From: Alphaproteobacteria bacterium
GTDB lineage: Bacteria; Pseudomonadota; Alphaproteobacteria; UBA828
Assembly (NCBI GenBank): GCA_963422645.2
Contig: CAXXVO010000014.1
Coordinates: 224,001-288,000 of the forward strand
Reading direction: 5' to 3'
DNA: 64,000 bases
The notes below the pieces were generated by a model. The model made no database searches and was not told the DNA's origin. It saw only the letters and a list, made by a program, of their open reading frames with translations. Below, in pieces: positions 1 through 64,000 of the stretch (position 1 is the first letter of the stretch; the number at the start of each line of letters is the position of its first letter). The position numbers and the translations under genes were made by a program.

Positions 1-927
<927 letters not shown>

Positions 928-954
928 GAAAGCCCGGGAGCCCGAGGAACGGCC

Positions 955-1356
955 ATGGCCGACACCCTGCAGTTCGAACTCGTCGCGCCGGAGCGGCTGA
1001 TCTTCTCCGGCGACGTCGAGATGGTGGTGGTGCCGGGCGCCGAGGGCGACTTCGGCGTGCTGCCGGGCCATTCGCTGCTGCTCTCCACGCTCAGGCCCGG
1101 GGTGATCGAGATCTACGAGAACGAGAAGCCGAAGGACCGCTACGTGGTCGCCGAAGGCTTCGCAGAGGTGACCGGCGAGCGCTGCACGGTGCTCTCCACC
1201 GAGGCCTTCGAGGCCGGCGCCATCGACCGCGCCCAGGCCGAGGCGCGTCTCGAGCAGGCGCAACTCAGGTTGCGCGATGCCGAGGGCGACGAGGACCGCG
1301 CGAAGTTCGAGCGCGAGGTCGAGCTCGCGGAGCTTCTGGCCGCCAACGCCGGCTAA
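955..1356 (+). CDS. atpC: F0F1 ATP synthase subunit epsilon
   Basis: LVAPER...VVPGAEGDFGVLPGH motif, directly after atpD. Confidence 0.97.
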   Translation: MADTLQFELVAPERLIFSGDVEMVVVPGAEGDFGVLPGHSLLLSTLRPGVIEIYENEKPKDRYVVAEGFAEVTGERCTVLSTEAFEAGAIDRAQAEARLEQAQLRLRDAEGDEDRAKFEREVELAELLAANAG

Positions 1357-1589
1357 GCCGCCCCAGGCGCGCCCAAGAAGGCGGGCGATTAGGGGCATCG
1401 GCCAGCGCGGAAGCTGGGCCTTTCAAGACGAACCGAATTTCGCGCAACGCCCTGTTTTGCAGAATTGAATTGTATGATTTACCGGTTCTGACTTGCGGCG
1501 CGGAGGGGCCGGTCGCAGGCCGGCCACCGTGGGCGTCGGAATGCGAGACCGTTTCCGTGTGAACCGGAAAGGGTCCAGGAGATTGAGCC

Positions 1590-2492
1590 ATGCCCAGGAA
1601 GGTTTCGATCGCGGCGTGTCAGTTCGTTGTCAGGCCCGTCGGCAGCTTCGACGAATTTGCCGCTCACGCACGCGGGCTGCTGGATGGGGCAGAGGGTGCC
1701 GACCTGGTCCTGTTCCCGGAGCTCTTCACCATCGAGCTGTTCACGACCTTTCCCGACTGGAAGGATTTGCCGGTTTCCGAGCTGACCCGCATTCATGAAC
1801 ATGGGAACACCAGTTACACCGAAGACTATCGCCGGCTCTTCGAAAGCGAGGCCAGGAAGCGCGGGCAGCACATCGTCGCCGGCTCTCATCTGGAAAAGAG
1901 GGAGGGCAGATATCTCAACGTCGCCTATCTCTACGGCCCCGACGGGCTCGTTCACAGCCACGAGAAGACGCATATCTTTCCGGCTGAAGCGCAGTGGTCG
2001 ACCGAGGAGGGCGATACGATCGAAATGGTCGAACTTCCCTTCGCCAAGGTCGGATTCAACGTGTGTTACGAAGCCGAGATTCCGGAGTGCGCCGCGAGCC
2101 TTGCCGAGCAGGGCGCCGAAATCATCCTGTGCCCGTCTCTCACCTTCACGGAACAGGGCTTCTGGCGCGTCCGCCACTGTGCCCAGGCGCGCGCGATCGA
2201 GAACCAGGTGTACGTCGTCCACTGCGGCGGGAGTGCCGCGCTCCCGCCTGGCGGGCCTCTGCCGTCTCCCTGGGGGCGGAGCTCGATTCTGAGCCCCTGC
2301 GACGCGCCGTGGGATGCCCCGAACGGCATCATCGCGGAAGCGCCGGAGCCCAACATCGAAACCGTGGTGCGCGGCGAGGTCGACCTCGACAAGATCCACG
2401 AGAATCGCGAGAAGGGCGCCGCACCCACCTTCCGCGACCGCCGCCGGCGCGCGGACCTCTACGGGCATTGGCCCAGCCACACCAACGCATAG
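1590..2492 (+). CDS. Carbon-nitrogen hydrolase (nitrilase superfamily)
   Basis: E-K-C triad motifs FPELF, HEKTHIF and VCYEAE; ARAIENQVYVV. Confidence 0.9.
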   Translation: MPRKVSIAACQFVVRPVGSFDEFAAHARGLLDGAEGADLVLFPELFTIELFTTFPDWKDLPVSELTRIHEHGNTSYTEDYRRLFESEARKRGQHIVAGSHLEKREGRYLNVAYLYGPDGLVHSHEKTHIFPAEAQWSTEEGDTIEMVELPFAKVGFNVCYEAEIPECAASLAEQGAEIILCPSLTFTEQGFWRVRHCAQARAIENQVYVVHCGGSAALPPGGPLPSPWGRSSILSPCDAPWDAPNGIIAEAPEPNIETVVRGEVDLDKIHENREKGAAPTFRDRRRRADLYGHWPSHTNA

Positions 2493-2620
2493 CTGCGTCC
2501 GCATGCGGAGCGGTCGGGCTCGCCGAGCCGCCAGCCGCCAGTGCCGGCTGGGCTGGCCGCCTCCGACCCCAGAGCCTCCGCGGCAAGCGCACACTGCGCC
2601 AAAGACATCCTTGAAAAGTT

Positions 2621-4499
2621 GTAACTGCCCAGGTCGTCTGATTTGTCATTTTGGGCCAGTGGATTGAGGCGTTTCTCGTTCGGAGTTGGTGGAAAGGGCT
2701 TGACGGGAATTTCGGGAAATGACTCAACAACGACATGAGCAATCCCGAGTCGCCGCGCGGCCCTTCGACGGGAGCAGCGCCCGAAACGCCCGCGCAGAAG
2801 ATCGCCCGCCTGGAGGAGGAGAACGCCCGGCTTCGGGAGGAAAATGCCTGGCTTCGGCAGCAGAACGCGCGGCTGGAAGAGCAAGTCGCGCGTCTCGTCG
2901 AGCGCATCGAGGAGTTGGAGCGCCGTCTCGGCCTCAACAGCGGCAAGCCGCCTTCGAGCGATGGGCTGAGGAAGCCGAATTCGAAGCGGCGAACCCGAAG
3001 CCTGCGCGGCAAATCGGGCCGCAAGCCCGGTGGCCAGCCCGGCCACAAGGGCAAGACGCTGCGCCGCGCCGATCACCCGGATCGGGTGAAGGATCACGTC
3101 CCGGCTTCCTGCAAGGGATGCGGTTCGCCGCTTTCGGACGCGGCCAGGGCGGGAACGCCCGTCGCCCGCCAGGTGTTCGATCTGCCCGAGCCGAGCCCCC
3201 TGGAGGTGACCGAGCACCGGGCGCATGCCAAGTGCTGCGGGCATTGCGGGACGATGACCCGGGCGGCGTTCCCCGACGGGGTGTCGGCGCCGGTGCAGTA
3301 CGGCCCGCGCATTGCCGGGGTGGCGGTCTACCTTCAGCACGCTCACTTCCTGCCGGAGGATCGGCTGTCGCAGGTGATGGCCGAGCTCTTCGGCGCGCCG
3401 GTGACGGCTGCGACGTTGGCGACGATGAGCGAGAGGGCGGCCGAGCGGCTGCGGGACGCGGCCTTGCACATACAGGACCTGGCGGCGGGCACGGCGCGGG
3501 TGAAACACATGGACGAGACCGGCTTGCGGATCGGCGGTCAGACGCAGTGGCTTCATGTGATCTGCACGCCGCTGCTGGCGGCGTACCGGGTCAGCGGCAA
3601 GCGCGGCGCCCTGCTCTCGGGTGTCTCCGGCATCGTCGTGCACGATCACTGGAAGCCGTACTTCGCGATGGAAGGGGTGGAGCACGGCCTGTGCAACGCC
3701 CATCACCTGCGGGAGTTGCAGGCGCTGGTGGACATCGAAGGGGAGGCTTGGGCCCGGCGGATGCAGCAGCTCCTGCGCCGAGCCAATCGCGCCGCCCGCA
3801 TCGCGCTGGACAAGGATATCGCCGTTCCGGCGAGGCTTGTGGCGCTGATCGAGCGCCGATACGACGAGATCATCGCCGATGCGCTGGCCTTTCACGAGAG
3901 CCAACCACCGTTCTCGCCTGGCAAGAGGAAGAAGCGCCGGAAGCGAAGGATCGGTCACAATCTGGCCTTGAGGCTGCGCGACCACAAATGCGCGGTGCTC
4001 CGGTTCCTGATCGACCTCGAGGTCGGGTTCACGAACAACGAGGCCGAGCGCGACCTTCGGATGATGAAGCTGCGCCAGAAGATCTCCGGGGGCTTCCGGT
4101 CCGCGCAGGGGGCCGAGAACTTCGCCATCCTGCGCAGCGTCATCACCACCGCCAGAAAGCAGGGCTGGAATATCATCGAAGCCCTGACCAGCCCATCGGA
4201 TCGGCTCATCGCCACCGTCAAGTGCGCGTAAGCTCACCTGGCACGGGTTCTCCAACAGCGGAGCCATTCTCATAAACGATCATGGTCGACGCCGTGCTGG
4301 ACCACCCCATAGAATGAAAATCGGTGCCCGTCGCGCGGGCGGACTTCGGGCCACATCGGGGTAGCTTACCGGTCGCAGTCCGCAAGAGGGGCATCGTGAG
4401 CTGTGAAACCCGGCGACCCCAGAGGAGCACACGGGCGTCGCGTGGGTAGCGTTGTGCCGAATCCCAGAGAATTTTCACAGCAAGAACCTGGGCGGTTAC
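2621..4499 (+). mobile_element. IS66-family element (single-ORF type), copy 1
   Basis: Ends GTAACTGCCCAGGT and ACCTGGGCGGTTAC (14-bp IR, 1 mismatch). 8-bp TSD GAAAAGTT at 2613-2620 and 4500-4507. Confidence 0.95.
2735..4231 (+). CDS. IS66 transposase
   Basis: Coiled-coil N-terminus, [14 protein letters not shown], CxxC zinc ribbon, HMDETG, VHDHWKPY, CNAHHLRE, TNNEAERDLR. Confidence 0.95.
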   Translation: MSNPESPRGPSTGAAPETPAQKIARLEEENARLREENAWLRQQNARLEEQVARLVERIEELERRLGLNSGKPPSSDGLRKPNSKRRTRSLRGKSGRKPGGQPGHKGKTLRRADHPDRVKDHVPASCKGCGSPLSDAARAGTPVARQVFDLPEPSPLEVTEHRAHAKCCGHCGTMTRAAFPDGVSAPVQYGPRIAGVAVYLQHAHFLPEDRLSQVMAELFGAPVTAATLATMSERAAERLRDAALHIQDLAAGTARVKHMDETGLRIGGQTQWLHVICTPLLAAYRVSGKRGALLSGVSGIVVHDHWKPYFAMEGVEHGLCNAHHLRELQALVDIEGEAWARRMQQLLRRANRAARIALDKDIAVPARLVALIERRYDEIIADALAFHESQPPFSPGKRKKRRKRRIGHNLALRLRDHKCAVLRFLIDLEVGFTNNEAERDLRMMKLRQKISGGFRSAQGAENFAILRSVITTARKQGWNIIEALTSPSDRLIATVKCA

Positions 4500-4666
4500 G
4501 AAAAGTTCCAGGCAGCTTGGTACTTGGCAGAAAAATGCGCGTCGAATACCTTGCCCAATGAACAGCCCCGATGTTTCCCGTCTCAGTTGTCCTGAGCCAG
4601 GACAGGCGGCGGACAAAGCGCGATCCAAGGGCTGAGATCGATGCCCGCACCTTTGAGGTCGGTCCC

Positions 4667-5125
4667 ATGCAGATGACGAAGTACAGCGACTATTCGTTGA
4701 GGGCCCTCATCTACCTGGGCCTCAACCGCCACCGGCGCTGCACGATCCGGGAAATCGCCGAAGCCTATGGCATTTCAGAGAACCACCTGATGAAGCTGAT
4801 CCATCAGCTGGGCCAGGAGGGCTACATCACGACCACCCGGGGCAAGAACGGCGGCCTGGAGCTCGCGATGCCGGCGAGCGAGATCAATCTGGGCGAGGTC
4901 TTTCGGGCAACCGAAGGGAACTTCCAACTGGTCGAGTGCTTCGCAGGACAGCAAAAGAACACGTGCCCGATTGCCGGACCGTGTCGGTTGACCGGTGTCC
5001 TGGAGACAGCCCTGCAGGCCTTTCTCGAGGTTCTGGACCAGTACACGCTCGAAGACATGCTGACGCCGGCGCCGGCGTTTCGGCGCATATTCGCTGCGCG
5101 GGAAGAGGGCAGGCTGCTGTCGTAG
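4667..5125 (+). CDS. nsrR: Rrf2-family regulator, NsrR-like NO sensor
   Basis: MQMTKYSDYSLRALIYL, ISENHLMK, RGKNGG and three C-terminal Cys (VECF...CPI...C). Adjacent to nirK/nirV. Start taken at ATG 4667. Confidence 0.8.
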   Translation: MQMTKYSDYSLRALIYLGLNRHRRCTIREIAEAYGISENHLMKLIHQLGQEGYITTTRGKNGGLELAMPASEINLGEVFRATEGNFQLVECFAGQQKNTCPIAGPCRLTGVLETALQAFLEVLDQYTLEDMLTPAPAFRRIFAAREEGRLLS

Positions 5126-5133
5126 GGAGCGCG

Positions 5134-5976
5134 CTACGCTTCCCGCACCACGCGGAAGCCGAAGTTGGCAGGCATGGGCTTCACCGAACAACCGCCGGTG
5201 GAGGTGTCGCGAACGAAGGTCGGCATGTAGCTTGTGTGCTCGCCGCGCAGGACCCTGATGCCGCAGTTCTCCCTGGAAACCGGGCCGTCATCGGTCCGGT
5301 AGGTCTGCTGCCAGCAGCCGTCGGTCCATTCCCAGACGTTGCCCTTGGTATCGACCACGCCGAACCCGTTGCTTTCGTAGGACGCCACCGGCTTCGTCTT
5401 GGCCGTTCCCCGGTAGGCCAGCAGGAAATCCTCCGCCCAGGCCAAGTCCTCGTCCCCGAAGTAGGAGGGCGGCTCGACCGGCTCCGGCGAACCCGCGCGC
5501 GCCGCGTATTCCCATTCGTCCCCGGTCGGCAAGCGGTAACGCTCGCCAGTCGCCTGCGACAGCCACTCCAGGTACTGCGCGATGTCGTCCCAGCTCACGT
5601 CGATGACGGGGCGGTCCGCCCGCCCCCAGCCCTTGTCGTCCGGGCGGTGGTCGCAGCCGCCGGCCCGGTGGCAGTGATCCCATTGCTCGAAGGTGATCTC
5701 GAATTTGCCCATCAGGAAGGGCCGCTCGAAGACGACGCGGCGGGGCTCCGCTTCTTCCATCCCTGCGGACCGGCGGTCGGAATCGCCGACCGCCATCTCA
5801 CCGGCCGGGATGAGGACGAGCTCCGGCAAGAATTTCCCGGGAACCGAGGGGCTGGCGGCTTCGGAGCCAGCCGAGCCGGCGCCGAAGAAGAGCGACACGC
5901 CCAGAATCCCCGCCGCAAGACACGCGCCCGCGGCAACCTGGCCAGGCAGCAGCCTCATCCTTTTGAATTCCATCAT
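5134..5976 (-). CDS. nirV: Formylglycine-generating-enzyme-domain protein, NirV-like
   Basis: RPVIDVSWDD, YRLPTGDEWEYAAR, GNVWEW and GFRVVR motifs. Immediately downstream of nirK. Confidence 0.75.
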   Translation of the reverse strand: MMEFKRMRLLPGQVAAGACLAAGILGVSLFFGAGSAGSEAASPSVPGKFLPELVLIPAGEMAVGDSDRRSAGMEEAEPRRVVFERPFLMGKFEITFEQWDHCHRAGGCDHRPDDKGWGRADRPVIDVSWDDIAQYLEWLSQATGERYRLPTGDEWEYAARAGSPEPVEPPSYFGDEDLAWAEDFLLAYRGTAKTKPVASYESNGFGVVDTKGNVWEWTDGCWQQTYRTDDGPVSRENCGIRVLRGEHTSYMPTFVRDTSTGGCSVKPMPANFGFRVVREA

Positions 5977-7264
5977 GTGCTGCACCCTCCCTCTCGATCG
6001 CGTTGGGCGAGGCAGGGGCTGCTCCCGGCAAGCGGGAGCAGCCCCTCTATTGCGGCGCCTAAGCCGTCATGATGGTCGGCGGTTGAACCTGTGTCATCAG
6101 GTTGTGGTCCCATTCGCCCTCCACGACGACGATGGCCAGCGCACCGAGCTCCACGGCCTCGATCAGGTTGTGCGACAGATACACGTAGGCGCCGCCCGGC
6201 TGGCGGAAGGTATAGAGCGCCGCACCGGCGGAGCCACCGCGGATGAACCAGGTCTCCAGCCCTTCCAGCGGCGGGTCGGAGAAGGAGCCCTCCTCCCAGA
6301 CATAGTCGCCGTGGCCGCCGATCAGGTGCGGCCTGGAATCGCGGTTGGCCTGGGAGTGGATGAAGAGCACGGACTCGCCGACATTGGCGGTCATCGCGTT
6401 GTCCCCGGTAAGCGCCCCGGCCGCGCCATTGAACACGACATGGCTTGGCGTGAGCGTGTGCATCACGTCGAAGACGTCCGCCATCGCATCCGCGTGCTCT
6501 TCGTACTCCAGGAAGTTGCCCTCGGCGTCGCGCGGCACGTAGAAGTCCTGCTCGCCGACATAATAGGCCCGGTCGTAGCGGAGCGGATTGCCGTGGCGGT
6601 CCTTGAGGCCGTCTCGCGGCAGCACCATCACGGCGCCATTCATGCCGGAGACGACGTGATAGGGGATCATCGAGCCACCCGGCGCGCAGTGGTAGATGTA
6701 GGTGCCGGGCTTGGTCGCCTTAAAGCGCAGCATGACCTGCTCGCCCGGCTGGACATGCGTGAGCGCGCCGCCTCCGAGCGCGCCCGTCGACGCGTGGAAG
6801 TCGATGTTGTGCTCGAAGATGTTGCTCGCCGGATTCTTGAGCGTGAGTTCGATGTAGTCGCCCTCGTGGCAGATCATCAGCGGCCCCGGAATCGAGCCGT
6901 TGAACGACAGCGTGTTGTACATGGTGCCGTCGCCGTCGATTACGCGCTTGTCCTCGACGGGGCTGAGTTCCACCTCGATGATCTTGGGGCCGTCGGTGGC
7001 GACCTGCTCGTGCGCCGGCACAAAGGGGGGCGCCACGAGCTCCTGCTTGACCCGCGGCAGGCTGCTGACATCCGCCTCGCTGGCCGAGGCCACCATTACG
7101 GGAGACATCGCCGATGCGGCTCCCAACGCGCCTCCGACCTTGAGAAAATCGTAACTGCCCAGGTCGTCTGATTTGTCATTTTGGGCCAGTGGATTGAGGC
7201 GTTTCTCGTTCGGAGTTGGTGGAAAGGGCTTGACGGGAATTTCGGGAAATGACTCAACAACGAC

Positions 7265-8771
7265 ATGAGCAATCCCGAGTCGCCGCGCGGCCCTTCGACG
7301 GGAGCAGCGCCCGAAACGCCCGCGCAGAAGATCGCCCGCCTGGAGGAGGAGAACGCCCGGCTTCGGGAGGAAAATGCCTGGCTTCGGCAGCAGAACGCGC
7401 GGCTGGAAGAGCAAGTCGCGCGTCTCGTCGAGCGCATCGAGGAGTTGGAGCGCCGTCTCGGCCTCAACAGCGGCAACAGCGGCAAGCCGCCTTCGAGCGA
7501 TGGGCTGAGGAAGCCGAATTCGAAGCGGCGAACCCGAAGCCTGCGCGGCAAATCGGGCCGCAAGCCCGGTGGCCAGCCCGGCCACAAGGGCAAGACGCTG
7601 CGCCGCGCCGATCACCCGGATCGGGTGAAGGATCACGTCCCGGCTTCCTGCAAGGGATGCGGTTCGCCGCTTTCGGACGCGGCCAGGGCGGGAACGCCCG
7701 TCGCCCGCCAGGTGTTCGATCTGCCCGAGCCGAGCCCCCTGGAGGTGACCGAGCACCGGGCGCATGCCAAGTGCTGCGGGCATTGCGGGACGGTGACCCG
7801 GGCGGCGTTCCCCGACGGGGTGTCGGCGCCGGTGCAGTACGGCCCGCGCATTGCCGGGGTGGCGGTCTACCTTCAGCACGCTCACTTCCTGCCGGAGGAT
7901 CGGCTGTCGCAGGTGATGGCCGAGCTCTTCGGCGCGCCGGTGACGGCTGCGACGTTGGCGACGATGAGCGAGAGGGCGGCCGAGCGGCTTGCGGGACGCG
8001 GCCTTGCACATACAGGACCTGGCGGCGGGCACGGCGCGGGTGAAACACATGGACGAGACCGGCTTGCGGATCGGCGGTCAGACGCAGTGGCTTCATGTGA
8101 TCTGCACGCCGCTGCTGGCGGCGTACCGGGTCAGCGGCAAGCGCGGCGCCCTGCTCTCGGGTGTCTCCGGCATCGTCGTGCACGATCACTGGAAGCCGTA
8201 CTTCGCGATGGAAGGGGTGGAGCACGGCCTGTGCAACGCCCATCACCTGCGGGAGTTGCAGGCGCTGGTGGACATCGAAGGGGAGGCTTGGGCCCGGCGG
8301 ATGCAGCAGCTCCTGCGCCGAGCCAATCGCGCCGCCCGCATCGCGCTGGACAAGGATATCGCCGTTCCGGCGAGGCTTGTGGCGCTGATCGAGCGCCGAT
8401 ACGACGAGATCATCGCCGATGCGCTGGCCTTTCACGAGAGCCAACCACCGTTCTCGCCTGGCAAGAGGAAGAAGCGCCGGAAGCGAAGGATCGGTCACAA
8501 TCTGGCCTTGAGGCTGCGCGACCACAAATGCGCGGTGCTCCGGTTCCTGATCGACCTCGAGGTCGGGTTCACGAACAACGAGGCCGAGCGCGACCTTCGG
8601 ATGATGAAGCTGCGCCAGAAGATCTCCGGGGGCTTCCGGTCCGCGCAGGGGGCCGAGAACTTCGCCATCCTGCGCAGCGTCATCACCACCGCCAGAAAGC
8701 AGGGCTGGAATATCATCGAAGCCCTGACCAGCCCATCGGATCGGCTCATCGCCACCGTCAAGTGCGCGTAA
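7265..8771 (+). pseudogene. IS66 transposase with +1 frameshift near 7989
   Basis: GAGCGGCTTGCGG here versus GAGCGGCTGCGG in copy 1. Splits into ORFs starting 7265 and 7989..8771. Confidence 0.85.
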
Positions 8772-8773
8772 GC

Positions 8774-11132
8774 TCAGACTTCCTGACCTCTGCTGATTTT
8801 AGGTGACACGAGCCGCGCGGATTCCGAGGCCCCGTCGATGTCGTAGACTATGCGCAGACGGGTGCCGGGGAAGACCGTTTCGGTGGCGTTCAGGTCGCTC
8901 AGAACCGCATCGATCCAACGGTCGCAGGCGTCGTTTGCGAGGCCAAGAATGTGGACCCGCAGGAGGCCATTGCCAGGATCCGGCAGGATGTCGGCATCGG
9001 CGGTGAGCAGCGCTTGAAGCAGTTTCCGGGGATGGGGCTTGTGGCCCTGCGCCTGCATGACGGGAAGCATCATGCGGGTTTCGGCGCGGTAGGCGATCAT
9101 CCGGATGACGTCGAGGAGGAGGCGCTCGCGCGCGGGCAAGGCATCGAGCTGCTCGGCTTCGTCGAGGTCGCCGGCCCGGCAGTGCTTGGGCGTCTCCCTG
9201 CGGCTGGCCCTGACGATGTCGCGGACATCCTGGAGGTCCCTGACTTCCCTCCTGAGTTCCGCCGTCGGCTGCTTCTTCCGGGCCGTGTCGGCGATGCGGT
9301 TGCGCAGGCGGCCAAGCTGGCGGTCGAGGCGATGGATTGCCTTGTCATAGGCCCGCCGCAGCGGGTTGACGACCATGGCGGCGGGATCGAGAGGCTCGAG
9401 CTCGTGGGTCGGCAGGGCGTCGAGATTGAACTCGTCACGCATGTACTTGAAGAAGTTCTCCTGCGACCAGCGCGAGAACATGGCGCCCGCAACCTCAGCC
9501 ATCGGCTTGTGCGGATCGGTGGTGATCAGCGGCACCTGACGGCCGTTGTCGAGCAGGCGGCGGATCTGGCGCACCCTGAAGCCGTTCGGCAACGTCACCG
9601 GCTTCTCAGCCAGCCGCATGGTGGCGCTGCCGTCCGCCGCCGGTCCGTGAATGGGAACGGTCATCGCGCCGAAGTCCTCGGCCGGCCAGTCCTCGCCCCT
9701 GAAGTTCTTGTGCCAGGTCAGGCAGGCGACGCCGCGCCTCGCCAGCCGGCGGAACAGATCCGGGCTCCAGCCCTCGCGGTCGAAGACCAGGGTGAGCGCC
9801 GGCTGGCCGGGATGCTCGGCGGTCAGGTCCGGCGCCCCGGCGCCAACGATCCCAAGCTCCTGCAGCGCCGGCACCACGTCGGCTTCGATGGCCGCGACCA
9901 TCTTCGGGTCCAGCGGCTTGTGCAGACAGAGCAGCGGCTTGCCGCCCAGAGCGTTGATCCAGTAGCTGGCGCTCGCCGGCAGGCACAGCTTCTCGCGCGA
10001 GACGAAGTGCTTGGGCAAGCGCCCCTTGCGGCCGGAGTAGACCTTGACGTGCCCGTCGATGGCCAGCGTCGCCCAGAGCTCCGGCTCGTCGGCCTTGCCA
10101 GCGCCTGGCAAGGGCGAGCTGCCACGCCCGCACGCCGGCCTCGTCGTCGGCGATGAGAGCGATCTTGCGGCGCAGCGTCTTGACCTCGGGGCAGCGATCG
10201 AGGCCGAGAATGGCGCCCCATTCGCCCGGCGCCTGGTAGCGCAGGCTCTCGGGGTTGCGCACCCGCGCCAAGGTCATGAAGGCCAGGAAGAGCAGGATCG
10301 TAGGCAAGCCGTAATAGCCCTTCGGCAGCAATGGCAGGAGACCGGTCTCGGAGAGAAGACCTTCCTTCAGCAGGGCCGGCAGGGCGGCGAGCACGCCGCC
10401 GAAGCGGACACCGCGGGCGGCGGCGGCGAACTGCGGTTCGACCGGCCCCGCCTGTCCACAACTGGCCAGAACCCGAGCCGGAACATCGCAAGTCGCACGC
10501 CCCATCGGCGCCTGCCGGTCCCGCCGATCGCGCGCGCTGCGATCCGTTTGCGGCTGCGCTTCCAGCCCCGGCGCCGTCTCCGGCCCCGGGGCACCGGTAC
10601 TCTCTTCATCGACACGGCCTTCAGGAGCCGCACCCGCGTCAGGCGGCGCAGCCAGCGCTGAGCGTCCGGGCTCCCCATCCGCCTCCGTGTTGCCGATCAG
10701 TCCCTGACGGCGCCACTTGTTGACCGATGGCGCTGACACGCCGAGAACCCGGGCCGCCGCAGAGCCGCTCAGGCCCGATGCCAGCAACGCCGTCGCCTTC
10801 TCCGCCAACTCCGGAGTGAACACCGACGGCCCGCGACCGCGCCGGGGCTTCATGAACCCCGCTTCGCCCTCGGCCAGGTAGCGCCGTCGTGCGCGCTGCA
10901 CCGTCGCGCGCGAGACAGCGAAAGCGTCAGCCAGTTCCTGCGGCGAGACCGCGCTGATCGCCGCGAGGCGGCCGATCCGCAAGAGCATGGCCGTGCGGTC
11001 ATCGGCGGCGTGGCTGTCAAAGGGAATGAGGTTGGAAAAGTAGGTGAAGGTGTCGTCCGAGATCAGGACGGCGAAGCAGCTGTTGCCGATCGAGACCGCC
11101 TCTGGAGGGCACATTGGGAGGGTACTGGGCAT
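8774..11132 (-). pseudogene. Large putative DDE transposase, frameshifted near 10095
   Basis: N-terminal HTH-like segments; AIDGHVKVY, VFDREGWS and RWSQENFFKY motifs. The two ORFs join if one base is removed at TGG CAA G GCC GAC. Confidence 0.8.
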
Positions 11133-11286
11133 GGTTGAGACCGTGCAATTGGTATCAAATTATAATATCAGACCTCGGGCGCGACACCCAGCGAAAAACC
11201 GCCTGAAACAACCGAAATGTATCAGAATTCAAGGGGTTCCCGGCACGCTGCCCAGAACAGCCAGCATCACGAGGTCAGGAAGTCTG
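8775..11286 (-). mobile_element. Nested IS of uncertain family
   Basis: Perfect IR CAGACTTCCTGACCTC at both ends. Duplication AAGCT at 8770-8774 and 11287-11291 (alternatively 17-bp IR with 3-bp AGC). The empty site is visible in IS66 copy 1. Confidence 0.93.
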
Positions 11287-11701
11287 AAGCTCACCTGGCA
11301 CGGGTTCTCCAACAGCGGAGCCATTCTCATAAACGATCATGGTCGACGCCGTGCTGGACCACCCCATAGAATGAAAATCGGTGCCCGTCGCGCGGGCGGA
11401 CTTCGGGCCACATCGGGGTAGCTTACCGGTCGCAGTCCGCAAGAGGGGCATCGTGAGCTGTGAAACCCGGCGACCCCAGAGGAGCACACGGGCGTCGCGT
11501 GGGTAGCGTTGTGCCGAATCCCAGAGAATTTTCACAGCAAGAACCTGGGCAGTTACAGAAAATCACGCCTGTTCACTTGCAGCATGGCTATTACCTCCTA
11601 ATCAGCTGTTGTCTCTTGGCTTGCCTTCGGTGCGCCCGCGCGCAGATCGGCTGAGCAGTTAGGGCATTCGACGATCCACGGAGACGAGCGCCGGGGCACT
11701 A

Positions 11702-11724
11702 AAGATGTATTTTGAATAAAGGTT
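11702..11724. promoter_or_regulatory. Putative NsrR operator upstream of nirK
   Basis: AAGATGTATTT-T-GAATAAAGGTT versus the 11-1-11 consensus AAGATGYATTT-N-AAATRCATCTT (left half exact, right 7/11). Overlaps a candidate minus-strand promoter TTGACG-N16-CAAAAT. Confidence 0.6.
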
Positions 11725-11831
11725 CAGGGGCGTCAAGCAAGATGTGAATTCGATTCCGTCCTTAGCGACATTCGGCCTGCCCGTGCTACTATGCGGGAAC
11801 CTTAGAATCGTCTTTATCCAGGAAGCGAGCC

Positions 11832-12689
11832 ATGGGCCACTGGACCCTTGACGACATCCCGTGGGACCAGTTCGACCGGTCGAAGCTCGACCCGGAAATG
11901 GTCAAGATTGCCAAGGCGGCGTGCATGGTGGAGCACCACAGCGCTGACTACGGCAAGTACCTCTGCGGCGTGTTTCACGACGATCCCGGCTTCTGCGCCG
12001 ATGCTCTCGCCTGGGCGCAGGAGGAGGTCCAGCATGGCGCGGCCCTGCGCCGCTATGCCGAGCTCGCCGACCCCGCGTTCGACTTCGACGCCAAGTTCGC
12101 GCGCTTCGTCGCGGGCCATCCCATCGACGTGGAGGCGAGCGAATCGATCCGGGGTTCGCGCTGCGCTGAGCTGGTGGCGCGTTGCATCGTCGAGGTCGGC
12201 ACGTCCACCTACTACAGCGTGCTGCGCGACACCGCCGAGGAGCCCGTGTTCAAGGCGATCTGCAAGCGGATCGCGGGCGACGAGTTCCGCCACTACAAGC
12301 TCTTCTACTCCAACATGAAGCGCTATCGGGATATCGAGGGCGTCGGCCGGCTTTCGCGCGCCAAGGTGGCGCTCGTGCGAATCTTCGAATCGAACGACGA
12401 CGAGCTCGCCTACGCCTACCACTGCGGTGCCGGCGAGCCCGATCCCTATGTTCGTCGCCGCACGGCACGCGCTTATGCGGGTCGCACGTTCCCGCTCTAT
12501 CGCCGCGACCACGTTCAGCGCGGGGTGGGCATGACCCTCAAGGCGATCGGCATCAAGCCGCAGGGACGGCCCGGCAGGGTCGTCGCCGCGCTGGCGTGGT
12601 GGGTGCTCAAGCTCTATGTCCGCCGTCTGGCGTGGGCAAGAGAACCGGGCGGAACTCTGCAATCACCGCTTCGTAGAGCGCCCGTTTGA
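11832..12689 (+). CDS. Ferritin-like diiron domain protein
   Basis: Paired ExxH motifs (EEVQHG, DEFRHY); WTLDDIPW N-terminus. Confidence 0.8.
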
Positions 12690-13113
12690 AGGGAACCGCA
12701 TTCGCGGCCAGCTCGCCGACCGGCGACCAGCGCCAGTCGCTGAACTCCGGATGGGCCGTATCGATGTCGACGTCGGCATCGGTGCCAAGGAAGCGCGCGG
12801 CAAACCACTTCTGCTCCTGACCCCGATAGCGTCCACGCCACACGCGGTTTACCAGATAGGGCGGCAGGTCGTAGCGCAACCACTCCCGCGTTTCCGCAAG
12901 GATCTCCACCTTGTCGGGTGTAACGCCGGTCTCTTCCTCGAGCTCTCTCAACGCCGTGTCGCGAGGGTCCTCGCCCCGGTCAATCCCGCCCTGCGGCATC
13001 TGCCAGGCTTCCTGCACCATGTCGATGCGCTGGCCGACGAAGACCAGCCGCCGCGCGTTGAAGAGCAGCACGCCAACGCAGGGCCGGTAGGGGAGGCCGT
13101 CTAGAGCGTTCAT
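12607..13113 (-). CDS. rppH: RNA pyrophosphohydrolase
   Basis: [16 protein letters not shown]...[10 protein letters not shown] Nudix box, RGQEQKWF. Confidence 0.95.
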
Positions 13114-13154
13114 GTCAGCCGGCGATGGGGCCGAGGGCCGAGCGCGGTACCGGC

Positions 13155-14459
13155 TCAGTTAACGATCGCGTTGCCGGAGAGAATGCGCGCGCCGCGCAGG
13201 TGCTCTATCGCGCGGGCGAGTTGATAGTCGTCATCCGCCGGGTCGGCCTCTACCTCGGCAGTCTTTTCCGTTGGCGGGACTGCTTCGTCCTGAATGGTGG
13301 ACCCGTCGTTGTCCAGGTGACCGCGCAGGTCCTCCTCCCGCCGCTCGGGCAACGCTTCTTCCTCCGGCTCGGGCCGAATCTGTTCGACGACGATATCCGG
13401 GTCGATCCCGTGTTCCTGGATCGAGCGGCCGGATGGCGTGTAGTAGCGTGCCGTGGTGAGGCGCAGTGCGCCTCCCCCGCTCCCGCCAAGCGGAAGCACC
13501 GTCTGCACCGAGCCTTTGCCGAACGAGCGGGTGCCGAGGATAAGCGCCCGCCCGTGATCCTGCAGTGCGCCGGCGACGATCTCCGAGGCCGAAGCCGTCC
13601 CGCTGTTGATCAGCACGACCAGTGGCAGGCCGTCGATGATGTCGCCCTCCTGCGCGTTGAAGCGGAAAATGCCGCTGGAGTCGCGACCCCTGGTCGATAC
13701 GATCTCGCCCTGCTCCAGGAAGGCATCCGAGACCGCGATCGCCTGATCGAGAAGGCCGCCGGGATTGTTGCGCAGGTCGAGCACGGCGCCCAGCACCTGA
13801 TCGCCCTGCTCGTCCCACAGGTCGCCCAGCACTCCGTCGAGATCGTCGGACGTGTGCTCCGAGAAGGTCGAAATCCGCGCAAGAATAATTTCTTCATTCA
13901 CCATTCGCGCGCGCACCGACCGAATCTTGATGACCGCACGGGTGATCGGGAACTCGAGCTCTTCCTCCACCCCGTCTCGGCGGATGGTGAGGGTAATCTC
14001 GGAGTTGGCGGGGCCGCGCATCTTGTCCACGGCCTGCTGCAGCGTGAGGCCAAGCACCGGCTCGTCGTCGAGATGGGTCACCAGGTCCCCTGCCTCGATC
14101 CCGGCGCGCTGCGCGGGCGTGTCGTCGATCGGCGCGATCACTTTGACGAGGCCGTTCTCCATCGTGACCTCGATGCCGAGGCCGCCGAACTCACCCCGCG
14201 CCTGGACCTGAACTTCCTTATAGCTCTTGGGATTGTGGTATTTCGTATGGGGGTCGAGCGAAGCGATCATGCCCTCGATGGCGGCATCGATCAGATCCGA
14301 AGGGCTCACCTCCTCGACATACTCGTCCCGAATTCTTTCGAGGATGGTGCCGAAGAGCTTGAGCTGCTCATAGGTTTCCTCGTCCTCATCGGCGACCGCA
14401 ATCGCCGGGAGGCTGATCATCATCAGGCCGGCGATGCCGGCCACCAGTAGTCTTCGCAT
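13155..14459 (-). CDS. ctpA: S41 carboxy-terminal processing protease
   Basis: Signal peptide, PDZ (GGLGIEV), [22 protein letters not shown]. Confidence 0.93.
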
Positions 14460-14719
14460 TCCGTCCTTCGACCGTCGCGCCGGTTGCCGCATCTCAAGCC
14501 AGCGAATTATCGGGGCTACCGTCGGAAGCTGCCACGCCTGCCGCCAAGTGGCGCAGGCCAAGCAAAGGTCCATCCCGACGGTCCGCTATGCGGGGCACGC
14601 CCATGATATCTCTCTATCGGACATGATCAAATCAATATGCGCGGCCGCGTGGTCACGGCTCCGTGTGGAGCACCGCTACCGAGCCACGCCGCCGACGTTC
14701 CTCTGGCACGCCGCGGTGA

Positions 14720-15247
14720 TCACATATCGAGCGGGGCAGGGGGGAGCGGCTCCAGGGCTTGGTCATCCGCCAGTGCCGCGAGCAGGGACGCGGCGCTGGC
14801 GCCGCTGACCGGATGCCGCCATTTCGGCGCCACCTCGACAAGGGGCGCCAGCACGAATGCCCGCTCCGCAAGACGCGGGTGAGGGAGTATCAGCGCCGGC
14901 CCGTCGTCGTCGGCTTCGCGGCGAATGACCTGGCTGTGGTAATCCAGGAGATCGAGGTCGAGAGGGCGGTCCGCACCGGCGACGCTCCGCTTGCGCCCAA
15001 ACGCCGCCTCAACGGCGAGGAGGCGCGCCATGAGCGGGACGGGGGAGAGCGTCGATTCGACCCGGACCACGCCGTTGACGAACCAGGGGCCGTCGGCCGG
15101 CGGTATCGGCGCGCTGCGATACCAACGCGATTGCGCCACGGGTCGGATCCCGCCCTCGGCAAGCACCGCTAGCGCTGCGTCCAGCCCTTCGACCGGCGTG
15201 CCATGGCGCGCGGTCGGCAGGTTCGCACCGAGTGCAACCAAAATCAT
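14720..15247 (-). CDS. folK: 2-amino-4-hydroxy-6-hydroxymethyldihydropteridine pyrophosphokinase
   Basis: ALGANL, RPLDLDLL, LPHPRLAERAFVL. Confidence 0.95.
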   Translation of the reverse strand: MILVALGANLPTARHGTPVEGLDAALAVLAEGGIRPVAQSRWYRSAPIPPADGPWFVNGVVRVESTLSPVPLMARLLAVEAAFGRKRSVAGADRPLDLDLLDYHSQVIRREADDDGPALILPHPRLAERAFVLAPLVEVAPKWRHPVSGASAASLLAALADDQALEPLPPAPLDM

Positions 15248-15421
15248 TGCGACGAAACTTGCACTTGCACTTGTCCCTCTCCGCGGGAATCCCTAGTTAT
15301 GGTGTGCCTGCCTGGGCCTGCCTGGCGGTCGCGACAGTGTGGACGAGGGAGGGAGAACGCCACGCGGCGACGGCATGCTCTCCGGCATTCTGACTCACCT
15401 GACCGAGAAGGATAGACTTTG

Positions 15422-16066
15422 ATGCAGTTCAATCCGCAGGAGCGGATCGGCCTCTTTATTGACGGCGCAAATCTCTATGCCGCGGCCCGTTCGCTCGGTT
15501 TCGACATTGACTACAAGCGCTTGCGGGAGGAGTTCGCGGGCAAGGGCCGCTTCATCCGCGCTCTCTATTACACGGCTCTCATCGAAGATCAGGAGTATTC
15601 GCCGATTCGGCCGCTGGTCGATTGGCTCGACTACAACGGCTACACCTTGGTCACGAAGCCGACCAAGGAGTTCACCGATTCCATGGGCCGCCGCAAGGTC
15701 AAAGGCGACATGGACATCGAAATCGCGGTCGACATGATGGAGTTGGCCGACGTCCTCGATCATATCGTGCTGTTTTCCGGCGACGGCGACTTTCGACGCG
15801 TGACCGAGGCGGTCCAGCGCAAGGGCGTGCTGGTAACGGTCGTCAGCACCATCCGCTCGCAGCCACCGATGATCGCCGACGAGCTGCGCCGCCAGGCCGA
15901 CAACTTCATCGAGCTGCAGGATATCGAGCCCGTGATCGCGCGCGAGGCCAAGTGGCGCAACGAGCGCGCCCGGAGCCTGCGTGAGCCGATGGAGGATGAG
16001 TACGAGGAATACGACGACGAGGGCGATGAGGAAGACATGGCCGATGAGGTCGTGCGCACGGCGTGA
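15422..16066 (+). CDS. NYN domain protein (LabA/DUF88)
   Basis: FIDGANL, KGDMDIEIAVD, FSGDGDF; acidic tail. Confidence 0.92.
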   Translation: MQFNPQERIGLFIDGANLYAAARSLGFDIDYKRLREEFAGKGRFIRALYYTALIEDQEYSPIRPLVDWLDYNGYTLVTKPTKEFTDSMGRRKVKGDMDIEIAVDMMELADVLDHIVLFSGDGDFRRVTEAVQRKGVLVTVVSTIRSQPPMIADELRRQADNFIELQDIEPVIAREAKWRNERARSLREPMEDEYEEYDDEGDEEDMADEVVRTA

Positions 16067-16725
16067 GCGCGCCGACGCCGGCGCCGCCCGTACCGGATCG
16101 GGACTGCAACCAGTGCCCGAGGCTGGTCGCCTATCGTGAGGATCATCGCTTAGCAGAGCCCGATTGGCACAACGCGCCGGTCCGGAGTTTCGGTAGCCTT
16201 GACGCGCGGCTGCTGATCGTCGGCCTCGCGCCCGGCCTGCGCGGAGCCAACCGCACCGGCCGGCCCTTCACGGGCGATTTTGCCGGCGACCTGCTCTACG
16301 CGACCCTCGGCGAGTTCGGCTTCGCCGGCGGGGCCTACGGCGCCAAGACCGGCGATGGTTTGACGCTTCACGACTGCCGCATCACCAACGCCGTCCGCTG
16401 CGTGCCGCCGCAAAATCAACCCAAGGCGGCAGAAATCGCAGCCTGCCGCTCGTTCCTCACGGCGGAAATTGGGGCGATGACCCAGCTTCGCGCAATCCTC
16501 GCGTTGGGGCTGGTCGCCCACGGCGCGGTGCTGAAGGCGCTCGGTCTCCGCGCCGGTGCTTGCCGCTTCGCCCACGGCGCGGTCCATCGCCTGGATGACG
16601 GCCGCCGGCTCTTCGACAGCTACCACTGCTCGCGCCTCAACACGAACACCGGTCGCCTCACACCTGCGATGTTCGCAGATGTCTTCGCCGGAATTCGCGA
16701 CGAATTGGGAGAAGCGCGCGCCTGA
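16063..16725 (+). CDS. Uracil-DNA glycosylase, family 5 type
   Basis: CxxCPRL, VGLAPGLRGANRTGRPFTGD, SYHCSRLNTNT. Confidence 0.92.
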   Translation: MSAPTPAPPVPDRDCNQCPRLVAYREDHRLAEPDWHNAPVRSFGSLDARLLIVGLAPGLRGANRTGRPFTGDFAGDLLYATLGEFGFAGGAYGAKTGDGLTLHDCRITNAVRCVPPQNQPKAAEIAACRSFLTAEIGAMTQLRAILALGLVAHGAVLKALGLRAGACRFAHGAVHRLDDGRRLFDSYHCSRLNTNTGRLTPAMFADVFAGIRDELGEARA

Positions 16726-16739
16726 GCCGGCGAACTCTT

Positions 16740-17213
16740 CTACCTCCGCTCGCGGACCAGTCGTTCCTTCTGGCGCTGCCAGTCCCGCGCCTTCTCGGCG
16801 GCGCGCTTGTCGTACTTGCGTTTGCCCGAGGCCATGGCGAGCGCCACCTTGGCGATCCCGCGATCGTTGAAATAGAGGGTGAGCGGCACCAGGGTCACGC
16901 CGCCGCGGCGCAGCGCGCCCACCAGCTTCCGAATCTCCCGCTTGTGCAGCAGCAGCTTACGGGGCCGCAGGGGATCGTGATTGAAGGGGCCAGCGCCGTC
17001 GTATTGAGAGATGTGGGCGTTGATCAGAAAGACCTCGCCGCCGCGTTCGGTGGCGTAGGCATCGTTGATGTTGGCGCGACCGGCTCGGAGCGACTTGACC
17101 TCCGTTCCGGTGAGCCGGATGCCCACCTCGAAGGGGCGCTCGAGATGGTAGTCGCGGCGCGCCTTGCGGTTCTGCGCGATTCGCCGGCCGCCGGAGGCGG
17201 TCTTTTCACTCAC
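16740..17213 (-). CDS. smpB: SsrA-binding protein
   Basis: NRKAR, LTGTEVKSLR, RKLLLHKREI, GKRKYDKR. Confidence 0.98.
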   Translation of the reverse strand: MSEKTASGGRRIAQNRKARRDYHLERPFEVGIRLTGTEVKSLRAGRANINDAYATERGGEVFLINAHISQYDGAGPFNHDPLRPRKLLLHKREIRKLVGALRRGGVTLVPLTLYFNDRGIAKVALAMASGKRKYDKRAAEKARDWQRQKERLVRERR

Positions 17214-17253
17214 CCTAAGGGACCGGCCGCGGGGTGTGGCCCCGGCGCCCTGC

Positions 17254-18129
17254 TCAGTTGAGCAGGCCGACTCGGCGCATTGCCGACTCGATCCGCTCGC
17301 GGTTCGCTTCGCTCGGGGAGGTCAGCGGCAGCCTCACCTCAGGCTCGCACTTGCCGAGGAGCGACGCGGCATACTTGACCGGGATCGGGTTGCTCTCGAC
17401 GAAGAGCGTGTCGTGGAGTGGCATCAGCCGGGTGTGCCGGTCCAGCGCCTCTGCGGCATCGCCCCGCTCCCAGGCGGCGAAGAAGCCCGCGCACTGGCGC
17501 GGCGCCACGTTCGCGGTCACCGAGATGCAGCCGTCGCCGCCCTGGGCGAGGAAACCGAGAATCGTGCCGTCTTCGCCCGAGAGCTGGCAGAAATCGTCGC
17601 CGATGGCCGTCCTGGTGCGCGTGGGCCGGGCGAGGTCGGCGGTCGCGTCCTTGACGCCCACCACGTTGGGGAGCTCGGCGAGGCGCGCCATCGTCTCCAC
17701 CGACATGTCCACCACGCTCCGGCCCGGGATGTTGTAGATGATCTGCGGGATGTCCACGGCGTCGTTCACGGCTTTGTAATGGGCGTACATCCCCTCTTGC
17801 GTCGGCTTGTTGTAATAGGGCATGACCAGCAGCGCGCCGTCTGCGCCGGCGTCCTTGGCGTGGCGGGTGAGGCTGATCGCCTCTTCGGTCGAGTTCGAGC
17901 CCGTGCCGGCCACGACCGGAACCCGCCCTGCCGCGACCTCGATGCAGATCTCGGTCACCCGGTTGTGTTCCTCGTGGCTGAGGGTCGGCGACTCACCTGT
18001 GGTTCCGCAGGGCACGAGCCCGGCGGCGCCTTCCTCGATTTGCCAGTCCACGAAATCACGGTAGGCGTCTTCATCCACCTCGCCATTACGGAACGGCGTG
18101 ATCAGGGCCGTCAGATATCCCTGGAACAT
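17254..18129 (-). CDS. dapA: 4-hydroxy-tetrahydrodipicolinate synthase
   Basis: [42 protein letters not shown]. Start taken at ATG 18129. Confidence 0.97.
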
Positions 18130-18181
18130 GACACGCTCCCACGGTCGTGCGTTGCCGGTTCGGCGAGAATAGGTTGGCAGC

Positions 18182-20413
18182 ATGTTGGGAACAAGACCGC
18201 GTCGAGAGTCCTCACCCCTTAGCAATGCGTCGCGGGCAGTGCGCTGGGGGCTTCTTGCCCTGGCGGCGCTTATCCTGCCGCTCTTCTTCGATGCGACCGC
18301 GCATGCTGAGGCGGAGCCGCCGATGCCGCCAGCCGTGGCTAGGGCGGACGTAGCACTCTACGCAGACGCCTTCAGGGCGGCCGCGCGAAGCAACTGGGGC
18401 CGCGCCCATCGTCTGGCCCGCCGTGCCGACGACCCGCTCGGCGCCACGATCCTGCGTTGGTGGGACTACAGCAGCCCCGGCACGCGCGCCTCCTTCGCCG
18501 ACATCGCGCGCTTCATCGACGAGCACCCGGACTGGCCGGACCAGAGACTGCTGCAAATCAATGCCGAATCGGCGATGGCGAGGGGTGTCTCCGATGTGGA
18601 TGTCCTGGCCTGGTACCGCTGGCGCGATCCCATCGGCCGCGAGGGCCGCCTGCGCTATGCCGACGCCCTGCTCGGCGCCGGCCAAGAGGATCGCGCGAGG
18701 GCGCTCGTTCGCACCGCATGGATCGAGGGAAGGTTCAGTGGGCGGGAGCTGCGCGAGACCTATCGTCGCTACCGCGCGCATCTGCGGCCAGAGGATCACG
18801 TCGCCCGCCTGGAGCGCCTGGTGTGGGCCAATCACGCCCCTTCGGCGCGGCGCATGTACCGTTACGTCGACGAGGGGCGTCAGAGACTGGCTGAGGCACG
18901 GCTGACGCTCCGTGCTTACTCTGGCGGCGTGGACCGGGCGATCGCGCGGGTGCCACGCTCGCTCCGCGACGATCCGGGGCTGGTTTACGAGCGGCTGCGC
19001 TGGCGACGGAAGAAGGGCCGCGACGAGGATGCCCGCGCCCTCTTGCAGACGCCGCCGCAGGACCTCGGCCCCCGACCCAAGCTCTGGTGGCGGGAGCGCG
19101 TTATTCTCGCGCGCCGCGCCCTGGAGGACGGGCTGATCGATGAGGCCTACGCGCTGGCCTCCGGTCATGGTCAGACCGCAGCCTCGACCTATTCCGAAGC
19201 CGAGTGGCTCGCCGGGTGGCTCGCCCTTCGCTTTCTCGACGATTCGCGCGGTGCGTTTCTCCACTTCGAGCGTATGCACGGCGCGGTCACCATGCCGATC
19301 AGCCGGGCGCGCGCGGCCTATTGGGCGGGCCTCGCCGCCGCGACCCTTGGCGATCCGGAGAGCGCGGGTCTCTGGTACGGCAAGGCGGCGGCATATCCCG
19401 CCACCTTCTATGGCCAGATCGCCATTGCGCGCATCGCCTCGCCCGATGCGCCATTGATCGGTGCTGCGCCCGGTGCAGCAGCCGGCGCGACCGGCGCCCC
19501 GACGCTCAACGGCCATGCGCTATTCGCGGCCGTTCGCGTCCTGACCTTTCTCGGGCGCGACTATCTCGCCGAGCCCTTCTACAAGCGCCTGAGCACGCTT
19601 TCGCGCAACGAAGCGGATCACGCCCTGGTCTCGGCGCTCGCGCTCTCCGTCGAACGGCCCCAGCAGGCGATCCGTGCCGCCCAACATGCCGCGCGGGACG
19701 GTTACGTCTCCATCGGGCGGCTGTTTCCGCTGGTAAACGTGCCCTTCGCAAGGAATGACTCTGCCCTCGAACACGCACTGGTGCTCGCGCTGATCCGCCA
19801 GGAGAGCCGCTTCGACCGGGAGGCGCGGAGCGGCTCCGGCGCGCTCGGCCTGATGCAGCTCATGCCGAGGACGGCGCGGAGTGTCGCCCGGCGGATGGGT
19901 CTGAGCGAATCCAGCAAGCGCCTGACCTCCAACCGGGCGCACAACGTGGCACTCGGCAGCCGCTATCTGAGCGACATGCTCAAGCGCTTCGACGGTTCGT
20001 ACCTGCTGGCCGCTGCAGCCTATAATGGCGGGCCGCGAAACGTCGCCCGCTGGATTGCGGCAAACGGCGACCCCCGGCACGACCCGGATGTGGACATCAT
20101 CGACTGGATCGAAATGATCCCGCTCGCAGAGACGCGAAACTACGTGCAGCGGGTCCTCGAAGGAACGCAAGTCTACCGTTGGCAGTTCGGCCGGCGGCCG
20201 ACCGCGTCGAGCCTGGAACGCGATCTTGCACGCGGCATGTCCGAGCGCACCATGGCCGCCCATTGCGCGAGGATCGACAACGGCGAGCGGCGCGCCCACG
20301 TCGATTTTCATGCGCTCTGCCGATTTTCGCGGGGGGAGGGTATCGCTCCTGCCGACCGGCAGGCGCGCGGCGAGAGCCTCCCTTCGGGATTGCGGCGACG
20401 GAGGCGCCCATGA
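18182..20413 (+). CDS. Soluble lytic murein transglycosylase (Slt70-like); start uncertain
   Basis: IRQESRF, GLMQLMP, AAYNGGP and ETRNYVQRV motifs after a helical-repeat N-terminus. Confidence 0.92.
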
Positions 20414-21364
20414 GCGACGGGCGCAACGCCGCCTTGGACTTAGGAGCGCCCGGGCCGCTGCCTCAACCTGGCGACGTGTATGCGGCGGCGGCGCGTCTCG
20501 CGGGGCACGCGGTCGAGACGCCGCTGCTTCGGGCCGACGCCCTCGACGAGCAGATCGGCGGGCGCCTGCTGCTCAAGGCGGAGCCGCTTCAGCGCACCGG
20601 CTCGTTCAAGTTCCGGGGCGCCTGCAACCGGCTGCTGCAGCTCGATGCGGCAGCCAAGGCGGGCGGCGTGGTCACGTATTCCTCTGGCAACCACGCCCAG
20701 GCCGTCGCGCTAGCGGCCAGGCTGGTCGGCGTGCCGGCGGTCATCGTCATGCCGAGAGACGCGCCCGCGGTGAAGATCGCAGGCACCCGCCGCCACGGCG
20801 CCGAGGTCGTGCTCTACGACCGCGCATCCGAGGCGCGGGAGGCGCTCGGCAAGCAGATCGCCGAGGAGCGGGGAGCGACGCTGGTCAAGCCCTATGACGA
20901 CTTCGATGTCATCGCCGGCCAGGGGACGGTGGGGCACGAAATTGTCCGGCAATGCAGTGCCATCGGCTGCCGGCCCGATGCCGTGGTCGTGCCCGCCGGC
21001 GGCGGCGGGTTGATGGCCGGAACCTCGCTCGCCGTTGCCGACGCCTGGCCCGAGGCCCGCCTTCACACCGCTGAACCGCAAGGCTACGATGACCACGCCA
21101 TGTCGTTCGAACAGGGCCGCCGTGTCGGCGTATCCGGTGCACAGGGCCAGAGCTTCTGCGACGCACTCCTCGCCCCCAAGCCCGGCGCGCTCACCTTCCC
21201 GATCAATGTGGAGCGGGTGCAGAGCGGCGTCGCCGTGAGCGACGCCGAGGTCGGCGCGGCCATGCGGGCGGCGTTCATGCACCTCAAGCTCGTGGTCGAG
21301 CCGGGGGGCGCGGTGGCGCTCGCGGCCGTGCTCGCAGGCAAGATCGCTACCGCAGGGCGCACCG

Positions 21365-23842
21365 CAATGGCATTCATTTGGCGCGAAGATTGTTCCGGGG
21401 GGTTTTTTTTTGGTGGTGTCGTAACGAGTTGATTTCTTGTGTGGATTGTCGGTCTCGGCGTTTCCCGCACGAGGGGGATTGACCGGCGGCGTGTGCTTTG
21501 GCACACTGTGGCTGTCCCCCTGTCAGTGGAGCCGGCCCATGGACCCCCGCATCACCGCGCTGAAGTCGACGACCTTTTTCGGCAGACGTCTGACCCGCCG
21601 GCAGATTGCCGACATCCAGGAGACGGTGGCGCTGTTTCCGGCGATCAGCCGCAACGAGCTCGGGCACACGATCTGCGAGCATTTGAACTGGCGCGCGCCG
21701 AGCGGGCGGAACCGTGTCGCGGTCTGCCTGCGGATGCTGGAGGAGTTGGAGCGGCTGGGCATCCTGACCCTGCCGGCGCGGGACGAGGCGCAGGTGCGGG
21801 GGCCGCAGGAGGCGATGGCCCGGAGCGAGCGGACGGCGCCGGCCGCGGCGATCGCGGAGGACCTGGCCGCGCTGATGCCGCTGCGCCTGTCGATTGCGGC
21901 GGGCAAGGAGGAGGGCGGGCTGTGGAACGAGTTCGTCGCGCGCCACCACTATCTCGGGCTGCATCGTCTGGTCGGCGCGCATCTGCGCTATTTTCTCCTG
22001 GACCGCCACGGGCGGCCTCTGGGCTGCCTTCTGTTTGCCCGGGCGTCGCGCGCGGTGCCCTGCCGCGACGAGTGGATCGGGTGGCCGGCGGAAGGCTTCC
22101 GCAAGCACCTCGATCTGGTCGTGGGTCACACGCGTTTCCTGATCTTTCCCTGGGTCCGGGTCGACAACCTGGCGTCGAAAGCGCTGTCGATGGCGCTGCG
22201 CCAGCTGCCCGGCGACTGGGAGGCGCGCTTCGGAGCGCGCCCGGTTCTGGTGGAGACCTTCGTGGACCCCAGCCTCTTCGACGGCGCCTGCTACCGCGCG
22301 GCCAACTGGCGCTGTCTCGGCGAGACCGGGGGCGGCAAGGGCAAGACCCGCAAAAGCGTCTACGTCTACCCGCTGACGCCGGACTTCCGCTCGATCCTGC
22401 TCGAAGGCCCGCGGCCGGCGCGGCGCGGGAACAGGACACGGCCGGCAGCGCTGGCGCCGGACGATCCCTTCGTGGCGCTGTGGCAGGACCTGATCGGCGC
22501 ACTGGCGGCGGTGGCCGCCGATCACGACCGGGTGTGGCAGAGCCGCCGGCGGGTCCTCGACACCCTTCTCGTCATGCTCTTCATCTTCCGGCTGGCGTTC
22601 TCGAACGGCCGCGCGGGCTACGCCACGACGCTGGCCGGGCTGTGGGAGCAGTGCCGGGTCCTGGGCGTCGCACTGCCGCAGCCGGCGCCGGTCTCGGCCT
22701 CGGCGATGTGCATGGCGCGGGCCAAGGTCGACGAGGCGGTGTTCAAGACGCTGCACGCCGAGATCCTCAAGCGCGCCGACGGCCCGGCCTGGAAGGGCCA
22801 CCGCGTGTTCGCGGTCGACGGCTCCAAGCTCAACCTGCCGCGGCCGCTGCTCAAGGCCGGCTACCGCACGCCCTCCGAGGCGGCCCACTACCCGCAGGGC
22901 CTGCTGAGTTGCCTCTACCGGCTGCACGCGAACATCCCGGTGGACTTCGACCTGGTCGCGCACGGCGACGAAAGAAGGGCCGCCCTCGCCCACCTCAAGG
23001 CGCTCTCGGCCAACGACATCGTGGTCTATGACCGCGGCTACTACTCTTGGGAGATGCTGCACGCCCATGTCGCCCGCGGCCTGCACCCCGTGTTCCGGAT
23101 CAAGAAGAAGGCAGGCGCCGCCCTCGACGCCTTCATCGCCGACGGCCGCACGGACGCGCCGATCACCGTCGCTCCCGGAAAGGACACCCTGAGAAAGCTG
23201 CGCCGCAAGACGCCGCACGTCGACGCCACCCCGCTGCGCCTGCGACTGGTCCGCTACCGCATCGGCAGCACGGTCTTCATCCTCGCCACCACCCTCCTCG
23301 ACCCCAAGGCCTGGAGCGTCGCGGAACTGGCCGAGCTCTATCACGCGCGCTGGGGAATCGAGGAACTCTACAAGACCTCGAAACAGGCCATGGCCGTCGA
23401 GGCCTTCCACAGCCAGACCGAGCGCGGCGTCCGCCAGGAGCTCTTCGCCCACTTCAACCTCATCGCCATGACCCGGCTCTTCACCAACCGCAGCAACGCA
23501 AGCCTCGACGCCGAGCGCCCTGCCGACGGCAAGCCGGCGATGAAAGCCAACTTCAGCAACGGCCTCGCCACCGTCGCGCGCAACCTCGAAGCGCTGCTGC
23601 TGCGCCATACGGCGATGGTCGCCGAAACCCTCAGCCATGTCCTCTCCTGCATCAACCAGGCGCGTCAGCGCCCGCACCCCGGCCGGTCCTGCGAACGCAG
23701 GTCGCGCAAACCCCGCGGCAAGTGGGCACGCGCAAAGCGGGCCGTCGCCTGAACACCTGAACGACAGAAACGCACGCAACCGACAGCGCAAGAACACGAC
23801 TCCTTAAGTGAACAGTCGAAAACCGCTAAGTGAATGCCATTG
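21365..23842 (+). mobile_element. IS4-family element, 2478 bp
   Basis: IRs CAATGGCATTCATTTGGCG and CGCTAAGTGAATGCCATTG (17/19). 10-bp TSD GGGCGCACCG at 21355-21364 and 23843-23852. Confidence 0.95.
21539..23752 (+). CDS. Fusion of DUF4338/DruA-like domain and IS4-family DDE transposase
   Basis: N-half has HHYLG, RDEWIGW, RFLIFPWV..NLAS and ETFVD...GACYRAANW..LG. C-half has AVDGS, YDRGY and a Y-2-R-3-E-6-K signature (YHARWGIEELYKTSK). Confidence 0.88.
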   Translation: MDPRITALKSTTFFGRRLTRRQIADIQETVALFPAISRNELGHTICEHLNWRAPSGRNRVAVCLRMLEELERLGILTLPARDEAQVRGPQEAMARSERTAPAAAIAEDLAALMPLRLSIAAGKEEGGLWNEFVARHHYLGLHRLVGAHLRYFLLDRHGRPLGCLLFARASRAVPCRDEWIGWPAEGFRKHLDLVVGHTRFLIFPWVRVDNLASKALSMALRQLPGDWEARFGARPVLVETFVDPSLFDGACYRAANWRCLGETGGGKGKTRKSVYVYPLTPDFRSILLEGPRPARRGNRTRPAALAPDDPFVALWQDLIGALAAVAADHDRVWQSRRRVLDTLLVMLFIFRLAFSNGRAGYATTLAGLWEQCRVLGVALPQPAPVSASAMCMARAKVDEAVFKTLHAEILKRADGPAWKGHRVFAVDGSKLNLPRPLLKAGYRTPSEAAHYPQGLLSCLYRLHANIPVDFDLVAHGDERRAALAHLKALSANDIVVYDRGYYSWEMLHAHVARGLHPVFRIKKKAGAALDAFIADGRTDAPITVAPGKDTLRKLRRKTPHVDATPLRLRLVRYRIGSTVFILATTLLDPKAWSVAELAELYHARWGIEELYKTSKQAMAVEAFHSQTERGVRQELFAHFNLIAMTRLFTNRSNASLDAERPADGKPAMKANFSNGLATVARNLEALLLRHTAMVAETLSHVLSCINQARQRPHPGRSCERRSRKPRGKWARAKRAVA

Positions 23843-23942
23843 GGGCGCACCGTGGTCGCGGTTCTCTCCGGCGGCAATGTGGATCCCGCCACCTTCCGGG
23901 CAGTTCTGAATCAGGGCGATGATCCTGCCGCTGACTAGCCGA

Positions 23943-24782
23943 ATGAAATCGCGGGACCTCTCGGGTCGGTTCGCCGTCGCGCTAGTCACGCTGCTTCTGG
24001 CTATCCCCCTCGTGCAGGGCTGCGCGGCCCTGGAACGGCTCACGGATGCGGAGACCAGCTCCCTCGACAGTGCTCCGTCCGTGGAGGAACGCGGCGCCGA
24101 CTGGCCGGTTCTGCCGCGCGAGGGCGGAGAGGACGGCTATGACGATCCCTTCGAAGGGGTGAACAGCGTCTTCTTCTACGTCAACGGCGCGTTCGACTTT
24201 CTCGTCTTCGAGCCGCTGGCGCGCTTCTACCGCGGCTTCATGCCGAGCGATGCGCGGCACGCGGTGAGCCGCGCCTTCACCAATCTGGCGGAGCCGGTCG
24301 TTGCTGCGAACCACCTGTTGCAGCTCAACGACGGGCGTGCCGTCACCAGTCTCGGCCGTTTCGCGGTCAACAGTACCGCCGGCGCGGCCGGGCTCTTCGA
24401 CGTCGCGACCGCTCTCGGCCTGGAGGCCGACGACTCCGACTTCGGGCAGACGCTGCACCACTATGGCGTGGGCTCCGGCCCTTATCTGGTGCTGCCCTTC
24501 TTCGGCCCCACGACGGCGCGCGACGCGGTGGGCTTCGGCGTCGACGGCCTGATCGATCCGCGCGGCTACCTGATCGCCCCGCTGACCCGCCTCCAGCTCA
24601 GCCTGGGCGAGGGGGTCGTGCGCCGCGAAGAGGTGATCGACCCGGTCGATTTCCTGATCGAATACGCTCTCGATCACTACGACGCGGTGCGTGCCTGGAA
24701 CTATCAGGAGCGCCAGCGCGAGCTCACCGGCGGCTGCACCGAGCCCATCTACGTGACCTGCCCCGGCTACTCGCCGGAGTAA
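23943..24782 (+). CDS. mlaA: VacJ/MlaA-family lipoprotein
   Basis: Lipobox VQGC, DPFEGVN, RFAVNST.G..GLFDVA, DFGQTL..YGVGSGPYLVLPFFGP. Confidence 0.92.
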   Translation: MKSRDLSGRFAVALVTLLLAIPLVQGCAALERLTDAETSSLDSAPSVEERGADWPVLPREGGEDGYDDPFEGVNSVFFYVNGAFDFLVFEPLARFYRGFMPSDARHAVSRAFTNLAEPVVAANHLLQLNDGRAVTSLGRFAVNSTAGAAGLFDVATALGLEADDSDFGQTLHHYGVGSGPYLVLPFFGPTTARDAVGFGVDGLIDPRGYLIAPLTRLQLSLGEGVVRREEVIDPVDFLIEYALDHYDAVRAWNYQERQRELTGGCTEPIYVTCPGYSPE

Positions 24783-24862
24783 GTTCTCCCCCGCGGCCCG
24801 CCGCTAATGCGGCGCGCCCGCGCAGGCGCCGGCCGCGGGCCGGCTGCCGTGAGCGAAAAGAT

Positions 24863-25558
24863 CTACAAAGGCCCGTCGCCGCCCGGATAGCAGAACGAGA
24901 CTCGCGGACCGTAGAAGCCGAAGGTGACTTCCAGCGGCGACGCCGGGCGCAGCGCGTTGCACGAGTGGTCCGGCGCCGGGAACTCCAGCGAGAGCAACTC
25001 GAAGTCGTCCGAAATCTCGCCAACGTAGGCGTAGTTGCCGCTCAGCAGCCGGCCGTCGACGGCGGTGATGTAGCGAAGATGGCCGCGCGCCGTTTCCGCG
25101 AGCCCGGAGCCGACGCGCGCCGTGCTGCGAATGATCGCCTGCTCGCCCGCGTAGGTGGTCGCCGTCACCCGGTCGCCGTCGAGATCGAGCGTCGTGCGGC
25201 CCGGCACCGCCGGCACGCCGCGCTTCGCGGCATAGTCGCGCATCACCGGGTTCGAGTTCAGGTAATGGGTCCACCAGCGGCCGGGCGTGCCGTCCTCGAG
25301 GTCGAGGCCGGCGAGATCGAGTCCCGCGTAGGTGAGCGAATAGGCGCCGAAGTGCGAGGTCTGATCGTCGCGATCCACGACGTACTGGTTGATGAAGATC
25401 GCCTGATTCTCGGCCGGCTCCAGGCCCTCCGGCAGCAGCGCGGCCGCCGCCGCCGGGTCTTCGGGCACCCAGCAGAAATAGAGCATGCGGCTGTTGACGA
25501 TCAGCTGCGGTGCGAGCGGTAGTGCCACGTCCCGATCCTCCTGGTCTTCAGGCCGCAA
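24863..25558 (-). CDS. Acetoacetate-decarboxylase-like protein (start uncertain)
   Basis: AAALLPEGLEP N-terminal motif and coding-like codon usage; co-oriented after the aminotransferase. Confidence 0.55.
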   Translation of the reverse strand: MRPEDQEDRDVALPLAPQLIVNSRMLYFCWVPEDPAAAAALLPEGLEPAENQAIFINQYVVDRDDQTSHFGAYSLTYAGLDLAGLDLEDGTPGRWWTHYLNSNPVMRDYAAKRGVPAVPGRTTLDLDGDRVTATTYAGEQAIIRSTARVGSGLAETARGHLRYITAVDGRLLSGNYAYVGEISDDFELLSLEFPAPDHSCNALRPASPLEVTFGFYGPRVSFCYPGGDGPL

Positions 25559-25597
25559 CCGCGGCCATCGTCTCTCCGCCGCGCGCCGGCCCCCGGC

Positions 25598-27001
25598 TCA
25601 GCCCGTCCACAGGTTCTCGCGGACCAAGTCGTTCTGGGTCGCGATGATGCTCTCCCGCAGGGTGTCGACGAGCGTGTCGATCTGCTCGCGGGTCAGCGTG
25701 AGCGGCGGCGAGAGCACGTTCATGTGGCCGAGCGGGCGCACCAGCAGGCCCCGGCTCTGGCAGTGGCGCGTGATGCGCGCGCCGATCTTGGCGTCCGCCT
25801 CGAAGACCTCCTTGGTCTCCTTGTTCTTCACCGCCTCGACGCACATCATGAACTTCTTGCCCCGCACGTCGCCGATGAGCGGCAGCGTCAGCAGCTCGTT
25901 CAGCCGCTCCTCGAAGTAGGGGCCGACCTCGCGCACGTGCCCGCACAGGTCCTCGCGCTCCATGATCTCGATGTTCTTGACGCCGGCGGCGCAGGAGACC
26001 GGGTGCCCGGCGTAGGTGAAGCCGTGGGTAAAGAGCGCGCCGTCGGACTGAGGCACGCTGATCACCTCGTAGATCGCGTCCGAGAAGAGCGTCGCCGAAT
26101 GGGGCACGTAGCCCGAGGTGAGCCCCTTGGCCGAGGTGATCACGTCCGGCGTGAAGCCGAACACGGGCTCGGAGGCGAAGAAGTGCCCGAGGCGCCCGAA
26201 GCCGGTCACCACCTCGTCCGAGATGTAGAGCACCTCGTACTTCTCGCACACGGCCTTGGTGCGGGCATGGTAGCCGGGCGGGGGCACGATCACCCCGCCG
26301 CCGCCCATGATCGGCTCGGCGATGAAGCAGGCGACGTTCTCGGGTCCGAGCTCAAGGATCTTGTTCTCGAGGTCGGCCACCTTCTCGTCGCAGAACTCCT
26401 CGACGCTCATGCCGTCCGGCCGGCGATAGGTGTGCGGGGCCGGGATGTGGTGCACGAGGTCGGGCGCGAGGTCGAAGCCGTCATGGTCGAACTTCACGCC
26501 GGTCATGGTCATCGCGAGGTAGGTCGAGCCGTGATAGGCGTCGACACGCGAGATGATCTTCTTCTTGTTCGGCTTGCCCAGGCGGTTGAAATAGAAGTGA
26601 ATCACACGGATGGCGGTGTCGTTCGCCATCGACCCGCCGGTGCCGTAGAACACGTGGTTGATGGAGGCCGGCGTGATCTCGGCGAGCTTCGCCGCCAGCT
26701 CCGCCGCCGGCGGCGTGCTCAGATGCGTGAAGGTCGAGTAGTAGGGGATGCGGCGCACCTGATCGGCAATGGCCTGGGCCATCTCTTCGCGGCCGTAGCC
26801 GATATTGACGCACCAGAGCCCGCCGATGCCGTCCATGTAGCGCTCGCCCTTGGCGTTATAGACATAGACCCCCTCGGCCTCCGCCATGATCTCGGAGCCT
26901 TCCTCCTTGAAGGTCGCGAAATCGGTCCAGGGATGGATGTTGTGGTCCTTGTCCTTCTGCCAAAGGTCGTCGTAGTCGTACTGCTGAAAGTTCCCCTTCA
27001 T
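25598..27001 (-). CDS. Class III (omega-amino acid/polyamine) aminotransferase
   Basis: DGIGGLWCVNIGYGR, YHGST, FIAEPIMG.GG, SDEVVTGFGRLG, SAKGLTSGY. Confidence 0.93.
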   Translation of the reverse strand: MKGNFQQYDYDDLWQKDKDHNIHPWTDFATFKEEGSEIMAEAEGVYVYNAKGERYMDGIGGLWCVNIGYGREEMAQAIADQVRRIPYYSTFTHLSTPPAAELAAKLAEITPASINHVFYGTGGSMANDTAIRVIHFYFNRLGKPNKKKIISRVDAYHGSTYLAMTMTGVKFDHDGFDLAPDLVHHIPAPHTYRRPDGMSVEEFCDEKVADLENKILELGPENVACFIAEPIMGGGGVIVPPPGYHARTKAVCEKYEVLYISDEVVTGFGRLGHFFASEPVFGFTPDVITSAKGLTSGYVPHSATLFSDAIYEVISVPQSDGALFTHGFTYAGHPVSCAAGVKNIEIMEREDLCGHVREVGPYFEERLNELLTLPLIGDVRGKKFMMCVEAVKNKETKEVFEADAKIGARITRHCQSRGLLVRPLGHMNVLSPPLTLTREQIDTLVDTLRESIIATQNDLVRENLWTG

Positions 27002-27177
27002 CGCACTCTCCTCTCGCGCCGCGCGGCTTCCGGCATCCGTGGGCCAGAGCCTATCGCGGCGCGGGCGCGACGGCTAGCGGAAGCACGACGGATTTCGCTG
27101 CCCTCCGTGGCCCCTGCCGGGGCCATCCGGCATACTGCCGCCCTCACAGGGCAAGGGGGCCGGGGAGGCCGCAAGAG

Positions 27178-27801
27178 ATGCTGGTGGTGTGGGGGCGCAA
27201 GAACTCGATCAACGTGCAGAAGGTGATGTGGACCGTGGCCGAGCTGGGTCTGGCCCACGAGCGGAAGGACGTGGGCGGCCCCTTCGGCGGGCTCGACACA
27301 GCCGACTACGGCGCGCTCAACCCCAACCGGCGCATCCCGACCATCGTGGACGAGGACGGCACCACCGTCTGGGAATCGCACAGTTGCGTGCGCTACCTCG
27401 CCGCCCGCTATGGCGCAGGCCAGCTCTGGCCCGAGGACCCCTCGGCCCGCGCGCTCGCCGACCTCTGGCTCGACTGGATGCAGACCACGCTCCTGCCGGG
27501 CCTCGCGCCGGTCTTCCTCGGCCTCATCCGCACGCCGGCCGAAGAGCGCAACACGGCGCGGATCGAGCGCTGCATCCGCGCCATGGGCGAGACCTGGCGC
27601 ATTCTCGATGCCCACATGGAGGGGCGCAGCTTCGTCGCTGCGGACTCGCTCACCATGGGCGACATCGCGGCCGGCGCCGCCTGCTACCGCTACCACGCGC
27701 TGGATATCGAGCGCCCCGCGCTACCCAACATCGCACTCTGGTACGAGCGGCTGCAGGAGCGCGCACACTTCCGCACCCACGTGATGATCCCGCTGAGCTA
27801 G
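27178..27801 (+). CDS. Glutathione S-transferase family protein (GstB-like)
   Basis: WGRKNSINVQKV, LNPNRRIPT, WESHSCVRYLA. Confidence 0.93.
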   Translation: MLVVWGRKNSINVQKVMWTVAELGLAHERKDVGGPFGGLDTADYGALNPNRRIPTIVDEDGTTVWESHSCVRYLAARYGAGQLWPEDPSARALADLWLDWMQTTLLPGLAPVFLGLIRTPAEERNTARIERCIRAMGETWRILDAHMEGRSFVAADSLTMGDIAAGAACYRYHALDIERPALPNIALWYERLQERAHFRTHVMIPLS

Positions 27802-27890
27802 GCCCGCCTCGCCACGCTTGCAGCCTGCGCCGCGTCCCTCGCGACGCGAGCGAAGGATTGATGTTTTTTGCGGAATTTGGCGGCTTATTC

Positions 27891-27970
27891 CGGCTCAAAG
27901 TGGTCCAAGGTGGCTCAAGGTGGCTCAAGGTGGGCGGCTCAAAGCGGCTCATCATGGTTCAAGGTGGCGC
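27891..27970 (+). repeat. Degenerate 10-bp tandem repeat (consensus YGGCTCAAGG), about 7 units
   Basis: cggctcaaag tggtccaagg tggctcaagg tggctcaagg (tggg) cggctcaaag cggctcatca tggttcaagg; an extra unit at 28006-28015. Confidence 0.85.
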
Positions 27971-28354
27971 ATTCTGGGTCGCGCACGCCCGAAGCGTCGT
28001 GCGCGCGGCTCAAGGGGTTCCGCGCGCGAAAGCAGGATCCTGCATGCCCACCTGTCTTGCTTGATATGGCCCGCTCGCTTTCGCACCGCATGGTGCGACC
28101 CTGACGCAGGAAGCGCGCGGCGTGCACCGCACCATGGTCCGGGTCCCGCGTGCGGCACAGGGTCACGCGCGCTCCCGGCGCGACGGAGGCCGCGACTGCG
28201 CTGAGAAATGCGGCGGGTAACTCTCGATTGCGGACACGACACGCCCTCCCTTCTGCTATCGAAGTTCTCGGAACCCGCGGCAAGTAAACCAATTGACGCA
28301 CGCACTCCGGGAATTCGCGTCCGAGCTTCGCAATTAGAGAGCGGGGATCGGCAA

Positions 28355-28576
28355 GAGGCGTTGCGGGGCGATCGTCAGGGCTCGTACAGCATTCGGATCA
28401 ACGAGATCGTTAGCGGCCGCCGCGGCATCACGGCCGAGACCGCATTGCGGCTGGCGCGCTATTTCAACACCGATGCCCGGAGCTGGATGAACCTTCAGGA
28501 TCGCTACGAGCTGGAAATCGCCGAGCGCGACAAGTCCGACGCCTTGCGCGCAATCCGCCCGCGCGACGTGGCGTAA
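28355..28576 (+). pseudogene. higB-higA chimeric remnant
   Basis: EALRGDRQGSYSIRIN (HigB-like) runs in frame into EIVSGRRGITAETALRLARYFNTDARSWMNLQ (HigA C-half). Confidence 0.8.
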
Positions 28577-28607
28577 GCAGGAATATCGGGCTCCTTTCCG
28601 AGCCCCC

Positions 28608-29072
28608 TTACGCCTCGGCCCAGCCCTCCTTGTGGGCGCAGAAGGTCTTCACGTCGAAGACCGTGTGGGCGAAGAGCCACTGGCCGTCGCGCTTTACCAG
28701 CCGGTCATCGTAGCTCGCGAAGATCCAGCGCGCCTCGTCCTTGCCCTCGTCGTTCAGCGCCGTGCAGGGCATGAGCAGCCACCACTGGCCACGCGCGGTG
28801 TCGCCGTCCACGTCGATGATCTCGTTCAGCGCCAGATGGGCGGCGAAGCTGATCTGCTTGCCGACCCCGCGCACCATGTTGCCGAAGGCCTCCGCGCCCT
28901 CCTGCCGGCCGAAGGCCTCGCCGCCGTCCCAGACCGCATCCGGGGTCATCAGCGTCATGATGCCCTCGGCGTCGTAGCCCGCGTCCGCATAGGCCATGTA
29001 GCGGTGCTTGAGGCGGCGGATCGCCTCGATGTCCTCGAGCCGCTGGATGCGCTCTTCCAGAGTTGCGCTCAT
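28608..29072 (-). CDS. NTF2/SnoaL-like protein
   Basis: LEERIQRLEDIEAIRRLKHRY..YAD, H..LNEIIDVDGDTARGQW, YDD..VKRDGQW. Confidence 0.88.
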   Translation of the reverse strand: MSATLEERIQRLEDIEAIRRLKHRYMAYADAGYDAEGIMTLMTPDAVWDGGEAFGRQEGAEAFGNMVRGVGKQISFAAHLALNEIIDVDGDTARGQWWLLMPCTALNDEGKDEARWIFASYDDRLVKRDGQWLFAHTVFDVKTFCAHKEGWAEA

Positions 29073-29074
29073 GC

Positions 29075-29545
29075 TCAGGCCTCCACCCAGCCGTCCTTGT
29101 GCGGCTTTATGAAATGGATGTCCACGGCCAGGCTCTCGAACAACCAGGTGCCGTCGCGCCGCACGTAGCGGTCGTCGTACTCGCCGAGGAGCCAGACCGC
29201 CGTCTTCACGCCCTCCATCACGATGGTCGCCGGCATGATGATCCACCACCGCCCGCGCGCGCTGTCGCTATCCAGGTCCACGTCGAGCCGCTCGTTCATC
29301 ACCAGATGGCCGGCGAAGACGATCTGCGACGAAACCCGCGTGAAGTGGGCGTGGATCGCCTCGCGGCCCTCGTAGCGGCCGAAGTCGTCGCCGCCGTCCC
29401 AGATTCCCTCCTCGACGAACTGCGCGGCGATGCCGTCGGCGTCGTAGCCGTCGTCGCAATAGGCGCAGTACTGGTGCTTCAGCCGCTTGATCGCCTCGAC
29501 CGATTCGAGTGTCTCGACGCGGCGTTCCAAGTCGCTCACCGCCAT
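29075..29545 (-). CDS. NTF2/SnoaL-like protein, tandem paralog
   Basis: LERRVETLESVEAIKRLKHQYCAYCD, GHLVMNE, YDDRYVRRDGTW. Confidence 0.88.
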   Translation of the reverse strand: MAVSDLERRVETLESVEAIKRLKHQYCAYCDDGYDADGIAAQFVEEGIWDGGDDFGRYEGREAIHAHFTRVSSQIVFAGHLVMNERLDVDLDSDSARGRWWIIMPATIVMEGVKTAVWLLGEYDDRYVRRDGTWLFESLAVDIHFIKPHKDGWVEA

Positions 29546-29598
29546 AGCGTTCTCCCTTCCTTTGCGTACCGGCTCCAGGCGCAGTCGAGCGCCGCCCG

Positions 29599-31449
29599 TC
29601 AGTGGTCCAGCGTGGCAGCCTTGCCGGGCTCCTCCCACCAGGTCTCGAGAACGCCGCCGTAAACAGGCGTGAACTCGGGCCGGCCGAACTTGCTCCAGTA
29701 GGCGTAGCGGTCGTCGTTCAGGTGATAGAGGGGGATGACGTAGTGCCCCCACATCAGGATCCTGTCCATGGCGTGGATGGTCTCGGCGAAGGCCTCGCGC
29801 CCCCGCGCCTGGGTCATGCGCGCGATGAGTTGGTCGACGACCGGGTCCTTGATCCCCGGATAGTTGCGGGTCCCCTCCTGATCCGCGGCCTCGGCGCCCC
29901 AATAGAACGCCTGCTCGTTGCCTGGCGAGAGCGACACGCCCCAGCGGTAGAAGATCATGTCGAAGTCGTAAGTGTTGCGCCGGAACTGGAACTGGGCCGT
30001 GTCCACGGTGCGCACCTTCGCCTCCACGCCGAGACGTTCGAGATTGCGGGTGAAGGCGAGCGCGATCTTCTCGTTCCCCGGATTCACCAGCAGGATCTCG
30101 AAAGCGAGCGGCAGGCCGTCCGCGGCCCGCTGGAGAGTACCGTCCTGCACCTGCCAACCGGCCTCGGCGAGCAGGCGACGGGCCTCCGCAAGGTTCGCGC
30201 GCAGGCCGCCTTCCACAGCAGGCGCGTGGTAGGCGGTGTCGAAGAGCTTGGGCGGGAGGCTATCGCGGTGGGGCTCCAGCAGGGCCAGCTCGCCGCCCTC
30301 CGGCAGGCCGCGGAAGCCGAGCTCGGAGTTGTCGAAGATGCCCTTCGTGCGGACGTAGGCGCCCTGCAGCAGCGCCCTGTTCACCCACTCGAAGTCGAAG
30401 GCTAGCGAGAGCGCGTAGCGCACCGCGCGATCCTCGAACATCGGCCGCCGCGTGTTGAAGACCATGGCGCGCAGGCCGGAAGGCCGCCCGTGGGACAGCT
30501 GCTCGATGGTGACCCGGCCGTCTTCCGCTGCCGGGAAGTCGTAGCCTGTCGCCCAGCGCGCGGCCGAGCGCTCCAGGCGCAGGTCGTATTCGCCCGCGCG
30601 GAACGCCTCCATCATCACTTCCTCGTCGCGGTAGTAGTCGTAGCTGATGCGGTCGAAGTTATTCAGCCCCCGGTTGATTGGCAGGTTCCGCCCCCAGTAG
30701 TTGGGATCGCGGCGGTAGACGATGCCGCGGCCCGCATCGACGCTCTCGATCGTGTAGGGGCCGCTGCCGAGCGGCGGCGTGAGCGTCGTCTGCTCGAAGG
30801 TCACCGACGAGTAATAGGCCTTCGAGACGATCGGCATGAGCCCGAGGATCAGCGGCAGCTCGCGGTCCGGCGTCTCGGTGTCGAAGATGAAGCGCACCGA
30901 GCGCGCGTCGGGCCGTTCGATCTTCCGCACCTTGTTGTAATAGAGCCGGTGGTTGGGCCGGCCCTGCTCCTTCAGCGTCTCCCACGAGAAGATCACGTCG
31001 TCGACCGTGATCGGGCCGCCGTCGTGGAAATGCGCTTCCGGCCTCAAGGTGAAGGTGACGGACGAGCGGTCGTCCGGCACGTCGATCGATTCGGCGATCA
31101 GCCCGTAGAGGGAGAAGGGCTCGTCCCAGGTGCGCTTGAGCAGACTCTCGAAGAAATGGTGCCGCCCCGGCGCCGCCACACCCTTGATGATGAAGGGGTT
31201 GAGGTTGTCGAAGGTGCCCGTGACGGCGCGCCGAAGCTCGCCGCCCTTGGGCGCGTCCGGGTTGGCGTAGTCGAGATGCTGGAAGTCGGGGCCGTATTTT
31301 GGGGCCCCGTGCATCGCGATGCCGTGGACCGGCGCCGCCATGGATTGCGCGCCTGCAAGCGCGAGCGCAGCCAGCGCCACCGCCGGCAACAGCCACCGGG
31401 CCACCGCCCGGAAAGGGAAGCGCCCGCCGGCGCGGCTATCGACCGTCAT
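29599..31449 (-). CDS. Peptide ABC substrate-binding protein (YejA-like)
   Basis: HGIAMHGAPKY, YANPDAPKGG, GTFDNLNPFI, LGSGPY. ATG overlaps the frmA stop. Confidence 0.9.
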   Translation of the reverse strand: MTVDSRAGGRFPFRAVARWLLPAVALAALALAGAQSMAAPVHGIAMHGAPKYGPDFQHLDYANPDAPKGGELRRAVTGTFDNLNPFIIKGVAAPGRHHFFESLLKRTWDEPFSLYGLIAESIDVPDDRSSVTFTLRPEAHFHDGGPITVDDVIFSWETLKEQGRPNHRLYYNKVRKIERPDARSVRFIFDTETPDRELPLILGLMPIVSKAYYSSVTFEQTTLTPPLGSGPYTIESVDAGRGIVYRRDPNYWGRNLPINRGLNNFDRISYDYYRDEEVMMEAFRAGEYDLRLERSAARWATGYDFPAAEDGRVTIEQLSHGRPSGLRAMVFNTRRPMFEDRAVRYALSLAFDFEWVNRALLQGAYVRTKGIFDNSELGFRGLPEGGELALLEPHRDSLPPKLFDTAYHAPAVEGGLRANLAEARRLLAEAGWQVQDGTLQRAADGLPLAFEILLVNPGNEKIALAFTRNLERLGVEAKVRTVDTAQFQFRRNTYDFDMIFYRWGVSLSPGNEQAFYWGAEAADQEGTRNYPGIKDPVVDQLIARMTQARGREAFAETIHAMDRILMWGHYVIPLYHLNDDRYAYWSKFGRPEFTPVYGGVLETWWEEPGKAATLDH

Positions 31450-32558
31450 CAGAAGGTGACGACGCTGCGGATCGATTCGCCCTCGTGCATGAGGTGGAAG
31501 GCCTCGTTGATCTCGTCCAGCGGCATGGTGTGGGTGATCATCGGGTCGATTTCGAGCTTGCCGTCCATGTACCAGTCGACGATGCGGGGCACGTCGGTGC
31601 GGCCCTTGGCGCCGCCGAAGGCCGTGCCGCGCCAGACCCTGCCGGTCACGAGCTGGAAGGGACGGGTCGCGATCTCCTGGCCGGCGCCGGCGACGCCGAT
31701 GATGGTGCTCTCGCCCCAGCCCTTGTGGCAGCATTCGAGCGCCTGGCGCATGGTCTCCACATTGCCGATGCACTCGAAGCTGTGGTCTGCGCCGCCGCCC
31801 GTGAGGTCCACCAGATAGGGCACGAGGTCGCCTTCGACTTCCCTGGGATTGACGAAGTGGGTCATGCCGAATTGCTCGCCAAGCGCCTGGCGCTTCGGGT
31901 TGATGTCGACGCCGACGATCATGTTGGCGCCCACGAGGCGCGCGCCCTGGACGACGTTGAGGCCGATCCCGCCCAGGCCGAAGACCACGACATTGTCGCC
32001 GGGGCGCACCTTTGCCGTGTTGATCACGGCGCCGACTCCGGTGGTCACACCGCAGCCGATGTAGCAGATCGTCTCGAAGGGCGCGTCGTCGCGGACCTTG
32101 GCGACGGAGTATTCCGAGACCACCGTGTAGTTCGCGAAGGTCGACGTGCCCATGTAGTGGAAGATCTTGTCGCCGCCGAGCGAGAAACGGCTGGAGCCGT
32201 CCGGCATCACGCCCGCCCCCTGGGTCAGGCGGATCGACTGGCAGAGGTTGGTCTTGCCGCTCAGGCAGTATTCGCACTGGCGGCATTCGGGCACGTAGAG
32301 CGGGATCACGTGATCCCCGGGCGCGACGCTCGTCACGCCTTCGCCCACTTCCGCCACCACGCCTGCGCCCTCGTGCCCGAGGATGGCGGGGAAGAGCCCT
32401 TCCGGGTCATCGCCCGAGAGGGTGAAGGCATCGGTGTGGCAGACCCCGGTGGCCTTGACCTCGATCAGCACCTCGCCGGCCCGTGGGCCGTCGAGGTTCA
32501 CGGTTTCGATGCTGAGCGGCTTGCCTGCGCCGGTCGCCAGCGCCGCGCGGACCTCCAT
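31449..32558 (-). CDS. frmA: S-(hydroxymethyl)glutathione dehydrogenase / class III ADH
   Basis: [26 protein letters not shown], CxxCxx[20 protein letters not shown]. Confidence 0.97.
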
Positions 32559-32636
32559 CGCACCCTCCTCACGTCGATTCGTCAGTGAGATTTACTGTCT
32601 CACCGGGCGCAGGCGCGGGCAACACCGCACGCGATC

Positions 32637-32759
32637 CTAGAGCGCGTCCGTCTTTGACGGACGCGCGACAGGCCGCGCCCGCGCAGGCGCCGGACGCAGG
32701 CCGGCTGCCGTGAGCGACAAAGAAGCAGAGCGTTTCCGTGTTAAACGGATACGCTCTAG
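32637..32759. repeat. MITE/REP-like palindromic element
   Basis: Termini CTAGAGCG...CGCTCTAG with two internal hairpins. The 44-bp core (32674-32717) recurs at 24813-24856 with 2 mismatches. Confidence 0.7.
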
Positions 32760-34426
32760 CGCTGCCGGTTCTCCCAGTCGGGGTGGACCCAGGGTACGTC
32801 GTTCGCCGGCGGCAGCGGCTCGCGGCCGAGGATGTGGTCCGATGCCTTCTCGCCCACCATGATGGAGGGTGCGTTGAGGTTGCCGTTGGTGATGTGCGGG
32901 AAGATCGAGCTGTCGGCCACGCGCAGCCCGTCCACCCCGATCACGCGGCAGGTCGGGTCGACCACCGCGTCCGCATCGTCGGCCGCGCCCATGCGGCAGG
33001 TGCCGCAGGGGTGGTAGGCGCTTTCGACGGCGCCCTTCACGAAGCCGTCGATTTCGTCGTCGGACTGGACCGCCGCGCCCGGCGCGATCTCGTCGCCGGT
33101 GTAGTCGGCGAGCGCCGGCTGGGAGAGGATCTCCCGCGTCAGCCGGATACAGGCCCGGAAGGTTTGCCGATCCTCCTCGTGGGACATGTAGTTGAAGAGG
33201 ATCGAGGGCGCCGCCGCGGGCTCGGACGAGGTAAGCCGCACGCGGCCCCGCGACTTCGAGCGCATCGGCCCGACATGGGTCTGGAAGCCGTGGCCCTCGG
33301 CGGCGGCCTTGCCGTCGTAGCGCACCGCGAAGGGCAGGAAGTGGTACTGTATGTTCGGGTACTTCACGCCGGCGCGGGAGCGGATGAAGCCGCATGACTC
33401 GAAGTGGTTGGTGGCGCCAAGGCCGTTCCTGAACATGAGCCAGCGCGCGCCGATCAGCGCCTTGGAGAACAGGTTCCAGTGGCGATAGAGCGTGATCGCC
33501 TGCCGGCACTTCACCTGAAGGTAGACTTCCAGATGGTCCTGCAGGTTGGCGCCGACGCCAGGCCGGTCGGCGACAACATCGATGGCCTGCTCCCGCAGGT
33601 GCTCGGCCGGGCCGATGCCGGAGAGCATGAGCAGCTTCGGCGAGTTGATCGAGGAGGCGGCGAGGATGACTTCGGCCTTGGCGCGCACGCGGCGGACCGT
33701 GCCGCCTGTCTCGTACTCGACGCCGATCGCGCGCCCGTCCTCCATGACCACGCGGCGGACGTGCGCATGGGTCCGGAGCGCCAGGTTGCGGCGCTGCAGC
33801 GCTGGCTTGAGGTAGGCGTTGGCGGCTGACCAGCGGCGGCCGCGCCACACGGTCATCTCCATCGCCCCAAAACCTTCCTGGCGCTCGCCGTTGTAGTCGG
33901 CGGTCATCGCGTAGCCGGCCTGCTCGCCCGCCTCGATGAAGCTCTGGTAGAGCGGGTTCTCCATGTGCCCGCGAGTGACGTGCAGGGGGCCCTCGCTGCC
34001 GCGCCATCCGGCCTGGCCGCCGTGCGCGTGCTCCATGCGGCGGTAGTAGGGCAGCACGTGGCGATAGCCCCAGCCCGCCGCGCCCAGCTCCTCCCAGGTG
34101 TCGAAGTCGCAGGCGTTGCCGCGCACGTAGACCATGCCGTTGACGGACGACGAGCCGCCGATCACCTTGCCGCGCGGCGTCGCAAGCCGCCGCCCGCCGA
34201 GGTGAGGTTCAGGCTCGGTCGCGAAGCCCCAATCGTAGCGCCGCATGTTCATGGGGTAGGAGAGGGCGGCCGGCATCTGGATCAGCGGGCCCGCGTCGCT
34301 CCCGCCATGTTCCAACACGAGCACGCGGTTGCGAGAATCCTCGGAGAGCCGTGCGGCGAGCACGCAGCCGGCGGACCCCGAGCCCACGATCACATAGTCG
34401 AACTCGTCGTCGAAGCGGGCGGTCAT
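32756..34426 (-). CDS. betA: Choline dehydrogenase
   Basis: GMC oxidoreductase motifs [41 protein letters not shown]. Next to betI. Confidence 0.95.
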
Positions 34427-34623
34427 TGAGCTGCAGTCTTTGAGGTCACGCGCCTACAGCCGCTCGGTTGCGAGCACCGGGCCGAAGGCCCGGACGGCGC
34501 GAACGCGCGTCGCACGGCCACGTGCGCGGGCGCACGATGCGCCGAATGGCGCGTAGCGTCGCGCGGTTACGCGCGCAGGGGCGCGCAATGCGAGCGGAGC
34601 GAACGCCCGGCGCTTGAGGGACA

Positions 34624-35205
34624 TCAAGAAGGCTCGAGCTGGCTGTCGATGTGCGCTTCCATGATCGCGATGGCACTCTCGCCGCAGGGCTCCGCATCGC
34701 CGAGCACGCGGCGCAGCCAGAGCCCGTCGATCATGGCGGCAGTGGACTCGGCTGCGACCTCCGCGGTCTCCCGCGTCGGCAGGCGCTTGTACTCGTGGCG
34801 CAGATTGCTGGTGAGCCGGCGCGCGTAGATGTGGAGCAGGCGGCGCACCTCGGGCTCGGTATGTGCCTGAACGTAGAAGGTGAGCCAGGCGGAGATCACC
34901 TCGGGGCGAAGCTGGTCGTCGCAGAAGCTGCCGTCCACGATGGCGGACAGCCGCTTGCGCGGGGTGTTGGCTTCACGCAGCCGCTCCCTGATGCCGGTGC
35001 CGAACTCGATGAGCAGGTGGCGCATGGTCGCGATGATGAGCGCGCCCTTGGAGCCGAAGTAGTGATGGACGAGCCCCTGGGAGAGGCCGGCCTCGCGCGC
35101 GACAGCGCCGGTGGTCAGCTCGACGAACCCCCGGTCGTGAATGCTCCTGATCGCGGCCTCGACGAAGGCGCGACGGCGCACGGGCGCTATTCCGGTCTTT
35201 GGCAT
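34624..35205 (-). CDS. betI: Choline-responsive TetR repressor
   Basis: MPKTG..PVRR, HHYFGSK, AWLTFY, YARRLTSNL, AMIDGLWLR. Confidence 0.93.
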   Translation of the reverse strand: MPKTGIAPVRRRAFVEAAIRSIHDRGFVELTTGAVAREAGLSQGLVHHYFGSKGALIIATMRHLLIEFGTGIRERLREANTPRKRLSAIVDGSFCDDQLRPEVISAWLTFYVQAHTEPEVRRLLHIYARRLTSNLRHEYKRLPTRETAEVAAESTAAMIDGLWLRRVLGDAEPCGESAIAIMEAHIDSQLEPS

Positions 35206-35230
35206 CGGCTGCTCCTGTACTCCCCGTCAT

Positions 35231-35254
35231 TATATTGGTTGGTTGACCAATCAA
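35231..35254. promoter_or_regulatory. Putative BetI operator
   Basis: Imperfect palindrome TTGGTTGGTTGACCAATCAA in the divergent betI/choX gap, resembling TTGATTG-type BetI sites. Confidence 0.6.
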
Positions 35255-35304
35255 CAAAAGATTGCGAGAGTCGCTGCAACGTAGCGAGCGTGAGGGAGGG
35301 TTCA

Positions 35305-36255
35305 ATGCACATTCGGATGACATCCGCAATTGCCGCCGTCGCCATGGGCGCCGCGGTCATGGCGGGAAATGCCTATGCCGACGACGCCGCCACCTGCAGT
35401 GAGGTGGAATTCTCGGACGTCGGCTGGAGCTGCATCACGGCGACCACCGCCGTGGCCACCACGGTTCTCGAAGGGCTCGGCTATGAGCCCAAGGCGACCG
35501 TGCTCTCGGTGCCGGTGACCTTCGCCAGCCTTTCCAACGGCGACATCGACGCCTTCCTCGGCCTCTGGCTGCCGACCCAGCAGAGCATGATCGACCCCTA
35601 CTTCAACGACGGCACCATCGAGAACGTGGCCGTCAATCTCGAGGGCGCCAAGTACACCCTCGCCGTGCCCACCTATGTTTACGAGGCCGGGGTCAAGACC
35701 TTCGGCGACATCGCCGCCCACGCCGACAAGTTCGACAGCAAGTTCTACGGCATCGAGCCCGGCAACGACGGCAATCAGATCATCCAGGGCATGATCGACG
35801 GCGACGCCTTCGGCCTCAGCGGCTTCGAGGTCGTGGAGTCGAGCGAGCAGGGCATGCTGTCCCAGGTCGAGGCCGCGGTCAGGAGCGACGAGTGGATCGT
35901 CTTCCTCGGCTGGGAGCCGCATCCCATGAACCGCCGCTTCGACATGAGCTATCTCGATGGCGGCGACGACTACTTCGGCGCCAACTTCGGCGGCGCCACG
36001 GTCTACACGCTGGCCCACGCCGGCTATTCCGAGGCCTGCCCCAACGTCGGCGCGCTGCTGAAGAACATGCGCTTCTCGTTGGCGCTTGAGAACGAGATGA
36101 TGGGCTATATGCTCGACGACGGGATGGACCCGCAGGCGGCCGCCCGGAAGCTCGTCGAGATGCACCCCGAGCTGGTCGACGAGTGGCTCGCGGGCGTGAC
36201 CACGCTTGACGGTCAGGATGGCGCGGCTGCCGTGAAGGCCCATCTCAGCATGTAG
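35305..36255 (+). CDS. choX: Choline ABC transporter substrate-binding protein
   Basis: FSDVGW, NLEGAKYTLAVP, YGIEPGNDGN, FLGWEPHPMN. Confidence 0.92.
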   Translation: MHIRMTSAIAAVAMGAAVMAGNAYADDAATCSEVEFSDVGWSCITATTAVATTVLEGLGYEPKATVLSVPVTFASLSNGDIDAFLGLWLPTQQSMIDPYFNDGTIENVAVNLEGAKYTLAVPTYVYEAGVKTFGDIAAHADKFDSKFYGIEPGNDGNQIIQGMIDGDAFGLSGFEVVESSEQGMLSQVEAAVRSDEWIVFLGWEPHPMNRRFDMSYLDGGDDYFGANFGGATVYTLAHAGYSEACPNVGALLKNMRFSLALENEMMGYMLDDGMDPQAAARKLVEMHPELVDEWLAGVTTLDGQDGAAAVKAHLSM

Positions 36256-36351
36256 CGGCCGATTACGCGGGCGGTCCAAGGGGCCGAATTCGCGGGCGGT
36301 CGGCGCTGAGAGGCGTCGGCCGCCCGTCCCGTCCGGTCGGGGAGGGGCGTC

Positions 36352-37227
36352 ATGGGCACCGACGATCTCGGAGTCCTTACCGAGAAAATTCCGATCGGCA
36401 AGTGGGTCGCCAACGCAATCGAGTTCATCAAGGACAACTTCTTCCACGAGCTCCGAGCGTTCTCCGGCGGTCTGGACTGGCTGCTCGAATCCTTCGCCTA
36501 CTTCCTCGGCCTGATCCCGCCGCTGGCCTTCATCGCCATGGTGGCGGGCGTGGCATTCTGGCTGCACCGAAGCATCGTGCTCGTGATCGGCGTGGTCATC
36601 GGGCTGCTGCTGGTCCTCAACATCGGCTACTGGGAAGAGATGCTGTTCACGGTGGTGCTGGTCTCGGCCTCCACCATCGTGTGCATCCTGGTGGGCGTGC
36701 CCATGGGCATCGCGGCGGCGCACCGGCCCTGGCTCTACCGGATGCTGCGGCCGATCCTCGACCTGATGCAGACCATCCCGCCCTTCGTCTATCTGATCCC
36801 GACACTCACCTTCTTCGGGCTGGGCCTGGTGCCGGGGCTGATCTCCACCGTGATCTTCGCCATCCCGGCGCCCGTTCGGCTCACCCATCTCGGCATCTCC
36901 AGCGCGCCCCGGCCGCTCCTGGAGGCGGGCCGCGCTTTCGGCGCCAGCGACATGCAGCTCCTGCTCAAGGTCGAGCTTCCTCATGCGATGCCGACCATCA
37001 TGCAGGGCATCACCCAGTGCATCATGCTCTCGCTCTCGATGGTGGTGATCGCCGCGCTGGTGGGGGCGGACGGGCTCGGCGTGCCGGTGGTCCGCGCGCT
37101 CACCACGGTCAACGTCGCGCAGGGCTTCGAGGCCGGGCTGGCCATCGTGGTCGTCGCCATCGTGCTCGATCGCATCCTGAAGCAGTCCGAGAGACGCAAG
37201 GGCAGGGGCGGCACCGCCACACACTGA
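36352..37227 (+). CDS. choW: Choline ABC transporter permease
   Basis: RPILDLMQTIP.FVYLIP, KVELP.AMPTIM, GFEAGLAIV. Confidence 0.92.
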   Translation: MGTDDLGVLTEKIPIGKWVANAIEFIKDNFFHELRAFSGGLDWLLESFAYFLGLIPPLAFIAMVAGVAFWLHRSIVLVIGVVIGLLLVLNIGYWEEMLFTVVLVSASTIVCILVGVPMGIAAAHRPWLYRMLRPILDLMQTIPPFVYLIPTLTFFGLGLVPGLISTVIFAIPAPVRLTHLGISSAPRPLLEAGRAFGASDMQLLLKVELPHAMPTIMQGITQCIMLSLSMVVIAALVGADGLGVPVVRALTTVNVAQGFEAGLAIVVVAIVLDRILKQSERRKGRGGTATH

Positions 37228-38468
37228 TGGCCGTCATCACCTTCGATCGGGTCGATGTGATCTTTGGCCGGCGGGTCAAGGAGGCGCTGGCCCTGCTCGA
37301 TGCCGGCGCCGACAAGGACCGCATCTTCGAAGAGACCGGTCAGGTGGTGGGCGTGCAGGACGCCTCGCTCCAGGTCGAGGCCGGCGAAATCTTCGTCCTC
37401 ATGGGGCTCTCGGGCTCCGGCAAGTCGACGCTGCTGCGCTGCGTCAACGGGCTCAACCAGGCCACGCGCGGGCGGGTGCTGATCGACGACGGCGGCACGG
37501 AAATCGACGTGACCGACTGCGACCCCAAGCTGATGCGCACGCTTCGCATGAACCGGGTCTCCATGGTCTTCCAGCAATTCGCGCTGATGCCGTGGCGCAC
37601 CATCGGCGCCAATGTCGCCTTCGGGCTGGAGGTGCGCGGCGTGCCCAAGGCCGAGCGCCGCAAGCGGGTGGCGGAGGTGCTCGACCAGGTCGGGCTGGGC
37701 TCCTGGCTCGGCCACTATCCGCACGAGCTCTCCGGCGGCATGCAGCAGCGCGTGGGCCTCGCCCGCGCGTTCGCCACCAATGCCGAGATCCTGCTGATGG
37801 ACGAGCCCTTCTCGGCCCTCGATCCGCTGATCCGCGAGCGCCTGCAGGACGAGCTGCTGGCGTTGCAGAAGACGCTGCGCCGGACCATCCTCTTCGTCAG
37901 CCACGACCTCGACGAAGCGCTCAAGATCGGCACCCGGATCGCCATCATGGAGGGCGGGCGCATCATCCAGGTGGGGCCTCCGGAACAGATCGTCACCGAG
38001 CCGGCGGACGAGTACGTGCGCCAGTTCGTCGCCAACGTGAATCCGCTCAACGTCTTGCGCGGGGTCTCTCTGATGCGCCCGTTGGCCGAGCTCCGCAGCG
38101 AGGACGGCGTTCACCTGCTCGACGACGCATCGGCCATGTTCTGCCGGCTGGATAATGAGAGGCGACCGGAGGCGTTCGGCCTCGAAGGCGCGCCGGCTGA
38201 GCTCGTGCCGTATCGGGAAGACCTCGATCTCGCCTCGCTCGACAATGGCGCGATCGTCGCGGGCAGCCCCGAGACGACCATGCGCACCGCCCTTGAGGTG
38301 CGCCACGAGACCGGGCGTGCGATGCCGCTGCTCGACGACGACGGCCGCCTGATCGGCGTGATCGGCGCCGCCGAGCTGCTGGCCGCGCTGGTGCACCGGG
38401 GCGCCGGCGCCGCGCCGCCCAAGGACGAGGACGTGCCGGCGGCCGATCCGGCACCGCCCGAACGATGA
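37227..38468 (+). CDS. choV: Choline ABC transporter ATPase
   Basis: MGLSGSGKS, LSGGMQQRVG, LMDEPFSALDP. TGATG overlap with choW. Confidence 0.92.
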   Translation: MAVITFDRVDVIFGRRVKEALALLDAGADKDRIFEETGQVVGVQDASLQVEAGEIFVLMGLSGSGKSTLLRCVNGLNQATRGRVLIDDGGTEIDVTDCDPKLMRTLRMNRVSMVFQQFALMPWRTIGANVAFGLEVRGVPKAERRKRVAEVLDQVGLGSWLGHYPHELSGGMQQRVGLARAFATNAEILLMDEPFSALDPLIRERLQDELLALQKTLRRTILFVSHDLDEALKIGTRIAIMEGGRIIQVGPPEQIVTEPADEYVRQFVANVNPLNVLRGVSLMRPLAELRSEDGVHLLDDASAMFCRLDNERRPEAFGLEGAPAELVPYREDLDLASLDNGAIVAGSPETTMRTALEVRHETGRAMPLLDDDGRLIGVIGAAELLAALVHRGAGAAPPKDEDVPAADPAPPER

Positions 38469-38479
38469 AGGGGACCATC

Positions 38480-39289
38480 ATGGCACGCAGGGTCCGCAAC
38501 CTCGCGCTGTTCCTGCTCGCGCTGCTCGCAGCACCGGCGGCCTTGGCGCACTACGTCGATCTGAACCAGGCGCTGCACAGCAGGAACACGCTGACCGTCG
38601 GTATCGCGCTCACCGGCACGCCCTTCGCCTACAAGAAGGACGGCGTGGTCCGGGGCTTCGAGGTCGAGATGGCGCAGGCCGTCGCCGAGGCCCACGGGCT
38701 CGCGCTGGAGGTCGTCCGCCTGCCGCGGGCGCGGCTGGCGGCGGCGCTCGCCGCAGGCGAGGTGGACGTCGCCAACACGCTCGCCATGGACGCGGAACCG
38801 GCGGACATCAAGACCGTGCCCTATCTGGTGGTCGGCGATCACCTGATGGTGCTCCGGGGCAACCCCTTTCGCATCCGGGAGACGGACGACCTGAGCGGCC
38901 GGGTCACTTCGGTCACCTCGGGCTCGAGCGCCGAGCGCTTCGCCCACGCCCTCAACCGGGAGTTCGAGGAAGCAGGCCGGGCCCCGATGCATGTCCATTC
39001 CTTCCCCGAAGACCGCTGGACCCACTTCCCGGTCTCCATGGGGCACGCGCAGGGCTACTTCATCCAGACCGTGAGCGCGGTGGCGGTGAATGCCGATCCC
39101 AACTCGCGCAACCGTCTCGTCGAAGGCGTGTTCCGCCCGGTGCGCGAGGTGGGCTTCGCCGTGCGCAAGGACAACGACAAGCTGCACCACGCAGTCGAGC
39201 ACGCCGTCGCCGCCATGGTCGCCACAGGCAAGTACCGCAAGCTGCGGGAGTCCTACGACCTGCCGCCCGAGCTTTCGCCTTACCGCTAG
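38480..39289 (+). CDS. Amino-acid ABC (family 3) substrate-binding protein, orphan
   Basis: Signal peptide, LTVG...PFAY...GFEVE, C-terminal GKYRKL. Confidence 0.8.
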   Translation: MARRVRNLALFLLALLAAPAALAHYVDLNQALHSRNTLTVGIALTGTPFAYKKDGVVRGFEVEMAQAVAEAHGLALEVVRLPRARLAAALAAGEVDVANTLAMDAEPADIKTVPYLVVGDHLMVLRGNPFRIRETDDLSGRVTSVTSGSSAERFAHALNREFEEAGRAPMHVHSFPEDRWTHFPVSMGHAQGYFIQTVSAVAVNADPNSRNRLVEGVFRPVREVGFAVRKDNDKLHHAVEHAVAAMVATGKYRKLRESYDLPPELSPYR

Positions 39290-39302
39290 GGCGTCCCTCT
39301 CC

Positions 39303-40232
39303 CTACACACCCCGCAGCCGCGGGTCGAGCGCATCCCGCAGGCCGTCGCCGATGTAGTTGACGCTCAGAACCGTGAGCGAGATCGCCAATCCTGGCCAGA
39401 GCACCCGCGCCGGCGTGACGGAGATGAAGTTGGCGCCGTCGAAGAGCAGCCGCCCCCAGGTCGGGAAGTCCGGCGGGAAGCCGAGCCCCAAGAACGAGAG
39501 CGCCGACTCCGTGATGATCGCGTTGGCGATGCCAAGCGTCGCAGACACCATGATCGGGCTCAGCACGTTGGGCAGGATGTGGCGGGTGATGATGCGCCGC
39601 CTGCGGGTACCGATGCTGCGCGCAGCGGTCACGAACTCGCGTTCCCTGAGCGCCAGCACGTCGCCCCGCACGATGCGCGCGGTCTGCATCCAGCTCGTGA
39701 TGCCGATAATGAACACCACCAGCAGGAAGATCCCGGTCTCCGGGCCGAAGGCGGCGCGTAGGCTGTCGCGGAAGAGCATGATGACGACCAGAAGGAGCGG
39801 CAGCAGCGGCAGCGCCAGGAACATGTCGGTGAGCCGCATCAAGAGGCCGTCGAGCCCCCTGAAAAATCCGGCGAGCATACCCACCAGGGTGCCGAGCACC
39901 AGCGCGATCGTCATCGCGGTGAAGCCGACCGCGAGCGATATGCGACCGCCCGCCAGCACCTGGGCCAGCGTGTCGCGGCCCAGGTTGTCGGTCCCCATCG
40001 GATGCTTGAGGGAGGGGCCCTCGTTCTTCGCCAGGATGTCGAGGTAGTGCGGGTCCAGGGTGTGGATCAGCGGGCCGATTGCGACCGCGAGCGCGATGGC
40101 GACGAAGACTCCCGCGCCCGCCAGCGCGCCGGTGTGGTTGCGGAAGGCGAGCCACACGTCCATCCAGAGCGAACGGTGGCGTTGCGCTCCGCGCGAGGGG
40201 GCGGAGAGGCTGGATGAGGGCGCCGCCGGCAT
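39303..40232 (-). CDS. Peptide ABC permease (OppC/DppC-like)
   Basis: HPMGTDNLGRD, REFVTAARSIG, HILPN, ESALSFLGLG, GDGLRDALDPR. Confidence 0.92.
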   Translation of the reverse strand: MPAAPSSSLSAPSRGAQRHRSLWMDVWLAFRNHTGALAGAGVFVAIALAVAIGPLIHTLDPHYLDILAKNEGPSLKHPMGTDNLGRDTLAQVLAGGRISLAVGFTAMTIALVLGTLVGMLAGFFRGLDGLLMRLTDMFLALPLLPLLLVVIMLFRDSLRAAFGPETGIFLLVVFIIGITSWMQTARIVRGDVLALREREFVTAARSIGTRRRRIITRHILPNVLSPIMVSATLGIANAIITESALSFLGLGFPPDFPTWGRLLFDGANFISVTPARVLWPGLAISLTVLSVNYIGDGLRDALDPRLRGV

Positions 40233-40235
40233 CGC

Positions 40236-41249
40236 TCAGCCGTAGCGGATGCGCGGATCGAAGATGCCCTAGAGCACATCCGCGATCAGGTTGAAGAGCA
40301 CGATCAGCACCGCGAAGAGGAAGGAGAGCGTCTGCACCAGGGGAATGTCGGCGCCCTGGATGGCGGTGATGAGAAGCTCGCCGATGCCGTTCACCCGAAA
40401 GATTTTCTCCGTGATGATGGCGCCGCCGAAGACGGTGGGGATGCCGAGCGCGATCAGCGTCACCACCGGGATCAGGCTGTTGCGCAGCACGTGGATGAAG
40501 AGCACGACCCGCTCGCGCAGGCCCTTGGCGCGGGCGGTGCGCACGTAGTCCTGCGTCAGGTTGTCCAGCACGGCGGCCCGCATGAAGCGGCTGATCTGGG
40601 CCGCGTTGAAGAGCGCGAGCACCATCACCGGCATCGCCATCTGCTTGATCTGCACCCAGAAGCTTCCGAGGTCGGTGACCCGGTGCGTGGTGTCGTAGAT
40701 CGACGGCAGCCACTGCAGGGTGACGCTGAAGACGATGATCGCGAGCAGGCCGGTGAAGAAGGTCGGCACCGAGAAGCCGATCATGGAGACGAAGGTGCCC
40801 AGCTGGTCGAACCAGGAATACTGCCGGTAGGCCGAGACGATGCCGATCGGGATCGCGATGAGGATGCCGATCAGGTAGGAGAGGCCGACCACCCAGAGCG
40901 TCTGCGGCAGGCGCTCGACGATGAGGTCCACGACCGGGCTGCGCGTCGCCCAGGAGCGCACCCGCAGGCGCTCCTCGGAAGCGCCGATCTCCACACCGAA
41001 GGCGCGTTCGACGAGGTTGAGCGGCTCGTTGACGAAGAACTGCTCCATCCACTTGGCGTAGCGGATGTGGAAGGCCTCCCCGAGCCCGAGCGACTCGCGG
41101 ATCTGCTCGCGCGCTTCCGCCGGGATGGTGAGCGGCAGCTGGCCGGTAGGGTCGTTGGGCGCGAGGTCGAGGAGGGCGAAGAGGATGAAGCTGATCGCGA
41201 TCAGCGTCGGCACCGCGAAGAGCAGGCGGCGAATGATGTAGTGGGTCAT
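40236..41249 (-). CDS. Peptide ABC permease (OppB/DppB-like) with premature TAG at 40269-40271
   Basis: YIIRRLL, QDYVRTARAKGL, HVLRNSLIP. The C-terminus reads ADVL*GIFDPRIRYG*. Confidence 0.88.
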
Positions 41250-41291
41250 CGCCCGCACCGATAGAGAGGGCGGCGCTCGTACAAGAACACC

Positions 41292-41402
41292 CCCACCTCA
41301 CCCCGGCCCTCTCCGCCCCCAGGGGCGGAGAGGGAGAGCGGGCCGGTGCCGCCTACGTTCCCCCTCCGCCCTTCAGGGGGGAGGGGGGCAGGGGGAGGTG
41401 GG
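41292..41402. repeat. Inverted pair of REP-like hairpins
   Basis: CCCACCTCACCCCGGCCCTCTCCGCCCC..GGGGCGGAGAGGG followed by a degenerate inverted copy ending GGGGAGGTGGG. Confidence 0.8.
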
Positions 41403-41500
41403 TGTCGTCCGGCTCCCAATGTGCCCCTGTATGGCGCCCGTGTATTGGCCAGTCGCTCGGACAACAGCCCGCAGACCATGACCCCGCCGAGTAATCCGGG

Positions 41501-43213
41501 CTACCGATGCCAGTCCGCCGCGTTCCACAGCTCCGAATCCCACGGGTTCATGCGCACGCCCTTCAGTGTGTTCGCGTGCGCCGAGATCTTCGCCCGCCAG
41601 ATCAGCGGGATCACATACTGGTTCTGGACGATGATGTCGTTCATCCGCTTGCCGATGGCGGCGCGTTGCTCCAGTGAGGCGGTCACGGCCAACTTGTCCG
41701 CGAGGGCGTCGTATTCGGCATTGCAGGCGCGCGCGATGTTGCCGCCGAGCCACTGGTTGTCGGGCCCGGGGATCTCCGAGCACATCCAGTTGGCCATGTA
41801 GGCCTCGGGGTCCACGCCGTCGAAGTTGTTCGTGTACATCTGGATGTCGGCGTAGAACTTCATGTAGGTGTCGGAGCTGGAAGGGTCGCCGCCGAAGTAC
41901 ACCGCAGCGTCGATGTTGCGCAGCTCCGTCTCGACCCCGATCTGCCCCCACATCTGCTTGACCAGCGCTTGCGTGCCCTGGCGTACCGAGTTGGTGGAGG
42001 TCTGGTAGAGGATCGAGAGGCGCACGCCGTCCTTCTCGCGCACGCCGTCCTCGCCCGGCAGCCAGCCGGCCTCGTCGAGGATGCGCTTCGCCTCCTCGAT
42101 ATCCTGGGTCATGCAGGCGTCGTTGGCGGTGGATGAGTAGGCCGGCGGCGCCGGCAGCACGTTGCAGGTGACCTGGCCCGCCGCGCCGTAGCCGAAATCG
42201 ACCAGGATCTGCCGGTCGATAGCCAGCGAGAGCGCGCGGCGTACTGCCGGGTCGGAGAGGAAGGGGTGCGGATTGGCGCCGTCGAGGTGGAGCGAGCGTT
42301 CGTCCTTTCCGAGGTCGGGAGAGTTGTTGGTCTGGTTGACCACCAGGCGCTCCACCATGGTGCCGAAGCCGGCGACCACCCTTCCCATGCCCTTTGCCAC
42401 CATCTGCTCCAGCACCTCGGGCTCGATCTGCAGGTTCCAGGCGTAATCGAACTCGCCGGTGGCAAGCACGGCGCGGGCTGCCGAGGTGGCATCGCCGCCG
42501 CCCTTGAAGGCGACGCTGGCGAAGGCCGGCTTGTCCGGCTCGCGGTAGTTCTCGTTGGCCGAGAAGATGATCACGTCGTTGGCGCGGAACTCGTCCACCT
42601 TGAAGGGGCCGGTGCCGATGGGCCCGAAGTTCTGCTCCGTGCAGGTCTGCGCCATGGCGCCCGTGCAGCTCTCGAACTGCGCCTTCTGAATGATCGGCGC
42701 GTTGGAGCCCACGAAGGGCCCGTAGGGGAAGGGCTTGGCCACGCCGAAGTTGATGCGCACGGTGTGGTCGTCCAGCGCCTCCACCCCGGTGACATCGGTG
42801 AAGCTGGAGAGGGGGTTGCAGCCCATCTCCTCGTTCAGGCAGTACTCGGCGGAGAACACCACGTCGGCGGCGGTGAAGGGCGTGCCGTCGGACCATACGA
42901 TGTCCTGCCTGAGCGGCCATGTGATGGACATGAGGTCGGCCGCCACGCCGCCCTTCTCCACGGTGGGAATGTCGGCGGCGAGCGCGGGGATCATGGTCCC
43001 CGTCTCGTCGTAGCGGGCCAGCGGCTCCAGCACCAGGGACGCCGCTTCGATGTCCTTGGTGCCGCCGGAGAGGTAGGGATTGACGGTCGAGACCGCCTGC
43101 CAATAGAGGATCCTGAGTTGGCCGTCGCGGCCGCGCTCGGCCTGGGCCGAGGTCGAGAGCATTGCCGCCGCGAGCGCCGCGATGGCCAGACCGATTACGT
43201 ATTTTCCGAACAT
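41501..43213 (-). CDS. Peptide ABC substrate-binding protein (family 5)
   Basis: YWQA...NPYLSGGTKD, WSDGTPFTAADV, IGTGPF. Confidence 0.93.
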   Translation of the reverse strand: MFGKYVIGLAIAALAAAMLSTSAQAERGRDGQLRILYWQAVSTVNPYLSGGTKDIEAASLVLEPLARYDETGTMIPALAADIPTVEKGGVAADLMSITWPLRQDIVWSDGTPFTAADVVFSAEYCLNEEMGCNPLSSFTDVTGVEALDDHTVRINFGVAKPFPYGPFVGSNAPIIQKAQFESCTGAMAQTCTEQNFGPIGTGPFKVDEFRANDVIIFSANENYREPDKPAFASVAFKGGGDATSAARAVLATGEFDYAWNLQIEPEVLEQMVAKGMGRVVAGFGTMVERLVVNQTNNSPDLGKDERSLHLDGANPHPFLSDPAVRRALSLAIDRQILVDFGYGAAGQVTCNVLPAPPAYSSTANDACMTQDIEEAKRILDEAGWLPGEDGVREKDGVRLSILYQTSTNSVRQGTQALVKQMWGQIGVETELRNIDAAVYFGGDPSSSDTYMKFYADIQMYTNNFDGVDPEAYMANWMCSEIPGPDNQWLGGNIARACNAEYDALADKLAVTASLEQRAAIGKRMNDIIVQNQYVIPLIWRAKISAHANTLKGVRMNPWDSELWNAADWHR

Positions 43214-43278
43214 GTCGCGGTCCTCCTATCGGGAGGGATGGGGTGTGCGTCTGTCAGCACACCCCGCATCATCTGTCA

Positions 43279-44262
43279 TCATTCCGCCAGGTGACAAGCG
43301 ACCTGGTGGCCGGGGCGGAGCGTGCGCCACTCCGGCGCCCTCTCCGAGCACTCCGCCACCGCCACCGGGCAGCGGGTGCTGAAGCGGCAGCCCGGCGGCG
43401 GCGCGGCCGGGCTCGGCACGTCGCCCTCCAGGATGATGCGCTTGCGCGTGGCCTCGCGCTCGGGATCGTGCGTGGGCACGGCCGAGAGCAGGGCGCGCGT
43501 ATAGGGGTGCAGCGGCTCCTCGTAGAGCGCATCGCTGGTCGCGAGCTCGACGATCTTGCCGAGATACATCACCGCCACGCGGTCGGCGACGTGGCGCACC
43601 ATGCGCAGGTCGTGGGAGATGAAGAGGTAGGTGAGGCCGAGGCGCTCCTGCAGCTCCTTCAGGAGGTTCACCACCTGCGCCTGAATCGAGACGTCGAGCG
43701 CCGCGATCGGCTCGTCGCAGACGACGAACTCGGGGTTGAGCGCGAGCGCGCGCGCCACGCCGATGCGCTGGCGCTGCCCGCCGGAGAACTCGTGCGGGTA
43801 GCGGTTGGCGAAGGCGGGATCGAGGCCCACCGCGTCCAGCAGCGCCTCGACGCGCTCCCTCAAGCCGGCGCCTGCCGCCACCCCGTGCTCGCGCAGCGGC
43901 TCGCCGACGATGCTGCCCACGGTCATGCGCGGGTTCAGGCTGTCCTGCGGATCCTGGAAAATCATCTGCATGTGCGGGCGCAGCTTCCGCAGCGCCTCGC
44001 CCTGGAGAGCCGTGATGTCCTCGCCGCGAAACCTCACCCGCCCCGCCGTCGGCGTGTAGAGGCGGAGGATCATGCGGCCGACCGTCGACTTGCCGCAGCC
44101 GCTCTCGCCGACGAGGCCCAGCGTCTCGCGCGGTTGAATCGCGAAGTCGAGCCCGTCCACCGCCCGCACGCTGCCCACCTGGCGGCGCAGGACCCCGCGC
44201 AGGATCGGGAAGTGCTTGGTCAGGTTCTCGACCGCGACGAGAGGCGCTGGCTCAGGCGGCAC
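43279..44262 (-). CDS. Peptide ABC ATPase (OppF/DppF-like)
   Basis: [37 protein letters not shown] start inferred. Confidence 0.92.
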
Positions 44263-45147
44263 GGGGCTCTCCCGCGTACGTGTCGTACCAGCAGGCGACC
44301 TCGTGGCCCTCCGCCACCGGGGCAAGCGCCGGGTTCTCCGCCCGGCAGCGGTCGAAGGCGTGGACGCAGCGGGGCGCGAAGGCGCAGGCATCGGGCGCGT
44401 GCAGCAGTATCGGCGGCTGGCCGGGAATGCTGGCGAGGCGTTCGCCGCTGCCGCCGCCTTCGAGCTTCGGCAACGCGCGCAACAGGCTCCGCGTATAGGG
44501 GTGCTGGGGCCTCGCGTAGAGGGAACGGACGTCCGCGCGTTCGACCGCCTGGCCGCCGTACATCACCATCACGCGGTCCGCGAGCCCGGCCACCACGCCG
44601 AGATCGTGGGTGATCCAGATGATCGCCATGCCGCGCTCGCGCCTGAGCCGCTGCAGCAGGTCCAGGATCTGGGCCTGTATGGTGGCGTCGAGCGCTGTCG
44701 TGGGCTCGTCGGCGATCAGCACCTTGGGATCGCAGGCGAGCGCCATCGCGATCATCACGCGCTGGCGCATCCCGCCCGAGAACTGGTGGGGAAAGTCGCC
44801 GAGGCGGCTATCGGCCGCAGGAATCCCCACCCCCTCCAGCAGCGCCGCCGCCCGCCGCCGCGCACGCGACGGAGACGCGCCGGGTCGAGCGCGAGCAGGT
44901 CCTCGCCGTCAAGCAACGCCTGGCCCGAAGCGATCTCGGCGGGTGGCATGGGCAGCAGCTTGAGCAGCGAGAGCATGGTGACGCTCTTGCCCGAGCCGCT
45001 CTCCCCCACGACACCCAGCAGCTCGCCCTCGTGCAGGTCGAAGCTGATGCCGTTGACCGCGTGCACCCTGCCGCCGCCCGGGGTGCGAAAGCGCGTGCGC
45101 ACGTCGCGGACGGAAAGCACGGGCGGCCGGGCGGTGGGGCGAGGCAC
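44252..45147 (-). pseudogene. Peptide ABC ATPase (OppD/DppD-like) with internal deletion and frameshift near 44852
   Basis: The Walker A part ends LRRVRGG, then jumps frame to [11 protein letters not shown]...FSGGMRQRV. The IFQDP Q-loop segment is absent. Confidence 0.88.
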
Positions 45148-45324
45148 CAGTCAGCCCCTAAGCGAGAGCCGGGGCGCCGCTCGTCTCTGGTCGGTCGTCA
45201 ATCAACCGTCGCGGCCCTCGACCCTGCCCTGTCCCGATGGTCCGCGATCCTAACCGCCACGTCGCCGCGCATGCTAGTCTCCCGCGCCGGAATCGGGCAC
45301 GGCGAGGGAGGAGGGCGGGAGGCG

Positions 45325-46524
45325 ATGACGGTGCAGGGCAGGGGGCGGCTGGCGTCCGCCGACATCGTGGTGGTCGGCGCGGGGATCATGGGGGCGAGCA
45401 TCGCCTTTCAGCTCACGCGGCAATCCGGCCGCAGGGTCGTGGTGGTGGACGAGCGGCCACCAGTCAGCGGCATGTCGGGCCGCACCTTCGGCCAGATCCG
45501 CCAGCATTACTCGAACGCGCTCATGGTCGAGATGGCGATCCGCGGCTTCGACGTGCTCAACAACTGGCAGAGGGAGGTCGGCGTCGGCGACCCCGGCTAC
45601 GTCAAGCTCGGCTACATGCTGCTGGTCGTCGAGGCGCAGGTGGCGGCCTGCCGGCGCAACGTCGAGCTCGGCCGCCAGCTTGGAGTCGACACGCGCTTCG
45701 CCAGCCCCGACGAGATCAAGGCGCTGGAGCCCGCGCTGGTCACCGACGATCTCGCAGGCGGCGCCTGGGAGCCCAACGGCGGCTATATCGACGTGACTCG
45801 CATGGTGCTGAGCTGGCTGGGCGCGGCCCAGGCGGCCGGCGCGACGCTCCATTCCGGGCTCCGGGTGGAGGGCATCGCCACGGATGGCGGCAAGGTCGTG
45901 GGCGTGGACACAGCGCAAGGCCGTATCGAGGCGCCCACCGTGATCGCCGCGACCGGTGCGTGGATCACCGATCTGACGGGGCCGCTCGGCATCCATGCGC
46001 CGATCGAGCGCCGCCGGCTCGACATGGCCTATCTGGAACAGCCGCCGGGCCGGCCCACGATCCGCACCTGCATCACCGATGGAAACTCCAACGTCGTGAT
46101 GCGTCCCGACATGGGGCCCTACCTGCTGGCCGTGGCCTATCCCGACGAGATGCCCGAGGTCGTCGATCCGGCCGCGCCCGCGCCGGCGGAAGACGAGGCC
46201 CGCCACCGCGCGCGTCTCGACAAGGCGCTGGCCGAGCGGCTGCCGGATTTCGTCGATGCCAGGGTCGCGCGCACGGTCTCCGGCGCCTACGACATCACGC
46301 CGGACTTCCACCCGATTCTGGGCTGGGCGCCTGGGGTAGACGGGCTCTATCTCGCCGCCGGCTTCTCCGGCCACGGGCTCAAGCTCTCGCCGGCGGTCGG
46401 CGAATGCGTCGCCGCCGCCGTGCTCGGCGCCCAATCGCCCTTCGACATCCACCCGCTCCGGCCCACGCGCTTCGCAGAGGGCGAGCCCATGTACCTCGCC
46501 TACGGGCCCTCCGCGCGCGCCTGA
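45325..46524 (+). CDS. FAD-dependent oxidoreductase (DAO/sarcosine oxidase beta-like)
   Basis: VVGAGIMG, YDITPDFHPILG, GFSGHGLK. Confidence 0.9.
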   Translation: MTVQGRGRLASADIVVVGAGIMGASIAFQLTRQSGRRVVVVDERPPVSGMSGRTFGQIRQHYSNALMVEMAIRGFDVLNNWQREVGVGDPGYVKLGYMLLVVEAQVAACRRNVELGRQLGVDTRFASPDEIKALEPALVTDDLAGGAWEPNGGYIDVTRMVLSWLGAAQAAGATLHSGLRVEGIATDGGKVVGVDTAQGRIEAPTVIAATGAWITDLTGPLGIHAPIERRRLDMAYLEQPPGRPTIRTCITDGNSNVVMRPDMGPYLLAVAYPDEMPEVVDPAAPAPAEDEARHRARLDKALAERLPDFVDARVARTVSGAYDITPDFHPILGWAPGVDGLYLAAGFSGHGLKLSPAVGECVAAAVLGAQSPFDIHPLRPTRFAEGEPMYLAYGPSARA

Positions 46525-46612
46525 CAACACCGGACGACCTATACCGCCCGAGTCAGGAGTGGCATAATCCCCGCGTCGCATCGTGTGCTCCCAACCGGAC
46601 GAGGACCCCGCC

Positions 46613-47479
46613 ATGTCGACCTTGACCGATGAGCAGCGCCGCCAGTGGGCGGTCGATGGCTACATCCACCTGGAGGGCGCGTTGGATCCGCAGGAGGTGT
46701 CCCTCTATTGCGAACTGATCGACTCCCTGCGCCATCGGGCGGGCTGGGAGAAGGTACCGGGTTTGCCCTTCGGCCATTACGGCTGGGTGGAGCACAACGC
46801 GACCGCGAACGACCTCGACTCCTTCATGGATCGCCGCGATCTCCTGGGCTACGCCCAGCCCTTCCGGGACCTTATCGACCGGCCCAACGTCTTCGATCCG
46901 GTTCTCGAGCTCATGGGCCCCAACATCGTGCTCAGCATGTCGCAGGCCATCGTTCGCGCGTCCACGACCGAGTTCCCCGGCTTCATCCACACGGACGGCG
47001 GGCAGGCGCTGCGGCAGATTCGCGTGACCGAGACCAGCAAGCCGCTGGCGATGAAGGCCATGTATCTGCTCACCGATGTCGAGGGCACGGACTGCGGCAA
47101 TTTTACGGTCTTCCCCCGCAGCCATCTTCGGCAGATCCCCTTCGACTCCGACGCGGCTCCCAACCCCCACACGCCGGGAGCCGTCCAATTGGGTGGAAAG
47201 GCGGGCGATTGCTATCTGTTCAGTCACGCGCTGTGGCACGGCCCGGCACCGAACCGCTCCGGCAGAGGCCGCAAGTCGCTGCTTTACAATTACGCGCAGA
47301 TGTTCGTGAAGCCCTACGACTTTCCCACCATGGCCGGCGTCATGGATGCCTGCACGCCGCGTCAGCGCAGGCTCCTCGGCGATCTCGGGCACGACCCCAG
47401 GCTGGGCGACTACTTCTACGTCCCCGAAGACCAGGAGGACGTCATGTTTCAGCGATCCGGGGCCCGGCGAGCGGCCTGA
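46613..47479 (+). CDS. Phytanoyl-CoA dioxygenase (PhyH) family Fe/2OG enzyme
   Basis: LTDEQ..QW..DGY, HTD, AGD..LF...LWHG...N.S...R. Confidence 0.88.
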   Translation: MSTLTDEQRRQWAVDGYIHLEGALDPQEVSLYCELIDSLRHRAGWEKVPGLPFGHYGWVEHNATANDLDSFMDRRDLLGYAQPFRDLIDRPNVFDPVLELMGPNIVLSMSQAIVRASTTEFPGFIHTDGGQALRQIRVTETSKPLAMKAMYLLTDVEGTDCGNFTVFPRSHLRQIPFDSDAAPNPHTPGAVQLGGKAGDCYLFSHALWHGPAPNRSGRGRKSLLYNYAQMFVKPYDFPTMAGVMDACTPRQRRLLGDLGHDPRLGDYFYVPEDQEDVMFQRSGARRAA

Positions 47480-47545
47480 CTGATCCTGAATCGGCTCTGG
47501 GCGGGCCGGCGTCCGGTTCCGCCGACCGAGCCTCACCTACTCTAT

Positions 47546-47640
47546 CGTCATGCCCGGACGTGTTCCGGGCATCTTGCTTGGCCAGGCCCTTCGGACGCTC
47601 GTCAGACACGTGGATGGCCGGGACAAGCCCGGCCATGACG
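47546..47640. repeat. 95-bp REP-like palindromic repeat, copy A
   Basis: CGTCATGCCCGG...GTGGATGGCCGGGACAAGCCCGGCCATGACG; homolog at 61277-61371. Confidence 0.85.
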
Positions 47641-47729
47641 TGATGGGGCACCGTGGCCATGACGTGATTGGGGGGCGCCGTGCCCATGGATAGAAATTTC
47701 CCGAACGGGAAAACTGGCCGAATCGCGTT

Positions 47730-48101
47730 CTAGGGGTCGCGGCTCAGGCCCCGCTCCTCCAGCGCATCGAGGTAGGTGCGCCAGACTTCGTCGCGGTGTT
47801 CCGCCAAGTGCCTCAGGTAGGACCAGGTGTAGATGCCGGTGGTGTGCAGGTCGTCGAAATGGAGGCGCACGGCGTAGTTGCCCACCGGCTCGATCAGGGT
47901 GATGCCGACGTGGCGGCGGCCGGGCACGATGGTCTTGCCCTCGCCGTGCCCCCTGACCTCGGCCGAGGGGCTCTCCACCCGCAGCAGCTCGGCCGGCAGG
48001 GTGCACCGGAGGTCGTCGTCGAAGTCGATCTCGAGCGTCTTCTCGGCGCTCCTGTAGCGGAGCTCGACCGGCCAGGGCTGATCCTCGAAGGGCGTGCTCA
48101 C
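47730..48101 (-). CDS. DUF971 (GBBH-like N-terminal) protein
   Basis: [39 protein letters not shown]. Confidence 0.92.
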
Positions 48102-48298
48102 CGGGCCTCGCCCTCCTCCAGCGGCCGGGCCTCGTCCGGCAGCATGATCGGGATGCCGTCCCGAATCGGGAACGCGAGCTTCGCCTTGTCGCTGATCAGC
48201 TCCTGCCGCTCGGCGTCATAGCGCAGCGGCTCCTTGGTCAGCGGGCAGACCAGGATCTCCAGCAGCTTGGGGTCGACCGTGGCCCCTTCCTCTCCCAT
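48098..48298 (-). CDS. Trm112-family protein
   Basis: [30 protein letters not shown]. Confidence 0.93.
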
Positions 48299-48312
48299 CC
48301 GCGCGGTCTCCT

Positions 48313-48951
48313 TCACTGCAGCCGCGACTTCGGCCCGGACCTGCCGTGAGCCGCCATCTCGAACAGCGCCTGCATCATGGCCACCCGCTGGCTCTCGCTC
48401 GGACATTCGAGCAGTGCCTGCTTCTCGCTCGCTTCGAAGGGGCAGGCCATTGCAAGGCAGGTGACCAAGGGCTCGTCGTTGGCCCGGTCGATCGCGTCCC
48501 AATCCGCAGTGAGCCCGTGCCGGTCGAAGTAGGCCCTGAGTGCCGGGAGCAGGCTGCTGCGGTCGACGGTGATCGGCGCCGGTTCCGGCAGGTCGCCGGC
48601 GAAGCGGCTGTAGTCGGGACGGACGCGCCGATAGAGCAGGCCGTCCAGCTCCAGCTCGCGCACGATGGCGAAGCGGCAGACGCCGGTCAGCGTGATCAGG
48701 AAGCGGTTGTCCGGCGTCTCGGAGAACGAGGTGATGCGGCCGATGCAGCCCACCGGATAGACCTCCGGCGCATCGAGCTTCGCCTGCGGGTCGGCCGGCT
48801 GGATCATGCCGATCATCCGGTGCGAGGCCATCGCGTCCTGGGTCATCTGCAGGTAGCGGGGCTCGAAGATGTTGAGCGGCAGCCGCCCGCGCGGCAGCAG
48901 CAGGACCCCCGGAAGGGGGAAGATCGGGATGACACGCGGCAGATCGTCCAT
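48313..48951 (-). CDS. LON peptidase substrate-binding domain protein
   Basis: [29 protein letters not shown]. Confidence 0.93.
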
Positions 48952-48986
48952 GCCACCCGGTTCCGTGCCGGCGGTCACGGCATGCC

Positions 48987-49892
48987 TCAGGAGAACAGGA
49001 TCGACGAAAGCTTGCGCCGGCCTGCAACCGAGAGCGGGTCGGTATGGCCCAAGGCCTCGAACAACTTGAGCAGCTGCTGGCGCGCGGCCTGCTCGTTCCA
49101 CTCCCGATCCCGGCGGATGATCTCGATCAGCTCGTCGATGGCTTGCTCGTTGCGCCCAGCGCCGTGATTGGCCATGGCTAGGTCGAAGCGCGCCTGATGG
49201 TCGCCGGGGTCCTGGGCGAGCCGCGCCTGAAGTTCGGCGGTGTCGCCGTCGGCCTCGCCGGCCTGCTCGGCGAGCGTGAGAGCCGTTACCGCGCTCTCGA
49301 TGTTGGCGTTCTTCCGTGCGTCGTCGTCGAGCCCGTCCACCAGCTCGCGGGCCTCCTGGAGATCGCCGGCACCGACGAGGCAGCGCACCAGTCCCGCGAT
49401 CGCCGCCGTCTCGCCCGGCACCTGGCGCAGAATTTGGCCGTAGATGTTAGACGCGGTGGTGAAGTCGCCGGCATCCAGCGCGTCCTTGGCCTGCTCCAGC
49501 GCCTGCTCCAGCGGCGAGGGGCCCATGGGCCCGACCAGCCGCTCCACGAAGCGCTTGATCTGGCTTTCCGACTGGGCGCCCATGAAGCCGTCGACCGGCT
49601 GCCCCTTGTCGAAGGCGAACACGGCCGGGATCGACTGAATGCGAAGCTGCTGCGCGATCTCCGGATTCTCGTCGATGTTGATCTTGACCAGCGCCACCTT
49701 GCCGTCGGCGTCTCTGACCGTCTTCTCCAGAATCGGCGCGAGCTGCTTGCAGGGGCCGCACCAGGGCGCCCAGAAATCGACGATCACCGGCGTCTGTTGC
49801 GACGCCTCGATCACGTCGGCGGCGAAGCTCTGAGTGGTCGCGTCCTTCGGCCGCGTCGCGCCGCCGCCCGACTGGCCAATAAGGGTATCCAT
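48987..49892 (-). CDS. ybbN: Thioredoxin-TPR chaperedoxin (YbbN/CnoX-like)
   Basis: WAPWCGPCK followed by TPR helices and [11 protein letters not shown]. Confidence 0.9.
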
Positions 49893-49987
49893 ACCCGCAT
49901 GCTCCCGGCTGGAGAGGATTCGGTTGAGAAAAATCTACATGGCAGCTTGCAACGGGCCATGCAAGCCCGCCTCAGTGCGGGCTCCAC

Positions 49988-50028
49988 AAAACGAAGGGCC
50001 GGACGGGGTTGTCCCGCCCGGCCCTCGT
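49988..50028 (-). terminator. Putative intrinsic terminator
   Basis: Hairpin AGGGCCGGACGGG-N5-CCCGCCCGGCCCT with a short T run on the minus strand, downstream of 50112-50609. Confidence 0.6.
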
Positions 50029-50111
50029 GACTGCCCCGCGATACCGCCGCGGGTTAGCGTGGAGTGGGACGCACCGCCGCCAACGAGGCGAAGGGCGCGC
50101 CCCTCTGCCCA

Positions 50112-50609
50112 CTACTTGATCATGGAGAAGATGATTGCCGGCACCAGCGGCTCGCCGGCCGGTTGAATCGCCTCGATGCAGATGTTCGCCTCAGGGTTGC
50201 TGGCCGACATCATGACTTCCAGCATGTCACCCGCCTCCATGGGAACGATGCCCTGGGAGATGATGACGTCCTTGGCCATGCTGCCTTCGTCCTGACAAAG
50301 CTGAACGTTGGAGTTGGCAACGTCCGCACCGTTGATGCGCAGCCACAGGTCGAAGCACCCGTAAGGCCCGCCGCCTTCGCGTCCCACCTGGGGCGCGGCG
50401 ACGATCAGGTAAGGCCCGGCTTTGCTGACGGTGATCTGATTGTTGGCCATGTCGACACCATTGGCTGCATCAATGATGTCCATGGCGACAACTTCGGGCG
50501 CCGTGCCCGGGCACTGGGTCACCGTCGACGATGCCTGAAGATACTGGGCGGCATTAGCCACACTGGCCGACGCGACAAGAACCACCAATGCTAAGAGAAG
50601 CTTCTTCAT
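50112..50609 (-). CDS. Secreted protein, possible C1q/TNF/BclA-like beta-sandwich
   Basis: Signal peptide MKKLLLALVVLVASASVANA; ITVSKAGPYLI, LWLRING, MEAGDMLEV. Confidence 0.6.
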   Translation of the reverse strand: MKKLLLALVVLVASASVANAAQYLQASSTVTQCPGTAPEVVAMDIIDAANGVDMANNQITVSKAGPYLIVAAPQVGREGGGPYGCFDLWLRINGADVANSNVQLCQDEGSMAKDVIISQGIVPMEAGDMLEVMMSASNPEANICIEAIQPAGEPLVPAIIFSMIK

Positions 50610-50830
50610 GGTCAGATCCTCCCTGTTGGACTTGACCGCCAACCAGAGTAGGGGGCTGGGCCGGGGTTGACAATTAAGCTTATCGACCCGTCACGTAAAC
50701 TTTGGCGCGGCTCATAGCCCTGGCACCTCATTACCTAACCTTCAGGACTGTTTTCGCGTCTCGATCGCGGGTCGCGGCACTCAATTCGGGAGGCGCGCGG
50801 CGTCTCGCCTTCGTATTCGGATCGGCTCGC

Positions 50831-51184
50831 CTAGTGCGTCGCGGGCACCTGCTCACCCGGCGTGACGCGGCGCAGCGTGTCGAGCAGGGCCGGGTCCAGC
50901 GGGTCGAGGGGCCGCCCGGCGATCTCCTCGGCTGCAGCCCAGATTTGCGGCAGGTGCGTCACCATGGCGGTGCGGCCCGCGTGGCTCTTGACGACGTACT
51001 GGTTGTTGGTCCAGTCCGACGCCGCGCAGCCGTAGTGATCGAGGATGCGGTTGATCAGGGCGACGCGCTTCAGGCGACCCAGATAACGGGCGCGCCCGGT
51101 CTCAGGCTCGGCCGCGCGGCCCGCGTCGGTGCCGGCCTCGGTCCAGTGCGTGCCGCCCGCCATCATCGTACAGAACGCACACAC
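50831..51184 (-). CDS. Small hypothetical protein with N-terminal CxxC
   Basis: MCAFC...HWTE, DW....YV, WAAAE..AGRPLDPLDP; RBS-like GGGAG upstream. Confidence 0.7.
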   Translation of the reverse strand: MCAFCTMMAGGTHWTEAGTDAGRAAEPETGRARYLGRLKRVALINRILDHYGCAASDWTNNQYVVKSHAGRTAMVTHLPQIWAAAEEIAGRPLDPLDPALLDTLRRVTPGEQVPATH

Positions 51185-51351
51185 GGCAGCTGCTCCCCTT
51201 GCGTGCGCGGCCCCGCGCCGCCTCAGCGCACGTGCGAACGTAGCGCGGTGTGTGGGCCTGGAGAAGCCGGAAAGAGCGCGGACTCTTCAGGCTGACTGAC
51301 GATATCCGGTGGTGCTGCCGGCTTCGGCTCAGCGCAAATCACGCAACCTCT

Positions 51352-51381
51352 TTGACAAATTTGCAATCCGTATTACATATT
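51352..51381 (+). promoter_or_regulatory. Putative higBA promoter/operator
   Basis: TTGACA at 51352 and CATATT at 51376 (18-bp spacer). Imperfect palindrome GCAATCCGTATTAC. ATG at 51386, so likely leaderless. Confidence 0.55.
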
Positions 51382-51523
51382 GCCAATGGCAATTCGGTCG
51401 TTTGCCGACAAAGACACGGAGACCGTTTGGCTCGATAGGCGGGTGCGCCCTTTCCAGCACATTCAGGCCCAGGCCAAGCGCCGGCTGAACGTCCTGAATG
51501 CAGCAACCTCTTTGGATGACTTG

Positions 51524-53446
51524 CCTGACTTCGACGGTTGATTCGCGTAAGTATTTGAAATTGGCCGGTTCTCATTTCCGGCCAGGCACTACATCCGGCG
51601 GCGCTGCGAGACCGGGCCGGGTTTCGTCGGCGGTCAGTCGAGCTGGTACGGGGTGATCGTCAGGGGCAGCCCCATGGTCGCATAGATCTGTTCCGCCGCC
51701 GGTGTCGGCTTGGAGGGGATGACGTAGCGGTTGCCTGATTGGCGGCAGCGCAGGACCGAGCATTGGCGGTGGACGAGGGCGGAGCGGATGACTTCCGGGG
51801 ACATCCGCCGCTTCTGGATGGCGACGCGGTAGGCGAGGTGGCGGACGCAGGCGAAGGCCATGAAGGCGATGGCGATGTGGGCGCGGATCCGGTCCGGGTT
51901 CCAGTGCCAGATGGGGCGCACCCGCAGGTCGTGCTTGGTGATCCGGAAGCTCTCCTCGACCTGCCAGAGCCCGTGGTAGTGAGACATCACTTCGGTGACG
52001 CTGGCGTCGCGCAGATTGGTGATGACGCCGGCGAGCCCGTCCCATCGCTCGGCCTCGGCGATCTTCTCCGGGTTCACCGTGAGCCGGGCTTCGCCCTCGA
52101 CGGCGATGAAGCGCTTCGCCCCGTGATTGGAGAGCAGCTCCTTCGGATTGTCGCTGCGGGCCAGCCTGTCGAGCAGGCGCTCCACCTGCTTGCGGCGCTC
52201 GTGTGCGTCCGTGCGCGCGCGCACGGGGCAGAAGACGACGATCAGGCGCCGGCCCTTGTGCTCCCATTCGCCGACCCGGCGCTTCTCCGGGCCCTCCAGC
52301 GGGGCATAGGTGCCCGGGTCGAGAATCTGCTTCCGCAGCGCGAGCGGCAGCTTGCGCAGCCGCGCGCCGACGACGTACTCGCCGCCGATCGTGTCCATGG
52401 CGTCGAGGTTGTCGGCGCTCAGCATGCCCCGGTCGGCCACGCACACCGTGCGCTCCACCTGGTGGCGGCGCTGCATGTCCTGCAAGACCGGGACCAGGCT
52501 GTGCCCCTCGTAGGTGGCGCCGGGAAAGACCTCGTAGCCGATCGGCAGCCCTTCGCGCGTCACCATCAATGCCAGCAGGACCTGCGAGTCCTTGTGCTTG
52601 CCGTCCTTGCTGAAGCCGTGCTGGCGAAGCTCGTCCTCAACCGCGGTCTCGAAGTAGAGCGTGGTGCAATCGAAGAAGAGGAGCGCGACCGGCTCCGGCA
52701 GCAGCGATCGGCTCGCCTCGCCCACCTGCGTGCGCAGACGCTCGATCACGGTCGCGCCGAGTTGGTCCATCATGCGGTAGACCTTCTCAAGGGGAAGGCT
52801 CACGCCGAAGTCCTCCTCGAGCCGGCGCACGCTGCCCCGCTTGCTGTCGGGGTTGGCGATGCGTGCCATCACCACGTGGAACAGCGCGTCGTGCGAGGCC
52901 CGGTAGCGCGATCGCGGCAGCAGCGCATCGAGGCCCAGCAGGCGGTACATCTCGCCGTAGACCTCGTGGACGCCAGTGATCAGGCGCTGCTCCTCTTCGA
53001 GTTGCTTGAGATCGACCGGGAGTTCCTGCTTGCCGTCGCCCTGGCGTCCGACGCGGATCACCTGGTCTGCGATCTTCTCGGGCGCAAACAGCAAAGGCTG
53101 GCGCTGGTCCTCCAGCTTCGCCTTGACGTACTCGCCGAGCTGCCTCAGGCGCTCGAGCTCGTCCTCGTCCATGGCCACGCCGATGTGGCGAACGATGCGC
53201 TGTCGGACCTTGCCGCCGTCGCGCACGGCCTCGACGAGCTGGACCGAGCGTCGCGGGCTGTTGGGCGTGGTCTTGATGCGAACGAACACGGGGAAAGTGT
53301 AGCGCGCGGCGGGGGTATCGACAACCACATATACCTACTAGGCACTACAAAGCGGCTTGACCGCACCGCAACTTCTAAGTCATTGTCTTTGCAGAAAACT
53401 CCAGACGGGAGATCAGCCAAAATCCGGCCCAACCGTCGAAGTCAGG
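51524..53446 (-). mobile_element. IS1634-family element, 1923 bp
   Basis: Perfect 17-bp IR CCTGACTTCGACGGTTG. 133-bp direct repeats at 51391-51523 and 53447-53579. Confidence 0.95.
51634..53289 (-). CDS. IS1634-family transposase
   Basis: FFDCTTLYFE, GFSKDGK, VADRGM, LWQVEESFRITKHDL.VRPIWHW...RIRAH. Confidence 0.93.
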   Translation of the reverse strand: MFVRIKTTPNSPRRSVQLVEAVRDGGKVRQRIVRHIGVAMDEDELERLRQLGEYVKAKLEDQRQPLLFAPEKIADQVIRVGRQGDGKQELPVDLKQLEEEQRLITGVHEVYGEMYRLLGLDALLPRSRYRASHDALFHVVMARIANPDSKRGSVRRLEEDFGVSLPLEKVYRMMDQLGATVIERLRTQVGEASRSLLPEPVALLFFDCTTLYFETAVEDELRQHGFSKDGKHKDSQVLLALMVTREGLPIGYEVFPGATYEGHSLVPVLQDMQRRHQVERTVCVADRGMLSADNLDAMDTIGGEYVVGARLRKLPLALRKQILDPGTYAPLEGPEKRRVGEWEHKGRRLIVVFCPVRARTDAHERRKQVERLLDRLARSDNPKELLSNHGAKRFIAVEGEARLTVNPEKIAEAERWDGLAGVITNLRDASVTEVMSHYHGLWQVEESFRITKHDLRVRPIWHWNPDRIRAHIAIAFMAFACVRHLAYRVAIQKRRMSPEVIRSALVHRQCSVLRCRQSGNRYVIPSKPTPAAEQIYATMGLPLTITPYQLD

Positions 53447-53719
53447 AATTCGGTCGTTTGCCGACAAAGACACGGAGACCGTTTGGCTCGATAGGCGGGT
53501 GCGCCCTTTCCAGCACATTCAGGCCCAGGCCAAGCGCCGGCTGAACGTCCTGAATGCAGCAACCTCTTTGGATGACTTGCGGAACAACCCCGGCGCGAGG
53601 CTCCACAAGCTGCGGGGCGGCCGCGCTGGCCAATGGGCCATCGCCATCAACGAGCAGTACCGCATCACCTTCGGTTGGAAGGACGGACCCCTAAACGTAC
53701 AGATAACGGACTATCACCG

Positions 53720-54013
53720 ATGATCGGACCGATACACCCGGGCGTCACCCTGCGCGAAGACTTCATGGAGCCGCTCAACCTGAGCGCGAACGGCCTCGCG
53801 GAGGCCCTCGGCGTCCCCCAGAATCGCATCAGCGATATCGTTCGCGGCCGTCGCGGGGTCACCGCCGACACTGCGCTCAGGCTCGAGCGCGCCTTCGGCG
53901 TCTCTGCCGACTTCTGGCTCAACCTGCAGTCCCACTACGAGCTCGAGGTCGCCAGGCGGGACGCCGGGAAGGTGATCGAGAAGTCGGTGAGGCGGCTTTC
54001 CAGCGCCGCCTGA
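53720..54013 (+). CDS. higA: HigA antitoxin
   Basis: PIHPG.TLREDF, RISDIVRGRRGVTADTALRL, FWLNLQ. ATGA overlap with higB. Confidence 0.95.
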   Translation: MIGPIHPGVTLREDFMEPLNLSANGLAEALGVPQNRISDIVRGRRGVTADTALRLERAFGVSADFWLNLQSHYELEVARRDAGKVIEKSVRRLSSAA

Positions 54014-54024
54014 GACGCACGCCC

Positions 54025-54880
54025 TCAGGAAACGGCGAGTTCGGCGAGAAGGCCGTAGTGATCCGATACCGGTGAGCGGCTCGCCATCGGGGCGCGGCAC
54101 CAGCGGCTCGTCGAGAACGGTGCGAACAGTGCTGACCGCCACTCTGCGACTGCCGCCCGGCCGCACGAAGATGTGGTCGACTCGGCGGGCGGGACCGGCG
54201 GCCCGGCCTCGGTTGAGCGGATTGGCGGGATCCCACGTGCCTTGAGGCCGGGCGTCATCCGGCAGGGCGGCGGCAACTTCCGTAAACCCGGCGGCCTGAA
54301 GGAGGCGGTCGGTCACGGCGTCCGCGGCCGGGTCGCAGTTGAAGTCGCCGGCGAGCACGACCGTGCCTTCGAGGGCTGCGCCGGCGGCCTCGATCGCCTG
54401 GGCGATCTGCGCGCTCCGCCGGTCGGGCGCGCCCCGGCGCCGCTTGCGCCGATAGGCGCCGCCGGCGGTGGCGTGGAGGTTGACGACGCGAACCCGGCCG
54501 AGGTCGGGCGTATCCACCGTGCAGGCGAGCATCCCGCGCGGTCCGAAGAGGCCTTCTTCCAGCGTCTGCTGTGCGAAGGACGTGCACGAGGCGTTTGCCA
54601 CCGGATGGCGCGAAAGGGTGAGCAGCCCGGTGCCGTAGAAGCGGCTGTCCTCGGCGATGCCGGCGCTGTGGGGGTAGAGATCGCGCAGCTCCGCGGCCAG
54701 CCTCACTTTGACGCGCTGCGGCACCAGCTCCTGCAAGAGGACGATATCGGCGTCCACGCCGCGCAGCGCGGGCGCGAGGTGCGCGGCGCGGGCGATAACA
54801 TGGGGCACGTCCTCGTAGAGCGCGGCGCCGAAGAGCCGAATTTCGGTCAGGCCGGTATTGAAGGTCAGGATGCGCAGCAC
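54025..54880 (-). pseudogene. Endonuclease/exonuclease/phosphatase family protein, +1 frameshift near 54071
   Basis: LTFN, LLQE, AGDFN, VDHIF; the terminal SDHYGL motif lies in another frame. Confidence 0.8.
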
Positions 54881-54893
54881 CGGCGCAGCCAGG

Positions 54894-55820
54894 CTATGGC
54901 CCCGCCCCGGCCGACGGTGCAGGCGGGGGGCTGCGGTTCACCAGGAAGAGCCCGGCGAAGAGCAGGCCGACGGCGAGGCCGATCCAGGGGCTCGGCACCT
55001 CGCCGAAATAGAGCGCCGCCCAGCCCATCCCGCAGAGCGGGCCGATGTAGCCGTTGGTCGAGAAGAAGACCGGCCCCGCCATGCGAATGATTTCGAGCCC
55101 GAGCACGAAGAAGCACGCCGTGAGCGCGCCGCCGCCGATCAGCGACCAGTCGCCGTCGCTCATGGTGCCGTCGAAGAGCCACCAGCTGTCGGCGGCAGCC
55201 ATCACCGGCAGCATCAGGATCGCGCCCGCGAAAGCGATGCCGCAGGTCAGCGGGATCGGCTGGCTGCCGGCCGGGCGCAGGAACACCACCGTGACGCTGC
55301 CGAAGGCGTAGCAGACGGGTGAGCCGAAGGCCAAGAGCAGCCAGGGCGCCATGCCTGGCTCCGGCAGGCTCGACCCCGGCGCCAGCACCACCAGGATGCC
55401 TGCGAGGCCAAGCAGGATTCCCGTGACGCGCAGCAGCCGCATGGCGTCGAGCTTGAACAGGATCGAGAAGGCGTAGGTGAGGATCGGTGAGAGCGTGAGG
55501 GTGAGCGCGACCGCGCCGGCCGGCACCTTGGGCGCGGCCAGCGCCAGCAGGGTGTAAGGGACACCGATGCCGATGAAGCCGAAGATCAAATAGAAGCGAA
55601 GGTAGGCGCCGCTCAGTTTCGGTCGCTGTCCCATTGAGAGACCGGCGATCAGGGCGATCGTCCCCGCCAGCACGCCTTGCCAAAAGACGAAGGGAAAGAC
55701 CGGGATGCCCTCGGTAATGGCGATCCGGTTGAGCGAGAAGGTCATGGCGTAGCTGGATGAGCCGAAGAGCAACATTGCGAGCGGCAACAGCCGCCCGCTC
55801 TGGCGCTCGGCGACGTTCAC
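54894..55820 (-). CDS. DMT/EamA-family transporter
   Basis: About 10 hydrophobic segments in two EamA-like repeats. Confidence 0.88.
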   Translation of the reverse strand: MNVAERQSGRLLPLAMLLFGSSSYAMTFSLNRIAITEGIPVFPFVFWQGVLAGTIALIAGLSMGQRPKLSGAYLRFYLIFGFIGIGVPYTLLALAAPKVPAGAVALTLTLSPILTYAFSILFKLDAMRLLRVTGILLGLAGILVVLAPGSSLPEPGMAPWLLLAFGSPVCYAFGSVTVVFLRPAGSQPIPLTCGIAFAGAILMLPVMAAADSWWLFDGTMSDGDWSLIGGGALTACFFVLGLEIIRMAGPVFFSTNGYIGPLCGMGWAALYFGEVPSPWIGLAVGLLFAGLFLVNRSPPPAPSAGAGP

Positions 55821-55832
55821 GAGGCTCGCCCG

Positions 55833-56603
55833 CTATTCCGCAAGCCCGGCGGTGAGTCCGCCGTCGATCACGAGTGCGGTGCCGGTAATCCAACGGGCGT
55901 CGTCGGAGGCGAGGTAGACAAAGCCGTCGGCGATGTCGCGCGGCGTCCCGATACGGCCCAGGGGCGTGTGGCCCGCTGCGCGGGCGAGGGCGGCTTCGGG
56001 GTCCGGCTGATCTGCGAGGTAGCCATCGAACATCGGCGTAGCCACGAAGCCGGGGCAGATGCAGTTGGCGCGGATGCCGTGCGGCGCTCCGTCGAGCGCC
56101 ATGCAGCGGGTGAGCATGATCAGGCCTGCCTTGGAGGCGACGTAGGCGGCATCCTGCCGGACGCCTACGACGCCGGCGATCGAGGCCGTGCTCAGGATCG
56201 TGCCCCCGCCTGCCGCAGCGAAGTGCGGCCAGAACGCCTTCGAGACCCGATAGGCGCCGCTCAGGTTGATGTCGATTTCGCGCTGCCAGTCGGTTTCCGT
56301 GAGCTCCGCCACACCGCCCAGGATGGTGACGCCGGCATTGTTCACCAGCACGTCGATCCGGCCCAGCGCCGCCAGCGCCTCCTCGGCAAGGCGCGCTACC
56401 TCCCGCTCGCTGGTGATGTCGACGCTTGCGGCGACCGCGTCGGCCCCCTTCGCGACGATCGATGCAGCGACGGCGACGGCGCCTTCGGCGTCCAGGTCGG
56501 CGCAGACGACCGCCGCACCTTCCTCTGCGAAGCGGAGCGATGTTTCGCGGCCGATGCCCGATGCGGCACCGGTGACGACGGCGTTCCTGCCGGCGAGTCT
56601 CAC
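55833..56603 (-). CDS. Short-chain dehydrogenase/reductase
   Basis: TGAASGIG, NNAG, YVASK, DGG. Confidence 0.95.
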   Translation of the reverse strand: MRLAGRNAVVTGAASGIGRETSLRFAEEGAAVVCADLDAEGAVAVAASIVAKGADAVAASVDITSEREVARLAEEALAALGRIDVLVNNAGVTILGGVAELTETDWQREIDINLSGAYRVSKAFWPHFAAAGGGTILSTASIAGVVGVRQDAAYVASKAGLIMLTRCMALDGAPHGIRANCICPGFVATPMFDGYLADQPDPEAALARAAGHTPLGRIGTPRDIADGFVYLASDDARWITGTALVIDGGLTAGLAE

Positions 56604-56625
56604 TGGGGAGGGCCGGCGCGCCCGC

Positions 56626-57579
56626 CTACGCGGGCATGGTCTCGTTCCGGCGCTGGGCGCGCTGCATCAGGATCATGCCGATCACCGCGAACACGCTGAG
56701 GCAGATCAGGATGAAGAGGCCGAGTGCCGCCACGTAGGCCCAATCGAGGTCCTTGAATGTGAGGTCGAGGATGTAGACGGAGATCGACTTGGTGGCCACG
56801 CCCGGCCCGCCGCCGGTCATTACGTAAAGAACATCGAAGATCTTGATGCACTCGATGGTGCGGATGACCAGCGCGATGATCATCACCATCTTCATGCGCG
56901 GCAGCACGATGCGCCAGAAGCGTTGCCACGCGTTCGCGCCCAGCAGCGTCGCCGCTTTCATCTGGTCCTCGGGCACGCCCACCATGCCTGCGAGCAGGAT
57001 CAGGAACATCAGCGGCGTCCACTGCCAGATGTCGGCGATCATTACCGAGATCATCGCCAGCGTGCCGTCGGCCAGCCACAGGATCTCGACTTCGCTGCCG
57101 CTGATCCGGCTGAGCAGGTCGTTGATGGGGCCCGAGCTCTGGAAGAGCATGAAGAACATGTAGCCGGCGACCGCGGGCACGATCATCATCGGCATCAGCA
57201 TGATCGAGTAGAAGAGCCGCTTGCCCACGAATTTCTCGGCGAACAGGATGGCGAGGCCCAGGCCCAGCAGGAACTCGATGGGCACGCAGACGGCGACGAT
57301 CAGGAAGGTGCGCCCGATCGAGCCCCAGAGCTTCGAGTCGTCGAAGAGGTCGCCGTAGTTGCCGAAGAGGTTGGCGCTCTCATAGGCCATGTACCAGGGC
57401 GTGCCGTCGAGCGGCCCCCACCAGGTGAAGCTCACGTAGAGCTGCATCACCAGCGGGAAGGCGACGATGAAGAGCAGCAGCAGCTGGGCCGGGAGCGTCA
57501 GGTAGAGCCCGAGCACCTTGCCCTGGCGTTCCAGCGGCGTGAGCGCGGGCCGTCTGGCCTTTGTCGCCGCCTTGCTCAT
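56626..57579 (-). CDS. Carbohydrate ABC permease (MalF/UgpA-like)
   Basis: ADIWQWTP, AATLLGA..WQRF..IVLP, TGGGPG. Confidence 0.92.
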   Translation of the reverse strand: MSKAATKARRPALTPLERQGKVLGLYLTLPAQLLLLFIVAFPLVMQLYVSFTWWGPLDGTPWYMAYESANLFGNYGDLFDDSKLWGSIGRTFLIVAVCVPIEFLLGLGLAILFAEKFVGKRLFYSIMLMPMMIVPAVAGYMFFMLFQSSGPINDLLSRISGSEVEILWLADGTLAMISVMIADIWQWTPLMFLILLAGMVGVPEDQMKAATLLGANAWQRFWRIVLPRMKMVMIIALVIRTIECIKIFDVLYVMTGGGPGVATKSISVYILDLTFKDLDWAYVAALGLFILICLSVFAVIGMILMQRAQRRNETMPA

Positions 57580-58436
57580 TGCTTCAGCGCCCCGAAGGTG
57601 AGCCCGCGCACCAGATACTTCTGGATCGCGATGCCGAAGACCACCGGCGGCACCACGGCGATGAGGCCGAGCGCGGCCTTGGCGCCGTACATCTGCCCCG
57701 TCATCGCCGACGAGAGCGAGTTCATGTAGACCGGAATGGTCACCCACTCCTTGCGGGTCAGCAGCAGGGCGATGACGTAGTCGCTCCAGTTGAGGATGAA
57801 GACGAAGAGCGTGGTGCTGGCGAGCGCCGCCTTCACCATCGGCAGCGTGATCTTCCAGAACACGCGGAACCAGCTGCAGCCCTCGACGAGCGCGGCCTCC
57901 TCGATCTCCCGCGGCACTTCATCGAAGAAGGTCTTCATCAGCCAGAAGGCGAAGGGCAGCGTGACGATGCCGTAGATGAGCGAGAGCCCCCACCAGGAAT
58001 CCATGGCGCCGATGAAGGCCCACATGATCATCACCGGGATCATCACCGCGAGCGGCGGGAAGAGCCGGAGCTGGAGCACGCCCAGGGGCAGGTTGCGCCC
58101 GACCATGAAGCGGGAGACCGCATAGGCGCCGAGGGTGCCGGCGATGACGGCGATCGCAGTACCAAGCAGCGCAGTGACGAGGCTGGAGATGATCGGTTTG
58201 GTGGCGGTCCGCTCGTGGGTGATGGAGTAGGCGTCCGTCTCGCCCGTGAAGATGTATTCGAAATTGGCGAAGGTGGGCTCACGCGGCAGCCAGTGCAGGT
58301 CGCCTGCGGTCGACACCCACTCGGTGTGGGGCTTGAAGGCCATCGTGGCCATCCACACCACCGGCAGCAGCGCCAGGCCGACGGCGACAAGGATCAGCGC
58401 GTAGCGCCAGAGGTGGGAGGTGTACGCTCTTTGCAT
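57576..58436 (-). CDS. Carbohydrate ABC permease (MalG/UgpE-like)
   Basis: EVPREIEEAALVEG, QKYLVRGLTFGALK. Confidence 0.93.
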   Translation of the reverse strand: MQRAYTSHLWRYALILVAVGLALLPVVWMATMAFKPHTEWVSTAGDLHWLPREPTFANFEYIFTGETDAYSITHERTATKPIISSLVTALLGTAIAVIAGTLGAYAVSRFMVGRNLPLGVLQLRLFPPLAVMIPVMIMWAFIGAMDSWWGLSLIYGIVTLPFAFWLMKTFFDEVPREIEEAALVEGCSWFRVFWKITLPMVKAALASTTLFVFILNWSDYVIALLLTRKEWVTIPVYMNSLSSAMTGQMYGAKAALGLIAVVPPVVFGIAIQKYLVRGLTFGALKQ

Positions 58437-58582
58437 CGCTACTCAGGCCGCGGTCCCGGGCCGCTCACGGTGCTCACGGGCGACCGATCATCGCCTTGAA
58501 CTGAAAACACGATCGGGAGAGGAGCGGGCGGCGCGCAAACGCTGCGCACCGCCCACCAGGGACCGCTTCGGCGCTTTTCGGA

Positions 58583-60160
58583 TCAGGCTTGGTCGATGAC
58601 CGTCGACCAGCCGGACTTCGCGGCGTTGATCAGTTCGGTCATCTTGTCCTCGCCCTTCTTCCGGATGTGCCGGCGCCACGACTTGGCGGTGTTCTCCATC
58701 GCCTCCTGCGCCGAGATCTCGCCTGCCAGGGCGGAGACGAGGTTCTCGCTCAGCGTGTTGTGCATCGCGAATTGACCCGGGATGGCAATGGTGGGCACCG
58801 CGCGCGCCACCGTGCCCTCGATGACCGGCACGTGGTAGGGCTTGTAGGACTGGATGACCAGCGGATCCTGGAAGTTGGCAAGCTGGAAGGGATCGAAGAA
58901 CCCGCCCGGATTGCCGGTCAGCAGGCTGAAGATCCGCGTGGACCCCGACCACTGCAGCCAGAGATACGCGGCCTCCTGATACTCGCTCTGGGTCGAGACG
59001 CCGCCGTTATTGCCGAGATAGATCGTGGAGCGGCGCACCAGGTCTTGGCCGAACTGATGGCCCGGCGGCAGGAACGAGCCCATCTTGCCGCCGATCGCAG
59101 TTTCGGAATTGTCGAGGAACTTCGGACAGTTGGAGAAGGTGCCGAGCATGAACGAGTTGCCGTTGGCCATGTTCCCGTAATACTCGGGCCAGCTCCAGCC
59201 GAGGCCGCCCCTGTCCGACCAGTCGAGGCTCTTGACGTGCTCCTCGGTGGCCTGGATGCCGGCGTCGGTGTCGATGATCGGGTTGCCCTCGTCGTCGAAC
59301 AGGTGCTGGTTGGGATTGTCCTTGCTGACGTAGCGGTTGTACCAGGTGCTGATGCCCCAGAAGTGGCTCATCATGTTGCCGTTGCCGAGCATGCCCTTCG
59401 AGGTGAAGAACTCGGCCAGCTGGTCGCATTCGCCCCAGGTACGCGGCGGCCCGATCTCCCAGCCGTACTTGTCGCCGAACTCCTTCTGGTTCGCCGGGTC
59501 TTCCGTCAGGTCTCTGCGATAGACCCAGACCTGGGCGTCGCCGTCGTAGCAGACCGAGCGGGGCTCGCCGCCGTACTTGTAGAGCATGTCGTAGGATTCC
59601 GGCGTCGGCATCCCACGTTGGGGGTCGGCGAAGTCGGCGCCGTGCTTCTCGATCCATTCGCCGAGCGGCGCGATGCCGTTGGCCTCGGACAGATCGCCCA
59701 TGGCCGCGTAGCCGAAGGTGTAGACGTCGTAAGCCGCGGAGCTGGTGGTGACGTCCTGGATCACCTTGTTGAACTGCTCCTCCGGCGAGACCGGGATGAA
59801 CTCGAGCTTCACACCGGTCTCGGCTTCCCAGATCGACTGCAGCGTCGGCCCGTCCGGCGGCCAGGGATTTGTGAAGTGGCCGATGGCGCCGTCGGTCATC
59901 AGGATGTTGAGTTTTTCGGGCGCCTTGCCTTCGGCCTTGAGCTTGCGGATGCCCTCGACCGCGCGCCCTTCGGACATGGTCTCGTTGTACTGGTAGCGCT
60001 CTGCCCCCTCGAAGCCCGTGGGGCCGCCCGTCATGCCCTCTGCCAGCCCTGCGGCCCGCGCGGGGCGGATGAACTTGGGCGCGATCCCGATGGGCGAGGT
60101 GAGCACCACGCCTGCTGCGCCAGCCTTCAACGCCTGCCGCCGCGTAATCTTCATCGCCAT
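58583..60160 (-). CDS. Tat-exported carbohydrate ABC substrate-binding protein
   Basis: ITRRQALK twin-arginine signal; YRRDL, PPRTW; upstream of two sugar permeases. Confidence 0.88.
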   Translation of the reverse strand: MAMKITRRQALKAGAAGVVLTSPIGIAPKFIRPARAAGLAEGMTGGPTGFEGAERYQYNETMSEGRAVEGIRKLKAEGKAPEKLNILMTDGAIGHFTNPWPPDGPTLQSIWEAETGVKLEFIPVSPEEQFNKVIQDVTTSSAAYDVYTFGYAAMGDLSEANGIAPLGEWIEKHGADFADPQRGMPTPESYDMLYKYGGEPRSVCYDGDAQVWVYRRDLTEDPANQKEFGDKYGWEIGPPRTWGECDQLAEFFTSKGMLGNGNMMSHFWGISTWYNRYVSKDNPNQHLFDDEGNPIIDTDAGIQATEEHVKSLDWSDRGGLGWSWPEYYGNMANGNSFMLGTFSNCPKFLDNSETAIGGKMGSFLPPGHQFGQDLVRRSTIYLGNNGGVSTQSEYQEAAYLWLQWSGSTRIFSLLTGNPGGFFDPFQLANFQDPLVIQSYKPYHVPVIEGTVARAVPTIAIPGQFAMHNTLSENLVSALAGEISAQEAMENTAKSWRRHIRKKGEDKMTELINAAKSGWSTVIDQA

Positions 60161-60446
60161 TGATGCCTCCCGTGGTTCTTCCCGATGAGTGGCCCGAGCC
60201 GTCGAGCCGGCGCTTGGGTACCATCCAACCCTATACCACGCGTGCGCGCCGCTATGCATCCTCCAAGCGCCACCGATGTCGCGACCGGTCTTCGCGCCAG
60301 CCGCCGATGGGAAGCGACCGACTCTGGTGGCGCATGCCTGCTCATGGCGGTTTACGAGTAAAGTTCGCGGGTCTATCGGGCGGGCGATGTCGAAGGCATG
60401 ATGGCGCTCGACCGCGACAATCGCCCCGAATCAGCCCGGCCCTGCG

Positions 60447-61145
60447 ATGAGCATTCGAGACTCCGTCATTGCCGCCTTGCGCGAAGCCGCCGACCCGGCG
60501 AGAGCACCGCAGCAACAGGCATACATGAAGTCGGACATGCCCTACTTTGGCGTGGGCGTGCCCCAATGCCGGCGTCTCGCCGGTGCCGTGTTCAGGACGC
60601 ACCCGCTGCCCGACGCCCGCGCCTGGGAGGCGGCGATTCTCGATCTTTGGCGCAGCGCCGCCCACCGCGAGGAGCGCTACGCGGCGGTCGAGCTGCTGCT
60701 CTTCGGGCGCTATTCAAGCTGGCTGGAGCCGGCGAGAGTTCCGTTGATCGAGGAGCTGGTGGTCACCGGCGCCTGGTGGGACTACGTGGACGCGATCGCC
60801 GGCCGCGGAGTAGGGACCATGCTCGCCGCTCACCCGCGCCCGATGAAGGCCGTGCTGCGTGCATGGGCAAGGGACGACGACATCTGGAAGCGGCGGACCG
60901 CGATCCTCGCTCAGCTCAAGTCCAAGCGCGCGACGGACACCAAACTGTTGGCCGACGCGATCCGGCCGTCCATCGGCGAGTCCGAGTTCTTCCTTCGCAA
61001 AGGCATCGGCTGGGCGTTGCGCGAGTACTCCAAGACCGATCCGGCCTGGGTGCTGGCCTTCGTCAAAGCCCACCCCGAACTCTCGGACCTGAGCCGGCGC
61101 GAGGCGCTCAAGCACCTGGAACGCACGAAAGCGGCCAGTCGTTAG
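60447..61145 (+). CDS. DNA alkylation repair protein (AlkD-like)
   Basis: AYMKS, WWDYVD, EFFLRKGIGWALREYSK, LSRREALK. Confidence 0.92.
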   Translation: MSIRDSVIAALREAADPARAPQQQAYMKSDMPYFGVGVPQCRRLAGAVFRTHPLPDARAWEAAILDLWRSAAHREERYAAVELLLFGRYSSWLEPARVPLIEELVVTGAWWDYVDAIAGRGVGTMLAAHPRPMKAVLRAWARDDDIWKRRTAILAQLKSKRATDTKLLADAIRPSIGESEFFLRKGIGWALREYSKTDPAWVLAFVKAHPELSDLSRREALKHLERTKAASR

Positions 61146-61276
61146 ACAATGCAAGCCCCGGCGCGCCGCAGGCCGTGACCCTGGTGAGAAATGCGGGCTT
61201 GTGTCGTGTTTCCGAAGTTCATTCGCATAGGGTCGGGCCGGCGCGCGGTCTCTCCAACCGAGCCTCTACAACACGT

Positions 61277-61371
61277 CGTCATGCCCGGACTGGTTCCGGG
61301 CATCTCGCTCGGCCAGGCACGCCGAATGCTGGGCAAACACGTGGATGGCCGCAACAATTGCGGCCATGACG
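61277..61371. repeat. 95-bp REP-like palindromic repeat, copy B
   Basis: Same length and ends as 47546-47640. Confidence 0.85.
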
Positions 61372-61697
61372 TGTTAGGGGGGCGATGCAATCGGATAGAA
61401 ACTTCTCGTACAGAACACTGGCTGTGGAGCATCAAAGGGTTGTCCGTGGGCAGCCGCGGTCTGCAGATGGGTGCATCGGCATTCAAGATACTGATCGGCC
61501 CCCACTGTGTGGTCCGGTCGGGCCGGGTCTATGTGAGGGGTCCCGGCCGCAGCACAGCGGCGGCAGCAGCGGGAACCTGTCGGCCGAGCGCGGGGAGGAT
61601 ATTGCTCAACCTGCGCCGTTACGGATTTGACGATCTGAGTCTCGAAGAGTAGAGGAAGTGCATAGGTGTTTATGCGCTTATGTGCGGGAGTGTGGCC

Positions 61698-61934
61698 ATG
61701 ACTCGATGGAATCTCTCCATCTCGGAAGAGACCGACCGGGCGCTTCGTACCTTTCTTGCCCGCAACGGCGGCAAGAAGGGCGATCTGTCCCGATTCGTCG
61801 ATGAAGCTGTGCGCCGCCGCGTATTCGATCTCACTGTCAGCCAGGTCAAGGAGCGCAATGCCGGATTGAACCAGCGGGAGAGTCTCGGCCTGATCGACGA
61901 TGAGGTGTACGCGGCGCGTGCGGGTCGTTCTTGA
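61698..61934 (+). CDS. Ribbon-helix-helix protein, putative antitoxin
   Basis: RWNLSISEETD..LR.FLA..G.KKGDLSRFV.EAV; overlaps the PIN gene. Confidence 0.85.
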   Translation: MTRWNLSISEETDRALRTFLARNGGKKGDLSRFVDEAVRRRVFDLTVSQVKERNAGLNQRESLGLIDDEVYAARAGRS

Positions 61935-62334
61935 CACCAACATCTTGATCGGCGCCCTGATCACCAAGGGCACCCCACCGGACAACTTGTATCAGGCCTG
62001 GCTCCGCGGCGAGATCGAGCTTGTGACATCCACCGCGCAGATTCGTGAACTGGCCGATGTCCTCGCCAGAGAGCGTCTCCAGAGCTTTCTCGACGCCGAT
62101 GAGGCAGCGGCCATAATCGAAAACATCGGTACCCGCGCTGTCATCCTCGATGAACTCCCGAGCGTGTCTCACTCTCCCGATCCCATGGACAATGAGGTTT
62201 TGGCGACGGCTATCGCTGGAGGCGTCGACCTGATCGTCTCCGGAGACAAGAAGCACATGCTTGCGCTCCGGGAAGTCGATGACATTCCTATTGTCACCGC
62301 TCGCCAGGCTCTGGAGCTGCTGCGTCAGGTCTGA
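61918..62334 (+). CDS. PIN-domain putative toxin
   Basis: VVLDTNIL, DPMDN..LATA, IVSGD. Confidence 0.9.
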   Translation: MRVVLDTNILIGALITKGTPPDNLYQAWLRGEIELVTSTAQIRELADVLARERLQSFLDADEAAAIIENIGTRAVILDELPSVSHSPDPMDNEVLATAIAGGVDLIVSGDKKHMLALREVDDIPIVTARQALELLRQV

Positions 62335-62397
62335 TAACCGGAGCGACTCCGCGGCTGCCGCCAGGGCAGCGCGTGATCGCCGTACGTCGCGATCAGA

Positions 62398-63645
62398 TCA
62401 CGAGCGGGCCGTGTCCGCGCCGATGTGTGTGGCCAAATGGTCGGTGAGGTCGCGGGCATCGTCCGCGGTGCCGTGGATGAAGCTCGACTTGCGGCGGCGC
62501 AGGAAGTTGAGGCCGATGCGGTAGACGCCCGGCGCCTCCGTCACCACGCCGCCGTCGTGGCGCAGCCGGCCCTTGCGGTCGAAGACGGGAAGATCGACCC
62601 AGGAATGATCCGGCTCGTATCCGGTCGCCCAGATCACCGTCCGCGTCCCTTCGCTGGCGAGGTCGAGGGTCAGCGGCGGCGAGTCCTCCACCCGTGTCGG
62701 CTCGAAGCGGTGCGGCGGCTCGAATTCGTCGCCGCACCCCTTCTCGTCGACCCATTCGTCGATGGTGTCGAGCAGCCGGCCCTGTTTCAGATCCGCGAGG
62801 TTGCACTTGTTGCGGAGCGAGCCCGAGAACTGCGCCTTGCCCTCCGAGAACCCGGCGATCGAGCCCACGAGCCGCACCCCGCGGGCGGTGAGGTCGTTGA
62901 GATTGAGCGTGGCCCGCTCGGGCGTGCCGACGAGTTGCGGGGACGGAACCCGGCGCGCGCGGAGGATGTCGTCCACCTCGTCGTAACGCTCGTCGTGCAG
63001 TCCGGTGCGGTCCATCCACCACAGGATGTCCTTGCCGCGATAGGTGCGCGGCATGCGCACGTGCTCGCCCACGGCGAGGGTCACGGGGCGGCCCGAGCGG
63101 TGCACCTCGTCGGCGATCTGGACGCCGGTCGCGGACGCGCCCACCACCAGCACGGCGCCCTCCGGCAAGGCAGACGGCCGCGTATAGTCCATCGGCGTCA
63201 CGGATTCGATGGTGTCGGGAAGCGCCGCCGCGACGGGCGGAAACTTCGGAATGTTGAAGCCGCCGGAGGCGATCACCACGCACGCGCAGCGCCAGGTGCC
63301 CCGGTCCGTGACCACCTCGTAGCCGTCGCCGTACTTCGTGAGCGATTCGACGGTGGTGCCGGTTTCCAGCGGTGGCGCAACCAGCCGGGCGTAGCGCTCG
63401 ATGAACGCCACCACCTCGGCCGCGGTCATGAAGCCGTCGGGATCGTCGCCGTCGTAGGCGAGGCCGGGCACCCGGGTCTGCCAGTTCGGCGTGAGCAGAC
63501 GGAGCGATTCCCAGCGCTCCGTCCGCCACGTGTGGGCCACCTCGCCGCGCTCGATCACCACATGGTCGATCGCACGCGCGGCGAGGCAATGGCTCACGGC
63601 GAGGCCGGCATGACCGGCCCCGACCACGATGGTCGTCGTCTGCAT
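62398..63645 (-). CDS. Flavin-containing monooxygenase-like oxidoreductase
   Basis: VGAGHAG, RWESLRLLTPNW, VVGASATGVQIA.E, WATGY. Confidence 0.9.
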   Translation of the reverse strand: MQTTTIVVGAGHAGLAVSHCLAARAIDHVVIERGEVAHTWRTERWESLRLLTPNWQTRVPGLAYDGDDPDGFMTAAEVVAFIERYARLVAPPLETGTTVESLTKYGDGYEVVTDRGTWRCACVVIASGGFNIPKFPPVAAALPDTIESVTPMDYTRPSALPEGAVLVVGASATGVQIADEVHRSGRPVTLAVGEHVRMPRTYRGKDILWWMDRTGLHDERYDEVDDILRARRVPSPQLVGTPERATLNLNDLTARGVRLVGSIAGFSEGKAQFSGSLRNKCNLADLKQGRLLDTIDEWVDEKGCGDEFEPPHRFEPTRVEDSPPLTLDLASEGTRTVIWATGYEPDHSWVDLPVFDRKGRLRHDGGVVTEAPGVYRIGLNFLRRRKSSFIHGTADDARDLTDHLATHIGADTARS

Positions 63646-63653
63646 GACGCCGG

Positions 63654-64000
63654 TCAGTTGACCTCGACGGTGACGTTCGTGGGATTGGTCAGGATATCGT
63701 ACACCGCCGAGCGCTTCTGCGACTGGGCGACCAGCGCCTCGATATCGGCAGGCGTGGCGTCGGCGTCGATATCGTAGCTGACCTTGACGTTGCTGAAGCC
63801 GTTCCGGACTTCCGGATCGGCACCCAGGATGCCCGCGATATCCATGTCGGCTTCGACCGTGGCCTTGACCGAACGCAGCTGAATCTCTCTCACCTGCGCG
63901 ACGGCGGCGACGCCCGCGGTCAGGCAGCTCGCCAGGCCCGTGAGCACGATTTCCACCGGCGTGGCGGCGTTGTCCTCGGCCGCGAACACCAGGGGATGAT
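63654..64000 (-). CDS. OsmC-family protein (5'-truncated by window edge)
   Basis: DNAATPVE.VL.GLASCLT, SQKRSAVYD.LTNPT. Confidence 0.88.
   Translation of the reverse strand, partial: HPLVFAAEDNAATPVEIVLTGLASCLTAGVAAVAQVREIQLRSVKATVEADMDIAGILGADPEVRNGFSNVKVSYDIDADATPADIEALVAQSQKRSAVYDILTNPTNVTVEVN

Follow-up and report, generated by a model that had tools for sequence, protein, structure and literature searches.

The window, a 64,000-nucleotide stretch of alphaproteobacterial DNA, contains an insertion sequence whose transposase is preceded by a domain of the DruA (DUF4338) family, named for a component of the Druantia type I defence system. The question raised by this locus is what such a module does on a transposase. 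A sequence-only reading of the locus had proposed that the element modifies DNA or is linked to defence, and we evaluated this proposal starting from the element itself.

The insertion sequence spans 2,478 bp on the plus strand (21365..23842) and falls in the IS4 subgroup of the IS4 family by its ends and by the length of its target-site duplication. It is bounded by 19-bp terminal inverted repeats, the left one (21365..21383, plus strand) reading CAATGGCATTCATTTGGCG and the right one (23824..23842) reading CAATGGCATTCACTTAGCG on the minus strand, with 17 of the 19 positions identical. Directly outside lie the two copies of a 10-bp duplication, GGGCGCACCG, at 21355..21364 and 23843..23852; both ends and duplication were found as the sequence-only reading had described them for a complete IS4-type element. 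The repeat tip CAATGGCATT is common to all nine relatives with detectable repeats among the 14 loci examined.

Furthermore, the genome carries 10 full-length copies of the element at 99.6-100% identity. Nine of them are flanked by a perfect 10-bp duplication that is distinct for each copy, and six keep the 737-aa open reading frame (ORF) intact, the other four being frameshifted. A search for further copies with differing duplications had been suggested as a check, and its outcome agrees with the earlier view that the fusion moved recently as one unit. The element is an autonomous IS4-family insertion sequence that has been active recently. Short-read contigs from three of four public runs start exactly at 21365, and contigs stop at 23842 (three runs) or at 23843 (the fourth). 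No joint spanning the element was present in the contigs of these four runs, and thus neither an empty site nor an excision product was seen; the sole contig joint, present in two runs that come from other organisms, skips 104 bp within the element. A promoter scan of 21300-23900 returned no sigma-70-like site, a result that the high GC content of the DNA makes uninformative.

The copy in the window splits a gene for a PLP-dependent dehydratase. The 5' part (20179..21364, plus strand; the listed ORF start is mechanical) encodes an enzyme of the threo-3-hydroxy-L-aspartate / threonine ammonia-lyase type, matching NF005454 at E 3.5e-91 over profile positions 10-300 of 324 and Pfam PALP at E 4e-71. 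The host frame, read across the duplication, picks up again past the element in a 3' remnant (23852..23938, plus strand), which continues in frame as VVAVLSGGNVDPATFRAVLNQGDDPAAD and then reaches a stop. Between this broken gene and mlaA the element contributes a single ORF.

That ORF (21539..23752, plus strand) encodes a transposase of 737 aa, here called P0001, plus a stop codon, and has no internal stop, as had been reported from the sequence. A GGAG lies 7 nt upstream of its ATG, and homologues share the start MD...LKSTTF. The C-terminal part, residues 300-737 (22436..23749, plus strand), is a complete Tn5-like DDE transposase with an N-terminal helical region (residues 310-412) and an RNase-H core. 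Its catalytic triad is D427, D498 and E608, and its YREK motif, Y(2)R(3)E(6)K, is formed by Y601, R604, E608 and K615; across 78 fused relatives, each of these residues is either invariant or conserved to at least 90%. Both Pfam DDE_Tnp_1 (75.2 bits, cut-off 23) and NCBIfam transpos_IS4_1 (NF033592; 156.9, cut-off 115, residues 367-647) score above their cut-offs, so that the assignment to an IS4 DDE transposase with YREK signature holds. Foldseek placed Tn5 transposase at ranks 1-5 for the core, with 1muh_A matched at E 1.6e-9 over 457 columns for a chain of 455 residues.

According to the available part of the study by De Palmenaer et al. (2008), members of the IS4 subgroup have ends in '-AATR', duplications of 10-13 bp and a length of 1,400-1,650 bp (PMC2266710). 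The element fits this consensus in its ends, CAATG... on both sides, and in its 10-bp duplications, and its core shares with the subgroup the DDE triad, the YREK motif and a Tn5-like fold across the whole chain. Unlike these members, it is 2,478 bp long, and its transposase has 737 aa against about 400-460. The excess corresponds to an N-terminal DruA module of ~295 aa, which classical members of the subgroup lack, whereas the core alone (~440 aa) lies within their range. An N-terminal extension is not mentioned in the accessible text of the IS4 family review (PMC2266710). In the full-length model (pTM 0.60), residues 295-299 (22421..22435, plus strand) form a linker with pLDDT <50, and the prediction shows P0001 as two units with this flexible linker between them.

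The module itself comprises two parts. DSSP on AF2 models gave, for residues 1-85 (21539..21793, plus strand), a helical head with helices at 20-32, 38-48 and 60-72 and short strands, which in the models looks like a winged helix; stand-alone and fused relatives alike conserve W51, C46, G56, L67, G74, L78 and P79 of the head. Residues 110-290 (21866..22408, plus strand) form a GNAT domain that resembles phage Mu Mom (PDB 8bv8). Pfam DruA / DUF4338 (PF14236) matched P0001 over residues 88-272 with 109.7 bits (cut-off 27; E 2e-31), as well as 41 of 41 aligned relatives, and the AF2 model of the N-domain has a pLDDT of 92.1. The identification of the N-terminal ~290 aa as DUF4338/DruA, made from their motifs, was therefore correct.

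As for the motifs, HHYLG (136-140), RDEWIGW (176-182) and GACYRAANW (249-257, followed by RC and LG) are all present, but the spacer between ETFVD (239-243) and GACYRAANW is of five residues and not of four, as had been written. When the first 340 residues of 120 fused proteins (51-100% identity) were aligned with MAFFT, H137, R176, R199, S213, E239, Y252, N256 and W257 were kept in 120/120, Y138 in 113 and D243 in 115; D177 is also among the conserved residues of the GNAT domain.

Then, we evaluated with which proteins the module occurs. Among 8,000 scored candidates, 1,642 clusters contained a DruA module fused to a transposase at E<=1e-3. Bacteria often pair the two: that such fusions exist had been said correctly, but calling them "not unknown" understates their frequency. 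At least five transposase Pfam families are involved. Out of the 150 nearest representatives of the module, 72 exceed 340 aa in length, and in these Pfam identified as partners DDE_Tnp_1 (22), the Tn5-type Tnp_DNA_bind (13), IS66 (3), ISAZ013 (2) and DDE_3 (1). The Tn5-type fusions retain Tnp_DNA_bind, their own DNA-binding domain, and in the IS66 fusions the module is C-terminal. In the source genome it also stands as a separate gene within an IS66-type element, whose repeats measure ~80 bp and whose duplication is 8 bp long. This recurrence of transposases of several families as partners argues for a role of the module in transposition. The commonest genomic partners of DruA/DUF4338 appear to be transposases rather than defence genes, and in the literature searched we found no paper on a DruA-transposase fusion.

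Close relatives of the core that truly lack the module were sought as well, and this possibility was rejected. Among the 120 nearest core relatives listed, 11 lack the Pfam DruA match and have PF01609 only; seven of these contain remnants of the module, and the remaining four begin only at query residues 308-339, which is consistent with truncated ORF calls. In the plasmid collection, none of the 715 records matched by tblastn reached a coverage of at least 80% of P0001. One match to the N-domain, on a Thiodictyon plasmid (H15), is a fused element interrupted by an IS91/integrase insertion.

A more distant relative without the module is an insertion sequence of 1,428 bp on a plasmid of Robbsia andropogonis (NZ_CP139167.1, locus L014, 2960-4387). 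Its 463-aa transposase shares 41% identity with residues 298-729 of P0001, and its terminal repeats start with CAATGGCATTC, as in our element, and thus also have the CAATGGCATT tip; it has no DruA module, its transposase begins 23 bp within the left repeat, and it occurs in several copies, each plasmid record having 1-4 places that match. The same repeat tips in a relative without the module suggest that the module is accessory and not an end-binding domain, and the multiplication of that relative suggests that it is in principle dispensable for transposition. We infer from these sequences that end recognition and chemistry could proceed without it.

The predicted structure shows phage Mu Mom to be the closest solved relative of the GNAT domain, and the resemblance to Mom that had been noticed in the sequence was thus borne out. 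Indeed, Mom (8bv8) was the top solved structure for the N-domain model in Foldseek (E 1.9e-5), and VIA aligned 162 residues (within 109-289) with it at Z 15.0, rmsd 3.4 and 18% identity, the next GNAT having Z 13.1 and 9% identity. A phage Mom was also found at rank 3 in a viral structure library. At the sequence level the relationship is fainter. Pfam Mom (PF25680) scored 11.5 bits with P0001 and 14.2 bits with the N-domain, both under the cut-off of 27.1, and was the only second family to recur, reaching E<=1 in 21 of the 41 relatives, with 0.0021 as the best value. Aligning the profile of the module family with that of a 32-member Mom family gave E 0.0062 over 150 columns, with a low hhalign probability, and hhalign against Mu Mom as a lone sequence yielded a weak match of 50 columns (E 0.042). 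A sequence search of the PDB returned only a chance match for the N-domain (E 2.4) and none at E<=10 for the 41-sequence profile.

In the part of the Mom study available, Mom is described as an anti-restriction enzyme that depends on Gly-tRNA(Gly) and modifies adenine at N6 in double-stranded DNA; H58, Y59, S124, D149 and Y159 are given as active-site or required residues, R151 and R111 as essential arginines, and an HTH-like insertion at residues ~175-209 as needed for activity (PMC13219725). In the sequence-profile alignment, H58/Y59, S124, D149 and Y159 pair with H137/Y138, S213, D243 and Y252 of the module, and Mom N121, F147, G156 and N163 likewise have aligned, conserved counterparts. 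R151 aligns to L246, a position occupied by K, R and L in 56, 50 and four of the 120 relatives, respectively. R111 falls in an alignment gap; the invariant R199 precedes S213 by 14 residues, and the spacing in Mom is 13. The HTH-like insertion also faces gaps: the module lacks it, having the N-terminal helical head in its place, and the N-domain model contains only a short hairpin (258-278). Both proteins have a GNAT fold without the glycine-rich motif A, the loop before helix 3 reading V-D-N-L-A-S in P0001 and P-R-N-S-E-S in Mom. They differ in that identity is 18%, that the module scores under the Pfam Mom cut-off, and that it sits in a transposase while Mom is a phage late gene.

The account towards which we lean, by a small measure, is that of an active IS4 element with an accessory Mom-like transferase module that is tethered to the transposase, marks nucleic acid and thereby controls movement. 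From the conserved residues we infer that the module is probably a working transferase and not a relic. As a member of the IS4 family, the core would bind the repeats tipped with CAATGGCATT, act by cut-and-paste through hairpin intermediates and leave 10-bp duplications, and the transposase would hold the module on the DNA. The module would then put an acyl or aminoacyl group on nucleic acid, for which a DNA adenine of the element or of its vicinity would be the most plausible acceptor. An aminoacyl-tRNA, which serves Mom, could be the donor, as could an acyl-CoA; timing and location of movement would be set by the mark. The proposed self-control has a functional analogy in host Dam methylation, which gates the IS4-family elements IS10 and IS50, where transposase expression and the use of the ends follow the N6-adenine state. 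The analogy goes no further: the modifier there is a host methyltransferase, whereas the one proposed here would be encoded by the element itself and differ in its chemistry.

DNA modification is a plausible candidate activity of the module. A more specific form of the idea, in which transposition is coupled to DNA hypermodification and the module would draw on an aminoacyl-tRNA or another acyl donor to put a bulky adduct on adenines at the ends, the donor site or the target, seems rather improbable to us. A module that modified DNA would add to bacterial transposition an enzymatic step of which we found no description in the literature searched, and would be a second case of Mom-type chemistry outside phages. 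If the hypermodification form is true, elements of at least five transposase families would possess a self-encoded epigenetic mark governing immunity, timing or copy number, and the DruA of Druantia could be a domesticated descendant of a transposon module, or the reverse.

The alternatives to a transferase that marks nucleic acid are of unequal weight. Rather unlikely, in our view, is a module without catalysis that binds some ligand, such as a host factor, a tRNA, a flipped base or a particular DNA structure, and so guides the timing, the choice of target or the assembly of the transpososome. The conserved residues could then serve ligand binding only. L246 speaks for this view: it takes the place of the basic residue that aligns with the essential R151 of Mom, and the element has clearly multiplied all the same, so that full Mom-like catalysis is perhaps absent or not needed for movement. 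The unpaired R111, a helical head suggestive of nucleic-acid binding, and the pTM of 0.60 and floppy linker, which suit a tethered adaptor, point the same way. Nevertheless, the invariant set coincides with the mapped active-site positions of Mom and is not a surface patch, and K or R occupies position 246 in 106 of 120 relatives. Moreover, the module is also found fused to guanylate cyclase, an unrelated enzyme, which suits an autonomous activity more than an adaptor specific to transposases.

Less probable still is a protein acyltransferase like most GNATs, which would regulate transposition by acylating the transposase or a host nucleoid protein. The structural neighbours of the module other than Mom are indeed all small-molecule or protein N-acetyltransferases (such as Naa60, RimI and SpeG), at Z 12-13. 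The canonical acetyl-CoA motif of acetyltransferases is Q/RxxGxG/A, which the loop before helix 3 does not contain. Mom stands ~2 Z units and 8-10 identity points above these acetyltransferases, and the sub-threshold matches of the 41 relatives include no Pfam acetyltransferase family, against Mom in 21. DUF4338 is termed simply a GNAT domain by Aravind and colleagues, in the part of their paper available (PMC10853773), a label that would suit an acyltransferase; the authors of the Mom study, in its available part, state that a GNAT fold alone tells neither donor nor acceptor (PMC13219725).

The defence role suggested by the sequence-only reading is not supported, and we hold it to be very unlikely that the module shields transposing or host DNA from restriction or hinders phage, the part that DruA presumably plays in Druantia. 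The idea draws on the name of the family, on the anti-restriction role of Mom and on the stand-alone relatives of ~300 aa, which share the head-plus-GNAT layout; 31 and 9 of 41 of these weakly match the two DruA models of PADLOC (best E 5.6e-7). Druantia type I is reportedly, as described by Doron et al. in 2018, a druA operon with druB, druC, druD and the DruE helicase. The element shares with it the Pfam family of DruA, but neither DruB-E nor any other defence gene lies in or beside it, its single ORF standing between the broken dehydratase gene and mlaA. Neither P0001 nor its N-domain matched any PADLOC model at E<=1. Besides, the element acts like an ordinary proliferating insertion sequence that breaks host genes, and the recurrent partners of the module are transposases. 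Our search of the literature on DUF4338, DruA and Druantia found no function or mechanism for DruA, and a preprint on YprA helicases does not contain DruA, GNAT, transposase or Mom in its text.

Finally, the possibility that the module stands in for the usual N-terminal DNA-binding domain of the family as a sequence-specific end-binding domain is hardly tenable: IS4/Tn5 transposases do bind element ends through their N-terminus, where the module with its winged-helix-like head is placed, but the core aligns along the entire Tn5 chain, N-terminal region included, the Robbsia element has the same repeat tip without the module, the Tn5-type fusions still carry Tnp_DNA_bind, and the module is C-terminal in IS66 fusions and a separate protein in the IS66-type element of this genome, which together largely refute this role.

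For assays of DruA, the insertion sequence is far simpler than a five-gene defence operon: it involves a single protein and a single DNA substrate, and the readout is a scorable frequency. The genome also offers natural variants, namely the six intact and four frameshifted copies, L246, the separate module gene of the IS66-type element and a serine-recombinase parasite. The latter is a mini-element that inserts into the ETFV(D/E) codons of the module, the most conserved that it has.

The element, an IS4-family insertion sequence (IS) fused to a DruA domain, spans positions 21365-23842 of the window (2,478 bp). Its left inverted repeat is CAATGGCATTCATTTGGCG and its right one, on the opposite strand, is CAATGGCATTCACTTAGCG, the two being identical at 17 of 19 positions; the direct repeat GGGCGCACCG flanks it at 21355-21364 and 23843-23852. 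The sole ORF (21539-23752, + strand) encodes a 737-aa transposase, in which all the motifs named by the sequence-only reading were found, with five residues between ETFVD and GACYRAANW rather than the four it gave. The insertion breaks a PLP-dependent threo-3-hydroxy-aspartate/threonine ammonia-lyase-type gene: the part before the element covers profile positions 10-300 of 324, and after the element the gene's frame picks up again for 28 codons. The mlaA gene lies downstream of the element and the split host gene.

The protein consists of two units. Pfam DruA (PF14236) matches residues 88-272 (E 2e-31) and DDE_Tnp_1 residues 418-639 (E 8e-21), and the NCBIfam model transpos_IS4_1 matches above its cut-off. 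In the full-length AF2 model, computed from a 78-sequence alignment (pLDDT 86.9, pTM 0.60), a low-confidence linker (residues 295-299) is followed by five helices (310-412) and then an RNase-H-type core. The five top solved Foldseek matches of the transposase part were all Tn5 transposase, the best being 1muh_A (E 1.6e-9, 457 columns; chain of 455 residues). The DDE signature is formed by D427, D498, and E608, and the YREK signature by Y601, R604, E608, and K615. De Palmenaer et al. describe an IS4 subgroup with ends '-AATR' and a length of 1,400-1,650 bp (PMC2266710); the element fits that description in its '-AATR' ends and 10-bp duplication, whereas it is longer, at 2,478 bp.

This insertion sequence is active. 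BLAST against the window's genome, which comprises 5.9 Mb in 23 contigs, yields 36 segments of it, including 10 full-length copies with 99.6-100% identity. The sequence-only reading had proposed looking there for further copies with different duplications, and they are present: in nine of the 10 full-length copies the 10-bp duplication is perfect and distinct, each at a different GC-rich site. The tenth (contig C5, 639227-641695) is the only one without a matching duplication, as its flanks do not match. Its left flank, CGCCGCGGCG, is identical to the duplication that flanks copy C3:135106, which suggests inter-copy recombination or a second event.

The ORF is intact in six of the 10 copies and frameshifted in four. 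The window copy has a G/T homopolymer tract (21401-21405) four or five bases longer than in the other nine, and three private amino-acid changes, at residues 172, 173, and H713 (window 22052, 22055, and 23676). At the H713 codon position the other nine copies have G, so that the remaining intact ORFs, five in number, encode R713; this residue is a nearly invariant R in relatives, in contrast to the H of the window copy. In Logan data from four public sequencing runs, contigs start at 21365 in three runs and end at 23842 in three and at 23843 in the fourth. Contigs of run X2 span both junctions of the window insertion, and the contigs of the four runs carry the majority form of the element. In two runs labelled as other organisms, X6 and X7 (window 20900-24300), the element was found at high contig depth with the window flanks hardly present. 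The X7 element has 25 differences over 2,024 bp, and both runs share a single joint around ETFVD (22177-22282), by which 104 bp are omitted.

The N-terminal module (residues 1-290) has a Mom-like fold, as the sequence-only reading had anticipated in likening it to DUF4338 and to Mom, the DNA-modifying protein of phage Mu: residues ~110-290 form a GNAT fold, and Mom is the top solved match. The AF2 model of residues 1-300 alone, computed from 40 stand-alone relatives of ~300 aa, reached pLDDT 92.1; residues 1-85 are modelled as three helices and short strands, which look like a winged helix. Foldseek ranked Mom (8bv8) first (E 1.9e-5), and VIA gave Z 15.0 with rmsd 3.4 over 162 aligned residues (18% identity), against Z 13.1 and 9% identity for the runner-up chain and a plateau near 12.5. 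A phage Mom was also the rank-three match in a viral structure library. Mom differs in having an HTH-like insertion, missing from the module. At the sequence level the link is real, though sub-threshold. The Pfam Mom score is 11.5-14.2 bits (cut-off 27.1), Mom is the only second Pfam family matched recurrently (21 of 41 relatives at E<=1), and alignment of the module's profile with that of a 32-member Mom family gave E 0.0062 over 150 columns.

According to Silva et al. (PMC13219725), Mom moves glycine from Gly-tRNA(Gly) onto N6 of adenine in double-stranded DNA, its active site comprising H58, Y59, R111, S124, D149, R151, and Y159, with R111, S124, and R151 essential. The hhalign profile alignment pairs Mom H58/Y59 with H137/Y138 of the element, N121 with N210, S124 with S213, F147 with F241, D149 with D243, G156 with G249, Y159 with Y252, and N163 with N256. 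The site is conserved: among 120 fused proteins (51-100% identity), H137, R176, R199, S213, E239, Y252, N256, and W257 are kept in all, D177 in 119, D243 in 115, and Y138 in 113. Mom R111 falls in an alignment gap, although the invariant R199 is almost as far from the serine here as R111 is in Mom. Mom R151 pairs with L246, a position occupied by K in 56, R in 50, Q in seven, and L in four of the 120.

We consider it likely that the module catalyses a reaction on a substrate of some kind; that this is a DNA base is a tentative proposal, somewhat short of an even chance. The module would be a functional transferase that the transposase tethers, and would mark nucleic acid, most plausibly DNA adenine, and the mark could control transposition. 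IS10 and IS50 are under Dam control, and such regulation would be the analogy here. A non-catalytic binding domain is unlikely in view of the conserved site; the strongest internal evidence that movement does not need Mom-like catalysis is L246, which is carried by an element that proliferates. DUF4338 is described as a GNAT domain (PMC10853773), and the module could accordingly be read as a protein acyltransferase, which we regard as quite unlikely next to its likeness to Mom. A defence or anti-restriction role is more doubtful still: the family is named after DruA of the Druantia defence system, and no defence genes were found in the element's neighbourhood. An end-binding domain is highly improbable, as a Robbsia andropogonis plasmid IS shares the repeat tip CAATGGCATTC with the element yet is without the module, and Tn5-type module fusions retain a DNA-binding domain of their own.

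The module is accessory and portable. The Robbsia IS (1,428 bp) encodes a 463-aa transposase 41% identical to residues 298-729. Pfam DruA is absent from 11 of the 120 listed relatives of the transposase core; seven of these have module remnants and four are consistent with truncated ORF calls, and there is no module loss within the closer clade. The window's genome holds a second module lineage (~295 aa, 35-45% identical), located directly after an IS66-family transposase at two loci. The IS66-type element at contig C13 (~253005-256527; ~3.5 kb) is bounded by terminal inverted repeats of ~80 bp (GTAATGCTTC...) and flanked by the 8-bp duplication CAGAATTC. Directly behind its IS66 transposase comes a DruA-type gene encoding a separate protein of ~295 aa, and the 3' end of this gene extends into the right repeat. 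With such a gene pair bounded by repeats and a duplication, the module also serves within an IS as a protein of its own. Kin of this element lie at C6:339311-342617, C8:580323-583392, and C16:~209155-211469.

Of 8,000 candidates scored against the whole protein, 1,642 clusters reached E<=1e-3, and both Pfam domains are present in all 120 matches listed; the module alone returned 7,005 clusters (50% identity) at E<=1e-3 among 1.84 billion representatives. The best 150 module matches include 23 of <280 aa, 55 of 280-340, 37 of 341-520, eight of 521-680, and 27 of >680 aa. Among the 72 longer than 340 aa, DDE_Tnp_1 occurs in 22, Tn5-type Tnp_DNA_bind in 13, DDE_Tnp_IS66 in three, DDE_Tnp_ISAZ013 in two, and DDE_3 and guanylate cyclase in one each. 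IS66 fusions have the module at the C-terminal side. Full-length relatives occur in named genomes including Rhodobacterales/Paracoccaceae, several gammaproteobacterial orders, Nitrospirales, Bryobacterales, and Deltaproteobacteria. A script detected terminal repeats in nine of 14 of their loci, all nine starting (C)AATGGCATT, and several have 10-bp duplications. The architecture is abundant, and databases label it only 'IS4 family transposase'; literature searches found no paper on a DruA-transposase fusion or on a DruA function. The element can be classed as an IS4 member whose enzyme-like accessory domain is undescribed.

On a Candidatus Thiodictyon syntrophicum plasmid (NZ_CP020372.1, 5369-11354), a fused element occupies a DUF2235 gene, and an integrase and an IS91 transposase in turn divide the fused element, which is therefore annotated as a 'stand-alone' DUF4338 and a separate IS4 transposase. 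Six near-identical loci of a Candidatus Acidoferrales MAG (L045-L050) match the module only (residues 15-299, 45% identity), suggesting another multi-copy element in which the module has some other partner or stands alone.

Seven copies of the DruA-IS4 element outside the window are interrupted at element position 885-891, four of them by a 2,818-bp element whose sole coding product is a 733-aa large serine recombinase (domains Resolvase, Recombinase, Zn_ribbon_recom, and HTH_17). Its seven full-length copies (C6:280324-283141, which is positions 1325-4142 of locus L015, C5:335247-338064, C10:178473-181290, C14:17828-20645, C5:428756-431575, C8:743390-746209, and C6:342645-345462) comprise four in the DruA-IS4 element, two within modules of the second lineage, and one whose flanks are hybrid. 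All seven interrupt the DruA module at its ETFV(D/E) codons, the most conserved motif of the module; the recombinase element is a transposon parasite homing to this motif. Its left flank always ends GAGA and its right flank starts GTGGAGACCTT. The second lineage shares only GAGA at this site, which fits short-core site-specific recombination rather than transposase duplication.
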